From the NCBI GenBank assembly GCA_964016885.1, contig OZ024740.1, forward strand, positions 336,846,001 to 336,910,000: DNA of 64,000 nucleotides, read 5' to 3'. This stretch comes from Eledone cirrhosa. Lineage: Eukaryota. The notes below the pieces were generated by a model that was given only the letters and a program-made list of their open reading frames with translations, made no database searches and was not told the origin of the DNA. The translations under genes were made by a program, and so were the position numbers. Numbering within the stretch: the stretch's first letter is position 1; every line of letters begins with the position of its first letter. This document shows positions 1 through 64,000 of the stretch, one piece after another.

Positions 1-884
1 TCATGACTGGTGTCTATTTTATAAATTTCTTTTTACCAAATTGTTAAATTAGAGGACACAAACAAAGGTGGGGCATGCTTACAATTTTCATCTACCAAAT
101 TCCAATCACAAGGCATTGGTGGTTGTAAAATAAACACTTTAACCACACAGACATGCCTACACTTTGCATTAATAAATTTCCATTTCACAATATTGTTTAG
201 ATGGGTACACATTTCCAACATGTGTAAAAGCACATACACAATATGTAAAAAACAGGAATGTTAATAAAAGTCAGTTTTTTTTTTACTGTTTAGCCAGGGA
301 AAGAAGAGCAATACGCAAGGCATTTAGGGCCTCTGGGACTAGTGGCAAGGAGGAATGTATCCTTAAACCAGACACCAGGCCTGAGTGCTTGCAAAAAAGT
401 AGACTCTGCTTAAGGTGGGACTCAAGGACCAAATGGTGGTGCAAATTTGAAGAAAAAATATTATATGTATATTCTTCCATTTTCCAATATTAGAAACTTA
501 TCAGATCAATGCCATATTTTTTTTCTACTCAAAGAGAAATAAAATTTGTGGCGTAACAACTTTGTTTACTTTGCACAGTGAGATTAAATGTGAGGCGAGG
601 GGTGGCATGTGTGTGTAATATAATAATTTATGGACATTTTCAAATGCATCTATCACTTGGACATCAATAGAGTTAAATGTAAAGTTATATGCATCAGCCA
701 TGCAGATGTTGTTCTTAGTCATACAAATGGGCATGCTGAAGAAATATTACAGAACATTCTCATTCTATGCAAACTTTACATTTGACTATATTATCATCAT
801 CATCATCAATATATTTGATGTCAACACCTCTTAATTCAATGTTAAGACTAATCATTCTCAAGATCAATATTTACAGCAGTAAGG

Positions 885-2222
885 AAGGTCTATGGAAGGT
901 CACAATGTTTACAGCAGTGTGGAAGGTCACAATGTTTACAACAATATGGAAAGTCACGTCTACAGCAATATGGAAGGTTACAGGAAGGTTACAGTGTTTA
1001 CAACAGTATGGGAGGTTACAATGTCACCAGCAGTATGGAAGGTCACAGTGTTTACAGCAGTATGGAAGGTCACAGTGTCTACAGCAGTATGGAAGGTCAC
1101 AGTGTTTACAGCAGTATGGAAAGTCACAATGTCTAGAGCAATATGGAAAGTAACAGTGTTTACAGCAGTATGGAAGGTCACAGTGTCAACAGCAGTATGG
1201 AAGGTCACAATGTAAAGAGCAATATGGAAGGTCACAGTGTTTACAGTTGTATGGAAGGTCACAGTGTTTACAACAGTATGGGAGGTCACAATGTCACCAA
1301 CAGTATGGAAGGTCACAATGTCACCAACAGTATGGAAGGTCACAGTGTTTACAGCAGTATGGAAAGTCACAGTGTCTACAGCAGTATGGGAGGTCACAAT
1401 GTCTACAGCAATATGGAAGGTCACAATGTCTACAGTAATATGGAAGATCACAATGTTTACAGCAGTATGGAAGGTCACAATGTCTACAGTAATATGGAAG
1501 GTCACAATGTCTACAGCAGTACGGAAGGTCACAGTGTTTACAGCAGTATGGAAGGTCACAGTGTTTACAGCAGTATGGAAGGTCACAGTGTTTACAACAA
1601 TATGGAAAGTCACGTCTACAGCAATATGGAAGGTCACAATGTCTACAGTAATATGGAAGGTCACAGTGTCTACAGCAGTATGGAAGGTCACAGTGTCTAC
1701 AGCAGTATGGAAGGTCACAGTGTTTACAACAGTATGGAAGGTCACAGTGTCTACAGCAGTATGGAAGGTCACAGTGTTTACAGCAGTATGGAAAGTCACA
1801 ATGTCTAGAGCAATATGGAAAGTAACAGTGTTTACAGCAGTATGGAAGGTCACAGTGTCAACAGCAGTATGGAAGGTCACAATGTAAAGAGTAATATGGA
1901 AGGTCACAGTGTTTACAGTTGTATGGAAGGTCACAGTGTTTACAGTTGTATGGAAGGTCACAGTGTTTACAGCAGTATGGAAGGTCACAATGTCTACAGC
2001 AGTATGGAAGGTCACAATGTCTACAGTAATATGGAAGGTCACAATGTCTACAGCAGTACGGAAGGTCACAATGTCTACAGTAATATGGAAGGTCACAATG
2101 TCTACAGCAGTACGGAAGGTCACAATGTCTACAGCAGTATGGAAGGTCACAATGTCTACAGTAATATGGAAGGTCACAATGTCTACAGCAGTACGGAAGG
2201 TCACAGTGTTTACAGCAGTATG
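885..2222. repeat. 27-bp minisatellite, ~49 copies (ACAGCAGTATGGAAGGTCACA[G/A]TGT[T/C]T)
   Basis: Directly visible tandem units. The overlapping repetitive ORFs in several frames arise because the unit length is divisible by 3. Confidence 0.97.
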
Positions 2223-3322
2223 CTGAAAGCAGTCAATAGTTTTAGGTATAAAGTAGTTGCCTTTTCCACATAACAACAATGATAAGTCTTCTTAACATTA
2301 TTAGATAGCCATAAAGGTTTAGGAAAAGGGATAGATGTCTTAACAGGCACATAGTTCAATAACCGTGAAAGGATGAAAGGCAACATTAACTTCAAATGGA
2401 TTTGAAATTTAAATATTTAAGGGATGTAACTTAATACTGCAATGCATTTTAGTCTGTCCATCCAATGATTCTGCCAATAATAATAATAATGGCTTCTGAT
2501 TTAGGCCCAAGGCCAACAATTTGGGGGAAGGGGGAAAGTCAATTAAATCGACCCCAGTGTGTTACTGGTGCTTTATTTTATCGACCAAGAAAGGATGAAA
2601 GGCAAAGCTAACTTCAGCAAGATTTGAACTGAGAATGTAATGGGCTGGAACAAATACTACAAATCATTTTATCCAATGCCCTAACAATTCTGTTAATCAA
2701 TGGATTGATCAAACTTTATTGGTCATAAACAGAAAGGGTAAATAATATCATGCAATATCATAAACAAACACGAGACATAAGCAAAGCAAGCAATAATGAA
2801 AACGTGCAGATTATTAAAGAGGCAGGCAGGTAGTTAGAAAAGTAGATGAGTTGGGTGGGGGTCATGCAGTGCAAAAAGGAAATAGGTTAAAAAGAGATAG
2901 AAGAGACAGGAAAAATAAAAGTTAAACAAGAGGAAATTAATTGAATCTACTGGGGTATAAAGGATCTTGGGCAGAGATAGGGATTAAAGTCAGGAAAATA
3001 GGGTAAGGATTAAGGTCAACCTGTTCAGATTAGCGTTAGCAAAAAGGGGGTTTATTTAAGGTCAAACAAGGAGTCAATGCTAGAAGTATTTAAAGCTAGT
3101 AATTTAGTTTGTTTCTTTGTTTAATAAAATCATTTAAACTCACAGGAAATCTTGCCATCACCTAAAATAAGATAGTTAAAATAGTTGTGTATATGTGTGT
3201 TTGAGTGATTTTGTATGTGCATAAAGGGATGTCAACATGAACGGACCTGTTATTTTTATCTAAAGACATTTTTTCCAATTCCACCCCACCCGCCCCTTCA
3301 ATCTATCTTATTTCTCATTCTT

Positions 3323-3358
3323 TCTTCTGATGAAGGACTAGCATCCGAAACGTTAAGA
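3323..3358 (+). ncRNA. Minimal type I hammerhead (Penelope-type)
   Basis: UCUU-CUGAUGA-A-GGA cuagca UCC-GAAACGUU-AAGA. Palindromic AACGUU stem III. Pyrimidine-rich pLTR-like flanks. Confidence 0.72.
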
Positions 3359-3459
3359 CCCTCTTCCTGCTATTTCAAGCATTAACCTAATATATTCCTT
3401 CCATATACTCTACCGATTGTGTTGTTATTTCTGTTTACCTTTTACATACATACATACAT

Positions 3460-3804
3460 ACATCATTTCATCATCATTTCATTTTACGTTCGCTTTTCCC
3501 TGCTTGCAAGGGTGGGACAGGAACTGATTTTGGCTTGATTTCTACAGCTGGATGCCCTTCCTAACACCAACCTCATTTACAGTGAGTGCTGGGTGTTTTT
3601 TTGCCGTGGCACCTTCACGACCACTTTGCAGTGGAATGATATGGACCCCAGTCCCTATCATCTCATTTCTACAGCTGAGTAAACTTGAGCAATGTGAAAT
3701 AAAGTGTCTTGCTCAAGGAAACAACACATCACCCGGTCTGAGAATTGAACTCACAACCTTTCGATTGCAAGGCCAATGCTCTAACCACTAAGCCATGTGC
3801 CTCC
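3460..3804 (-). mobile_element. Same tRNA/CORE-like SINE
   Basis: Near-identical reverse complement of 44929-45273. Confidence 0.85.
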
Positions 3805-5460
3805 ATATATATATATATATATACACACATACATTGTATATAGCTTAAATGGAGTAACATGTTGAAAATAATGTATATTCTCTACACACTATCACTAATA
3901 TTACTATAGTCTTCTCTCACTTCCAAATATAATTATTAAAGTTTGATATTGAAAGTTGAGATTTAAAACACAGAAATAGTCCTTGAATTTTCTCAATTTT
4001 TCAGTGGTTTTTAAAATTCTGGCAATGTCAGCATTTAGAAAGATTAGTATCATTCTCATGCCAGTCAATCTATTACCTGCTGATGAAGGTGAAGTATTTA
4101 AATATGATTTCATATATATTCTACTAGAAACATGGATCTATGTCAAATGAAATATATATATATTTATTTTAATATATCTGTGTCCCAATTTATTTTCCAC
4201 ATATCATTCCAATCAAAGTATTGTTATATATTCATATATTATCATTCTGAAATTTGAATTCTTTCTACTTCATTGAAATCTTTACCATGAAGAAATATTT
4301 ATACCTGCCACTAATATCATTATCATTTAACATATGTTTTCTCTGGTAGAAACGGTTGGACAGCAGTGTATATATATATATAATAGACATATATATCTCC
4401 ATGGGGGAAAAAAAAAAGAGGCGAGAGGACCCTTCAGTCGTGCCATGGTACAGCAACCTTTCTTGTGTTGGTGATCTACACAATAAATGCACCCAGTACA
4501 TGCAGTAAAGTGGTTGATGATAGGAAGGGCATCCAGCCATAGAAAGCTTGCCAAACAAAGAGTTGTGAGGACCCTTCAGTTGTGTCAAAGACATGACAAC
4601 CACTCCTATGCACTTGGTAGAACGTGAAATCAGAATGCAGAGCCAGAACAAATACCACTCAAACACTTTCACAATTCTGCTAATACACTACTAGTTGTAC
4701 TTTATCAACTCCCAAAGGATGAAAGGCAAAGTTGACTTCTGCAGGATTTGAACTGTGAGCTCAGAGCGTCAAAACAAATACCACAAAGGATTATTTCTGA
4801 TGTCCTAATGACTCTGCCAATTTGCCACCTATGATCTACATACAAACAAGTTAGAATAATGTGACTACTGAAGAAGTAAGGAACTAAAATGTTACTGCTG
4901 TGTTGTGTGAGATTGAGTTCCTGTCACAGAAAGATTAGTAAAACCCAGAAAACATTAAATAGATATTAAATCAATTCTGCATTGAGAAAGCAAGGCAAGA
5001 ACAGAGTTGGTGTTTGCACTCTGTTGCCAAGTTTAGTAAGCATAAATAGCCAGAAACATACCTCTTCTGTTACACACTATAACTCTTACACTTTTACCTG
5101 TTCCAACTTAGAAGCTGTGACCGTACTGAGGCTGTCATCACTGTTACTACACTATAACTGTACTTCCCAGGTTGGCTTTTGATGAATAAGGGAGTCTTAT
5201 ACTGCTGCCCCTATTTGTGTTTCTTGCTGAGATGTAGACTCATCTAAAATCTTAGTAGACTGTCCAAGCATTTCCTGAAAACATTTATACCCACACCATG
5301 TTTTTGGCAGGATACTGAAAAACTACAGGCCTTTGAACACATAGATAATACAGTATCTGGATGGAACAGGTGAGATCTTTGGCACTATGCAATGGTAATC
5401 ACTTTAGGGATTGGTGTAATACTTAAGCCAAAGTTTGATGCTAGCTTTTCCAGGAACTTC

Positions 5461-5491
<31 letters not shown>

Positions 5492-5701
5492 CTTGCTCCA
5501 TCTTTACTCAACATAAGCATAGCATATATATAAACATACAAGAGAAATGAATGTGTACTATTGACAAAATAGCTTCTAATGTGAGCAGAGCAGAAACAGA
5601 TAATACGAGGATCTAACTTATAAAGGCATAAGTTAAGATGGGTAGGAACAACAGAGTTACAACATATACAGACAACACCGAGTGTGAAAGGACAAGCTTA
5701 C

Positions 5702-5872
5702 CAGAATTTTGTGATGAGTCATCAAATAGTGGACTTGGGGGAGAAGACATTTCACTGTCACTGCTAGCAGTAGGGGGACTGCGGGAAGGAGAACCTGTGA
5801 TAGAGCCTGGTGGGGTCAGAACCATAATAGGATCGTTCTTCAGTTGAGTTCCAGCCAAATTATCTTCCAAAT
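5702..5872 (-). CDS. SREBF: SREBP exon, Ser/Pro-rich region with phosphodegron-like LTPPGSITGSP
   Basis: ctatag|AT acceptor (phase 1, fits previous exon) and G|gtaagc donor. Motif resembles the vertebrate SREBP1 Fbw7 degron LTPPPSDAGSP. Confidence 0.9.
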
Positions 5873-6940
5873 CTATAGAGAATTGAGTGAATTGAAATTC
5901 ATTCAGTTTTTGACAGCAACTAAAGGTGTGGATTCATATCCTAAGTTGTAACCCTTCTATAGAAATGGTTGTTAATAACAAACAAATATATATGTTTCTA
6001 TATATATACCCACACATATACATATATGTATGTATCACCATCTTTATTAAGACAATTTAACTATTGAAAAGCTTTCAAATAAATATAACCTGATTTTTTT
6101 TTCACAATTTTATTTCCATTTTACAGGTTATCACATTGTATTTCATCTTTTAACAAGATTATTTGTGAAAACAAATCAAATTTAAGATAAAATTAAAACA
6201 TTTGCCAAATGTGTATAAGTGAGGTGTATATGAAAAGAGGAGAGAAGGCATAGATTTCTCTTATAGTTAAATATAAGTTGTATGTAAAAGTGGTGGGAAG
6301 ACTAGAGCCGGATGAAACATATAAGTTCGTAAAAAACATATAAGTTCGCCTTGAAGAGAGATAAGTTCAGACATTTTTGGCATGCTGCTTCTTTGAAGGA
6401 ATTAGATATATGTTGGATGGCTGTTAATGAATTCACTAGCTTCCAACACATTTCTCAATCCTTCAAAACATCTGAACTCACCACTCTCTATTGCACTCCA
6501 ACTGATATTATTTTACTAACATTATAATATATATTATATGCACAGGCATGGCTTTGCAATTAAGATGCTTGCTTTGCAACAACATGGTCTTGGGTTCTCT
6601 CCTACTGTACAGTACCTCGAGCAAGGGATTTCGACTAGAACCAATGCCTTGTAAGTGAATTTAGTACAGAGAAACTGTACAAAGCCTTGTCATGTGTGAA
6701 TCTTTCTCTTCACATATGACATCACTAGTGCAGGCTCTAATATCTTTATACATTCTGCATAGAGTTAGATGTGCAAAGATCTATACCTTACTTAAAAGCA
6801 TTAGGAAGAGCATCAAACCATAGGATTCTGCCTCAAAAAAGCTTATCCAACCCATGTTAACATGGTAAAATAGACATAAAACTGTTGTGTATATAGATAT
6901 ATATATATGTATATGTGTTAAATATATATATATATATGTG

Positions 6941-7001
<61 letters not shown>

Positions 7002-7003
<2 letters not shown>

Positions 7004-7328
7004 TCATCATCATTTCATTTTATGTCCGCTTTTCCCTGCTTGCAAGGGTGGGATGGGAACTGATTCTGGCTTGATTTCTACAGCTGTATGCCCTTCCTCA
7101 TTTACAGTGAGTGCTGGGTGCTTTTTTGCTGTGGCACCTCCACGACCACTTTGCAGTGGAATGATAGGGACCCCAGTTCCTATCATCTCATTTCTACAGC
7201 TGAGTTAACTGGAGCAATGTGAAATAAAGTGTCTTGCTCAAGGAAACAACACATCACCCAGTCTGAGAATTGAACTCACAGCCTTTTGATTGCAAGGCCA
7301 ATGCTCTAACCACTAAGCCATGTGCCTC

Positions 7329-7329
<1 letters not shown>
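7002..7329 (-). mobile_element. Same tRNA/CORE-like SINE
   Basis: Near-identical copy with a small internal deletion. Confidence 0.85.
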
Positions 7330-7413
<84 letters not shown>

Positions 7414-8665
7414 GTTTATTTATTTAGCTATACAAGGTACATGTGGCATCTCTTGAAACACAACTGTTAATCAATCTTATAGGTTTTTATGATGCATGAT
7501 CAACTTTAAAAACGATAAACTAATAATTTAAATATTGGATGGCATTGACCCAGTAAGTGCATAGCCAATTGACTAGAATCAGTCAAAAGAGTAATTTCTT
7601 TAAACTGAATGGTATTTATTGTTCTCAATGGTGATTTGTTCATTTAGAAATACTGGTATCAACCAAATGTTATGGGCCACATGATTTGGAATGACGTCTA
7701 AATGTTACTACTAACATGGGTGAGTGTACAAACTTTGTGTATAACATTTATTTCTTGTTTGTTTAATGCTGAGGGAAAACACTCAGTTTAGATAGCTATA
7801 TGATATGAGTATACATATATATGTGTGTGTGTAGAGAGAGAGAGAGGAGGGGGGGGGGAGAAAGAGAGAGAGAGCTCAAGGTTATATAGTAGATGAAATG
7901 TGGTTGTGAAGCAAACTTCTTAACCACACAGCCATGCCTGTGCTTGTCTCAACTTAAAAGGAAATAAAGCTAATCTTCTATTCATGCACCCCCTCTCTCA
8001 CTAAAACACTTTCATTTATCTTCTATTTTCAGTTCAAAAAACATTAGATTAAAAACTTTTATGAATGGATTTCAGTTAAGATTATTTTATGATTTCAGAG
8101 CAAGAAAATCTAAAATAATTATTTCTAATAGACAGGAATGTATGATCTAGTAATGGAAATCTAATAGTGAGCACATGAGCATCACATTGCTTTCCATTTA
8201 AATTGTTTAAAATGTTTTAATTCACTACCATCATCAATATCTTTGGAAAGCACATGAATATCACAACATCTATTTTGTGGGAAATAGTTTATCAGTTATA
8301 CATATTTACGAAGCCTTATGATTATAGGAGGAGGGAAGTAGATAGCTGTGATGTTCATGCATTTCTTGCTAGATATTTTTATATTCAAATCGCTATTTTA
8401 TATTTACTTCTATATATTTTTTATAGTTATTTACATCCTGTTTCTGCTATTTATATTTTTTGTTTTCTTTTTCCTTGAATTACACAGGAAAATCATTGAA
8501 AATCAACCTGTTATCTAAGATTTTTTTAGAAGATTCTGAGAAAACAGAGGATGGGAAGAAATCATCAGAGAAAAGTAGGAAAGTATCAAATGTTAAATTG
8601 GGCAAAACAAAGATTAGTAAGGTGATTCAACAAAGCAATCTGAAGTAAAACGAGACAATACTCAC

Positions 8666-8780
8666 TCTGTTTCTTTGCTAGAAGCCTAAGAGCCATGTTT
8701 TCCTGTTTCAAACGAGTGTTAGTGTTTTGTATATAACGAATATAGTCAATAGCTTTACGCAGGATGGCAGATTTATTTAA
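8666..8780 (-). CDS. SREBF: SREBP exon encoding helix 2 and leucine zipper
   Basis: Translates to [38 protein letters not shown]. ctgtag| acceptor, A|gtgagt donor, 115 nt (phase 0/1). Not in the ORF track. Confidence 0.96.
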
Positions 8781-9009
8781 CTACAGCAAAGAAAAGAAAA
8801 GATGATATATTGTTTGATAAGTAATCTGTTGAACATTGTACTATAGGAATGGTAAGAAATGGAGAATACATATTTGTGCATGTCTATTAATATTAAGTTG
8901 TTAAACCTGTATTCTCTCTTTTATTATTTTAGAAGTACCAGTAATGCACTGGAATGATTGTTGGCCTTGTGCCAAAAGTAGAAACAATTATTTTAGAAAA
9001 GCATTATAT

Positions 9010-9212
9010 ATATAATAATAATAATTGTTTCTACTTTTTGCACAAGGCCAGCAATTACCCAGTGCATTACTGGTACTTTATTTTATCGACCCTGTAAGGA
9101 TGAAAGGCAAAGTTAACCTCGGCGAGATTTGAACTCAGAATGGCAAGGGTCGTAACTCTATGCGTCAAGGCATGGCGTTTGACCCTCTACCGATACTGCC
9201 AATCCACTGCCA
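9010..9212 (-). mobile_element. Second tRNA-derived SINE family (Nin/Deu-like domain); further copies at ~2475-2700, 4690-4830, 10205-10400, 19640-19790, 22220-22400, 27215-27360, 32551-32728
   Basis: B box GAGTTCAAATC followed by GCCTTTCATCCTTACAGGGTCGATAAAATAAAGTACC, with an (ATT)n tail. Confidence 0.8.
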
Positions 9213-9220
9213 TACATATA

Positions 9221-9225
<5 letters not shown>

Positions 9226-9264
<39 letters not shown>

Positions 9265-9970
9265 TTTCTTTATTGGCCGCAAGGGCTGACATCAAGAAAA
9301 ACATTACAGATGGCACAGGACGGTACGATGTGGGTTTTGTTCGTGTAAAGATTTTTATTATTTATATAAGAAAAGAAAAAAACAGAAACATATATATATA
9401 CAAACAATAAAAATGAAATTGAAACAATGAAAAGTTCCCTTATAGGGGGGAAACCTCCGAGGGTTACTTGTGGCGAAAACCACACAAAAGACCACGGCCA
9501 CCCTGACCACCAGGGTAAGCGCCCTCTCTCAATTTTTCCATTTCTCAAACTACAGGCGTATATTCAGAGCGGTCCCGTTCACTCAGACCATTCTCGCTAC
9601 ATTCACCCACCTTTCCACAAACTTGCTAGAGGGCAGCACTTGCCTCTCCACCCTGATTTTCCTCTTCAAGTAAAACTTGAAAAAGTTAATTAGGGATTTG
9701 CCGAAGAGGAAAGTGTCTGTCTTTAACCCTTTCCACCTTGTCCACCACACAATCTCTTTCGCCATGGCCACCAGGCAGATGAAAACCGCCTGCCCTTCCT
9801 CCTCGAAGGAAGACGGCGAGACCATTTGCACAATGGACTCAGTCGATAACCGGATCAGTCCTACACGCGACAGCAACTGTTCGACATAGCTCCACAAGAT
9901 AGCAATGCTCGGGCACTGAACGAGTGCGTGCACAACGGTTTCGTCGCTCTACGCGCATCTCGGACAGGCA
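9226..9970 (-). mobile_element. 3' fragment of an L1/Tx1-clade LINE
   Basis: CPRC..DETVVHALVQCP (CCHC zf-RVT-like) with a downstream IVWWTR motif, AATAAA and a (TTA)n tail. Confidence 0.8.
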
Positions 9971-10401
9971 TCAATGAGAGAGTCTTGTGTCTATGTTAGA
10001 AACCGACTCTTTCTCTCTATTGGCAAACATTTGTGAAACTATAAAACCAGAAGAACATACATACATACATATAAACAAACATTACTAGTCCCCAAGAACA
10101 AAGACACCCTCTTGGCAAAAAGCTACCAACACATTGCATGCCAGAACCTGATGTATAAGATGTATACAGCCTGCCTGAACTTATTCTTCCAATATCACTA
10201 TGAAAATAATTGTTTCTACTTTTGGCACAAGGCCAGCAATTATCTCAGTGTATTACTGGTACTTTATTTTATCGACCCCGTAAGGATGAAAGGCAAAGTT
10301 AACCTCGGCGGGATTTGAACTCAGACCACAAAGGGTCGTAACTCTTTGCTGCAAAGCATGGCGTCCGATCCTCTACCGATACTGCCAATCCACCGCCCTT
10401 C

Positions 10402-10708
10402 TAATAATAATAATAATGAAATTATTGTGTACAGTGCTCAGGTGCACTACAACTCATCAAAGGTGCATGTATAGTATATAGAATAATATACAAATGTCAG
10501 GGAAGTGAATAGAGCATGAGTCATGATATACATGTGTACGTGTGTATGGAGGGGGAATATTAGGTGTAGTGTTGGCAAATCTCAGGAAGCATGGCAGTTT
10601 TAAAGGATGCAATGTCTCAACAGCTAACAACTGATGCAGGTAATTTGTTCCATGCTTCAGCAACTCTGAGCGTGAAGAAATGTTTCCGAAAGTCATGGGA
10701 GCTGTGCT
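10402..10708 (-). mobile_element. 3' fragment of a CR1-clade LINE
   Basis: HDFRKHFFTLRVAEAWNKLP motif with a (TTA)n tail. Confidence 0.78.
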
Positions 10709-11965
10709 ATATATATATATACATATAAAAATGAGAAAACTCATTGCTAGAACAGCCGTTAAAACAGCCAAATGCTGACAAAGACAGCATTGGGTAAAAA
10801 TGCCTCAGAGGACAGAGACCAGTGGTCAACAGAGAGACAATCCACAAGGTGGGTGGCAGGTAGATAAAATATAGAAAAGATTGAAAGAGGAGGAGAACAA
10901 GAAGTGTGCTGGCACACAGAAATGACTGGAAGAAGAAAATAAAGAAAGGCGATGTTCAAGACACACATCTTCACTATCTGAAGCGAGCTCTGATCAAGCA
11001 GACCTATCTTCGAAGGCATTCCAGTCATGCACCTCCACATCAGTTCAAAGTGGTGGACAGGTGGAATTTTTAGTGTCAGGGGAGATGCCATGTTGTATTT
11101 CTGCACTTTGCATTATAATTTCAAATCCTGCAGTGGCTTACTTGAGTGGCAGACTTAAACCTTCACGTGGTTTAACACCACCTGGCTTCTGCATGCCCTA
11201 AGCTGAGTCCACCATGCTATAAACATTCAGGCTAGGTCTCAGCTTTGAGGATACCTTCCTCCCTCTCTTCTAGTAGTCTTGTTGGCCTGAAAAGTACCAT
11301 GGACACTAACCTTCTCTCCCTGACTAAAGATTTTATATATATATATATATTTATATATTACCATGACAAAAAGCACAAAGTCCACCCTGTAAGCTGACTC
11401 GGTGCCACAACAACAAAAGCACCGAGTCCATCCTGTAAGGTGTTTGTAATGGTCACATGAGAAAAAGCACCTAGTCCACCCTGTAAGGTGATAGTGCGGG
11501 TGACACAAAAAAAAGCACCCAGTCTCCCTGTTAAGTGGTTGTTTCAGTGCCACGATAAAAAGCACTCAGTTCACACTGTAACATGGTTAGCTTAGCAAGG
11601 GCATCCAACTGTACAAACTAGATCAAAATGCAGATCTGTATGCGCATGAAGTGGTCTCTGGACCTAAATTGTCTCAAAATGTAAACAACTTGCCTAATCC
11701 ATCTAACCCATGAAAGCATGTAAAATGGATGTTAAATGATGATGATGATATATATATATACTAAGACAATCAATTGCTTTCACTTGAACCTAGACAAATG
11801 TACACCAGTCCAATGTTATCCATGAACTTTATCAAATGCAATAACAGCCAACCCCAATGTGGGACCTTTATGTCAGAGGTCTGTCAACATGGTGTTAGGG
11901 TGTGACATACATATATTACCATCACAATCATTTTACATCTATTTTTCCATGCCATACAACTGTAC

Positions 11966-12268
11966 CTTTGCTTCAGTTCCAACAACCAGGTTTTTCAATT
12001 CAATTATCTTATCATTAATACTAAGACGGTAACGCTTCTCAATGGCATTATGAGCAGTTCTTTTCTCTCCTCTATTCTTTTTCAGCGGGCTATTGTTTAG
12101 ACGGTTGATAGGCAGTTTGTCTCCTTCACTAACCATCTGCAGAGGAATTCTTGTGGTCAGTATTGTGTTGCCATTGGTCACCAGAGAATTTGATGCTGGT
12201 GGACTGGTCAATGCCACAACATTACCATTAACTTCTTGAGGTTTTATCAGTTGAGACTGAATCAAAAG
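11966..12268 (-). CDS. SREBF: SREBP exon encoding basic region and helix 1 of the bHLH
   Basis: [10 protein letters not shown]...[34 protein letters not shown], with the SREBP-specific Tyr in the basic region. tttcag| acceptor, AAG|gtacag donor, 303 nt. Confidence 0.97.
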
Positions 12269-12343
12269 CTGAAACATGAAAAATTAAATTATAATACAGG
12301 TACACACAAATATATATATATACATACACATACACACAAGCAA

Positions 12344-12403
<60 letters not shown>

Positions 12404-12857
12404 GGAACTCTGGTAACATTACATACACAAAATTTCCAATGTGATATCCAATATTGACTAATTGTCCAATACACACCCAGTGATAGAAAGTTTCTTGACT
12501 CAGTTTTTTCTAATACAATTACTGTTATTATATTGCTGACCTACCTATCTGCGCACACACTCCACTTAAGCCAACTCTCTCCTCATCGCCCATCAACTGT
12601 ACTGTGTCTCCTCCCCCTCATACACTACATTAAAACGTTTCCCCAGTCACCGCTCTCCAGAACTGTAATCCTACAAAATTCCCCGTCTGCCCACATTTTT
12701 CTCCAACAGGTCAACCTACAGATATTCAAGCTGAATGTTGATCACAATCTTCCCAATATAGATAGACCTGCAAATATCATCGGCACTGCTCCCGCTTCTC
12801 TTAACTATTTTATCATTTGCGTGGGGAATGAAATAACGAACGAGCCCATAACAGAGG

Positions 12858-13172
12858 ATTGGAGGAATTGTTAAGGTTTTGAATAAGAGGATTTGTGGTA
12901 TTTATTCCAGACCTTTGTGTTAGAGTTCAAATTCCACTGTGGCTACACAGATTGTAGACTTAATCTGTCACCCAGTTAAATACCACTACTTGGCTTTTTG
13001 ATGCCTTGAGTGGAGTCCACTCAGTGGCAAACATTTAGGCCAGGTCTTTGGTTTGAGGAGACCTTCCTTCCCACCTTCCTCCTGCTTTTCCACAAGTCTT
13101 ACATTCTCTGAAAAGGATCATGAGCACTTCCCTCCAGTCCCTGACTAAACAGTAAAAAAAAAAAAAAAAAAA
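12858..13172 (+). mobile_element. Old SINE-like family ending CCCTGACTAAACAGT(A)n; relatives at ~275-460(-), 11150-11330, 18595-18900, 19480-19620(-)
   Basis: Shared 3' end and degenerate tRNA-like head. Confidence 0.55.
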
Positions 13173-13403
13173 ACATTGTGGGTTTGGTTCCCAGGCCACA
13201 GGGCGGCCAGCGCATGGGCCCCTGTTTGCTCATAATAGTGAGAGAGCGGGAGAGATGGAGGCAGTGACAGTGGGAGTTTGGTTCCTTTGTGTTCAGACCT
13301 GGTGTATATGTATATGTTTCAAGGACACACACTCAAGCCACACTTCCTATCTTATCTATTATGCTAGAACAAGCAGGAGGGATGACTGAAAATCAATGGT
13401 TAC

Positions 13404-13790
13404 CTGTTGTAACTGTTGCATATTAACTGGGCTGGTTGTGGTAACATTTTGTAGAGAAGAAATACCATTTGATGTAACATTCACATTCACAGTTGGTTGT
13501 TGTTGCTGTTGCAGTGGCAGTGGCAGTGGCTGTTGTGGTTGTGGTTGTGGTTGTGGTTGTTGTTGTTGTTGTGGCTGTGGCTGCTGTGGTGGCGGTTGAT
13601 GCTGCTGCTGCTGCAGTTGTTGCTGCTGCTGCTGCTGATGATGATGATGATGAGGCTGTACAACTGTTTGTGGAGATGTTGCAACAACTGCTTGGGGTAC
13701 AATTTGTTGAAGAGGCTGTTGCTGTTGTTGTGGTATTGCAGCTGCCTGCTGTTGTGGAAGTTGTTGTTGACGAAGGAGCAGGTTGATTTG
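13404..13790 (-). CDS. SREBF: SREBP coding exon, Q/P/H-rich (QINLLLRQQQLPQQ...TSPVNMQQLQQ)
   Basis: Acceptor tatag|CAA and donor CAG|gtaacc. 387 nt = 129 codons, phase 0/0, compatible with both neighbours. This frame is absent from the ORF track because it has no upstream ATG. Confidence 0.85.
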
Positions 13791-14341
13791 CTATAATCAA
13801 GGAGATCATAAATGAATACAACAAAAAATAAACAGTAATGCTAACCAAATAGATTAAAACAAAACGCAAAATTTCAAAGCCTACCAAAAATGTGTTCATT
13901 CCCACCCATGTACAGCAGAAATAATGAAATATCATGAACATATTTCCTCCATTTATCGCTATTCATTGTTTTGAATTCTGCCTAAGATTGATACTGAGAT
14001 CATTTTAGGTTCTCATTTCTCCATCTACCATAAAGGAAGTCTTTGGTTTCTCTTTCCCATACATACACACCAGACATAGAGAGCATAAGTTGGGAGCATT
14101 ACTTTTAATTTTATTAAAGATTGCTTATTTCTCAAAGATATAATAATTTGTAAACATCCAAACCTTATTTATGTAGAATTTGAAGTTGGTGAAAATCATC
14201 AAAATATTGACCCTGAATATAAGCTCACCCATTCTACCATCAATTTTTTTATCACATATTCCTCTGCTTATATTTGAGTATATATGGTAATTTAAATAGA
14301 TACTATGCCCACAGAATACTAGCTCATTCCATTGCAAAGAT

Positions 14342-15308
14342 GGTTCTATAGAAATAGAGGACACCTTCCGTTACCTGGGTGACAAAATCAGCAGTGGTGG
14401 AGGGTGCTCTGAAAGTACAATAGCTAGAGTCAGAATGGGATGGAAAAAGTTCAGAGAGCTTATACCACTATTAGCCGCTAAAGGGTTCTCTCTAAAAATG
14501 AAAGGCAGGCTGTATGATGCCTGCATACGAACAGCAATGTTACATGGCAGTGAGACTTGGGCATTGTGTGCAGAGGATATACGCAGACTGGAGAGGAACG
14601 AAGCTTGCATGCTCCGTTGGATGTGTAATAGTAATATACGTGAACGGCAAAGCATAAATGAACTAAGGGAGAAATTAGGAATAAGAGGAATCAGATGTTG
14701 TTTACTCGAGAGAAGACTACGTTGGTATGGTCATGTGATGCGCATGAAAGACGACAGCTGTATAAAAAAGTGCAGGGCGATAAAAATAGACGGTAGCCAC
14801 GGAGTAGGCAGACCCAGAAAAACCTGGGACGACTTGATAAATTCCGACCTCACACACTTACACCTCTCCAAGACAATGTCACTGGACCAAGATCTTTGCC
14901 GCTACACAGTAATACAGAAGACCTTGCCTAAGCACAAAGCGAAACCTACAGTCAGTAGGCACCTCTAACAAAAATACAGCCCCCGTTCCAGCAGCCCCAC
15001 CCCATCCACACCACCCCTTTCGATGTAAAGTTATGTTGGTACCACAACATCCAGTCCGAAATAAATGAGGTCGTGTAGGTATCACGAAAAAAACACACAG
15101 TCCACGCTGTAATGTGGTCGTGTAGGTAACACGGTAAAAACCTCCCAGTCCACACTGTAAACGTGGTTGGTGGTAGGAAGGGCATCCAGCCGTAGAAAAC
15201 CCGCCAGACAGTCCTATACAAGCAAGACAACCAATCCTGCCTCAAGTGGGAAAATTCCCGTCCAAACCCATGCAAGCGTGGAAGATGGACGTTAAACGAT
15301 GATGATGA
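14342..15308 (+). mobile_element. 5'-truncated RTE family A copy in an SREBP intron (antisense to the gene)
   Basis: Highly similar to 41566-42545. (GAT)n tail. Confidence 0.93.
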
Positions 15309-16212
15309 CTATGAGTCATTTCAAATGACATTTCATTGACATTTTTGTATTTTAGAAATGACATGACACTAGAATATTAGGCACTATTTCTACTTTTACA
15401 CTTATTTCTCATCTTGCTTTTTATACATTTCCATTGAGTATCAAACGTAATGTCTTGTTTTTTTTAGATTTTAAAACACACTATATATATTTGAATTAAC
15501 AAATGTTAAGAATTAATTCAACAGCTAAGTCAGTTTAGTTCCTTGGCTTTTTAGTTCATATCTAACCCTTTAGCATTTAGACTAGCCATATCCAGCCAAA
15601 ATTCTCTCAACTCTTTCTGTTCAAACTGGCTGTTGTTAAGGTATTGTTCTCAATATAAATATCAAAATTTCATAGCTTCGATATTATCTGAGATAAGTAA
15701 GTAAGGTAAAGCCTTTACTGTGAAAATATACTAGTAAACATAGAGTAATGTAAATGCCGTTATTTGGTATTGCTATGTCGAATACTCTATTGTCATGAGA
15801 AAAGGATGTCTTGCCTGAACAACTGCAAGAATTAATATTATCAGCTAATAAGTCATGTATGTTGGGGGAGGTGTGCTATTTAGCACATCTATACTGTTTC
15901 TAGAATAGTTATGCAATATCCCTGCATGTCCTAAGAGACAACAAAGAGTTGGTATTAGGAAGGGCATCCAGCCATAAAAACACTGTGTCAAAAAGTCCCT
16001 ATCCAAATCAAGCTAACATGGAAGAGTGGACATAAAAACGATGATGATGTATATATTAGGTGATGATCTGGTGATCGTAATAGCACACACATGAGAAATA
16101 GTTCAATGTTAAAAATAGAGTATTATATATAGATAATTATTCATATTTTTACAATGTGGCTGCAATGTTTCAGCAAACATGTAATCACTAAGCTTTGTAG
16201 TTTTTGTAACAT

Positions 16213-16436
16213 ATAGGGTGAATCCTAAGTAATTGGGTAATCAATGCAATATTTATTGCAAGGTTCATATTGAGGAATGGGGTCAGCTTTTCAAACACTT
16301 ACTTTAATTATATTTTTTTAACCACTTTTGTTTGATTTATTTATAATTTTGTATTGCATAACCAGAAATTTGGTAAATATTATCATTTGGAATTATAAAT
16401 GTTGATTGCCCCATTACTTATATGACTCACCCTGTG
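16213..16436. mobile_element. Tc1/mariner-type MITE
   Basis: ~30-bp imperfect TIRs, AGGGTGAATCCTAAGTAATTGGGTAATCAA / TTGATTGCCCCATTACTTATATGACTCACCCT. Confidence 0.65.
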
Positions 16437-16543
16437 TATACCATCATCATATGATACAGGATGAAGAGGGTGTTTAAAACATTAGATATAAGTTTAGTTG
16501 GAATAACTATAATAGTTCCGATAGTAGTTCGATACCAGCCACA

Positions 16544-16758
16544 TTAACCCTTTAGCATTTACATTATTTTATATTTACCAGTGTATTTTCACAGTAAAGG
16601 TTTTATCTTATATAATTATCTCTCATAATATCGAATCTATGAGATTTTGATGTTATTTATTTTAATGTATGTATGAGCGGCCAGTTACAGCCAGCTTGAA
16701 CAGAAAGAGGTAAGAGAGTTCTGGTTGGATACAGCTGGTTTAAATGCTAAAGGGTTAA
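16544..16758. mobile_element. piggyBac-type MITE (~210 bp); relatives at ~15562-15760, 28963-29171, 29470-29679, 33648-33861
   Basis: TTAA-CCCTTTAGCATTTA ... TAAATGCTAAAGGG-TTAA terminal inverted repeats. Confidence 0.85.
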
Positions 16759-16867
16759 ACTATTTTGACATTGGTTCAGAATCAGTGATGAGCATGTATT
16801 GCTGGTGCAGATGTTTCTAAAATTCTAGTCAGACACAAAATACAATGAATGAGAAGTAGCAATTTAC

Positions 16868-17095
16868 CGGCGTATTTTGTAACGATGTAGCTTGTGTGAG
16901 GCTAACAATTGGCTGTTGTATCGAAGATGTTACAGTAACTGCTTGTAACTGGGCTTGGTTGATGAGCATAGCTTGTGCTAGCTGCTGTTGTTGCTGTTGT
17001 TGCTGTTGTTGTTTTTGTTGTTGTTGTTGTTGTTGCTGCTGATGTTGTTGTTGCTGTTGCTGCTGTTGTTGTTGTTGTTGTTGCTGTTGTTGTTG

Positions 17096-17159
<64 letters not shown>

Positions 17160-17634
17160 GGTGGTGGTGATAAAATCTGTGGAGTCTGCACAATAGGACC
17201 AGTATTAACCACATTGGTTACTTCCATAGGTTGAGGCTGTGAAAGAGCTGGTGTTTGTATTTTAAGATCATCTTTGTGTTGGGAAGGTAACAGTGATGCT
17301 TTCAGCTTAGCAAGGAGCAACAACTGGTCATCAGTTAAGTTGATGCAATCGGGGAGATTCTTATCAGAAGCAGGAGCTACTTCAGTTTTTATGAACCCAT
17401 CAAGGACCTGTTGATTGTCAACAGTTTTCTGTGGGATCACTGCTGTTACTACATTAGAAACAACAGGGGAAGTCTTTGGTGCTTCTTCTTTCTCGGGTTT
17501 GACAAAATTAAATGAATTAGCCAAATCTTCAGACAGCAATTCTGGATCTTGTTTAATATTGAAATTAAGTTGACCTCCAAAGAGATCATGTTCTGGTAAG
17601 TTTTGTCCATCAGGATAAATATATTTTATCATAT
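16868..17634 (-). CDS. SREBF: SREBP coding exon (acidic activation domain continuation plus ~60-codon polyQ tract)
   Basis: Acceptor tttcag|AT ATG (phase 1, D-M-I-K-Y, like the vertebrate exon 2 start D-M-L-Q-L). Donor CCG|gtaaat at 16867, phase 0. Open frame throughout. Confidence 0.88.
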
Positions 17635-17828
17635 CTGAAAATGAAACAAAAGAAAAACATGTTAAATGCTGTGTTTCAAATCTAGGTTTCTATTTTAAAA
17701 TCATCTTTTTTATACTTTTGTTGTTTGCTGAAATACAAAGGATAAAAACTTAGTGAAATCACATTATCATGCAAGTGTTATAAATATGGAAGGAAGAAAT
17801 ATGTAAATTAGAATTAAATTAACATAAT

Positions 17829-18002
17829 TGTTTCTACTTTTTGGCACAAGGCCAGCAATTAGCCAGTTCATTACTGGTACTTTATTTTATCGACCTCGTA
17901 AGGATGAAAGGCAAAGTTAACCTCGGCGGGATTTGAACTCAGACCGTAAAGGGACGTAACTACGCTGGAAAGCATGGCGTCCGACCCTCTACCGATACTG
18001 CC
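17829..18002 (-). mobile_element. Nin/Deu-like SINE with a 17-bp target-site duplication
   Basis: AATTAAATTAACATAAT at 17812-17828 and 18003-18019. Confidence 0.88.
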
Positions 18003-20344
18003 AATTAAATTAACATAATGTTTTGGTAAAATGAATGTGAGTTTCGTAGGCAGTTAGATGTGCAAAGATCCCTGTTTTATTTAAATGAGTGAGGGTTGTC
18101 AACAAGAAGGGCAATATACCATAGGATTCTACCTCAAAAGCTCTCATCCAACCTATGCAAGCATGAAAAAAATGGACAAACACACAGATTATATGTGCAT
18201 GTATATCATATATATTATTGTAATTGAGGTTGGTGCTATGAAGGGCATCCTGCAGTAGAAACCATGCAAAAATCAGTTCTGTATGTGCAAGACATGGTCA
18301 CCTGACTAAGCATTGCCCACAACAGGACAACCCGTCTAAGCCATGTTAGCGTGGAAAAATTGATGTAAAACGGTGATGATATTGATTATATATATATATA
18401 TATATGAACATGACCGCACGCGCACACACACACAGTGTGTGTGTGTATGAAGCTTTAAAATAGAATCTCATTTAATAATTAACTGTTACTAGTTAGTGAC
18501 TAATAAGTCACAAAGAAAACATATCAGTAATCACAATATATTTGCATATTTATCAATGAAACATTGGAGACAACTATTTATGACAATAGTAGAGGTTGAA
18601 GGCAGTGGATTAACAGAATTGTTAAAAGTATCAAACTAGATACTTTATACTATTTTTTCAACTCCTTGCATTCTCAGTTCAAATCTCACTGTGGTCAGTT
18701 GGCCAGTTTAAATCAACCATCTGGCCCTTGGGCGCCTTTAGCAGTGTCTACTCTGTGGCAAGGATTTGGGCCAGCTTTCTATTTGAGGATAACTTCCTCC
18801 TTCCTTCCTAACTTCCTAACTTCCTCCTCCTTTCCTTGGATTCCCTGAAGTAAGTCACTGGCATAGCCCTTCCTTCTCTGACTAAACAGTAAAACAAAAA
18901 ATAACCTGAAACCAACAAATCAGAAAATAGCGGCAAGTTCCTATTGACATATAAATGAAAATCATACAACTATGTGTATTAAATATGGATTTCATTAAAA
19001 CAGTTTAAGTGAAGACTAAATTTCTGAGGCTTAGAGATATAAACCATAAAAAAAGACAGTTTATCAAAGTCCTTAGGTAAAGCAGAAAGCTATCTAAACA
19101 AAGATCAGTTTAACTAGTTATTGTTGTTGTTGTTGTTGTTGTGTGCGCGTGCATGTGTGAGTGTTATCATTGAAGGTCAAGTGTGTAAGTCCTTCACATA
19201 GATTTGTTTAATGTCAAGAGAGTTTCAATTTATAGGACTAGAATAGATTGTAGTTCCTCATGATCAGCTGACTGTTCAAACATAAAATGAAAGAAAAAAA
19301 ATTCGATAAGCAAATGACAAATCTGTCATCATGTAGTACAAAGAAGAACAGTTTTTAGAGTGTGTTGTAAAATGTCTAGTGGTATGTCTAACACATTAAT
19401 AGACAGTAGAAAAGCAGGTAAAATAAAACTTTTAAAAAACTGTCAAAATCTATGTTGTAGTGCTGTAAGACTATATCTAATGTTTAGTCAAGAGAAAGGG
19501 CAGACTGATGAGGAAGAGGGGAAAAGATTCTCAAACTAGAAACCAGATTGGATGCTCGTAACAGTGAGGACTACACTAAAAGGCACCTAAGGGCCAGGTG
19601 GTGGTGTTAAACTGGGTGAGCCAAGGAGGTCCCAGCAGGATTTGAACATAGAATGCAAAAGAGACAGAAGAAATACTGCAAGACAGCCTATCTGATGCTC
19701 TAATGACTTTGCCAATCCACCACTATAGACTGGTAGTTTATTTATTGAGCCCGGTAGGTTGAAAGGCAAAGTTGACCTTGGCAGTCAACTAGGAGGTGGA
19801 ATAAATAACACAAGGCATTTCATTTAATGATCTAGCTCTTTTGTTAATTCAGTAAGATGTCTCTGTCTGAAACGTTTATCTTTACGTAGCCAACACATCA
19901 CAAGATTATCATGTCTATTGACTATTTGTGTGAATGTGTATTATATATATGTGTGTGTGTGTGTGTGTGTTAGTCCCGAGTTCAATCAGGGGTAACCCCA
20001 GTAAGTGAAGTACTCAATACATTAGTAGATTCCTGATGATTTCTTTCGATTGAAACAGTTCCAGTCTTGTACAAGCCATTTATATATATATCATCATCGT
20101 TTAACGTCTATCTTCCACGTTATATATATATATATACGATATTAACAAATGGAAACTATATTTATAAAACCATATTTATTTCATTATACATATTTCAAGG
20201 ACACCAATGTATAATGAAATAAATATGGTTTTATAAATATAGTTTCCATTTGTTAATATCGTATTTTTACTCCAATTATTTGTTGAGTGCTTTATATCAG
20301 TTATAAAAATATTTGCTTGTTGTATCCCAACAATTTAAATAGAA

Positions 20345-20414
<70 letters not shown>

Positions 20415-20830
20415 TGTATGTTTTTGTTTACTTTGAGATATCCACCATTTTTACTGCTAACCCATAGTGGTATCTATTATCACTTAATTCCAAGTCAGTT
20501 TAAACATCTATCATTGGTCAACCAGTCCTGTAGCAGTTAAATTTCCCACCCTAGCATTTATAAGACCTAAAGTCCAACACCGAATCCTTGTCATTGGAGG
20601 TGGCAATAGATAAAGTAAGGCATCATGTGATGATGTGTTTCTTCCCACAAACCAATAACTGCTATCCCAGGTCACCCTGAAACATCTAGCTAATGGAGAG
20701 GGGGGGTTTCTAATAAAGCTGAGCAATTGCTCAAAAAAAATATACAGAGATTTTTATTTTTATTATGACAGGCTGAATGAGTTGGGGTCCAGAACCCAAC
20801 AAAGCACCTGTTTATGTCGCTGTTTTAATT

Positions 20831-21266
20831 CATCATCATCACCGTTTTACGTCCGTTCTTCCACGCTAGCATGGGTTAGACGGGTTGTCCTGTTGTGGGC
20901 AGTGTCCGGTCGGCTGACCTTGGCTTGCTCATATGGGAACTGATTCTGGCTTGATTTCTACAGCTGGATGCCCTTCCTAACACTAACCTCATTTACAGTG
21001 AGTGCTGGGTGCTTTTTTTCTGTGGCGCCTACACATCCACTTTACAGTGTGAGCTGGGTGCTTTTTTGCCGTGGCACCTCCACAACCACTTTGCAGTGGA
21101 ATGATAGGGACCCCAGTCCTATCATCTCATTTCTACAGCTGAGTAAATTGGAGCAATGTGAAATAAAGTGTCTTGCTCAAGGAAACAACATCACCTGGTC
21201 CAAGAATTGAACTCACAACCTTTCGATTGCAAGCCCAATGCTCTAACCACTAAGCCATGTGCCTTC
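20831..21266 (-). mobile_element. tRNA/CORE-like SINE, longer variant with a different RTE-type tail
   Basis: Same head and body, internal duplication, alternative 3' end. Confidence 0.8.
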
Positions 21267-21955
21267 ATTTATAGATATATATATATATAATAAAACAGAA
21301 GAAAATAGAGGAATCAAAATTAAACTTCAAGCCTCATGTCATGCTGCAGATCACCAACCTCATATCCCCATAATACCTTTCTGATAGAAGTGCCTGGGCA
21401 ATAAATATGGTTATGAATGAGTTAAATAAAAACAGAAAAAGTTGACATGCTGTGTGATGAAATGGAGATTGTTATTTTGGACAGAGCTTTTCATCAAAAT
21501 GCAAAGCAGCCTTTCGTGAAGAAATTGACTGAAATTAGTGCGGTGTGGTGTGATGCGGTGCGATGCGGTGTGGTGTGCCACAGCTTGCAGTAGATTATAA
21601 ATACACCCCATGAAAACAATAACTGAACAACATCAAGCAAATGAACAATATTTATTAATAGGTCATTTCAGCTATTGTCATTCATCTTCATTCAATGATG
21701 ATCATTACTATATTAATACTTAAATCAGCTTAAATATGAATTTGAACTAAAACTAAATAGTACTGTCTTCCACAGAGTACTGTTTGATTTAAAGTAGAAG
21801 ACATAATTTCTGTAAACATTTCAATTTTTTTTCTTCTATTTAATCAGTGTGAGTATGAGTGTCCATGACTCTCTTCAGGCTGAAATACTTGCAACAAAGT
21901 GAATTCTGCTGAAGGCACCCAAACACCAGATAATGGTGTTAAATCAGATGACTGA

Positions 21956-22202
21956 TTAACCCATTTGATTGCAAACCATCTGAAACCACCCAAGATTCTA
22001 CAATACGGAACTGTTTGTTTTAAAGAGTTTATATTTATCTAAAAACCTATCGTAATTTTATGTTAAAACCTTTAAGTTATGTTACCAATACTAGGTTAAT
22101 AATGAGGAAGCTATATTACTAAAAAATCCATGATTATTTTCAAAATGATTTGAAAATTAGAGGTAGTGTCTTTCATTAGAAATATGGCAATGAAAGAGTT
22201 AA
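21956..22202. mobile_element. Older TTAA-flanked MITE
   Basis: TTAACCCATT...AAAGAGTTAA degenerate termini. Confidence 0.5.
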
Positions 22203-25200
22203 GCCTACTACCCTGGTAGACCAACATAAGATTTAAACTTAGAGCCTAAAAAGGGAGAACAAATACTGCAAGGTAGCTCCTCTAACACTAATAATTACAC
22301 CAATCTACTGCTCACTGCTCTGAACTGGTACTTTCTTAACCCTGAAATGATGAATGGCAAAGCTGACCTTGGCAGCATTTCAACTCAGAGCGCAAAGTCT
22401 TTTGTCAATTTTCTACCATGATGGTGAAACTGTACTGTATATGGAATACTTCAAACACTATAATCATATCTTTGATGCACCTTCTTCCATTATTACAGAA
22501 AAATGAAAGAAAAGAAACAAAAATATTTTGATTGAATAACAATTGTAGAACCAGTAATTAAAATGCTTATTACAATTTATACAGCTTTAATTACTACAGT
22601 ATTGTTATAAAATGTAACCAGCATCAATATTTGTTAGCCTCTAATTTGCAGTAATATCATCAGTTTAGGACCACTTTCCCTGGCACAGCTTGGGTCGATT
22701 GTCATAGTCCACATCAGTTCTTATTCAGAGTTACTGCCTCTTTAACATGTCAAAGGACCGCATCTCACTAGTATATTCCAATTTTTTATGTGGTTTCTAC
22801 AGTTGGACACTCTTCCTAGCAACAACTACTTTACAGTGTGTATTGGTACATTTTATTGTGGAACCAGCACTAAAGAGGAAAAAAGGGTCCTGTCAATCTT
22901 ATGTTAACTCCACTACTTTACAACAATAATTATTGAATTTTATAACATTCCATAACAAAGCAGCCATTTTCTACACAAACAAATTGTGCGAAAAGATCAA
23001 AATTGGAAAGATACAAATAATATCTGGGCATATAAATGGTTTTAATCAAAAGGAAAAATAAACAACCAACATCATTAAAAAAAAAAAGGCAATGGCATTT
23101 GAGAAAGAAAGATTACAGTTTATGTACAACAATGTGCCTTCATAGAAAATCTGCAGCTGTTTAAAACAAATATTTTCTGGCCTTTTAGTGGAAGCTTAAT
23201 CTTTTTTGGTGCCATTTATCAATGGTATAAAGTCACAATGAGATATCATAAGAGATTGTGAGGTCAGGAATTTGTGGTGACCATGATGATTTTAGTTTGT
23301 GTGTTTCATGTGTAACAAATGTGGTGCAATATTGCTACGTTGATGTGATTAGTAACTGTAATTTGTTGTTGAAGTCAAATGTGTATGTTCCCATTGGTGG
23401 ATGTTTAAATCCAGGTCACTATTCATAGAAAGGTATGTCTGATGTGGAGTATCTAGGTTGTATATGGAAGATGGATGTGTGCAGAAGATTAACTTGGTGT
23501 CTGCATGTAAAAGCTTTTCTTGAGCCTAAAAATTCATCAGGCCAGAGCTTATCCAGTTTTTAGTTATATCAATCTGGTGGAGTTCATCCATTTTCAGCGT
23601 AGATGCCACAATAAAATGTACCCTATATCCACTGTAAAGCCACTGATGAAAGGAGATTACATAAGATAGAGAGAATTCATTAGTCTTGCTGAAGACATGA
23701 TAACCTTTCTAGTGCTGTTGCCATGATAAAATGCACTCAATACACTCTCTTATATGGTTCGTGTTAAGAAAGACATCCACTTGTAGAAACCATAGCAACA
23801 ATTGGAACATATAGGTGAGACGTGATCCTCCGACCTGTCTAGGAGGGCAATAACTTCGAATAAAGAACTGACTGAGACAGTAAGAACCCATCAAACCCAT
23901 GCTAGCATGTAAAGAGGATGTAAAATGATGGTGATGATTGATGATGATAATAACTATGACCAAATATAACATAGCATATAATAAATGAAAAAAAGTATTT
24001 CAAGCAGAAATTAAATCTACACTGAAGACTTGATTTGCTGACATCATACCACCATTTTATATTGGCACCACTAAGACTGTACAATGAGCCTAAAAATATA
24101 CTTGGTAATCATTGACAGAGCCTAAAAATATATTTGGTAATCATTGACAGATGATTGCTTACATCAACACTGTTGTTGATAATTTGAACAACTAAGCATC
24201 AATTATCACAGCTGTAATCCCAAGTAAACTATAAAACTATCAGTTGATCACCCTCTCTCTTACAGTTTTATTACATCTCTTTATCAGGTTTTAGACAAGA
24301 TTTTATTGTACACAAATATTCAGACTGTCCACTGACAAAGAAATGCATGATATTCCAACTGTCATGTTGCAGTATTCATGTGTGTGACAAGAAGGTATTT
24401 ATCTAGAAGTACACTGTACTAAGTAATAGTCAACAAGTAGGAAAGAACTCCATGTTAAAAACAGTGTATTATATGAGTAGAAGTTTATAATACACCAAAG
24501 TTGCTTAGGAAATATCTTTCTTTAAACACTGTGGCCATATTTTAATTTTTTTTTTTTAGAATGAATTTTATATAAAACTCTAGTTTGGGTTCCATCTCAC
24601 TACATGACAATTTGAGCAAGTATCTACTATAGCCTGAAGCTGATCAATAAATGCCTTGCTAGTGAATTTAGTAGACGGAAACTCTAAGGAAGTTCATATG
24701 TGAGTATGTATGTATTAGTTTACTGCATGCATTTTCTTATTGTGCTCAACAGCATAATGGTTTCACAAAGATAAGCAGTATATACCATACTTATAAAGTA
24801 TGGGTTAGCATCATAAAGTGCATCCAGCTGTTGAAAAAACTGCCTCAAAAAGTTTCATTCAACCCGTGTTAGCATAGAAAAAGCAGCCATAAAAATGATG
24901 ATGATGATGATGATGATGACAATGATGGTGGTGGTGGTGGTGCTGACATTAGCACACTTGATACATTTCTGAATTTACAACATAGATGATAAAGAGAATG
25001 AGAACTTAATGACAATAAAAACAAACATAGCCTTAAAAAAATAAACCAAACCAAAGATGTTATCAAATATCACATGAGGAATAATTCAATTATCTTTTAT
25101 TACATTCTAGTTTATCACCAGACCAGCAGTAATAATATTACCTCGTCATCAAATTCAGAATACTAACATGGATTTGTGTGTGATATAATATTGATTTAAA

Positions 25201-26822
25201 TTAGCAAAGACGAAACAAAAATAAATACACTAAATGAATATGAAAAAGATAGAGAAAAATTAATTCATGGTGAAAATTCGAAAACAGATTAAACACAGAT
25301 AACAACATGCCGAAAGCAAAAACTTGACCAAAAATTAGAGATATAATGATTGCAAGAATCTTTAGTTAATTTAACCATTTGATGTCAAATTATTTTGGGG
25401 AAAATGGCTAGCATAACCAGAGACTGCCATTTTTGTTGATGAATTAATTATAAATCATGAGAGGCATTAATGTGGTAGACAATATTTAAAACAATTACAT
25501 CGTGGAAAAAACATGATAGCCATTTAAAATACAGACATGCTGTTAAATTGAAAAATTGAAATAAAATTTATAGCTCAAACTATGCAGGTTTAGCTGGCCT
25601 CCTATGATGCTTCACATAGGTTTTGGAAGTTGTTTTAAAGATAGGGGCTTTAGTTTTATCATAAAAAACAATGTGAAATTAAGGAATCAAACCCACAACC
25701 TTATGATAACAAATCCAACACTCTAAGGCACCTTCAATCACTAGGCCACATTTTATCTTTAATAATTAAGTGTCAAAATATGTTGTACATCTATGACCTG
25801 ATCACTGACAGCTCCACTGCACCTGTTCACACATTGAAAGTTTTGACACTTAACACTTAATAAATAATACTTTCATAAGATAAGAAAATATATAAATATA
25901 AATGCAAACATGGTCATGTGGTTAAGGAATTCGTTTTGCAATCACATTTTGGGGGATTCAGTTCCACTTCATGGCACTTTGAGCAAATGTCTTCTACTAT
26001 AATTTCAAGTTACCCAATGCCTTGTGAATGAAATTTGGTAGCCTGTCATGTGTGTGTGTGTGTGTGTGTGTATCTGTGTGCAATTTTGTACTGATATAAG
26101 TGTCTTTGCTTATGTTTATTGTGATTACATCTCTTAAGTTAGCAGTTCAGCAAATAGAAATCAATAAAATAAGTACAAGACTTGAAAAACTAAATACTGA
26201 GGATGATATGATTGACTAAACCATTTGAAGGCAGTGCTCTAACAGGCTGTAGTGTATGACTGAAACCAGTAAAAAAAAAAAAAATGGTCTATATGTTTGT
26301 TTTTAAAATGGTTATGATTGTCCCAAAATGTAATTGTTACAATTTCAATACAAATCACAAGTCAAATAAATAAAACTCTGAAATATATTTTTCTAAACAT
26401 TTCAAGATAGAAATATATATATTACTCTACCAATTCAGACACTTAAAAGACAATAACTGTTTGTATTAATAGCGTTTTATGTATCAACAAGTGGTTGGAA
26501 TTTAAATGCGAGTTATATATATTTTAAAAAATAACGAAAGATTAACAAGGATTATTCTTATACTATAAGATTTAATAGATTTCCAACAGTTTCGCTAGAC
26601 TAAGAAAAATATTATGTTCCTGCAAGAATAATTCCTCAGAATCGATCATACAAATAAATATCTTATATGTTTTAAAAATTCCAGTAAAAAAAGTGCGAAA
26701 AACGTTAAAACTTACGGAAGCCGAAAGACGTGTGTGTGTGTATAGATAGCTCTTGCCGTTTCAACAGCTATCGAGTACACAGTTGAGTAATGGTCTAACT
26801 AGTTTAAACTGGTTCTATCCAG

Positions 26823-26864
<42 letters not shown>

Positions 26865-27372
26865 AATATAAAAATGGCTTCTACAAGACTAGAATTGTTT
26901 CATCCGTATAAAATCACCAAGAATGCCTCATATTAAACTTCAGTTTATTATATCATGAAGTAATATATTACATCATATATATATATTTCAATAACCAGTG
27001 GGTACTATAAGGTATTATATATATATATATATGCATGGTCCTGTCCGTAACTCCTTCCTAAGGGAGTTGTAGAGGTGCTGTATTGACATATGGTGTTTCT
27101 AGGGCATTTTAAAATCTGGCAGAGTCCACCCAGGTTTGAATACAGCAGATCTCTTCCAGAGAAGGATAGAGAGAGAGTGAGAGAGTGGATGTGAGAAAGA
27201 GACATAGAGGAAGAACCAACCCTAGTACTTTACTGGTACTTTTTGGGGGATGAACGGCAAAGTTGGCCGCAGTGGGATTGGAACTCAGAGAGCAGAGAGT
27301 CGAAATGAATACCGCAAAGCATTCTATCCGATGTTCTAAGAACAGCCAATTCACTGCCTATATATATATATT

Positions 27373-27403
<31 letters not shown>

Positions 27404-28131
27404 GAGAGAGAGAGAGAGACTTATAATTAATTTACTGAGTGTATACAAGTGTGTTTCAATGTATACACAATGAAATACATTCTGTCAAAAAAGTTTTGAT
27501 GAAACCTTCGACCATTCTTCCATGTTTTATCACTTGCACACACGCACGCTACGTTAAACATATACATATATGGTGTGATAACACAATGACCACCAAATCC
27601 AGAGATCAGTATTCAGATAACACATGGTAATGAAATGTCATAAAAACAGCTGAGAATAAAGTTCAATGAACTTTGAACTTACTTGAACAGTAAATTAGAT
27701 AAATATTTAAGGAAATTAATAAATCTTGTCTTGGGAAATATATGCGCTTGAATGTATATGTGTGTGTGTGTATGATAATGTGCATATACTGAAGAAGTAG
27801 AAACACAACAACAAGCCCTGCAGTTTCAGCTTGTTCCCTTAAGCATTCTTGAGGGTAAGTACATTCTGTCATTTGCTGTTAAGTTACACTCGCACAGTGT
27901 TATACCTTTTCAACCATCAGCCTTCCCAAGAAAGCTTAAGAGCACAACTGAAACAGCAGGGCTCGTGGTCGGGATTCTACTCCTTATATTCATAGTCATG
28001 TGTCATCTCCTTCATGAGGTAAACCTTGACCACATTACCCCATGTTTTCCTGGACCTACCCCTGCCACAGTTTCCATTAATACATATATATATATGTATT
28101 GAGTACTCATTTTCACATCCATCAACATCAC

Positions 28132-28185
<54 letters not shown>

Positions 28186-30336
28186 GTGATGTTGATGGAT
28201 GTGAAAATGAGTACTCAATACTGAAGGGGAGTTTAAATATTCTTTATTATGGCTATGTGATGAGTCTGTTACTCTGCGATTTCACCTGTATACTACACAG
28301 GGGACACTCAAGAGGAGTAACAAGACATTATTTAGACATAATAAAGAATGTGTGTGGGTAATATAGTTCAAGGAGACAACAAACATAGCTACAAAAAGTC
28401 TTATTAGTTTCACGCTTTATATTGGAAAGAGATAGTGAAAGGTAACACATTAAAATACCTTAAAAACAATGTAAACAAACATCAGGAACAAATTACAAAG
28501 AATGCTGTGAGTTTAACAGTGAAAAGAAGAGAAATAAGAGTAGGTTCAACATTTCAAACCTTAGTCCTTCATCAAGAAAGAAAAAAATAGAATAGAGAGT
28601 GAGAGGTGAAGAGAAAGAAGTTAGGAGAAAGAAAAAAGAGAAAATTGGAAAGAGAGTGAAGAGGGGAGTGGTGGCACCAGGACGGGTGTGTGTGTGTGCA
28701 AGAATGTGGAATGAACATGTTTTTCATAGGTATGTGTGTGTACTATACTGTACTTCATAGTACATCTATAGATTTTTAGCCAACACTATATGCATGGACT
28801 TATAGTTAATAGCATTCCAGCCACAAGCACTCCTTACTCTTAAAGTATTGCGCATCTAGAACTTTATTATTCAATGTTTTTGTGTTTTCATGACAGTAGT
28901 ATGTACTGTACAGGAGTTCGCTGCCATTTTGATCAGGTCAAGTAACCACAGAGATGCTCCTTCATTGGCATTTACAATACTCTGCTATTATATTTTCATG
29001 GTAAAGGCTTTATTTCACATAATATTGAATCTACGAGATTTTGAAGATGTATTATTTATTTTGAGAACAATACCTTAATGTTAGTATGAGTGGCCAGTTA
29101 CAGCCAGTTTGAACAGAAAGAGGTGAGAGAATTCTGGCCAGATATGGCCAGTTTAAATGCTAAAGGGTTAAGTCAGAGAAAAGCATCATGTCAATTGAGC
29201 AACTACATATTTCATTTTACTCTCATCCTTCACAATCATGAAATGAATAATCAATATCTAATTCAACAAGAAAATATTTCACAATGCTTTTATTTTAATC
29301 ATTTAGTCAGCAAGAAAAGGCATCCAAAACAACTGGGAGGGAGGGAGGCATGGAAAAAAATATCCGCCTTTTTTTTGAAAATTGCGTAATGATTCTGAGA
29401 TGAAATAAATTTGGGGAACCATTGTTTATTTCATCGCAGAATAGTTATGCAATTTTCAAAAAAATAACATTAACCCTTTAAAATTTAAACTGGTCATATC
29501 CGGCCAGAATTCTCTCACCTCTTTCTGTTCAAACCAGCCATAACCAGCCACTCATACTGACATTAAGGTATTGTTCTCAAAATAAATAATAACATCATCA
29601 AATTCTCATAGATTCCATTTATGTGAGATAAAGCCTTTACCATGAAAATTGAATAGTAATGTAAATGTTAAAGGGTTAATAAAACGTTAAATGAAACAAA
29701 ATGTGTTATAGAGGGAGAATTTATGACATAGAAAAAACAACAAATAATCTTGCAGAACCCTATCAGGGATGATAGATTAGCAGAATTATTAAACCTTGTG
29801 GTGCCTATTTCATATCTGTGAGTTCTGAATTCAAATCCTACCTCCTGTCACTAAAAAGAAATGGTGACACTTCTGCCAGGAGTTGCAACCAACAGATAGT
29901 ATCAGCAATGGGAAAGACCAATTGAGACAGACTGTCTTAAATTGATATGAAGGAGATCTGTGATCTTCTGATTGATCAACACCACCATCATCATCCTCAT
30001 GTGTTTGTTTTCCATGACGGCATGCATTGGATGAGCCATTACAGTCTGAATTAGTTATTATTCATAATTACTATCCTCCTAGACAGATTAAGGAACCATG
30101 CCATGTGTGTATGTTCCAATTTTAGCATGGCTTTTACAGCTGGATGCCCTTCCTAATACCAACCACTTTATAGAGTGTACTGGGCACATTTTATTGTGAC
30201 ATCAGAACTAGAGAAGTGGTTATATCCTAAGCATGACTAATAATATATATATATATATATACATAAATAGAATATATCTAAATTACCATACAGATTAAGG
30301 AAATATTTTTTTATTTTTAGATTATCCCAACCTTAC

Positions 30337-30403
30337 CATCTGACCCTAGATAATCATAATCCACAAAAAAAGTTATAATCCATGGATTAAAAATGGAAGG
30401 CAT
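30337..30403 (-). CDS. SREBF: Candidate SREBP first coding exon (MPSIFNPWIITFFVDYDYLGSD-D)
   Basis: ATG at 30403 is open to a strong donor GATG|gtaagg in phase 1, the phase required by the 17634 acceptor. It yields an acidic ...DYDYLGSDDMIKY junction. No homology check was possible. Confidence 0.35.
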
Positions 30404-30628
30404 TTAATAAGAATTATTTACTATACTGATAATGATTATGATGAATTAGCTGGGAAGGGGGGACAAATAAATAACACAAGTGGTTGTTGCTCCTGGCAAT
30501 AGGTTAGTGTAGTTCAGAGACAAGGAAATAAAAGAGTGATAAACATTAATAAACATAAAGCATTCTTTTTCTCAATTACATGCCTACTGCCCCCACACAC
30601 ATAAATATATATATTTGGGGGGGGGGGG

Positions 30629-30670
30629 GTCTGATGACCCTGTGATAAGCAGGAGAAACTCCAGAGTAAC
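30629..30670 (+). ncRNA. Degenerate minimal hammerhead
   Basis: GU-CUGAUGA-C-CCUG ugauaag CAGG-A-GAAACUC ca GAGUA-AC. Stem I is reduced to 2 bp by a poly-G run. Confidence 0.55.
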
Positions 30671-30805
30671 AAGACTCACTCTTTAGCCATAATAATAATG
30701 AATATTAAAACTCTACTTTGATATTGAGTACTCCCATCTCTCAACCGTCAACTACAAATATATATCTATATATGGTCCATCTGGTTCCTTACCACACCTC
30801 CTTCG

Positions 30806-30872
<67 letters not shown>

Positions 30873-31259
30873 AATATAAATGAAACAGATTGATGTTAGA
30901 AAATTAAGATATAAATTTCAGCTCTCAAATTTAATAATATATCTAAACTAGCTTGTACATATATAGGCTACGTGTGCTATACACAAGACATTGGCAGAGC
31001 CTTTCCATGGTGCCTTAATCTGCTAAAAATAATAGCCAACTCTCCTTCAAACCAGACAGTACTGTCATAAAATGAAGAACATATTGAACAATGTTATGCT
31101 ATATATACAAATAGACATGATTGTCATGGCAACGATAATCTCTGACCAAGCTAAATAACACACGCTATACATATGCGTAATTACATACACATATGAATAC
31201 ACACACACACACACACACAACATATATATTGTAAACTTTCTTTTTTATTTCAGACATGA

Positions 31260-32790
31260 AAAGCAAACACCAATTCACCTCCTGCTCCTCTCCTCGAGTA
31301 TTCGTCTTCTTCTCCCTCCTACAGTGAACTCCAAAACATCAGAGCTGTCACCAGCAATGTAGATACAATGAAAGGAAGAACAGGAGAGATTGTAGGGATA
31401 CTGGAGCAAAAAACGGTGCTACAAATTTTTCTGGGTGAACAATGACAACCGGCTGAGTGGAGTAGATATTATGTTAGCAGAAAAATAGGTAGAGACGGTA
31501 ATTTTTGTAAATAGAGTGAACGGCAGAATCATTAAACTTTGACTAGTATTAAATAGTACACTGTAACAATTAGGACTGTCAGACAAACAAAAAGAGGGGT
31601 TTTACGAATCCCTAATGCACACTTCTTCCCTAATGAGTGCCAGTGACTTCATAATTATTGCAGGCAACATTAAAGGGCATGTTGGACATATAGGGTCCAG
31701 GGAAGTTTGGGGTTTAGCGCAAGAAATAAGGAAGATTTTAGGCTTCTGGAATCCTGCAACTTCAATGATCTATCTATCTGTAACACAAACTTCAAAAAAC
31801 CAGACAACCACTTGATCAGCTATAGTTCAGGTGAGCATGCCTCACCGGAAGACAAAATAGAGTGACAGTTGTAAACAGTCCCTCCCTAGTGAGGAATACA
31901 CCTCCCAGCATAATATAGCAATTAGAGACTTTATAGTTATGGCTAGACGAACTTGAAGACAGGGGAACCTGGAAGAGAAGGATATGGAAGTTGAAGGAGC
32001 CCTCAGCCAGTAGCAAATTTAGAGGAATTTTGCTTCGTTTGACACTTAACAGTAAGGAAAAATAAATGAAGACAATCAATATAGAGGAGCAGTGGGAGTT
32101 CCTGTAAAATAACCTGCTGAAGGTGACAAACAAGATCTGTAACTAGAGCAGGGCTTCCAGAAGAAGGAGAGTGATTTGGTGGTAAAATAGTAAAGTAGAT
32201 GAGACATGCATGGAAAGAATGACAGAATGGGGAGAGCAGAGAACACTACCAGGAAGTGGATCTCAAGTAGGCTAGCAAAGAATGTAGGTTTTACATGTGG
32301 CTGTTGCACAGGAGCAGTAAGCAACAAACACCAACAGGGAACAAGCACTTTCAAATTCTTGGCAGGTTCCATAGAAGCAATGGACAGCTTCTGTTACCTG
32401 TGTGATCAAATTAGCAGTGGAGATGGGTGTTCTGAAAGTATAGTAACCAGAGTGAGAACAGAATGGAAAAGGTTTAGAGAGTTACTGCTGCTGCTAGCTA
32501 CAAAAGGTTTACTCAAATGGAAAGCAGATTGTATGATACTTATGTACAAATAATTGTTTCTACTTTAGGCACAAGGCCAGCAATTACCCAGTACATTACT
32601 GGTACTTTATTTTATCGACCCCGTAAGGATGAAAGGCAAAGTTAACCTCGGCGGGATTTGAACTCAGACTGTAAAGGGATGTAACTATGCTAGAAAGCAT
32701 GGCGTCCAACCCTCTACCAATACTGCAAATAATGTTGTATGATAGCGAGACCTGGGCACTGCGTGCAGAGGACTTACAAAGATTGGTGTG
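31260..32790 (+). mobile_element. Old, internally deleted RTE relic with a SINE inserted at ~32551-32728
   Basis: Frameshifted APE remnants (DFIIIAGNIKGHVG) and post-RT remnants ([27 protein letters not shown]). Confidence 0.85.
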
Positions 32791-32849
32791 TTGCATACGC
32801 AACCCTGATGAGTTAACATTTTTACCATAAGTATATCTATTTATATATT

Positions 32850-32955
<106 letters not shown>

Positions 32956-34986
32956 TGCTAGAATACAGCATAGTACAAATGTCTATTTATTTAATTATGT
33001 CACCAATCATATGGACATCATAAAAATTAAACTATTTCAGGTATTTTCTATATTCTGTATGACATATAGCACTGCTATAGCAATGTTCTTCTGTACATAG
33101 AATCATAGTTGGAAGTATTTACACTTCACACGTCATTCTTTTACTGCAAGTAATAAATCTATTTAAAGTTTACCTGTATATATATATACACACACACACA
33201 CGCACGAGTGTTAGTGTGTGTATAAGTATATATAGACACACACACAATCTCTTCCTTCTCTTTCACACTCTTTGATACAAACTATCTAAGTGTGCTAAAT
33301 TGATAAAATGCTAATAAAAGATGGAAGACAACATTGAAATGCTGTGGAAAGTTACACCAAATTTATGAAATGACAATTTTTATCTCATTCAACAGTATCA
33401 AAACACCAAGAAAGCACAGCTACTTAACACACAATTAAATAACTACAATACTGCCACTTGGTTATTGGGTGCCTTCAGAATTCATTCTGTTGTAGATATT
33501 CATACAAAAACCCTCAGTTCCCTTCGAGCATTTTATTTCTCTCCACTTTTCCATGCTATCACAGGTTAGACGAGACATTTTTTCAAGACAATAATTCTTG
33601 ATGCCCTTCTAGATGTCAACCCTTGAACATTTTTTAACATTCACCAATTAACCCTTTAGCATTTAAACCAGCTATATCCAGCCACAATTCTCTTACCTCT
33701 TTCTGTTCAAACCGGCCATAACCGGTCTTTCATACCAACGTTAAGGTATTGTTCTCAAAATAGATAATATCAAAATCTTATAGAGTCGATATTATATGAG
33801 ATAATTATGTGAGGGTAAAGCCTTTACCATGAAAATACAGTAGTAAATGCTAATGAGTTAATTTGTATTATCGATACATGTACATCTCACTCCCATCCTT
33901 AGGCCTAAAAAAACACTAGAAAAATTGCAACATTCCATCTCATACAATAAATCATTACATACCAGTGTGCAGTGTAATCCTCAACTAGGCAGAGTCATGG
34001 TACATCTAGAGCAATAGATTTGTTGACCAAGGGATCTGGTGAATTCTTCTAGATACAATTAATTTACAACAATCCATCTACATTAGGTTTAGGGTAAGAA
34101 ATAATCTTTGCATATAAATTGCTTTTGTAAATGAATTTGCATAGAATTGTTGGTCCAAATTGTCATTCAACTAACTACAAACATGCCAGAAGTAAGTCTG
34201 CTTGACCTAGGTTGCATATCAACAACAATAAAAATACAATTATATACCCAGATAAATGGTTTATACAATTATGCACACACATAAAAACCCGAATATATAT
34301 ATTTATAACTTAATTTGATGTCTAACTAGAATAGAAACTCATGGAAATATTGAAACCAGACACACAATCCTCATCAACTCTGCCACCACCATTGTTATTA
34401 CCATCTCCATCATCATCCAGATTTTAATGCTTTTTTAGTCAATGCAGAAAGATCACCACCATAGCATCTATTTATGTGTGTTATACTGATCAAAGAAAAA
34501 TAATATTTACTAAGTGGTAAATATTAGAAGTTAGCTAACAGTAGTCTTTGACACAAGCCAGGAAGATAACACTGAACATTTCTGAATTATTAGACATCAT
34601 CAAGAGAAGCATAGTTTTGGCTTTGCTCACTGGAACTGTAGCAACTGTTATCTAGGAATCATCATTTTATGGTCACTTTCCATGCTGACATGGGTTTGAA
34701 TGGTCATTACAGTCTGAGTTACTGCCTTCTTAGACAGGTGAGAGGACCACATCACATTCATATGTCCCAGTTTTGGCATGGTTTTTATGGCAGGATGCTC
34801 TTCCTAATGCCAACCATTTTTCAGAGTGTACTGTGTGGAAGTTATTGTGGCACCAGCACAAGAGAGGTTGTCAAGTTTTCAACATGACTAAAGAGTATTC
34901 TCTCCTCTACTTTGTCCATATTCAATTATCAATCAATTTACAGAGTATACTGTGGGCATTTTATTGCAGCACCACACTAGAAAGTG

Positions 34987-35604
34987 TACTGACAGTGTGT
35001 GCTTGACCAATGGACATTAATAGTGAAACTTGAAACATATTTAAGCAGGCATCTGTGACAGGAGCCAATTATGCATGAAAAGCCTTTTTCTCTTTCAACT
35101 TTTGGAAGCTCATCTATTTTCCATAAAGAGGTGCTGACCACATATTTAATGTGGCAATTGGGGAAAATACATATTAGTGGGTTAGCTAATGTTATTTGGC
35201 TGAGTAAACTAAAGAGACAACTCTGAACATTTCTGACTACACTTCATCAATTCTTCTGCTGTTAAAAACATTAGAAATAATTAAACTCACATTTTTGTTA
35301 ACTAAAGGCGCAATCAGCTTTCCTTTATAATTAAACTATCAATTAATCTCATTTACCAGCAGCACTCAATGCTTTAATGAACATTCTTCACTGTCACATT
35401 TGCTTTGAAAGAACGGGGACTGCAGAGAGCGAAAAGGCTGCTTCGGCGTTGCTGAGGATACCACTTTATGGAAAATAGATTAGCTTCCAAAGGTTCGAAG
35501 AGAAAAAGGCTTTTCATGCAATATTGGCCCCTAACACAGATGCCTGCTTAAATATATTTCAAGTTTCAATGTTAGCGTCCGTGGGTCAAGCATACACAGT
35601 CAGT
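34987..35604. mobile_element. Non-autonomous DNA element with ~140-bp imperfect terminal inverted repeats
   Basis: 34987-35131 is the diverged reverse complement of 35461-35604. Confidence 0.75.
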
Positions 35605-35885
35605 TTATATACATCTTATCATTCAGCCTTTGTGTCTTGAATAAACATTTATATATGTGTGCTTATTATTTATTTATACATCAACAGGTTCAGCTGATAT
35701 TAGCTAGATTGCTAGCTGTAAAGAGGATAAACAAGTACACCAGTATGGACCAATATCGGGTTATGGTAGGAGAGGGAAGAAAGTAAACTTACAAGAGGTT
35801 AGCTTTAGAAGCCTGGGGTCTAAGAGATGAAATATCTCATAATATAGAATTAAACAGCAGGGTAAAAGCAGATGTTAAAGCAATG

Positions 35886-35959
<74 letters not shown>

Positions 35960-36004
35960 ATATATATACACATACACACACACACACTTTTGCTTTAACA
36001 TCTG

Positions 36005-36046
<42 letters not shown>

Positions 36047-36504
36047 CACAGTTATCTATATATAAACATACATACATCTAAAACTGTATACAAGCATGTG
36101 TTAAGCAATAACAAATAGACAACCTCAAACTAAGACAAGCAGAGAAAAATAAATAATATCGAAATGTCTCTTCCTCAAATTTATGTGTGTGAGTGTGAGT
36201 CATAATTATCTTGTATTAAAAACCCAAGAATTAGAAGGGGAATATCACAGAAAACAAAATTTGTCCAGCAGTGTTGAAAAAATCTCACCATCCTGTGCCA
36301 AAAATAAATGTTCATCTCTATACATTCATATAGAAGTTATATCACCTTCAGCCTTATTTTATGTTTTCCATGGAAGATTTTTTTTTAGAGGCAGTTTTTC
36401 TATGGTAAGATACACATCCTGATACCTAACTATAAACAAATATCACAGTTTGCTTTGAAATGGTGTCAATATAAACACTCAGTAACTGAAACTTAAACAA
36501 ACAC

Positions 36505-36566
<62 letters not shown>

Positions 36567-36587
36567 CTGCTTTCACCCTTAACGGGA

Positions 36588-37030
36588 TCTTCTATATAAA
36601 TATATATAAATATCTCATAACATATATATAAAGTTGTATTCCTGTCTGTCTGTTTATTCACGAACTACTCCTATGGTTTTGGAGATAGACCCCCCCATAA
36701 CCATATATATTCTGAAACTACATTGCCCAAGCTACTTGGATAAGTATATTTCATTTTAATTAAAGGGTTCCCGGGGGCACAAAACCCCCCGCTGAAAATG
36801 TTTTCCTTTCGATTTATATGAAATTTAAACCATAGGTAAATGACAAGATATGGTGCCCATTCACAAAATTTCAGCAAATTTCAATAATATTAAGACACCT
36901 TAATACTCCTATGGTTTTGGAGATAGACCCCCATAATCATTATATAATCTGAAACTATATTGCCCAAGGTACTGGGATAAGTATATTTCATTTTAATCAA
37001 AGGGTTGCCGGGGGCAAAAAATCTCCTATT
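36588..37030 (+). mobile_element. Helitron-like 5' fragment with an internal ~240-bp-period duplication
   Basis: TATATATAAAG...CTGTCTGTCTG start. ACTCCTATGGTTTTGGAGATAGACCCCC...CCGGGGGCA is repeated at ~36667 and ~36904. Confidence 0.5.
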
Positions 37031-37057
37031 AGACTTCCCCATTGCGTCTTTTCTGTG

Positions 37058-37745
37058 TGTGGACAGAAAAGACGCAATGTTTAGGCAAATTACAGAGGCA
37101 GTAAGCATAAAAGAATTAAAACCAAAATTAAATAGAAAATATGAGTGGAACAGCAACATCACAACTTACAATTAAGGACAAAATGAAAACACACACAGGA
37201 CAAAATGAAAACACACACACACATAGAACAAACAACTTACAATTAAGGACAAAATGAAAACACACACAGGACAAAATGAAAACACACACACACATAGAAC
37301 AAACAACCAACCAACAATAAATAAATAAATAAATAAATAAACAAATAGATAAATGAACACAAACACACACAGACACCCGGATGTGGCGCATGCGCAAACT
37401 GAGCACACAACACACACACAGAAACAAAATGGCGTAGGATAGAAGAAAGGAAAGGCACAGAAACAAAGAAAGGAATCCCCAGTCACTGAAGAGGTCACAG
37501 AGTGTGTGACGAAAGGACTATGACTATATATAAACAACTATCTGGTTGTGGAACCAACCAACCAACCAGAAATTTATAAGTTTGTGGATTTGTAAATTTA
37601 TAAATTTATAAATATATAATAAATTGAAGTGAAAGCAATTGGTGCGTGTGTTTCTTATTGGCAACATGACCCTCCCAAAGTATAACAATATCGGTTTCAA
37701 CACACGATTTCAGATAAAGAATCTTGCTAAACAAATTCAGAAACG
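37058..37745 (+). mobile_element. 3' fragment of another Penelope-like element (GIY-YIG C-terminus + pseudo-LTR)
   Basis: VDRKDAMFRQITEAVSIKELKPKLNRKYEW fits the EAxxIxxxxPxLN motif. It is followed by a 71-bp tandem duplication and a hammerhead. Confidence 0.7.
37481..37525 (+). ncRNA. Minimal type I hammerhead in a Penelope pseudo-LTR
   Basis: AGUCA-CUGAAGA-G-GUCACA gagug UGUGAC-GAAA-GGAC-UA-UGACU. Confidence 0.78.
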
Positions 37746-37815
37746 AAATATATATATATACATATATATATAAATATATATACATATATATATATATATA
37801 TAAATATATATATAC

Positions 37816-37848
<33 letters not shown>

Positions 37849-38131
37849 AATATATATATACATATATATATACATATATATATATATACATACATATATA
37901 TATATATACATATATATATACACATATATATACATATATATATATATACATATATATATATACACATATATATACATATATATATATACATATATATATA
38001 TACATATATATATACACATATATATACATATATATATATACATATATATATACACATATATATACATATATACATATATATACATATATACATACATATA
38101 TATATATACATATATATACATATATACATAC

Positions 38132-38186
<55 letters not shown>

Positions 38187-38399
38187 CATATATATATATA
38201 CATATATATATATACATATATATACATATATATATATACATATATATATACATATATATACATATATATATATACATATATATATATATACATATATATA
38301 TATACATGTATATATATACATATACATATATATATATACATGTATATATATACATATCCATATATATATATCCATATATATATATCCATATATATATAC

Positions 38400-38454
<55 letters not shown>

Positions 38455-38471
38455 CATATATATATTTATCC

Positions 38472-38525
<54 letters not shown>

Positions 38526-38799
38526 TTTTCCTTCAATGGTATAATGTAACGTACACATTTTTCTAACTTTTCTAACATCCGCTTAATTTCATAGTCCTTC
38601 CAAACCCTATAGCATTTCTATCCTCATTCCAATTCTTGTTCCCTACTAGCCATTCCATCCTATTTCCTATGTATCCTATCTCGTATTTTCCAAAACAAAT
38701 CTTGTATTTCGTCATTTCATGTTAAATACGAAAATTTTTGGCGTATTTTACTAAACAAATCTTGAATTTTTGTTTGTTAAATACGAGGATCTCACTTAA

Positions 38800-41700
38800 A
38801 CCTATTCTTCTCGCTAACAACTCAACACCACTCCCTCCCGCCCCCACGCACCACCATTATTATTACGTGGACCAATCATAAGCCAGAGGCCTATACTATC
38901 GCTTACCTGGTCGCCTTCGATATGTAGGATGGAAGGACTACGGAGTTCCGGAGAGTTGAAGAGAGAAAAATCTGGACGCTCAGCGACAATGCCAAAGATA
39001 AAGACAAACACACCTCGTGGACGAGAATGCGAGCATTCCTCTTTGTTTCGGCCGCGGGTGGCCAACATAACCCTATCTCCCCCCGCTCCCCACCGTTCCC
39101 ACCCTCCAAACGCAATCCAAAACTTCAGAGTTGGTACCTTGAATGTAGGCACCTTAAAGGGTCACTCTAACGAGGTTGTAGAAATGCTTGAACGTAAGGA
39201 GGTCGATGTTTGCTGTATTCAAGAGACCAGGTGGAGGGGTGGATCTGCTAGATTCATTGTGGGTAGAAAACGATGCTATAAGCTTTTCTGGGTGGGAAAT
39301 GACAATGGGCTGGGTGGAGTAGGAATCATGGTAGCAGAAAAGTGGGCAGATAAGATAATAGACGTAAATAGAGTGAACGACAGAATAATTAAAATAAGAC
39401 TTGTCCTCAATAGAACTACGGTGACAGTAATATCCGCGTACGCACCCCAATCCGGACTGCCCAGCACTATAAAAGACAGATTCTATGAGACACTGATGCT
39501 CACTACCTCCCAAATAACCGACAGTGACTATATAATTATTGCAGGCGACCTAAATGGTCACGTTGGACAACATTGTGACGGCTACGACGAAATCCATGGC
39601 GGCTATGGGTTTGGTACTAGAAATGAGGAAGGCTCCAGAATCCTGGAATTCTGTGACGCAAATAACCTAACTATCTGCAACACTAACTTCAAAAAACGAG
39701 ACAATCACTTGATCACCTACAGATCAGAGGAACATACCAGCCAGGTAGATTATATCCTTACCAGGAGACGTGACAGAGTGACTGTTGTAAACACTAAATC
39801 CCTCCCCCATGAAGAATGCACCTCCCAACATAGACTGATAATTAGTGACCTAATAGTCAGGACGAGACGTACTAGACAACAGAAGAGGACTATCCTCAGG
39901 AGAAAAATATGGAAGCTAAAGGACCCCACAGCCAAAAATAAATTTCAAAGCATATTACTTGATGCTTTCGACAGTAAGGAAGAGCATTTAGAGTCGGACA
40001 ATATAGAGGGACAGTGGGAATTTCTGAAAGCAAACCTACTGATGGCGACAGATGAAGTCTGTGGCTGGAGCAGGCCTGTTGGCAGGAGGAGAGTAACTTG
40101 GTGGTGGAACAGTAAGGTGGAGGAGTCAATCAAGGCCAAAAAGCAGGCTTGGAAAGTAGGGCGGGCTGGAGGAAGTAGAGAAGACTATCAAGTGGCCAAG
40201 AGGGAAGCTAGGGGACAAGTGTACTTCGCAAGAAGGGAAGCAGAGGAAAGAAAGTTCAAGCATGTTCTACAACGCGAGGACCAAAAACGTGAGGTGTTCA
40301 GGATTGCTAGGCAATGTGTCAAGGAAAACAGTGATATTGTCGGGGAGAAGTGTGTACTTAATGATGACGGCGTACTTGCCATCACCGACGCTGATAAGAA
40401 GGTAGCTTGGAAGTGTCAGTATGAAAGGCTACTAAATGAGGAGAATAAATGGGAGAAAGACAGTCTCCCCCACATCGACCCAATAGAGAGACCAGCAGTG
40501 TTAGTCGAGGGTAGTATAATAAGTAAGGCAATCAAAGATATGAAGACGGGTAAGGCGGCTGGGCCTTCGGAAATAGTTGCCGAGATGCTGAAGGCATCTG
40601 GTACGGTGGGACACACCATGGTCACCCGGATAGTCAACCAAGTCATACAGAATGGGGCTGTTCCGAAGGACTGGCGTAGCAGCATCATCGTTAACTGTTA
40701 TAAGGGTAAAGGAGATGCCCTAGATAGGAGTAACTATAGAGGCATTAAATTAATCGACCAGGTCATGAAGGTCACGGAAAAAGTAATAGCGCAACTAGTC
40801 AGAGAGCGAATTGATCTAGATGAAATGCAGTTCGGGTTTGTGTCAGGAAAAAGTACCACAGACGCTCTTTTCATTGTACGACAACTACAGGAGAAGTACC
40901 TAGCTAAAAGTAAACCCCTATACTTAGCTTTCGTCGACTTGGAGAAAGCCTTCGACAGAGTCCCCCGTTCCATTATCTGGTGGGCTCTTAGAAAACTAGG
41001 TGTTGATGAATGGCTTGTGAGAGCTATACAAGCCATGTATAAAGAAACAGTCAGCAAGGTTAGAATTAACAACGAATATAGTGAAGAGTTTAGTGTAAAA
41101 GTTGGTGTTCATCAGGGCTCTGTTCTTAGCCCCCTACTATTTATTATTGCCCTCCAGGCTATAACAGTGGAGTTCAAGACCGGCTGCCCATGGGAACTCC
41201 TATACGCAGATGATCTAACGCTCATAGCTGAAACAATGGCCGAGCTAGAGAAGAAATTCCAAACATGGAAGCACGGCCTAGAATCAAAAGGCCTTAAAAT
41301 TAACCTGGCTAAGACTAAAGTTCTAGTTTGTAAGAAAGAAAATAAGGCTGCGGTCCCCTCCGGGAAGTGGCCATGCTCAGAGTGTAGGAAAGGCGTAGGT
41401 AGAAACTCCATTTTGTGTCCCAAATGCAAAGTTTGGGTGCATAAAAGATGTAGTGGGATCACAGGTAAGCTAACTAAGAACATTGATTTTACATGTGGCC
41501 GGTGTTCTGGGGCAATAAGTAGCAGCAAGTGCCCACAAAATACTAGCTCTTTCAACTGCGCAGAGGGTTCTATAGAAATAGTGGACAGCTTCCGTTACCT
41601 GGGTGACAAAATCAGCAGTGGGGGAGGGTGCTCTGAAAGTACAGTAGCTAGAGTCAGAACTGGGTGGAAAAAGTTCAGAGAGCTCATACCACTATTAGCC

Positions 41701-42550
41701 GCTAAAGGGTTCTCCCTAAAAATGAAAGGCAGGTTGTACGATGCCTGCATACGAACAGCAATGTTGCATGGCAGTGAGACCTGGGCATTGTGTGCAGAGG
41801 ATATACGCAGACTAGAGAGAAACGAAGCTTGAATGCTCCGCTGGATGTGTAATAGTAATATACGTGAACGGCAAAGCATAAACGAACTAAGGAAAAAATT
41901 AGAAATAAGAGGGATCAGATGTTGTTTACTCGAGAGAAGGCTACGTTGGTATGGTCACGTGATGCGCATGAAGGACGATAGCTGTATAACAAAGTGCAGG
42001 GCAATAAAGATAGACGGTAGCCACGGAATAGGCAGACCCAGAAAAACCTGGGACGAGCTGATAAATTCCGACCTCACACACTTACACCTCACCAAGACAA
42101 TGTCACTGGACCGAGACCTTTGGCGGTACTCAGTAATAGAGAAGACCCGCCTTACCTAAATACAAAGTAAAACCTACTACAGTCAGTAGGCATCTCTAAC
42201 AAAATACACCCCCGTCCCACCACCCCCACCCCATCCACACCGCCCCTTTCAATGTAAAGTTATGTTGGTGCCACAACATCCAGGCCGAAACAAATGAGAT
42301 CGTGTAGGTGTCACGTCATAAAAACACACAGTTCACGCTGTAATGTGGCCGTGTAGGCAACACGGTAAAAACCTCCCAGTCCTACACTGTAAATGTGGTT
42401 GGTGTTAGGAAGGGCATCCAGCTGTAGAAAACCCGCCAGATAGTCCTATGCGAGCAAGATAACCACTCTTGCCTCAAGTGGGAAAACCCTCCGTCCAAAC
42501 CCATGCAAGCATGGAACACGGACGTTAAACGATGATGATGATGATGATGA
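38800..42550 (+). mobile_element. Near full-length RTE LINE (family A) with ~390-bp 3' UTR and (GAT)n tail; 5' boundary uncertain
   Basis: ORF above. 3' UTR is shared with copies at 14.3-15.3 kb and 50.1-50.8 kb. Confidence 0.9.
38929..42159 (+). pseudogene. RTE-clade LINE ORF (AP endonuclease + reverse transcriptase + PHD-type finger) with a single premature stop at 41830-41832
   Basis: APE motifs (TLNVGTL, IQETRW, GDLNGH, QVDYIL) and RT motifs (DLEKAFD, QGSVLSP, YADD). The frame continues past TGA, where sibling copies at ~14607 and ~50770 read TGC. Confidence 0.95.
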
Positions 42551-42577
42551 TATATATACATATATATATATATATAT

Positions 42578-43802
42578 ACTAGCATTAAAGCCCGGCGTTG
42601 CTCGGGGTCATTAAGTTACCAAAGTTAGGTTGCACCACCCATTTTATGGCAGCACTTTTTAGACTGCCAGGCACTGGGTGAATGAATTGCAGACCTGGAA
42701 GCATGAGCTGCGCCAGCAGTGACAATTGTAGTTTCGCCTATGGATATTATCTCTGTGCAAAAAAGTGTTGAAATTTATTGTTTCACAGTACTTGCGCAAC
42801 ACGCGCGTAAACGATGCCAGCCGAACAACAGAGCTGCGATGGAGTTGTTCTGCATGGTTATTTGTGTGTTTTCTAAATTTAAGACAGTAGGGAGGGTTGT
42901 GATATGGGGGAGAGTTAGCTGCTGTTTCTAGTAGGTTTAGTAACCTCATAGAGGATATGTGTTTTCTAAATTTAAGACAGTAGGGAGTGGTGTGAACGGA
43001 CAGTATCAGCATCAAGCTTGGAAAGAGAAAGTAGCAGAAAGTATGAAGTTGTATAGATTTTGAATGGTAGTAGAAAGAGTTCAGCAGTTTAAATGAGAGA
43101 GAAAAATCGTAAAATATTGAGTTTTATCTATTTTTTGCGTAATTGTGGGTGAAATTGAAAAAATTATCCGCGTCAAGACGCAATCGAAGCTATTTCGAGA
43201 GCTGAATTGTAAATTTCAATTGAAGAAATTCTATATCGTAGATTTCTATAACGAAGGAGCATGACCACACACTGAGCTTTATAGATTACTAGCAGTAAAG
43301 CCCGGCATTGCTCGGGGTCGCTCAGTAGCTGTGTTAAAGTTACAATGTTAAGTTTCTTTTTTGGCTTAAAAACTGTAGTGTCTACTGTGCAGACTTGCAT
43401 GTGGTGTTTTTGATTAATATTCCCTCAACCAACAATATGCCTTATGAAGTTAAGAAAACATAACGATAACCCGAATGTTATAACAAAAGAGGATGCTGGG
43501 GATAAAAACTGCACTGGTTATTTATTAACAAAGATCGAAAATGTAAACACTGCAACGCAGAGAAAAACAACTTAAGACGCTCAGTGTAAACAGAACAAAG
43601 GGAAATAACTCGTCACTTACGCTCAAAAATCGATACATTAGATTCGATTTCGTCACATAGGGTGGGTCAATTTGAAATATTTTTTTTCCGATGTCTTCGC
43701 TAGGGCACAATGTACAAGTATAGCAATTTCGGTGCAATTCCGTCAGAGATTCTAAGAGGAGATGTGTGCCCAAAATCGATAGACAGACAGACAACCACAG
43801 CT

Positions 43803-43815
<13 letters not shown>
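42578..43815 (-). mobile_element. Non-autonomous Helitron with two 3' terminators
   Basis: 5' TCTATATATATAAAG...GTCTGTCTATC at ~43815. 3' hairpin CCCGAGCAA(C/T)GCCGGG plus CTAGT at both ~43288 and ~42578. Confidence 0.7.
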
Positions 43816-47685
<3,870 letters not shown>

Positions 47686-47687
47686 TC

Positions 47688-48057
47688 TATCTAAGGCGGG
47701 TAAAATTCCCGAGATCCATGGACGAGTTCTCTCCAGCGGTCTCTGTCCCTCATTATCGCTGCCATATCCTGCATCTCCAACAGACCAGTGTCTGTCCTTA
47801 GGGCATCAACATATGTTAACCTTGGTCTTCCTCTTCTAGTGTGTCCATGTAGGGGCTCCCAAAGGAGCACTGAGTGCAATGTCAACTCTGGATGTCGGTG
47901 AGCATGTCCAGCCAACCTCAGTCTCCTCTGTGTCACTTTTGAGCTGACTTTTGGGATGCCCCCATACAGTTCTGAGTTTTTCATCCTCAATGTATACTGA
48001 TTAATGTTCAGAGCCCTCCTCAGCATTCTCGTGTAGCACCCATCCACCATCTGAGTG

Positions 48058-48060
<3 letters not shown>
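47688..48060 (-). mobile_element. 3' fragment of an RTE/RTE-X-like LINE
   Basis: DGCYTRMLRRALNI...RRLRLAGHAHRH...[10 protein letters not shown]...DRDRWR. Partly duplicated at 49762-49953. Confidence 0.85.
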
Positions 48061-48137
<77 letters not shown>

Positions 48138-48311
48138 TAATTTAATATATCAACTAACATAAGCGCACAGATGCACGCCCATGCCAGCAAATACACAGGT
48201 TATGTCATAGTACCTAGGTGGTTCAATGCAGGAGAATGCAGAACAATAATATAAAGGACGTAAAATAAGAAAATATTTTTTTAAAAAAATTTAAAAAAAA
48301 TTTTTTTCCTT

Positions 48312-48421
48312 ACTTAAATTTTCACTCCAACTAATTAGTTTCTGCAATGGGATAAAGACAGTTACGTAATCCAACTGTCGAGAATTCATTGCGTCATCAG
48401 GAAGTCTATTCTCAGTTAAGT
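48312..48421 (-). ncRNA. Type I hammerhead ribozyme (inverted copy)
   Basis: Reverse complement of 49002-49111. Confidence 0.82.
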
Positions 48422-49001
48422 CTCCAGGCAATGCGCGGACACTGGCGGCTCATATAAAAATAATAATAATTCGGTAGATCGAACAGCTTGCGAGGACTGG
48501 ATTCTATGTACCGAAATTCTCACTGCTTCAAGTCAAATGGCCGATTCTAAAGAATCAATCACGTGACACAGAGGCTAGTTAGAAGGAATGGGATGGTAAG
48601 ATGACTGACGCCTACTAACACCCCAAAAAAAATTTTTTTTAGAAGTGGTTTTGACAAGTTTGCTCGACAAATCAGTGATTTGGAGATAAATATAGATAAT
48701 TTAATATATCAACTAACATAAGCGCACAGATGCACGCCCATGCCAGCAAATACACAGGTTATGTCATAGTACCTAGGTGGTTCAATGCAGGAGAATGCAG
48801 AACAATAATATAAAGGACGTAAAATAAGAAAATATTCCTTCTAACTAGCCTCTGTGTCACGTGATTGATTCTTTAGAATCGGCCATTTGACTTGAAGCAG
48901 TGAGAATTTCGGTACATAGAATCCAGTCCTCGCAAGCTGTTCGATCTACCGAATTATTATTATTTTTATATGAGCCGCCAGTGTCCGCGCATTGCCTGGA
49001 G

Positions 49002-49111
49002 ACTTAACTGAGAATAGACTTCCTGATGACGCAATGAATTCTCGACAGTTGGATTACGTAACTGTCTTTATCCCATTGCAGAAACTAATTAGTTGGAGTG
49101 AAAATTTAAGT
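49002..49111 (+). ncRNA. Type I hammerhead ribozyme (retrozyme unit), predicted cleavage after 49094
   Basis: Stem I ACUUC/GGAGU extended by ACUUAA/UUAAGU. CUGAUGA at 49023-29. Stem II GCAAUG/CAUUGC plus GACAGUU/AACUGUC. GAAA at 49081-84. Palindromic stem III ACUAAUUAGU. GUU triplet. Confidence 0.82.
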
Positions 49112-49560
49112 AAGGAAAAAAATTTTTTTTAAATTTTTTTAAAAAAATATTTTCTTATTTTACGTCCTTTATATTATTGTTCTGCATTCTCCTGCATTGA
49201 ACCACCTAGGTACTATGACATAACCTGTGTATTTGCTGGCATGGGCGTGCATCTGTGCGCTTATGTTAGTTGATATATTAAATTATCTATATTTATCTCC
49301 AAATCACTGATTTGTCGAGCAAACTTGTCAAAACCACTTCTAAAAAAAATTTTTTTTGGGGTGTTAGTAGGCGTCAGTCATCTTACCATCCCATTCCTTC
49401 TAACTAGCCTCTGTGTCACGTGATTGATTCTTTAGAATCGGCCATTTGACTTGAAGCAGTGAGAATTTCGGTACATAGAATCCAGTCCTCGCAAGCTGTT
49501 CGATCTACCGAATTATTATTATTTTTATATGAGCCGCCAGTGTCCGCGCATTGCCTGGAG

Positions 49561-49670
49561 ACTTAACTGAGAATAGACTTCCTGATGACGCAATGAATTC
49601 TCGACAGTTGGATTACGTAACTGTCTTTATCCCATTGCAGAAACTAATTAGTTGGAGTGAAAATTTAAGT
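49561..49670 (+). ncRNA. Type I hammerhead ribozyme (second tandem copy), predicted cleavage after 49653
   Basis: Identical by eye to 49002-49111. Confidence 0.82.
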
Positions 49671-49725
49671 AAGGAAAAAAATTTTTTTTAAATTTTTTTA
49701 AAAAAATATTTTCTTATTTTACGTC

Positions 49726-49763
<38 letters not shown>

Positions 49764-49950
49764 TGAGTGCAATGTCAACTCTGGATGTCGGTGAGCATGT
49801 CCAGCCAACCTCAGTCTCCTCTGTGTCACTTTTGAGCTGACTTTTGGGATGCCCCCATACAGTTCTGAGTTTTTCATCCTCAATGTATACTGATTAATGT
49901 TCAGAGCCCTCCTCAGCATTCTCGTGTAGCACCCATCCACCATCTGAGTG

Positions 49951-50074
<124 letters not shown>

Positions 50075-50080
50075 CATATA

Positions 50081-51189
50081 TCATCATCAACGTTTAACGT
50101 CCGTGTTCCACGCTTGCATGGGTTTGGACGGGGGTAGTCCTACTTGAGGCAAGAGTGATTGTCTTGCTCGCATAGGACTGTCTGGCAGGTTTTCTACAGT
50201 TGGATGCCCTTCCTAACACCAACCACATTTACAGTGTGGGTCTGGGAGGTTTTTACCGTGTTGCCTACACGGCCACATTACAGCGTGGACTGTGTGTTTT
50301 TTGTCGTGACACCTACACGATCTCATTTGTTTCGGCCTGGATGGCGCGGCACCAACATAACTTTACATAGAACGGGGTGGTGTGGATGGGGGGGTGTATT
50401 TTGTTAGAGATGCCTACTGGCTGGAGTAGCTTTTACTATATATTTAGGTAAGGCGGGTCTTCTCTGTTACTGAGTACCGCCAAAGGTCTCGGTCCAGTGA
50501 CATTGTCTTGGAGAGGTGTAAGTGTGTGATGTCGGAGTTTATCAGCTCGTCCCAGGTTTTTCTAGGTCTGCCTATTCCGTGACTACCGTCTATCTTTATT
50601 GCCCTGCACTTTGTTATACAGCTATCGACTTTCATGCGCATCACGTGTCCATACCAACGTAGCCTTCTCTCGAGTAAACAACATCTGATCCCTCTTATTT
50701 CTAATTTTTTCCTTAGTTCGTTTATGCTTTGCCGTTCACGTATATTACTGTTACACATCCAGCGGAGCATGCAAGCTTCGTTCCTCTCTAGTCTGCGTAT
50801 ATCCTCTGCACACAATGCCCAGGTCTCACTGCCATTAATAGTGTATAATATTATGAAGGTGTATAATTCTAGTCATTAGCTCTCCAGATATTGGGCCGCG
50901 CAGATTTGCGCATGCTTCTGGATTCATCTTAAATTTCCCACAAGCGTACAATGTTACTTATACGTAGGTCTGAAAATATCAGCGATTTAATGAAGACCAG
51001 TGTCTTCCTAGCGATTTATATATTATCAGACCTTGCAGAATGAACTTGTTAGAACTAACATGGCTTTGGTATCAACAACTTCCCTATGATGACGGAATTT
51101 CTTCCAATATTGGTTATCCTAATTCTGACTCTAGCTACTGTACTTTCAGAGCACCCTCCCCCACTGCTGATTTTATCGCCCAGGTAACG
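50081..51189 (-). mobile_element. 5'-truncated RTE family A copy, interrupted at ~50835-51121 by unrelated sequence
   Basis: 50081-50834 matches the 3' end of the full element. 51122-51189 encodes [22 protein letters not shown]. Confidence 0.9.
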
Positions 51190-51414
51190 TACATATATAT
51201 ATATACACATATATACACATATATATACATATATATATATATATACATATATATACATATATATACATATATATATACACATATATATACATATATATAT
51301 ACATATATATACACATATATATATACATATATATACACATATATATATTCATATATATATACACATATATATATTCATATATATGTGAATATACATATGT
51401 ATATATACATATAC

Positions 51415-51461
<47 letters not shown>

Positions 51462-51462
51462 C

Positions 51463-51494
<32 letters not shown>

Positions 51495-51521
51495 ATATAT
51501 TTATATATATACATATACATA

Positions 51522-51628
<107 letters not shown>

Positions 51629-52006
51629 CTACATATATATATACATATATATACATATACATATATATACATATATATATATACATATATATACATATAT
51701 ATATATACATTTATATATACATATATATAAATATATATATACATATATATACATATATATATATACATATACATATATACATATACATATACATATATAT
51801 ATACATATACATATACATATATGTATACATATATATATACATATATATACATATATGTATACATATATATACATATATATACATATATATACACATATAT
51901 ATATACATATATATACACATATATATATACATATATGTATACATATATATACATATATATACACATATATATACATATATATACATATATATATACATAT
52001 ATATAT

Positions 52007-52322
52007 GGTGGCTGCCAACTCGTTTTCGAGTACGGCCACTACTTTATATCCATGTAGGAGAACGCCTACCGATGCGCTGAACGAGTGTGACTTTTTAGTC
52101 CAGCCAGCGTATTGAAAACTCTGGTACAAACACTACACTTGTGACAATTATTGACACATAGTGCTGGGCCCATGGTACCATGTGAGGACAAGTGCAGAGA
52201 GATCTCCAGATATAAAGCAATGCATGTGCCGTGAAGCTTTTATAGTGAGCAAAGGCACTGCACAAAGCCAGTCCCACTCTCTTAACCAAGATGATATTTA
52301 CCAAAAAGAAGAACAAGTCAAC
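52007..52322 (-). mobile_element. 3' fragment of an RTE/BovB-like LINE with terminal C2H2 finger and 3' stem-loop
   Basis: Minus frame [22 protein letters not shown] at ~52072-52137. Terminal hairpin AGTGGCCG...CAGCCACC, then (AT)n. Confidence 0.65.
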
Positions 52323-52816
52323 ATATATATATACATATATATATACATATATATATACATATATATATATACATATATATATACATATATATACATATAT
52401 ATATACATATATATACATATATATATACATATATATATATATACATATATATATACATATATATACATATATATATACATATATATATATACATATATAT
52501 ATACATATATATATATATACATATATATACATATATATATATACATATATATACATATATATACATACATATATATACATATATATATATACATATATAT
52601 ACATATATATATATACATATATATACATATATATATATACATATATATACATATATATATATACATATATATACATACATATATATACATATATATACAT
52701 ACATATATATACATATATATATATACATATATATATATACATATATATACATATATATATACATATATATACATATATATATATACATATATACATATAT
52801 ATATACATATATATAC

Positions 52817-52869
<53 letters not shown>

Positions 52870-52998
52870 CATATATATACATATATATACATATATATAC
52901 ATATATATACATATATATACATATATATATATATACATATATATACATATATATACATATATACATATATATACATATATATACATATATATATATAC

Positions 52999-53163
<165 letters not shown>

Positions 53164-53169
53164 CTTATA

Positions 53170-53249
<80 letters not shown>

Positions 53250-53250
53250 C

Positions 53251-53379
<129 letters not shown>

Positions 53380-53396
53380 TATACATATATATATAT

Positions 53397-53429
<33 letters not shown>

Positions 53430-53620
53430 TATATACATACATATATACATATATATATACATATATACATATATATATACATATATACATATATATATAC
53501 ATATGTATATACATATATATATACATATATATATACATATATACATATATATATACATATGTATATACATATATATATACATATATATATACATATATAT
53601 ATATACATACATATATATAT

Positions 53621-55807
53621 CATCATCATCATCATCATTTTACGTCCGCTTTTTCCTGCTTGCAAGGGTGGGATGGGTCTTATTCAGCACAGCATCTCTC
53701 CACTCGTCACGGTCCCTCGTCATCTCCACCGTGAGCTTCAATGATCTGAGGTCTGTTCTCACCACCTCCGCCCATGTTTTTCGTGGTCTACCTCTACCAC
53801 GTCTTCTTTCAACTGGCATTTCCTGGCACTTCTTCACCCATCGGTCATCCTCCATGCGCATCACATGTCCATACCACCTCAGTCTCCTCTCCCGTACACT
53901 ACATTCTATCCCTCTCAGACACAGTTTCTCTCTCAACACATTTATGCTGGGTCGTTCACGTACATTTACACTGCACATCCAACGGAGCATGCTTGCCTCA
54001 TTTCTCTCCAGCCGTCGCATATCCTCTGCGGTTGCTGCCCATGTCTCACTACCATGCAGCATCGCACTCCTCACACAGGCATCATACAACCGGCCTTTCG
54101 TACGCAGGGAGAAACCCTTCTTCGTCAACAGAAGAAGCAGCTCCCTAAACTTCTTCCAACCCGTCCTTATTCTAGATACTATGGCCTCGGAACACCCTCC
54201 TCCCATGCTAATCTGATCTCCTAAGTACCGGAAGCTATCCACCACTTCTATAGCGCCCTCTCGCATTTGAAAAATGTGTCTATCAGTGCGACTTCTACTG
54301 TCTAATTTCCCTGTACATCTACTGCATACATATTTCTCCCTACCTGTTAGTTTGCCTGCTATCTCGCTACATCTCTTGTGTACCCAGGACCTGCATTGTG
54401 TGCATTTTATAGAATTTATGCCAGTTCCTTTTCTGCATATCGAACATGGCCATTTCCCTGACGGAATCAGGGTTTTGTCCTCTTTTCTACTCATCAACAC
54501 TTTTGTCTTAGCTAGATTTACTCTCAGTCCTCTTGCTTCCAACTGCTGTTTCCATAGCCGGAATTTATTCTCTAGCTCCTCTACTGATTCTGCTATAAGA
54601 GCCAGATCGTCAGCATAGAGAAGTTCCCATGGACAGCCAGTCTTAAACTCCTCTATTATGGCTTGGAGGACTATAATGAACAAGAGCGGGCTGAGGACTG
54701 AACCCTGATGTACTCCTACTTGTATCTGGAATTCCTCACTAAACTCCATTCCTACCCTGACTTTACTGAGAGTACCTCTGCACAAATTTTGCACTGTCCT
54801 CACAAGCCATTCCTCAACACCTAGCTTCCTTAGAGACCACCAGATGACAGATCGGGGTACCCTATCAAAGGCCTTCTCTAGGTCAACAAAGGCTAAGTAT
54901 AGTGGCTTATTCTTCTCTAAGAACCTCTCTTGCATTTGTCTCACCAAGAAGAGGGCATCTGTTGTACTCTTCCCAGGCACTAAACCAAACTGCATCTCAT
55001 CTAGTTTGACCCTTTCTCTAATTAGTTGTGCTAAAATCCTTTCTGCCACTTTCATAACCTGATCTATCAGTTTTATACCCCTATAATTGCTCCTCTCCAA
55101 AGCATCCCCTTTACCTTTGTAGCAATTTATGAGAATACTGCTGCACCAGTCTTTGGGTATGACACCACCATATATAGCCTGATTGATGATGCGTGCAACC
55201 AGTTTAGTGCCTACGTCCCCTGATGCCTTCAGCATCTCAGCAACTATTCCCGATGGTCTGGCCGCCTTACCATTTTTCATTTCCCTAATCGCCTCTTGGA
55301 CCCTATATTCGTCAATCTCAATAGCTGGTCCCTCTGTCGGATCTACCAAGGGTAATTTCTCTCTCTCCCATTCGTTCTCCACATTCATCAGTCTCTCATA
55401 ATGACATTTCCAGGCCTCCTTTTTCTGGTCATTCGTGACACTAAGTACACCGGCATCATCCCGGACACATTTATCTCCAACAACATCCTGATTTGCATTG
55501 ACACACTGCCTTGCAATGTGGAACACCGCACGCCTCTGATCTTCCCGTCGCAGAACATTGGCAAACCTCCTACTCTCTGCCTCCCTGCGTGCTAAGTACA
55601 CCTGACGTCTAGCTTCTCTCTTAGTGGCTGTATATTCTTCCCTACTCCCACCCTTTTTCCAAGCCTTTCATGCTAGTCTTTTGTCTCTAATAGCCTTATC
55701 TACTGTGCTGTTCCACCACCAGGTCACTCTCTGTCTGGTTGGAGCTCTGCTCCAGCCACAGGTTTCATCAGTAGCCTGCAGCAAGTTGTCACGTAAGAAC
55801 TTCCAGT
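53621..55807 (-). mobile_element. 5'-truncated RTE LINE (family B), RT + PHD finger, ORF runs into the (GAT)n tail
   Basis: 653-aa ORF 53640-55601 with YADD. Clearly diverged from family A in sequence, with almost no 3' UTR. Confidence 0.95.
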
Positions 55808-55912
55808 TATATTGAAGGATTTGATAATATGTGCGAAGAAAAAGAAAATGTTAATATGTATTGAGAATAATGAGTTAGATGATAGGCAGAAAAGAATAAT
55901 GAATTGAGGATG

Positions 55913-55966
<54 letters not shown>

Positions 55967-56019
55967 ACATATATATATATATATACATACATATATATAC
56001 ATATATATATACATATATA

Positions 56020-57997
56020 ATATATAAGAACAAAAGATGGTTAAAGGAGTTCCATGTATTTTATTATGCGCATTTCAAAAACAAATATCATCATGCAATA
56101 ATATTTGTGTTTTCATCAGATAAAACAGGACATGATATGAAGGTTAAAAAACACTTGTGGATAGTTCAGTTTTAAATCAACATATGAGAAGTAGTTTTAG
56201 ATTGATGTGTGATATTGGGAAAAATATTTTATTTAGAGGGGGGGTGGTGAAAAAAAGGAGATGAGAGTGAAGGTGGAGAGGGAGGAGTATAGTGAGGAAG
56301 GATGAGATAGGAGGAGAGATGGGTGATAGAGAGAGAGAGATAGTTTTTATAACTGAGAAAGATATATTGTTTTGCTTAGAGAGGTTGAAAACCGTTGGAA
56401 GATAATGTATAAATTAAAAGAATTTGAAAATTAACGAAGAGAAAAATATGTGCGAAGAAAAAGGAGTTAATATGTATTGAGAATAATGAGTTAGATGATA
56501 GGGAGAAAAGAATAATGAATTGAGGATGAATATTCTAACGTCAAAAAAAATGTATATGTTTACGAAGGATTTTTACAAGGTGATATAGAGTAAGAATGTG
56601 TTGTATTATGTAATAATTGATTCTATGTTAGGCAAGAGTGAGAAAAGGTACAGATTAGGGGTTAGATATTAGAAGAGAAGAAAAGGAAGTGATAAATATG
56701 GGTGATGTAGAAAGAGTAAACAAGTATTATAGAATTTGAAAATTAACGAAGAGAAAAATAATGTAAAGTTAAGGTTTGTATATTGAAGGATTTGAGAAAA
56801 ATAATGTAAAGTTAAGGTTTGTATATTGAAGGATTTGATAATATGTGCGAAGAAAAAGAAAATGTTAATATGTATTGAGAATAATGAGTTAGATGATAGG
56901 GAGAAAAGAATAATGAATTGAGGATGAATAACCTAGCGTCAAAAAAAATGTATATGTTTACGAAGGATTTTTACAAGGTGATATAGAGTAAGAGTAATGA
57001 GTAAACAAGTATTATAGAATGTATAATAACCTTTGAAATAAGGTAGAAAGATGGGTATATTTTTAAAAGAAGTGTATATATATGTGCCTTTGAGAAAAAG
57101 ATTCTAAATTGATAAAGAATTGAATATTAGCTGTATACTTTGTGAAATGTTTTATGGAATTTATGCAAGCAGATAGAAAACAAGTCAGTGCGTCTATTTA
57201 TTATAGAATCTAGATTAGAGATAATGGTAAATTTTTCATTTAGACAGAGATTGCAGATTTTAGATAGAGAACTGTTCAAGTATGAAGACGCAGAAGAAAC
57301 CTTCTTCCAAAAGATGCTATATTTAATGTTTTTGTCTTTCAAGGACCATATGAGTTCTGAGAGAGCCGTGTTGGTTCTTTTAAGTTTGTATTTAAAAGAC
57401 GAATGATGGTTATAAAGATGAGCTTTAAAAGAGGTGGAAGTGGAGCCAAAATAGGTGAAGGAATTGGTGTCAGTTATAACTTTACATTCGTAAATTAAGT
57501 TTTTATCAAGACAATGGTTGTTGAGAGGACATTTATTTTTAATAGGGCAATTGCAATTGCAATTAGAGAGATTATTAATGAGTGACCTAGTGTTATCTAT
57601 AGAAGGAATTGGATTGGAGAAGTTGTTTGCGATAGGAATAATAGTTTCTTGATTTAGAATGGGATTATGAACATTTAGCGAAGTTGTGTTTGACGTTGTA
57701 TTTGGGGTTGTAGAAATTAGCCTAGGGTTTACGATGACGTCGGGAGTACTATTATTATGAAATTCAGTGTTGGAAGGAAGAGATTTAGTATTTAGTATTT
57801 TATTGTTGTGTTTAGAGATAATGTTGGAAATGTTGGAGGATGTAGAATAAGAAAATTTTATGGTGTTAAATATTTTACTATAGATATGTGAGGGAGGGAA
57901 GCATTTATTTAAGGCACTAAAGAATAATTTAGGAATATTGTTATTAATAGAGATGGAGAAAGGAGCATTATACCAGATTATATTTTTGTATCTAGGT
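56020..57997 (-). mobile_element. 5'-truncated Penelope-like element (RT thumb/linker + GIY-YIG endonuclease, repeat-rich 3' region with hammerhead)
   Basis: IIWYNAPFS...CNC..CPL..CL..NLIY...YFGST..FK...NH..SF...CNLCLNEK at 57127-57997. The N-terminal (YI)n part of the listed ORF is microsatellite. Confidence 0.88.
56059..56125 (-). ncRNA. Type I hammerhead in the Penelope 3' terminal region
   Basis: UUUUAU-CUGAUGA-[16-position stem II, 1 mismatch]-GAAA-UGCGCA-UA-AUAAAA. Palindromic stem III. Same strand as the GIY-YIG ORF. Confidence 0.85.
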
Positions 57998-58531
57998 ATA
58001 TATATACATATATATATATATACATATATATATATACATATATATATATACATATATATATATTCATATATATATATAGATATACATATATACATATATA
58101 TATATATATACATATACATATACATATATTTTTATTTTAATTATATCTCATAGAAAATAATCCAACTGGCTTTCCACGAAATACATATAGTTAGCACCCC
58201 AAACACTAAATTTGGATTATACTAACGTATATCCTAATGTTTGTTGAGTGAGACGGTTACCAGTCGGAGTTTAGCTTAAAGCTTTCTCTGTTATTGTATT
58301 AATTATATATATACATATATATATATACATATATATATATACATATATATATATACATATACATATATACATATACATACATATATATATATACATATAT
58401 ATATATATACATATATATATATACATATACATATATACATATACATATACATATATACATATACATATATATACATATATACATATATATATATATACCT
58501 ATATATATATATACATATATATATATAAAAA

Positions 58532-58611
<80 letters not shown>

Positions 58612-58633
58612 ATACATATACATATACATATAC

Positions 58634-58665
<32 letters not shown>

Positions 58666-58675
58666 ATACATATAC

Positions 58676-58744
<69 letters not shown>

Positions 58745-58855
58745 CATATATATATATACACCTATATATATATACATATATATATACATATAAATATACA
58801 TATACATACACATATATATATACATATACATACATATATATAAAGATATATATAC

Positions 58856-61048
58856 ATCATCATCATCATCATCATCATCATTTTACGTCCGCTTTTCCCT
58901 GCTTGCAAGGGTGGGACGGGTCTTATTCAGCACAGCATCTCTCCACTCGTCACGGTCCCTCGTCATCTCCACCGTGAGCTTCAATGATCTGAGGTCTGTT
59001 CTCACCACCTCCGCCCATGTTTTTCGTGGTCTACCTCTACCACGTCTTCCTTCAACTGGCATTTCCTGGCACTTCTTCACCCATCGGTCATCCTCCATGC
59101 GCATCACATGTCCATACCACCTCAGTCTCCTCTCCCGTACACTACATTCTATCCCTCTCAGACAGTTTCTCTCTCAACACATTTATGCTGGGTCGTTCAC
59201 GCACATTTACACTGCACATCCAACGGAGCATGCTTGCCTCATTTCTCTCCAGCCGTCGCATATCCTCTGCGGTTGCTGCCCATGTCTCACTACCATGCAG
59301 CATCGCACTCCTCACACAGGCATCATACAACCGGCCTTTCGTACGCAGGGAGAAACCCTTCTTCGTCAACAGAAGAAGCAGCTCCCTAAACTTCTTCCAA
59401 CCCGTCCTTATTCTAGATACTATGGCCTCGGAACACCCTCCTCCCATGCTAATCTGATCTCCTAAGTACCGGAAGCTATCCACCACTTCTATAGCGCCCT
59501 CTCGCATTTGAAAAATGTGTCTATCAGTGCGACTTCTACTGTCTAATTTCCCTGTACATCTACTGCATACATATTTCTCCCTACCTGTTAGTTTGCCTGC
59601 TATCTCGCTACATCTCTTGTGTACCCAGGACCTGCATTGTGTGCATTTTATAGAATTTATGCCAGTTCCTTTTCTGCATATCGAACATGGCCATTTCCCT
59701 GACGGAATCAGGGTTTTGTCCTCTTTTCTACTCATCAACACTTTTGTCTTAGCTAGATTTACTCTCAGTCCTCTTGCTTCCAACTGCTGTTTCCATAGCC
59801 GGAATTTATTCTCTAGCTCCTCTACTGATTCTGCTATAAGAGCCAGATCGTCAGCATAGAGAAGTTCCCATGGACAGCCAGTCTTAAACTCCTCTATTAT
59901 GGCTTGGAGGACTATAATGAACAAGAGCGGGCTGAGGACTGAACCCTGATGTACTCCTACTTGTATCTGGAATTCCTCACTAAACTCCATTCCTACCCTG
60001 ACTTTACTGAGAGTACCTCTGCACAAATTTTGCACTGTCCTCACAAGCCATTCCTCAACACCTAGCTTCCTTAGAGACCACCAGATGACAGATCGGGGTA
60101 CCCTATCAAAGGCCTTCTCTAGGTCAACAAAGGCTAAGTATAGTGGCTTATTCTTCTCTAAGAACCTCTCTTGCATTTGTCTCACCAAGAAGAGGGCATC
60201 TGTTGTACTCTTCCCAGGCACTAAACCAAACTGCATCTCATCTAGTTTGACCCTTTCTCTAATTAGTTGTGCTAAAATCCTTTCTGCCACTTTCATAACC
60301 TGATCTATCAGTTTTATACCCCTATAATTGCTCCTCTCCAAAGCATCCCCTTTACCTTTGTAGCAATTTATGAGAATACTGCTGCACCAGTCTTTGGGTA
60401 TGACACCACCATATATAGCCTGATTGATGATGCGTGCAACCAGTTTAGTGCCTACGTCCCCTGATGCCTTCAGCATCTCAGCAACTATTCCCGATGGTCC
60501 GGCCGCCTTACCATTTTTCATTTCCCTAATCGCCTCTTGGACCCTATATTCGTCAATCTCAATAGCTGGTCCCTCTGTCGGATCTACCAAGGGTAATTTC
60601 TCTCTCTCCCATTCGTTCTCCACATTCATCAGTCTCTCATAATGACATTTCCAGGCCTCCTTTTTCTGGTCATTCGTGACACTAAGTACACCGGCATCAT
60701 CCCGGACACATTTATCTCCAACAACATCCTGATTTGCATTGACACACTGCCTTGCAATGTGGAACACCGCACGCCTCTGATCTTCCCGTCGCAGAACATT
60801 GGCAAACCTCCTACTCTCTGCCTCCCTGCGTGCTAAGTACACCTGACGTCTAGCTTCTCTCTTAGTGGCTGTATATTCTTCCCTACTCCCACCCTTTTTC
60901 CAAGCCTTTCATGCTAGTCTTTTGTCTCTAATAGCCTTATCTACTGTGCTGTTCCACCACCAGGTCACTCTCTGTCTGGTTGGAGCTCTGCTCCAGCCAC
61001 AGGTTTCATCAGTAGCCTGCAGCAAGTTGTCACGTAAGAACTTCCAGT
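58856..61048 (-). mobile_element. Second copy of the truncated RTE family B with a 2-bp deletion frameshift near 59160
   Basis: Same truncation point and near identity to 53621-55807. Confidence 0.95.
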
Positions 61049-61153
61049 TATATTGAAGGATTTGATAATATGTGCGAAGAAAAAGAAAATGTTAATATGT
61101 ATTGAGAATAATGAGTTAGATGATAGGCAGAAAAGAATAATGAATTGAGGATG

Positions 61154-61203
<50 letters not shown>

Positions 61204-61256
61204 ACATATATATATATATATACATACATATATATACATATATATATACATATATA

Positions 61257-63234
61257 ATATATAAGAACAAAAGATGGTTAAAGGAGTTCCATGTATTTTA
61301 TTATGCGCATTTCAAAAACAAATATCATCATGCAATAATATTTGTGTTTTCATCAGATAAAACAGGACATGATATGAAGGTTAAAAAACACTTGTGGATA
61401 GTTCAGTTTTAAATCAACATATGAGAAGTAGTTTTAGATTGATGTGTGATATTGGGAAAAATATTTTATTTAGAGGGGGGGGGGTGAAAAAAAGGAGATG
61501 AGAGTGAAGGTGGAGAGGGAGGAGTATAGTGAGGAAGGATGAGATAGGAGGAGAGATGGGTGATAGAGAGAGAGAGATAGTTTTTATAACTGAGAAAGAT
61601 ATATTGTTTTGCTTAGAGAGGTTGAAAACCGTTGGAAGATAATGTATAAATTAAAAGAATTTGAAAATTAACGATGAGAAAAATATGTGCGAAGAAAAAG
61701 GAGTTAATATGTATTGAGAATAATGAGTTAGATGATAGGGAGAAAAGAATAATGAATTGAGGATGAATATTCTAACGTCAAAAAAAATGTATATGTTTAC
61801 GAAGGATTTTTACAAGGTGATATAGAGTAAGAATGTGTTGTATTATGTAATAATTGATTCTATGTTAGGCAAGAGTGAGAAAAGGTACAGATTAGGGGTT
61901 AGATATTAGAAGAGAAGAAAAGGAAGTGATAAATATGGGTGATGTAGAAAGAGTAAACAAGTATTATAGAATTTGAAAATTAACGAAGAGAAAAATAATG
62001 TAAAGTTAAGGTTTGTATATTGAAGGATTTGAGAAAAATAATGTAAAGTTAAGGTTTGTATATTGAAGGATTTGATAATATGTGCGAAGAAAAAGAAAAT
62101 GTTAATATGTATTGAGAATAATGAGTTAGATGATAGGGAGAAAAGAATAATGAATTGAGGATGAATAACCTAGCGTCAAAAAAAATGTATATGTTTACGA
62201 AGGATTTTTACAAGGTGATATAGAGTAAGAGTAATGAGTAAACAAGTATTATAGAATGTATAATAACCTTTGAAATAAGGTAGAAAGATGGGTATATTTT
62301 TAAAAGAAGTGTATATATATGTGCCTTTGAGAAAAAGATTCTAAATTGATAAAGAATTGAATATTAGCTGTATACTTTGTGAAATGTTTTATGGAATTTA
62401 TGCAAGCAGATAGAAAACAAGTCAGTGCGTCTATTTATTATAGAATCTAGATTAGAGATAATGGTAAATTTTTCATTTAGACAGAGATTGCAGATTTTAG
62501 ATAGAGAACTGTTCAAGTATGAAGACGCAGAAGAAACCTTCTTCCAAAAGATGCTATATTTAATGTTTTTGTCTTTCAAGGACCATATGAGTTCTGAGAG
62601 AGCCGTGTTGGTTCTTTTAAGTTTGTATTTAAAAGACGAATGATGGTTATAAAGATGAGCTTTAAAAGAGGTGGAAGTGGAGCCAAAATAGGTGAAGGAA
62701 TTGGTGTCAGTTATAACTTTACATTCGTAAATTAAGTTTTTATCAAGACAATGGTTGTTGAGAGGACATTTATTTTTAATAGGGCAATTGCAATTGCAAT
62801 TAGAGAGATTATTAATGAGTGACCTAGTGTTATCTATAGAAGGAATTGGATTGGAGAAGTTGTTTGCGATAGGAATAATAGTTTCTTGATTTAGAATGGG
62901 ATTATGAACATTTAGCGAAGTTGTGTTTGACGTTGTATTTGGGGTTGTAGAAATTAGCCTAGGGTTTACGATGACGTCGGGAGTACTATTATTATGAAAT
63001 TCAGTGTTGGAAGGAAGAGATTTAGTATTTAGTATTTTATTGTTGTGTTTAGAGATAATGTTGGAAATGTTGGAGGATGTAGAATAAGAAAATTTTATGG
63101 TGTTAAATATTTTACTATAGATATGTGAGGGAGGGAAGCATTTATTTAAGGCACTAAAGAATAATTTAGGAATATTGTTATTAATAGAGATGGAGAAAGG
63201 AGCATTATACCAGATTATATTTTTGTATCTAGGT
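61257..63234 (-). mobile_element. Duplicate Penelope-like element
   Basis: The protein at 62364-63234 is identical to the first copy. Confidence 0.88.
61296..61362 (-). ncRNA. Type I hammerhead in the duplicated Penelope copy
   Basis: Copy of 56059-56125 at offset 5237. Confidence 0.85.
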
Positions 63235-63762
63235 ATATATATACATATATATATATATACATATATATATATACATATATATATATACATATATATATAT
63301 TCATATATATATATAGATATACATATATACATATATATATATATATACATATACATATACATATATTTTTATTTTAATTATATCTCATAGAAAATAATCC
63401 AACTGGCTTTCCACGAAATACATATAGTTAGCACCCCAAACACTAAATTTGGATTATACTAACGTATATCCTAATGTTTGTTGAGTGAGACGGTTACCAG
63501 TCGGAGTTTAGCTTAAAGCTTTCTCTGTTATTGTATTAATTATATATATACATATATATATATACATATATATATATACATATATATATATACATATACA
63601 TATATACATATACATACATATATATATATACATATATATATATATACATATATATATATACATATACATATATACATATACATATATACATATACATATA
63701 TATACATATATACATATATATATATATACCTATATATATATATACATATATATATATAAAAA

Positions 63763-63844
<82 letters not shown>

Positions 63845-63866
63845 ATACATATACATATACATATAC

Positions 63867-63898
<32 letters not shown>

Positions 63899-63908
63899 AT
63901 ACATATAC

Positions 63909-63975
<67 letters not shown>

Positions 63976-64000
63976 CACCTATATATATATACATATATAT

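Follow-up and report, generated by a model that had tools for sequence, protein, structure and literature searches.

Metazoan non-LTR retrozymes are non-coding tandem repeats of low G+C that carry one type I hammerhead ribozyme per unit, run to thousands of copies and share their genomes with Penelope-like elements (PLEs). The retrozymes of coral, mussel and axolotl yield circles of ~170-400 nt (Cervera and de la Pena 2020, PMC7229834). Family consensus sequences range from 51 to 972 bp, with a mean of 650 in ray-finned fish, and one of nine Xenopus dimers cleaved in vitro (Li, Clavereau and Pollet 2026, 10.64898/2026.07.22.740005). The sampling laid out in the available text of that study takes in no mollusc. 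The published link between retrozymes and PLEs consists of co-occurrence and of similarity to the terminal repeats of PLEs, the pLTRs (PMC7229834; Li 2026). PLEs themselves leave an unusual scar, in which the tail often stands at one end only and is accompanied by an inverted 5' copy (Craig 2021, PMC8557442). A purified PLE cuts and extends both strands and starts at two internal sites (Frangieh 2024, PMC11167929).

The element we describe lies in a 64,000-nt stretch of Eledone cirrhosa DNA, which we call the window. Judged by its letters, it is a real and recently active non-LTR retrozyme family: tandem, multi-copy and with a predicted type I hammerhead. As such it adds a family to a known class, and what is of value is the anatomy of its insertions. 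For the specialist, the interest lies in a strict rule for the two ends (one is always start site A, the other start site B), a motif held in common with the Hydra-clade PLEs of the same genome, and microsatellite tails that appear to depend on the template. Ends of this kind, inverted arms and a shared start-site motif form an insertion signature that has no counterpart in the available text of the retrozyme papers. Our literature search found no account of cephalopod hammerheads or retrozymes, although supplements might list such a family; the main text of a 2026 paper on Octopus vulgaris repeats (PMC13282606) contains the words hammerhead, ribozyme and retrozyme zero times.

The insertion is 1,607 nt long, and its target was a (TC)n(TA)n tract adjoining a fragment of an RTE-like LINE. 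It is made of two outward-pointing arms of one 559-nt unit, minus then plus, which overlap by 3 nt at 48834-48836 (Table 1). The initial annotation had seen here a simple tandem of a non-coding 559-bp unit with complete type I hammerheads, and much of that stands. The period is exact, 48834-49174 being 100% identical to 49393-49733 over 341 nt, and 559 alone rises above background among periods 540 to 579 (403 of 600 matches, vs 140-191 for the others). We found no coding potential in the unit, where no stop-free frame, on whichever strand, is longer than 52 aa. Core and stems of the two plus-strand hammerheads can be read from the sequence, with predicted cuts after 49094 and 49653. Tandem repetition is right for the plus arm and its 1.61 units, but not as a simple tandem throughout, as 48127-48836 runs the other way and holds a third hammerhead that had been missed. 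The 559-nt monomer has a G+C content of 36% and a predicted fold that beats 100 of 100 shuffles (z -3.74).

Table 1. Features of the retrozyme insertion and its flanks (positions in the window)
Feature	Position	Strand	Remarks
Plus arm	48834..49733	+	1.61 units; outer (3') end = start site A
Inverted arm	48127..48836	-	1.27 units; outer end = start site B, last unambiguous base 48136
Predicted 559-nt monomer	49095..49653	+	between two predicted cleavage sites
Hammerhead 1, type I	49018..49099	+	palindromic stem III; additional C follows A9, additional A precedes G12; predicted cut after 49094
Hammerhead 2, type I	49577..49658	+	predicted cut after 49653; 559 nt beyond hammerhead 1
Hammerhead 3, type I	48324..48405	-	inverted arm; predicted cut between 48329 and 48328
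Start site A, internal copy	49170..49174	+	TATAT, unit positions 76-80; terminal copy 49729-49733
Hairpin with 2-nt 3' bulge	49179..49202	+	directly 3' of site A
Long covarying hairpin	49225..49278 (bounds approximate)	+	directly 5' of site B
Start site B, internal copy	49287..49292	+	CTATAT, unit positions 193-198
CTCCAA...TGTYGAG motif	49297..49319	+	directly 3' of site B; could form weak bulged hairpin
(TA)17	49729..49762		at A end
Left copy of 271-nt direct duplication	47869..48139	+	RTE-like LINE fragment, then (TC)22 + (TA)n = target tract
Right copy of 271-nt duplication	49762..50032	+	99.6% identical to left copy

The first hammerhead serves to show the design. Stem I pairs ACUUC (49018-22) with GGAGU (49095-99). 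The core runs from CUGAUGA (49023-29) through an extra C (49030) to an extra A (49080) and GAAA (from 49081), and between the two extra bases stem II joins GCAAUG (49031-36) to CAUUGC (49074-79), lengthened by a distal stem. Stem III is the palindrome ACUAAUUAGU, with GUU and the predicted cut after 49094. All told, the core is CUGANGA + GAAA + UH, stems I-III follow the type I order, and two extra unpaired bases flank stem II. The annotation had called this ribozyme atypical, which is only partly right. An extra nucleotide between A9 and G10.1, a G10.1-C11.1 pair, a palindromic loop 3 and an expected activity as dimers are shared with the minimal hammerheads of PLEs, of which the first and third are known traits; the long two-part stem II (~49 nt) and the conserved extra A before G12 do not appear in the available text on them (PMC4209133). 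Folded back on itself as a hairpin, the palindrome of stem III is unstable (+1.5 kcal/mol); as a duplex it is stable (-10.8), in keeping with activity as a dimer.

The Rfam hammerhead models, scanned as the annotation had proposed, do not match the unit, either at the gathering score or at E<=10, so the ribozyme call depends on motif and covariation. Stem II, at 49 nt, probably exceeds what the models hold, which would explain the missing match. (At the gathering score Rfam finds only a tRNA-like SINE match in the window; the tRNA-like match at 7259-7322 is probably a SINE head.) Folded alone, the hammerhead stretch does no better than shuffles (z -0.83). Covariation was read from an alignment of 26 hammerheads out of 46 distinct sequences, taken from the genomic subfamilies, and it is in stem II that it appears between subfamilies. 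Among the 26, pair 10.2 takes the forms AU, UA, CG and GC, while UA and GC are both found at pair 10.5. Double changes are found in two of six pairs, 98.5% of cells are paired, and the 23 cells with double changes are a number reached by 0 of 500 shuffles, a count that is not a probability because the aligned hammerheads are related. The invariance of the core is circular, since the sequences were chosen by it; stem III and the single tested pair of stem I, being invariant, are uninformative. One could still hold that the family is satellite DNA, spread by recombination at the DNA level and carrying a decayed hammerhead-like motif, and point to the missing Rfam match and to the higher-order repeats in some long arms. 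The covariation of stem II speaks against this, as do dispersal over many chromosomes, two fixed 3' ends with variable 5' ends and the pairing of A with B, and we find the idea scarcely credible.

The family is large. An 18-base motif from the 3' part of the ribozyme has 12,847 exact copies genome-wide (control 0), which bears out the multi-copy non-LTR retrozyme that had been proposed. In the element's own genome (3.0 Gb) there are 502 candidate places; the 40 that were scored gave 262 matches, in arrays across many chromosomes, and full-length copies are 96-100% identical among the matches listed (best 40 of 502 places). An old subfamily has a unit of 533-540 nt, 81% identical to the young unit, and 3,558 candidate places. 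A further one, at 71-76% identity and with 1,771 candidate places, is known from coordinates and one locus only. A fourth has a unit of 521-532 nt and 1,574 exact motif matches, vs 1 in the control. Coding PLEs reside in the same genome, with copies that hold open frames of 740-820 aa. At 559 nt the unit is longer than the experimental circles of ~170-400 nt (PMC7229834), yet within the published 51-972 bp (Li 2026), and the claim that it is unusually long has to be given up.

Viroid-like, the annotation's other label, does not carry beyond the general kind, as the minus strand of the unit has no hammerhead core. A viroid-like RNA with additional RNA-to-RNA replication, a possibility raised for mussel retrozymes (PMC7229834), would go well with a hairpin-rich monomer. 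But besides the missing minus-strand core the predicted fold is branched, not rod-like, and retrotransposition accounts for all the features seen, so that we set very little store by this reading. The contig sets are of no help on expression. Set X1 has 1,185 contigs whose summed depth is very high, as it should be for a genomic repeat, and X4-X6 have a depth of ~3; contigs carry a 559-nt back-joint that a circle or a tandem could equally produce, and they therefore count neither for nor against expression.

A more searching question, raised at the outset, is whether the unit is merely a pLTR, left at each locus when 5' truncation removed the ORF of a coding PLE. Its layout (hammerhead, ~50-75 nt, site A, ~90-120 nt, site B) mirrors the pLTRs of the Hydra PLEs of this genome, and retrozymes are derived from pLTRs according to Li 2026 (10.64898/2026.07.22.740005). 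Descent of the unit from a pLTR is likely. Loss by truncation is very improbable, for the arrays, of up to 15 units, are self-closing with no ORF between, and an RT + GIY-YIG ORF continuing from the unit is found in 0 of 40 young insertions. These two findings largely refute the unit as a pLTR only; it now spreads without an ORF. Two of the outcomes that the annotation had named as grounds for refutation, missing stem covariation and a unit that is just the end of a coding element, have in this way been looked for, and neither was found.

The 40 young loci, the window and 39 others, are the best-scoring ones, a choice biased toward young, long arrays. They sit in (TA)n microsatellites; 31 are two-armed and nine one-armed. 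All 31 two-armed insertions have A as the outer end on one side and B on the other, and none has A + A or B + B. Were the ends chosen independently, the P for this would be ~1e-9. The same two ends recur in older subfamilies, with a few irregular loci (L079, L096 and L173 are examples), and the visible ends of 24 old-subfamily insertions and 25 fourth-subfamily loci almost all enter simple repeats. Such ends, with inverted arms, match the one-ended tail and the two internal start sites of PLEs, and the Penelope-like mobilisation that the initial annotation gave for the class gains support from them. The likeness to endonuclease-bearing PLEs extends to AT-rich or (TA)n targets and to priming on both strands; unlike those elements, the retrozyme lacks an ORF, its arms are multimeric and its start-site repeats are apparently extended (PMC8557442, PMC11167929). 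Its tail is ~117 nt, against 30-40 in PLEs (PMC8557442). For Poseidon of Anolis, no difference in start site between the strands was seen in vitro (Frangieh 2024, PMC11167929), whereas the retrozyme always pairs A with B.

We looked for target-site duplication as a general feature and rejected it: a duplication abutting both ends occurs only at the window, one of the 40 loci. There the 271-nt duplication could be either a long target-site duplication or a separate duplication linked to (TA)n. Short target-site duplications would be masked in (TA)n. Locus L035 sits within a duplication of ~4 kb, inside which a Hydra PLE has a one-armed array (L035:3249-6130) inserted in its (TA)n tail; here the tail of one element acts as target for the next.

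The arms span 0.2-15 units. They are longer than one unit in 58 of 71 cases, and both arms are so in 18 of the 31 two-armed insertions, in which the inner junctions are all distinct (31/31), with 0-15 nt of overlap in 25 and gaps in six. Where a variant is present in at least two units of one arm and covered by the other, the two arms share it, in 12 of 12 loci; the shared variants include one private to L059 and one that alternates unit by unit (L048). Variants limited to a single unit are absent from the other arm. Both arms, then, had one template sequence, though that it was one molecule is not provable.

What kind of molecule might it have been? One answer is a long, uncut read-through transcript of an array, inserted by a PLE, with the hammerhead kept for some other or occasional role and circles no part of the route. 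In vitro, the anole PLE uses mainly uncut RNA as its template (PMC11167929), eight of nine Xenopus dimers stayed uncleaved (10.64898/2026.07.22.740005), and both arms share mixed unit types in L040 and L048. The predicted circle also disfavours the active hammerhead fold, which costs 2.5 kcal/mol relative to the local minimum and 5.9 relative to that of the circle. Against this, none of the 31 two-armed insertions repeats an inner junction, the 5' ends of the arms come without carried-over upstream flank, and fixed variants extend through whole arrays. L048 alternates two unit types, as a dimer circle would. We judge read-through unlikely, and release of monomers that become circles, as in other members of the class, a reasonably good bet. 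Inside the arms of L048, L059, L062 and L040 the unit variants form higher-order patterns, of period 2 in L048 and ~3 in L059, that either multimeric templates or later duplication could have made. The recurring unit patterns of the longest arms come perhaps from later tandem duplication.

The ends show a second pattern. Site B of the 538-nt (old) subfamily reads TTCTCTATAT, with TCTCT, and 16 of 18 of its B ends run on into (TC)n of at least three units: 5-34 TC units, then (TA)n. Young B ends, TATCTATAT, have (TC)n in 0 of 35 cases and fourth-subfamily B ends in 0 of 8, which makes 16/18 in the subfamily with TCTCT vs 0/43 in those without. The internal copies of site B, with the same seed, are expanded in 0 of 43 (overlapping loci may double-count copies). 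It is fairly likely, we think, that the reverse transcriptase re-copies the dinucleotide at its start site, a telomerase-like stutter. Telomerase repeat addition and LINE 3' template slippage both involve the repeated copying of a short template stretch where reverse transcription starts. The slippage envisaged for the retrozyme would differ in lying at an internal site and in giving dinucleotide tracts. Our search of the literature for start-site stutter in PLEs found none.

The alternative is that reverse transcription did not make the tails, and that they were already in the target or arose later by slippage of DNA polymerase beside long (TA)n. The tracts of the old subfamily grew from seeds of 2-3 units to 5-34 units in copies that are mostly 94-98% identical, and runs of that length at such identity exceed ordinary slippage. 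A pre-existing tract that was split or duplicated should have left (GA)n on the opposite flank, and complementary (GA)n was found at 0 of 17 A-end flanks within 150 nt. That (TC)n follows the template letters by subfamily, and that the 43 internal copies with the same seed remain unexpanded, count further against this account. In its favour, (TA)n is a known preferred target of PLEs (PMC8557442), (TC)n(TA)n tracts are common in the loci examined, and two of 18 old B ends lack (TC)n. The window contributes less than it might. Neither the left duplicate nor a paralogous copy of the LINE (L189, the one informative paralog in our search for empty sites) has the (TA)17 of the A end at the corresponding position, but long duplications beside (TA)n elsewhere, at L035 and at window 53800-64000, make the case of 49729-49762 a weak one. 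On the whole we consider an origin of the tails outside reverse transcription somewhat unlikely.

Some tails are stranger. In L150 and L039 the tail holds a longer unit several times over (in L150 an 18-mer, roughly sevenfold), which hints that longer stretches may be copied repeatedly. At L084, of the old subfamily, one and the same flank sequence, inverted, follows both ends, as would be seen had copies of a single DNA end primed the two arms.

Who, then, is the partner? Across four coding PLE families, represented by 82 loci from among tens of thousands of PLE-like places, we found no extended homology to the unit, and the assignment therefore depends on a short motif. All four retrozyme subfamilies have, 3' of site B, the 13-base split motif CTCCAA...TGTYGAG. 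A coding Hydra-clade PLE family (L130) has CTCCAA...TGTTGAG after both of its start sites. In 987 kb searched, CTCCAA-N-TGTYGAG has 437 matches, 414 at site B of retrozymes and 23 at Hydra-PLE start sites, and its reversed control 0; the motif was noticed post hoc, and those 987 kb are enriched for the retrozyme and Hydra-PLE families. The motif can fold as a hairpin with a 2-nt 3' bulge, a weak one (-0.2 kcal/mol in the young family) that is absent from the consensus fold. A bulged hairpin of the same shape and other letters is found at site A of the retrozyme and in the L195 family, and the L150 family has a hairpin with a 1-nt bulge after site A. On the A side of the retrozyme, seven of eight pairs are kept in 12 of 12 aligned units and the remaining pair in 11 of 12, with no compensatory changes.

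Three of the four coding PLE families are Hydra-like (L130-149, L150-169 and L195-206), with open frames of 740-820 aa in two of them. By motifs alone, the L134 protein belongs there: its RWK-like, DKT, CxCX5C linker, CxxC and CxH motifs and the lack of CCHH are those published for the Hydra clade (Craig 2021, PMC8557442). The terminal repeats of these PLEs share the order of the unit (hammerhead, site A, then site B), along with the palindromic stem III, a stem II flanked by single extra bases, two TA-tailed ends and the bulged hairpin. They differ from the unit in that the elements encode proteins of 740-820 aa, in start sites only ~63-90 nt apart and in having no extended similarity to it. 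Such resemblances make a Hydra-clade PLE the probable mobilising partner. The L195-L206 family, a very young Hydra-like PLE (96-100% aa identity over 150 matches, open frames to ~820 aa), is a candidate active mobiliser. L205, of this family, has complex reiterated repeats as its tail.

The fourth family (L100-129) is Neptune-like, young, with a 784-aa open frame in many copies, a terminal repeat of ~1 kb and two TA-tailed ends 41 nt apart. We noticed no hammerhead in it. Of its two-arm loci, nine show both ends, and all nine obey the A + B rule. Despite this it is the less likely partner, since it has neither similarity to the unit nor the start-site motif.

Putting this together, we propose that a non-autonomous non-LTR retrozyme is, very probably, copied into (TA)n by a coding PLE that provides RT and GIY-YIG nuclease and that most likely belongs to the Hydra clade. 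Tandem arrays would be transcribed, and their hammerheads, probably as dimers through the palindromic stem III, would release 559-nt monomers that become circles. The PLE protein would cut both strands at a (TA)n tract. One 3' end would prime at site A and the other at site B, ~117 nt further 3'; the pattern of ends is as described above, and the enzyme is our supposition. The bulged hairpin directly 3' of each site may position the enzyme, and re-copying of the start-site dinucleotide would give the (TA)n or (TC)n(TA)n tails. Both copies pass the ribozyme junction, extend for 0.2-15 units and meet head to head, at random positions and with scant overlap, if any, as the structures of the insertions have it. 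We can be bolder, if only tentatively and with more doubt than conviction, and imagine the Hydra-clade enzyme as an asymmetric pair that grips one circle at its two bulged hairpins, primes from both (TA)n ends, stutters and rolls round the circle.

Why should this matter? The enzyme that moves animal retrozymes has so far been argued from co-occurrence and repeat similarity, and here the insertion scars point to PLE machinery, probably of the Hydra clade, with candidate partner proteins still open-framed in the same genome. The 31 of 31 A + B insertions with their shared variants place tight limits on models of how PLEs come to be inserted inverted and with one tail. If the stutter is real, it makes PLE reverse transcriptases akin to telomerase in function and not in descent alone, and provides a source for compound microsatellites. 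Were the fuller picture of the paired enzyme true, retrozymes and PLEs would themselves make the microsatellites, (TA)n and (TC)n(TA)n, into which they later insert, feeding the microsatellite richness of the genome. As a non-coding RNA of 559 nt that comes in four natural subfamily variants, the unit is also a small, ready substrate for questions of mobiliser, insertion and stutter.

The window holds other repeats. A tiny two-armed insertion of the terminal repeat of the L130 Hydra PLE lies at 20122-20410 between (TA)n tracts, with A and B ends. At 53800-64000 there is a tandem duplication of ~5.24 kb (99-100% identity), either real or an assembly artefact, that holds a young Hydra-like PLE fragment with its nuclease end at 57133-57534 (minus) and a hammerhead at 56119 (minus). 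Short hammerhead-like cores at 37486, 3327 and 20033 belong to other repeats, and the one at 37486 recurs in several loci. The reverse transcriptase region of an RTE-like LINE, interrupted by a stop, occupies 40000-42550, and at 891-2222 there is a minisatellite with 49 copies of 27 nt.

Follow-up and report, generated by a model that had tools for sequence, protein, structure and literature searches.

In a 64-kb window (the whole stretch of DNA analysed, 64,000 nucleotides), copies of a 559-nt tandem unit form two inverted arms inserted at a (TA)n run. Judging from its sequence, the unit belongs to the non-autonomous non-LTR retrozymes, because it carries a type I hammerhead of the Penelope style. 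We infer that the locus represents one recent insertion made in trans by the reverse transcriptase/GIY-YIG protein of a Penelope-like element (PLE). Probably, a PLE-like enzyme primed from both ends of the target on multi-unit retrozyme RNA, and the resulting cDNAs were joined head-to-head. The features of the locus are the following.

47691 to 48059, minus strand: old LINE 3′ fragment, which we take to be RTE-type by likeness, in the left target flank (open frame 47691-48149)
47869 to 48135: flank copy 1, 267 nt, composed of 191 nt of the LINE fragment, (TC)22 and (TA)16
48104 to 48135: (TA)16 target run, whose last 5 nt (48131-48135) are common to the RNA-sense 3′ end of the left arm
48131 to 48836, minus strand: left arm, 706 nt (1.26 units), antisense, whose 3′ end in RNA sense lies 198 nt beyond the predicted cleavage site
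48324 to 48405, minus strand: type I hammerhead of the left arm, core at 48400
48834 to 48836: head-to-head inversion junction, ATT, a 3-nt microhomology that belongs to both arms
48834 to 49733, plus strand: right arm, 900 nt (1.61 units), sense, whose 3′ end lies 80 nt beyond the predicted cleavage site
49018 to 49099, plus strand: type I hammerhead, first copy of the right arm, predicted cut after 49094
49577 to 49658, plus strand: type I hammerhead, second copy of the right arm, identical to the first, predicted cut after 49653
49729 to 49762: (TA)17, with 5 nt common to the right arm and ~28 nt that have no counterpart here in the inferred empty site
49762 to 50028: flank copy 2, identical to copy 1, the pair resembling a long target-site duplication; copy 2 runs into (TA)22 and then into the original right flank

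The two arms together amount to 2.87 units of 559 nt ((706 + 900 − 3)/559). Four pairwise comparisons between unit copies gave no mismatches (0/341, 0/147, 0/588 and 0/459), and no further copy was found beyond the arms in the 64-kb window. A first-pass annotation of this DNA had noticed the inverted arms and the 3-nt ATT microhomology at 48834-48836, and our measurements of extent and overlap bear this out. Its interval of 48691 to 49762 had the geometry right but began too late, cutting 560 nt off the left arm, which extends to 48131. By chance, 6% of random inversion joins reach a microhomology of at least 3 nt. The annotation had further proposed that the arms, of ~2.9 units, adjoin within ~28 nt and are consecutive parts of one template. 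Read in RNA sense, the left arm begins at unit position 49146/49705. The right arm extends to 49733, so that the two overlap by 29 nt (the mirror reading of the adjacency gives a 100-nt gap). The unit count and the adjacency thus hold; the consecutive arrangement in one template does not follow, because, with both readings allowed, ends on a 559-nt circle would fall within 29 nt of each other with a probability of 0.20. The left arm stops at the foot of an A/U hairpin (49124-49147), which is an independent reason for its ending there.

Both outer ends had been described as lying on TATA-like microhomology with (TA)n, and both are indeed 5-nt TATAT matches, so that the successive junctions have microhomologies of 5 nt (outer), 3 nt (inner) and 5 nt (outer). 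Since the plus-sense unit harbours only four alternating TA runs of at least 5 nt, the chance of such a match is 0.045 per end and ~0.002 for both. The RNA-sense 3′ ends of the arms are 118 nt apart (+80 vs +198 from the cleavage site).

The unit is noncoding, without LTR organisation, and its GC content (0.36) is below 50%. Its concatemer has no stop-free stretch longer than 52 aa, on which ground we rejected a coding viroid-like circle, and the reverse transcriptase and GIY-YIG open frame of an autonomous PLE was not found in it. The hammerhead consists of a 5-bp helix I, the CUGAUGA core, one extra C and a 6-bp helix II, which opens with G-C and continues into a long hairpin extension, followed by an extra A, GAAA and a short palindromic helix III. 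The extra base after A9, the G10.1-C11.1 pair and the palindromic helix III are given as features of Penelope-type hammerheads in PMC4209133; an additional A preceding G12 is unusual. A strict descriptor matched only three times in 64 kb on both strands, always in unit copies. This strict scan missed the hammerhead of a PLE-like fragment described below and a relaxed scan missed that of the unit itself, so neither amounts to a complete census. Rfam returned 12 weak matches, all on the TA/TC-rich flanks and none to a hammerhead model.

The hammerhead core is intact and self-cleavage is predicted. The constrained hammerhead fold has −18.7 kcal/mol vs −19.9 kcal/mol for the free fold, and the circle folds with a z of −4.3 in the hammerhead sense vs −2.1 in the other (40 shuffles each). 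Among nine Xenopus retrozyme dimers, eight reportedly showed no cleavage in vitro and only one was cleaved (bioRxiv 10.64898/2026.07.22.740005). Like the metazoan non-LTR retrozymes (PMC7229834; bioRxiv 10.64898/2026.07.22.740005), the unit is a noncoding, low-GC tandem repeat with one type I hammerhead per unit, occurs in at least two consecutive complete hammerhead copies (right arm), is dispersed and multi-copy, and falls within the length range given in these sources (51-972 bp). It differs from them in being longer than the first-reported 150-450 bp, in its long extended helix II and in being known here from genomic sequence alone.

Public sequencing runs hold a family of such units. The unit is wholly or partly present in 19 of the 23 listed runs, at least half of the words being found in five, and no holder run is recorded as RNA. 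Four of the 23 runs (X1, X4, X7 and X21) were aligned on 48590-49145, a query that covers the unit about once, position by position, and includes the inversion junction. This yielded 1242 X1 contigs and 6637 X21 reads, with identities of 88-100%, as well as five contigs in X4 and four in X7, one X4 contig matching over 401 nt with three differences and one gap. The X21 reads are spread over identity classes, with 1673 at ≥99%, 2086 at 95-99%, 2240 at 90-95% and 638 lower. A dispersed multi-copy family is thus present in the four aligned runs, all of which contain the normal continuation of the unit (joint 48590-48834; 824 reads in X21). None of the 20 listed pieces out of 1267 spans the inversion junction in these four runs, none of which is known to come from this individual; such an absence is expected for a private insertion and equally for an artefact. 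Exact-pattern scans returned no loci in metagenome contigs and none in viral contigs.

Sequence variation in the family points to the RNA level, although weakly. At 49021, the family-majority letter, which turns a U-G pair of helix I into C-G, is carried by 841 of 1249 X21 reads, by 88% of the X1 contig depth and by single contigs of X4 and X7; a change at 49032 retains a helix II pair. We tested 39 variants, namely the 40 listed of 165 minus the one at the junction. Fifteen of them are in predicted pairs, and seven break pairs vs 12.0 expected (p 0.035), a deficit that lends weak support to RNA-level constraint. The window copies all carry letters that are in the minority in X1 and X21 (e.g. 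at 49007, 49021, 48794 and 48815), and therefore both arms stem from one variant. The host species may differ from that of runs X1 and X21; the window genome is that of an animal, rich in (TA)n and LINEs and presumably octopus-like.

Several features of the runs were considered separately. Summed contig depth in X1, which does not represent copy number, is higher from the 3′ half of the hammerhead to ~125 nt downstream. Piles of X21 read ends at 48698, 48905, 48952 and 49037-49040 were rejected as natural ends, all being AATT sites, and we interpret them as cuts by a RAD enzyme, combined with ligation chimeras. In X4 and X7, contigs that end near unit position 49205 were likewise rejected as showing a PLE 31-nt tail. 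The loose end in X7 belongs to a diverged relative rather than to a flank, because 21 of its 30 letters match the unit continuation (by eye). Relatives in X1 and X7 over 49023-49073 keep the core or its 3′ half and have the helix II extension replaced, in one case by a hairpin capped by a UUCG loop (loose ends, by eye).

The target site was examined next to the arms. The old LINE 3′ fragment has no Pfam family (0 families). The two flank copies are identical (0/267 mismatches, TC count included), and the right (TA)17 leads into the flank duplicate rather than into the original downstream flank. Because flank copy 1 is preceded by non-repeat DNA, the ~28 nt of TA have no counterpart in the inferred empty site; this extra (TA) sets the duplication off from the right arm, with no direct abutment. 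The flank duplication needs an additional step in any model, and together with the extra (TA) it is the least expected feature of the locus. Most likely, it arose in the same event as the insertion. A far-staggered second nick, the end of which would have gained (TA) before engaging the RNA, might account for it, as might a templated copy of nearby DNA made during repair, of a kind that occurs at L1 sites (PMC11702581). An earlier duplication is the third option.

From what is seen in the sequence, namely the unit, the hammerhead motif, the arm lengths and identity, the microhomologies and the flank duplication, the steps of the insertion can be tentatively reconstructed. Both target strands would be nicked, one nick lying within (TA)22. 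Each (TA)-ending 3′ end would then anneal to an internal UAUAU of the hammerhead-sense RNA and prime a cDNA. Both cDNAs would pass a unit boundary on a template that may be a circle or an uncleaved multimer of one source variant, and their 3′ ends would finally anneal via ATT, followed by fill-in. The head-to-head orientation relative to the hammerhead strand is the polarity given by two target-primed cDNAs. As for the template, two predicted intact cleavage sites (49094 and 49653) lie within the right arm and one lies within the left. Without jumping, one linear monomer that had been cleaved could therefore not serve as template; the RNA must have been circular, or an uncleaved multimer, or else monomers between which template jumps occurred.

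Further support for PLE-type priming comes from the arm copies, which are all identical whereas only 1673 of the 6637 X21 reads reach 99%, and from the same window, where a PLE-like GIY-YIG fragment ends in (TA)n and carries a hammerhead of its own. Other observations count against it. The distance between the 3′ ends is 118 nt, unlike the PLE tail of 30-40 nt, which is an optional PLE feature; microhomology at all junctions also fits DNA repair; the start sites of a purified PLE protein on RNA had no homology to the target (PMC11167929), unlike the 5-nt TATAT matches; and the duplication is 267 nt long vs the 8-10 bp reported for PLEs (PMC3846280). The unusual A preceding G12, the lack of a hammerhead among the Rfam matches, the uncleaved Xenopus dimers and the dissimilarity of the unit to the PLE-like fragment also weigh against it.

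The earlier interpretation as twin priming was partly upheld: priming from both ends, head-to-head arms and microhomology at the junction are all found, and a single template and a short abutting duplication are not. With a tandem template, the 'same RNA' criterion of twin priming keeps little of its power. The outcome would look no different with two RNAs, because a PLE-like protein extends both nicked strands in vitro (PMC11167929), and the identical copies fit one molecule or one master locus. We lean slightly away from one RNA, as in strict twin priming, and towards two. The proposed copying of a multimer or circle likewise holds insofar as the template exceeded one unit, but that model explains neither the 267-nt duplication nor the additional (TA) to the right. 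A bolder version, which we regard as quite unlikely, would explain both with one circular RNA: the strands would be nicked 267 nt apart, the second nick lying in non-repeat DNA, where ~14 TA repeats would first be built in a telomerase-like manner by stuttering on UAUAU, and both ends would roll around the 559-nt circle. If this were true, such elements would not only target (TA)n but also make part of the (TA)n next to them, and rolling-circle reverse transcription would have left a direct genomic footprint at this locus.

Several known systems resemble the locus in part. A typical PLE insertion is a partial tandem with an adjacent inverted 5′-truncated copy (PMC8557442), so that the statement of the first-pass annotation that inverted partial tandems are typical of Penelope reflects textbook PLE structure, and the commonest inverted arrangement is head-to-head (PMC3846280). 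The locus matches this, its inverted 5′-truncated copy being on the 5′ side. It also has a (TA)n target, as do almost all Hydra-clade families and the Naiad clade (PMC8557442), although the right-hand (TA)n is not the original continuation. A hammerhead shortly upstream of the 3′ end and internal priming on both strands are further similarities: the purified PLE protein cut and extended both strands, started internally and used uncleaved RNA, which it preferred (PMC11167929). Unlike PLEs, the unit has no reverse transcriptase or endonuclease frame.

L1 twin priming (PMC2912911, PMC11702581) similarly produces two opposed target-primed cDNAs, outer and inversion microhomologies and a direct flank duplication. 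The locus differs in lacking a poly(A) end, in its 29-nt overlap, as L1 breakpoints often lie within 1-10 bp of each other, and in its 267-nt duplication, vs 12-18 bp for L1 (PMC11702581). Duplicated flanks on both sides of the insertion, with a median of 900 bp for Dualen and 126 bp for R9, are known from these LINEs (PMC9977147), which are autonomous and for which the accessible text of that source mentions no extra (TA)n. Set against these systems, the element is a retrozyme that was inserted in a manner known from PLEs and whose flank duplication is unusually long.

Earlier work describes non-LTR retrozymes, their circles and a PLE-enzyme model, in which a primed circle gives tandem cDNA (PMC7229834), as well as the kinship of retrozymes with PLE terminal repeats (bioRxiv 10.64898/2026.07.22.740005). 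The link has so far been built on shared hammerheads, co-occurrence and terminal-sequence trees, and the mechanism of mobilisation is called unresolved in the portions consulted of these two sources. An inverted head-to-head retrozyme insertion with a 267-nt flank duplication was not found in those same portions, nor was any inverted, both-end-primed retrozyme insertion in a literature search covering main texts and few subscription journals. A very young insertion with the inverted partial tandem of PLEs, (TA)n-primed ends and arms longer than a unit provides insertion-level evidence for the retrozyme-PLE link. It also offers a testable statistic, namely end positions and polarity across young copies. 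The locus is a lead and not a proof, because one locus cannot separate a circle from a multimer.

Copying at the DNA level is the alternative that we take most seriously, even if it appears unlikely. A break in (TA)n would have been repaired via strand invasion and template switches into a tandem retrozyme array or an older inverted insertion, and the strand would have returned 267 nt upstream, yielding the flank duplication. Such a path would in a single step deliver the (TA)17, from the donor flank, and the long duplication, with its 1-nt microhomology. It also agrees with the short microhomologies found at every junction and with the tandem continuity of the unit in the four aligned runs. 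Both TATAT ends and the head-to-head hammerhead polarity would then be without an RNA reason, however, and no other copy of the unit is present in the window. With a donor that was itself inverted, the RNA origin is simply shifted to that donor. Self-priming, proposed earlier for PLE inverted repeats (PMC3846280), seems highly improbable to us. Here, the cDNA primed at the left (TA)n would fold back at ATT, copy itself over 459 nt, slip back one unit, add 441 nt and join the right flank. The first 459 nt of the right arm do mirror the left arm, and the perfect identity would be accounted for. A plain fold-back would nevertheless enter (TA)16(GA)n after 49292; because the right arm continues there in unit register, a second switch is needed. 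The junction also lacks a stable hairpin (−0.9 kcal/mol), and the fold-back would need a loop of 244 nt.

The same geometry bears on an assembly or library artefact, i.e. a read chimera or an erroneous join of repeat copies or of haplotypes, which we hold to be very unlikely. The first-pass annotation had named a fold-back artefact as what would overturn its reading. We rejected a simple fold-back chimera, as its return strand would read TA and then GA repeats after 459 nt, whereas the unit register continues for 441 nt, which excludes a single switch. Fold-back chimeras moreover invert the flank, whereas at this locus it is duplicated in direct orientation and the arms consist of nothing but element sequence; both ends on rare TATAT sites would be a coincidence, and the window has no Ns. 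Arguing for an artefact are the lack of any mismatch between the arms or in the flank duplicate, the lack of a spanning piece among those listed, the presence of a 5.2-kb near-identical tandem duplication in the window and the trouble that PLE inverted structures are known to cause in assemblies (PMC8557442).

The PLE-like fragment at 57127-57990 (minus strand), which has its hammerhead near its (TA)n end, may represent a candidate donor class in this genome. It harbours CxCx5C, CxxC and CxH motifs that, by eye, are like those of the Hydra clade (PMC8557442). As a lead, it scored 0.95 against an Atlas cluster with GIY-YIG in 11% of its members; Pfam gave no family. Its DNA similarity to the unit (score 29) lies within the range of shuffled sequences (mean 25.6, maximum 35), and no terminal sequence common to the unit and to this one PLE fragment of the window was found.

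Penelope-like, GIY-YIG-like 3′ fragments with cysteine motifs resembling those of the Hydra clade occupy 55808-58300 and 61049-63547 on the minus strand, with minimal hammerheads at 56119 and 61356 and (TA)n in or near both sides. These blocks have internal partial repeats and a 110-nt re-copied piece with a TA run between it and the 3′ end. They lie in a ~5.2-kb tandem duplication (53066-58769 vs 58304-64000, 98.4% identical) that also contains a LINE fragment, and which is either real or a haplotype mis-assembly. Elsewhere in the window, a 1004-aa LINE frame (38818-42159, minus strand), presumably RTE-type, is followed after one stop by 108 aa and shows endonuclease- and reverse transcriptase-like motifs; it has many shorter relatives in the window. 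Exons of a bHLH gene with polyglutamine tracts, matching Pfam HLH and which we assume to be SREBP-like, are at 11939-12283, 13359-13790 and 16829-17689 (minus strand). Finally, a minisatellite at 891-2222, with 49 copies of a 27-nt period, has stop-free frames on both strands.
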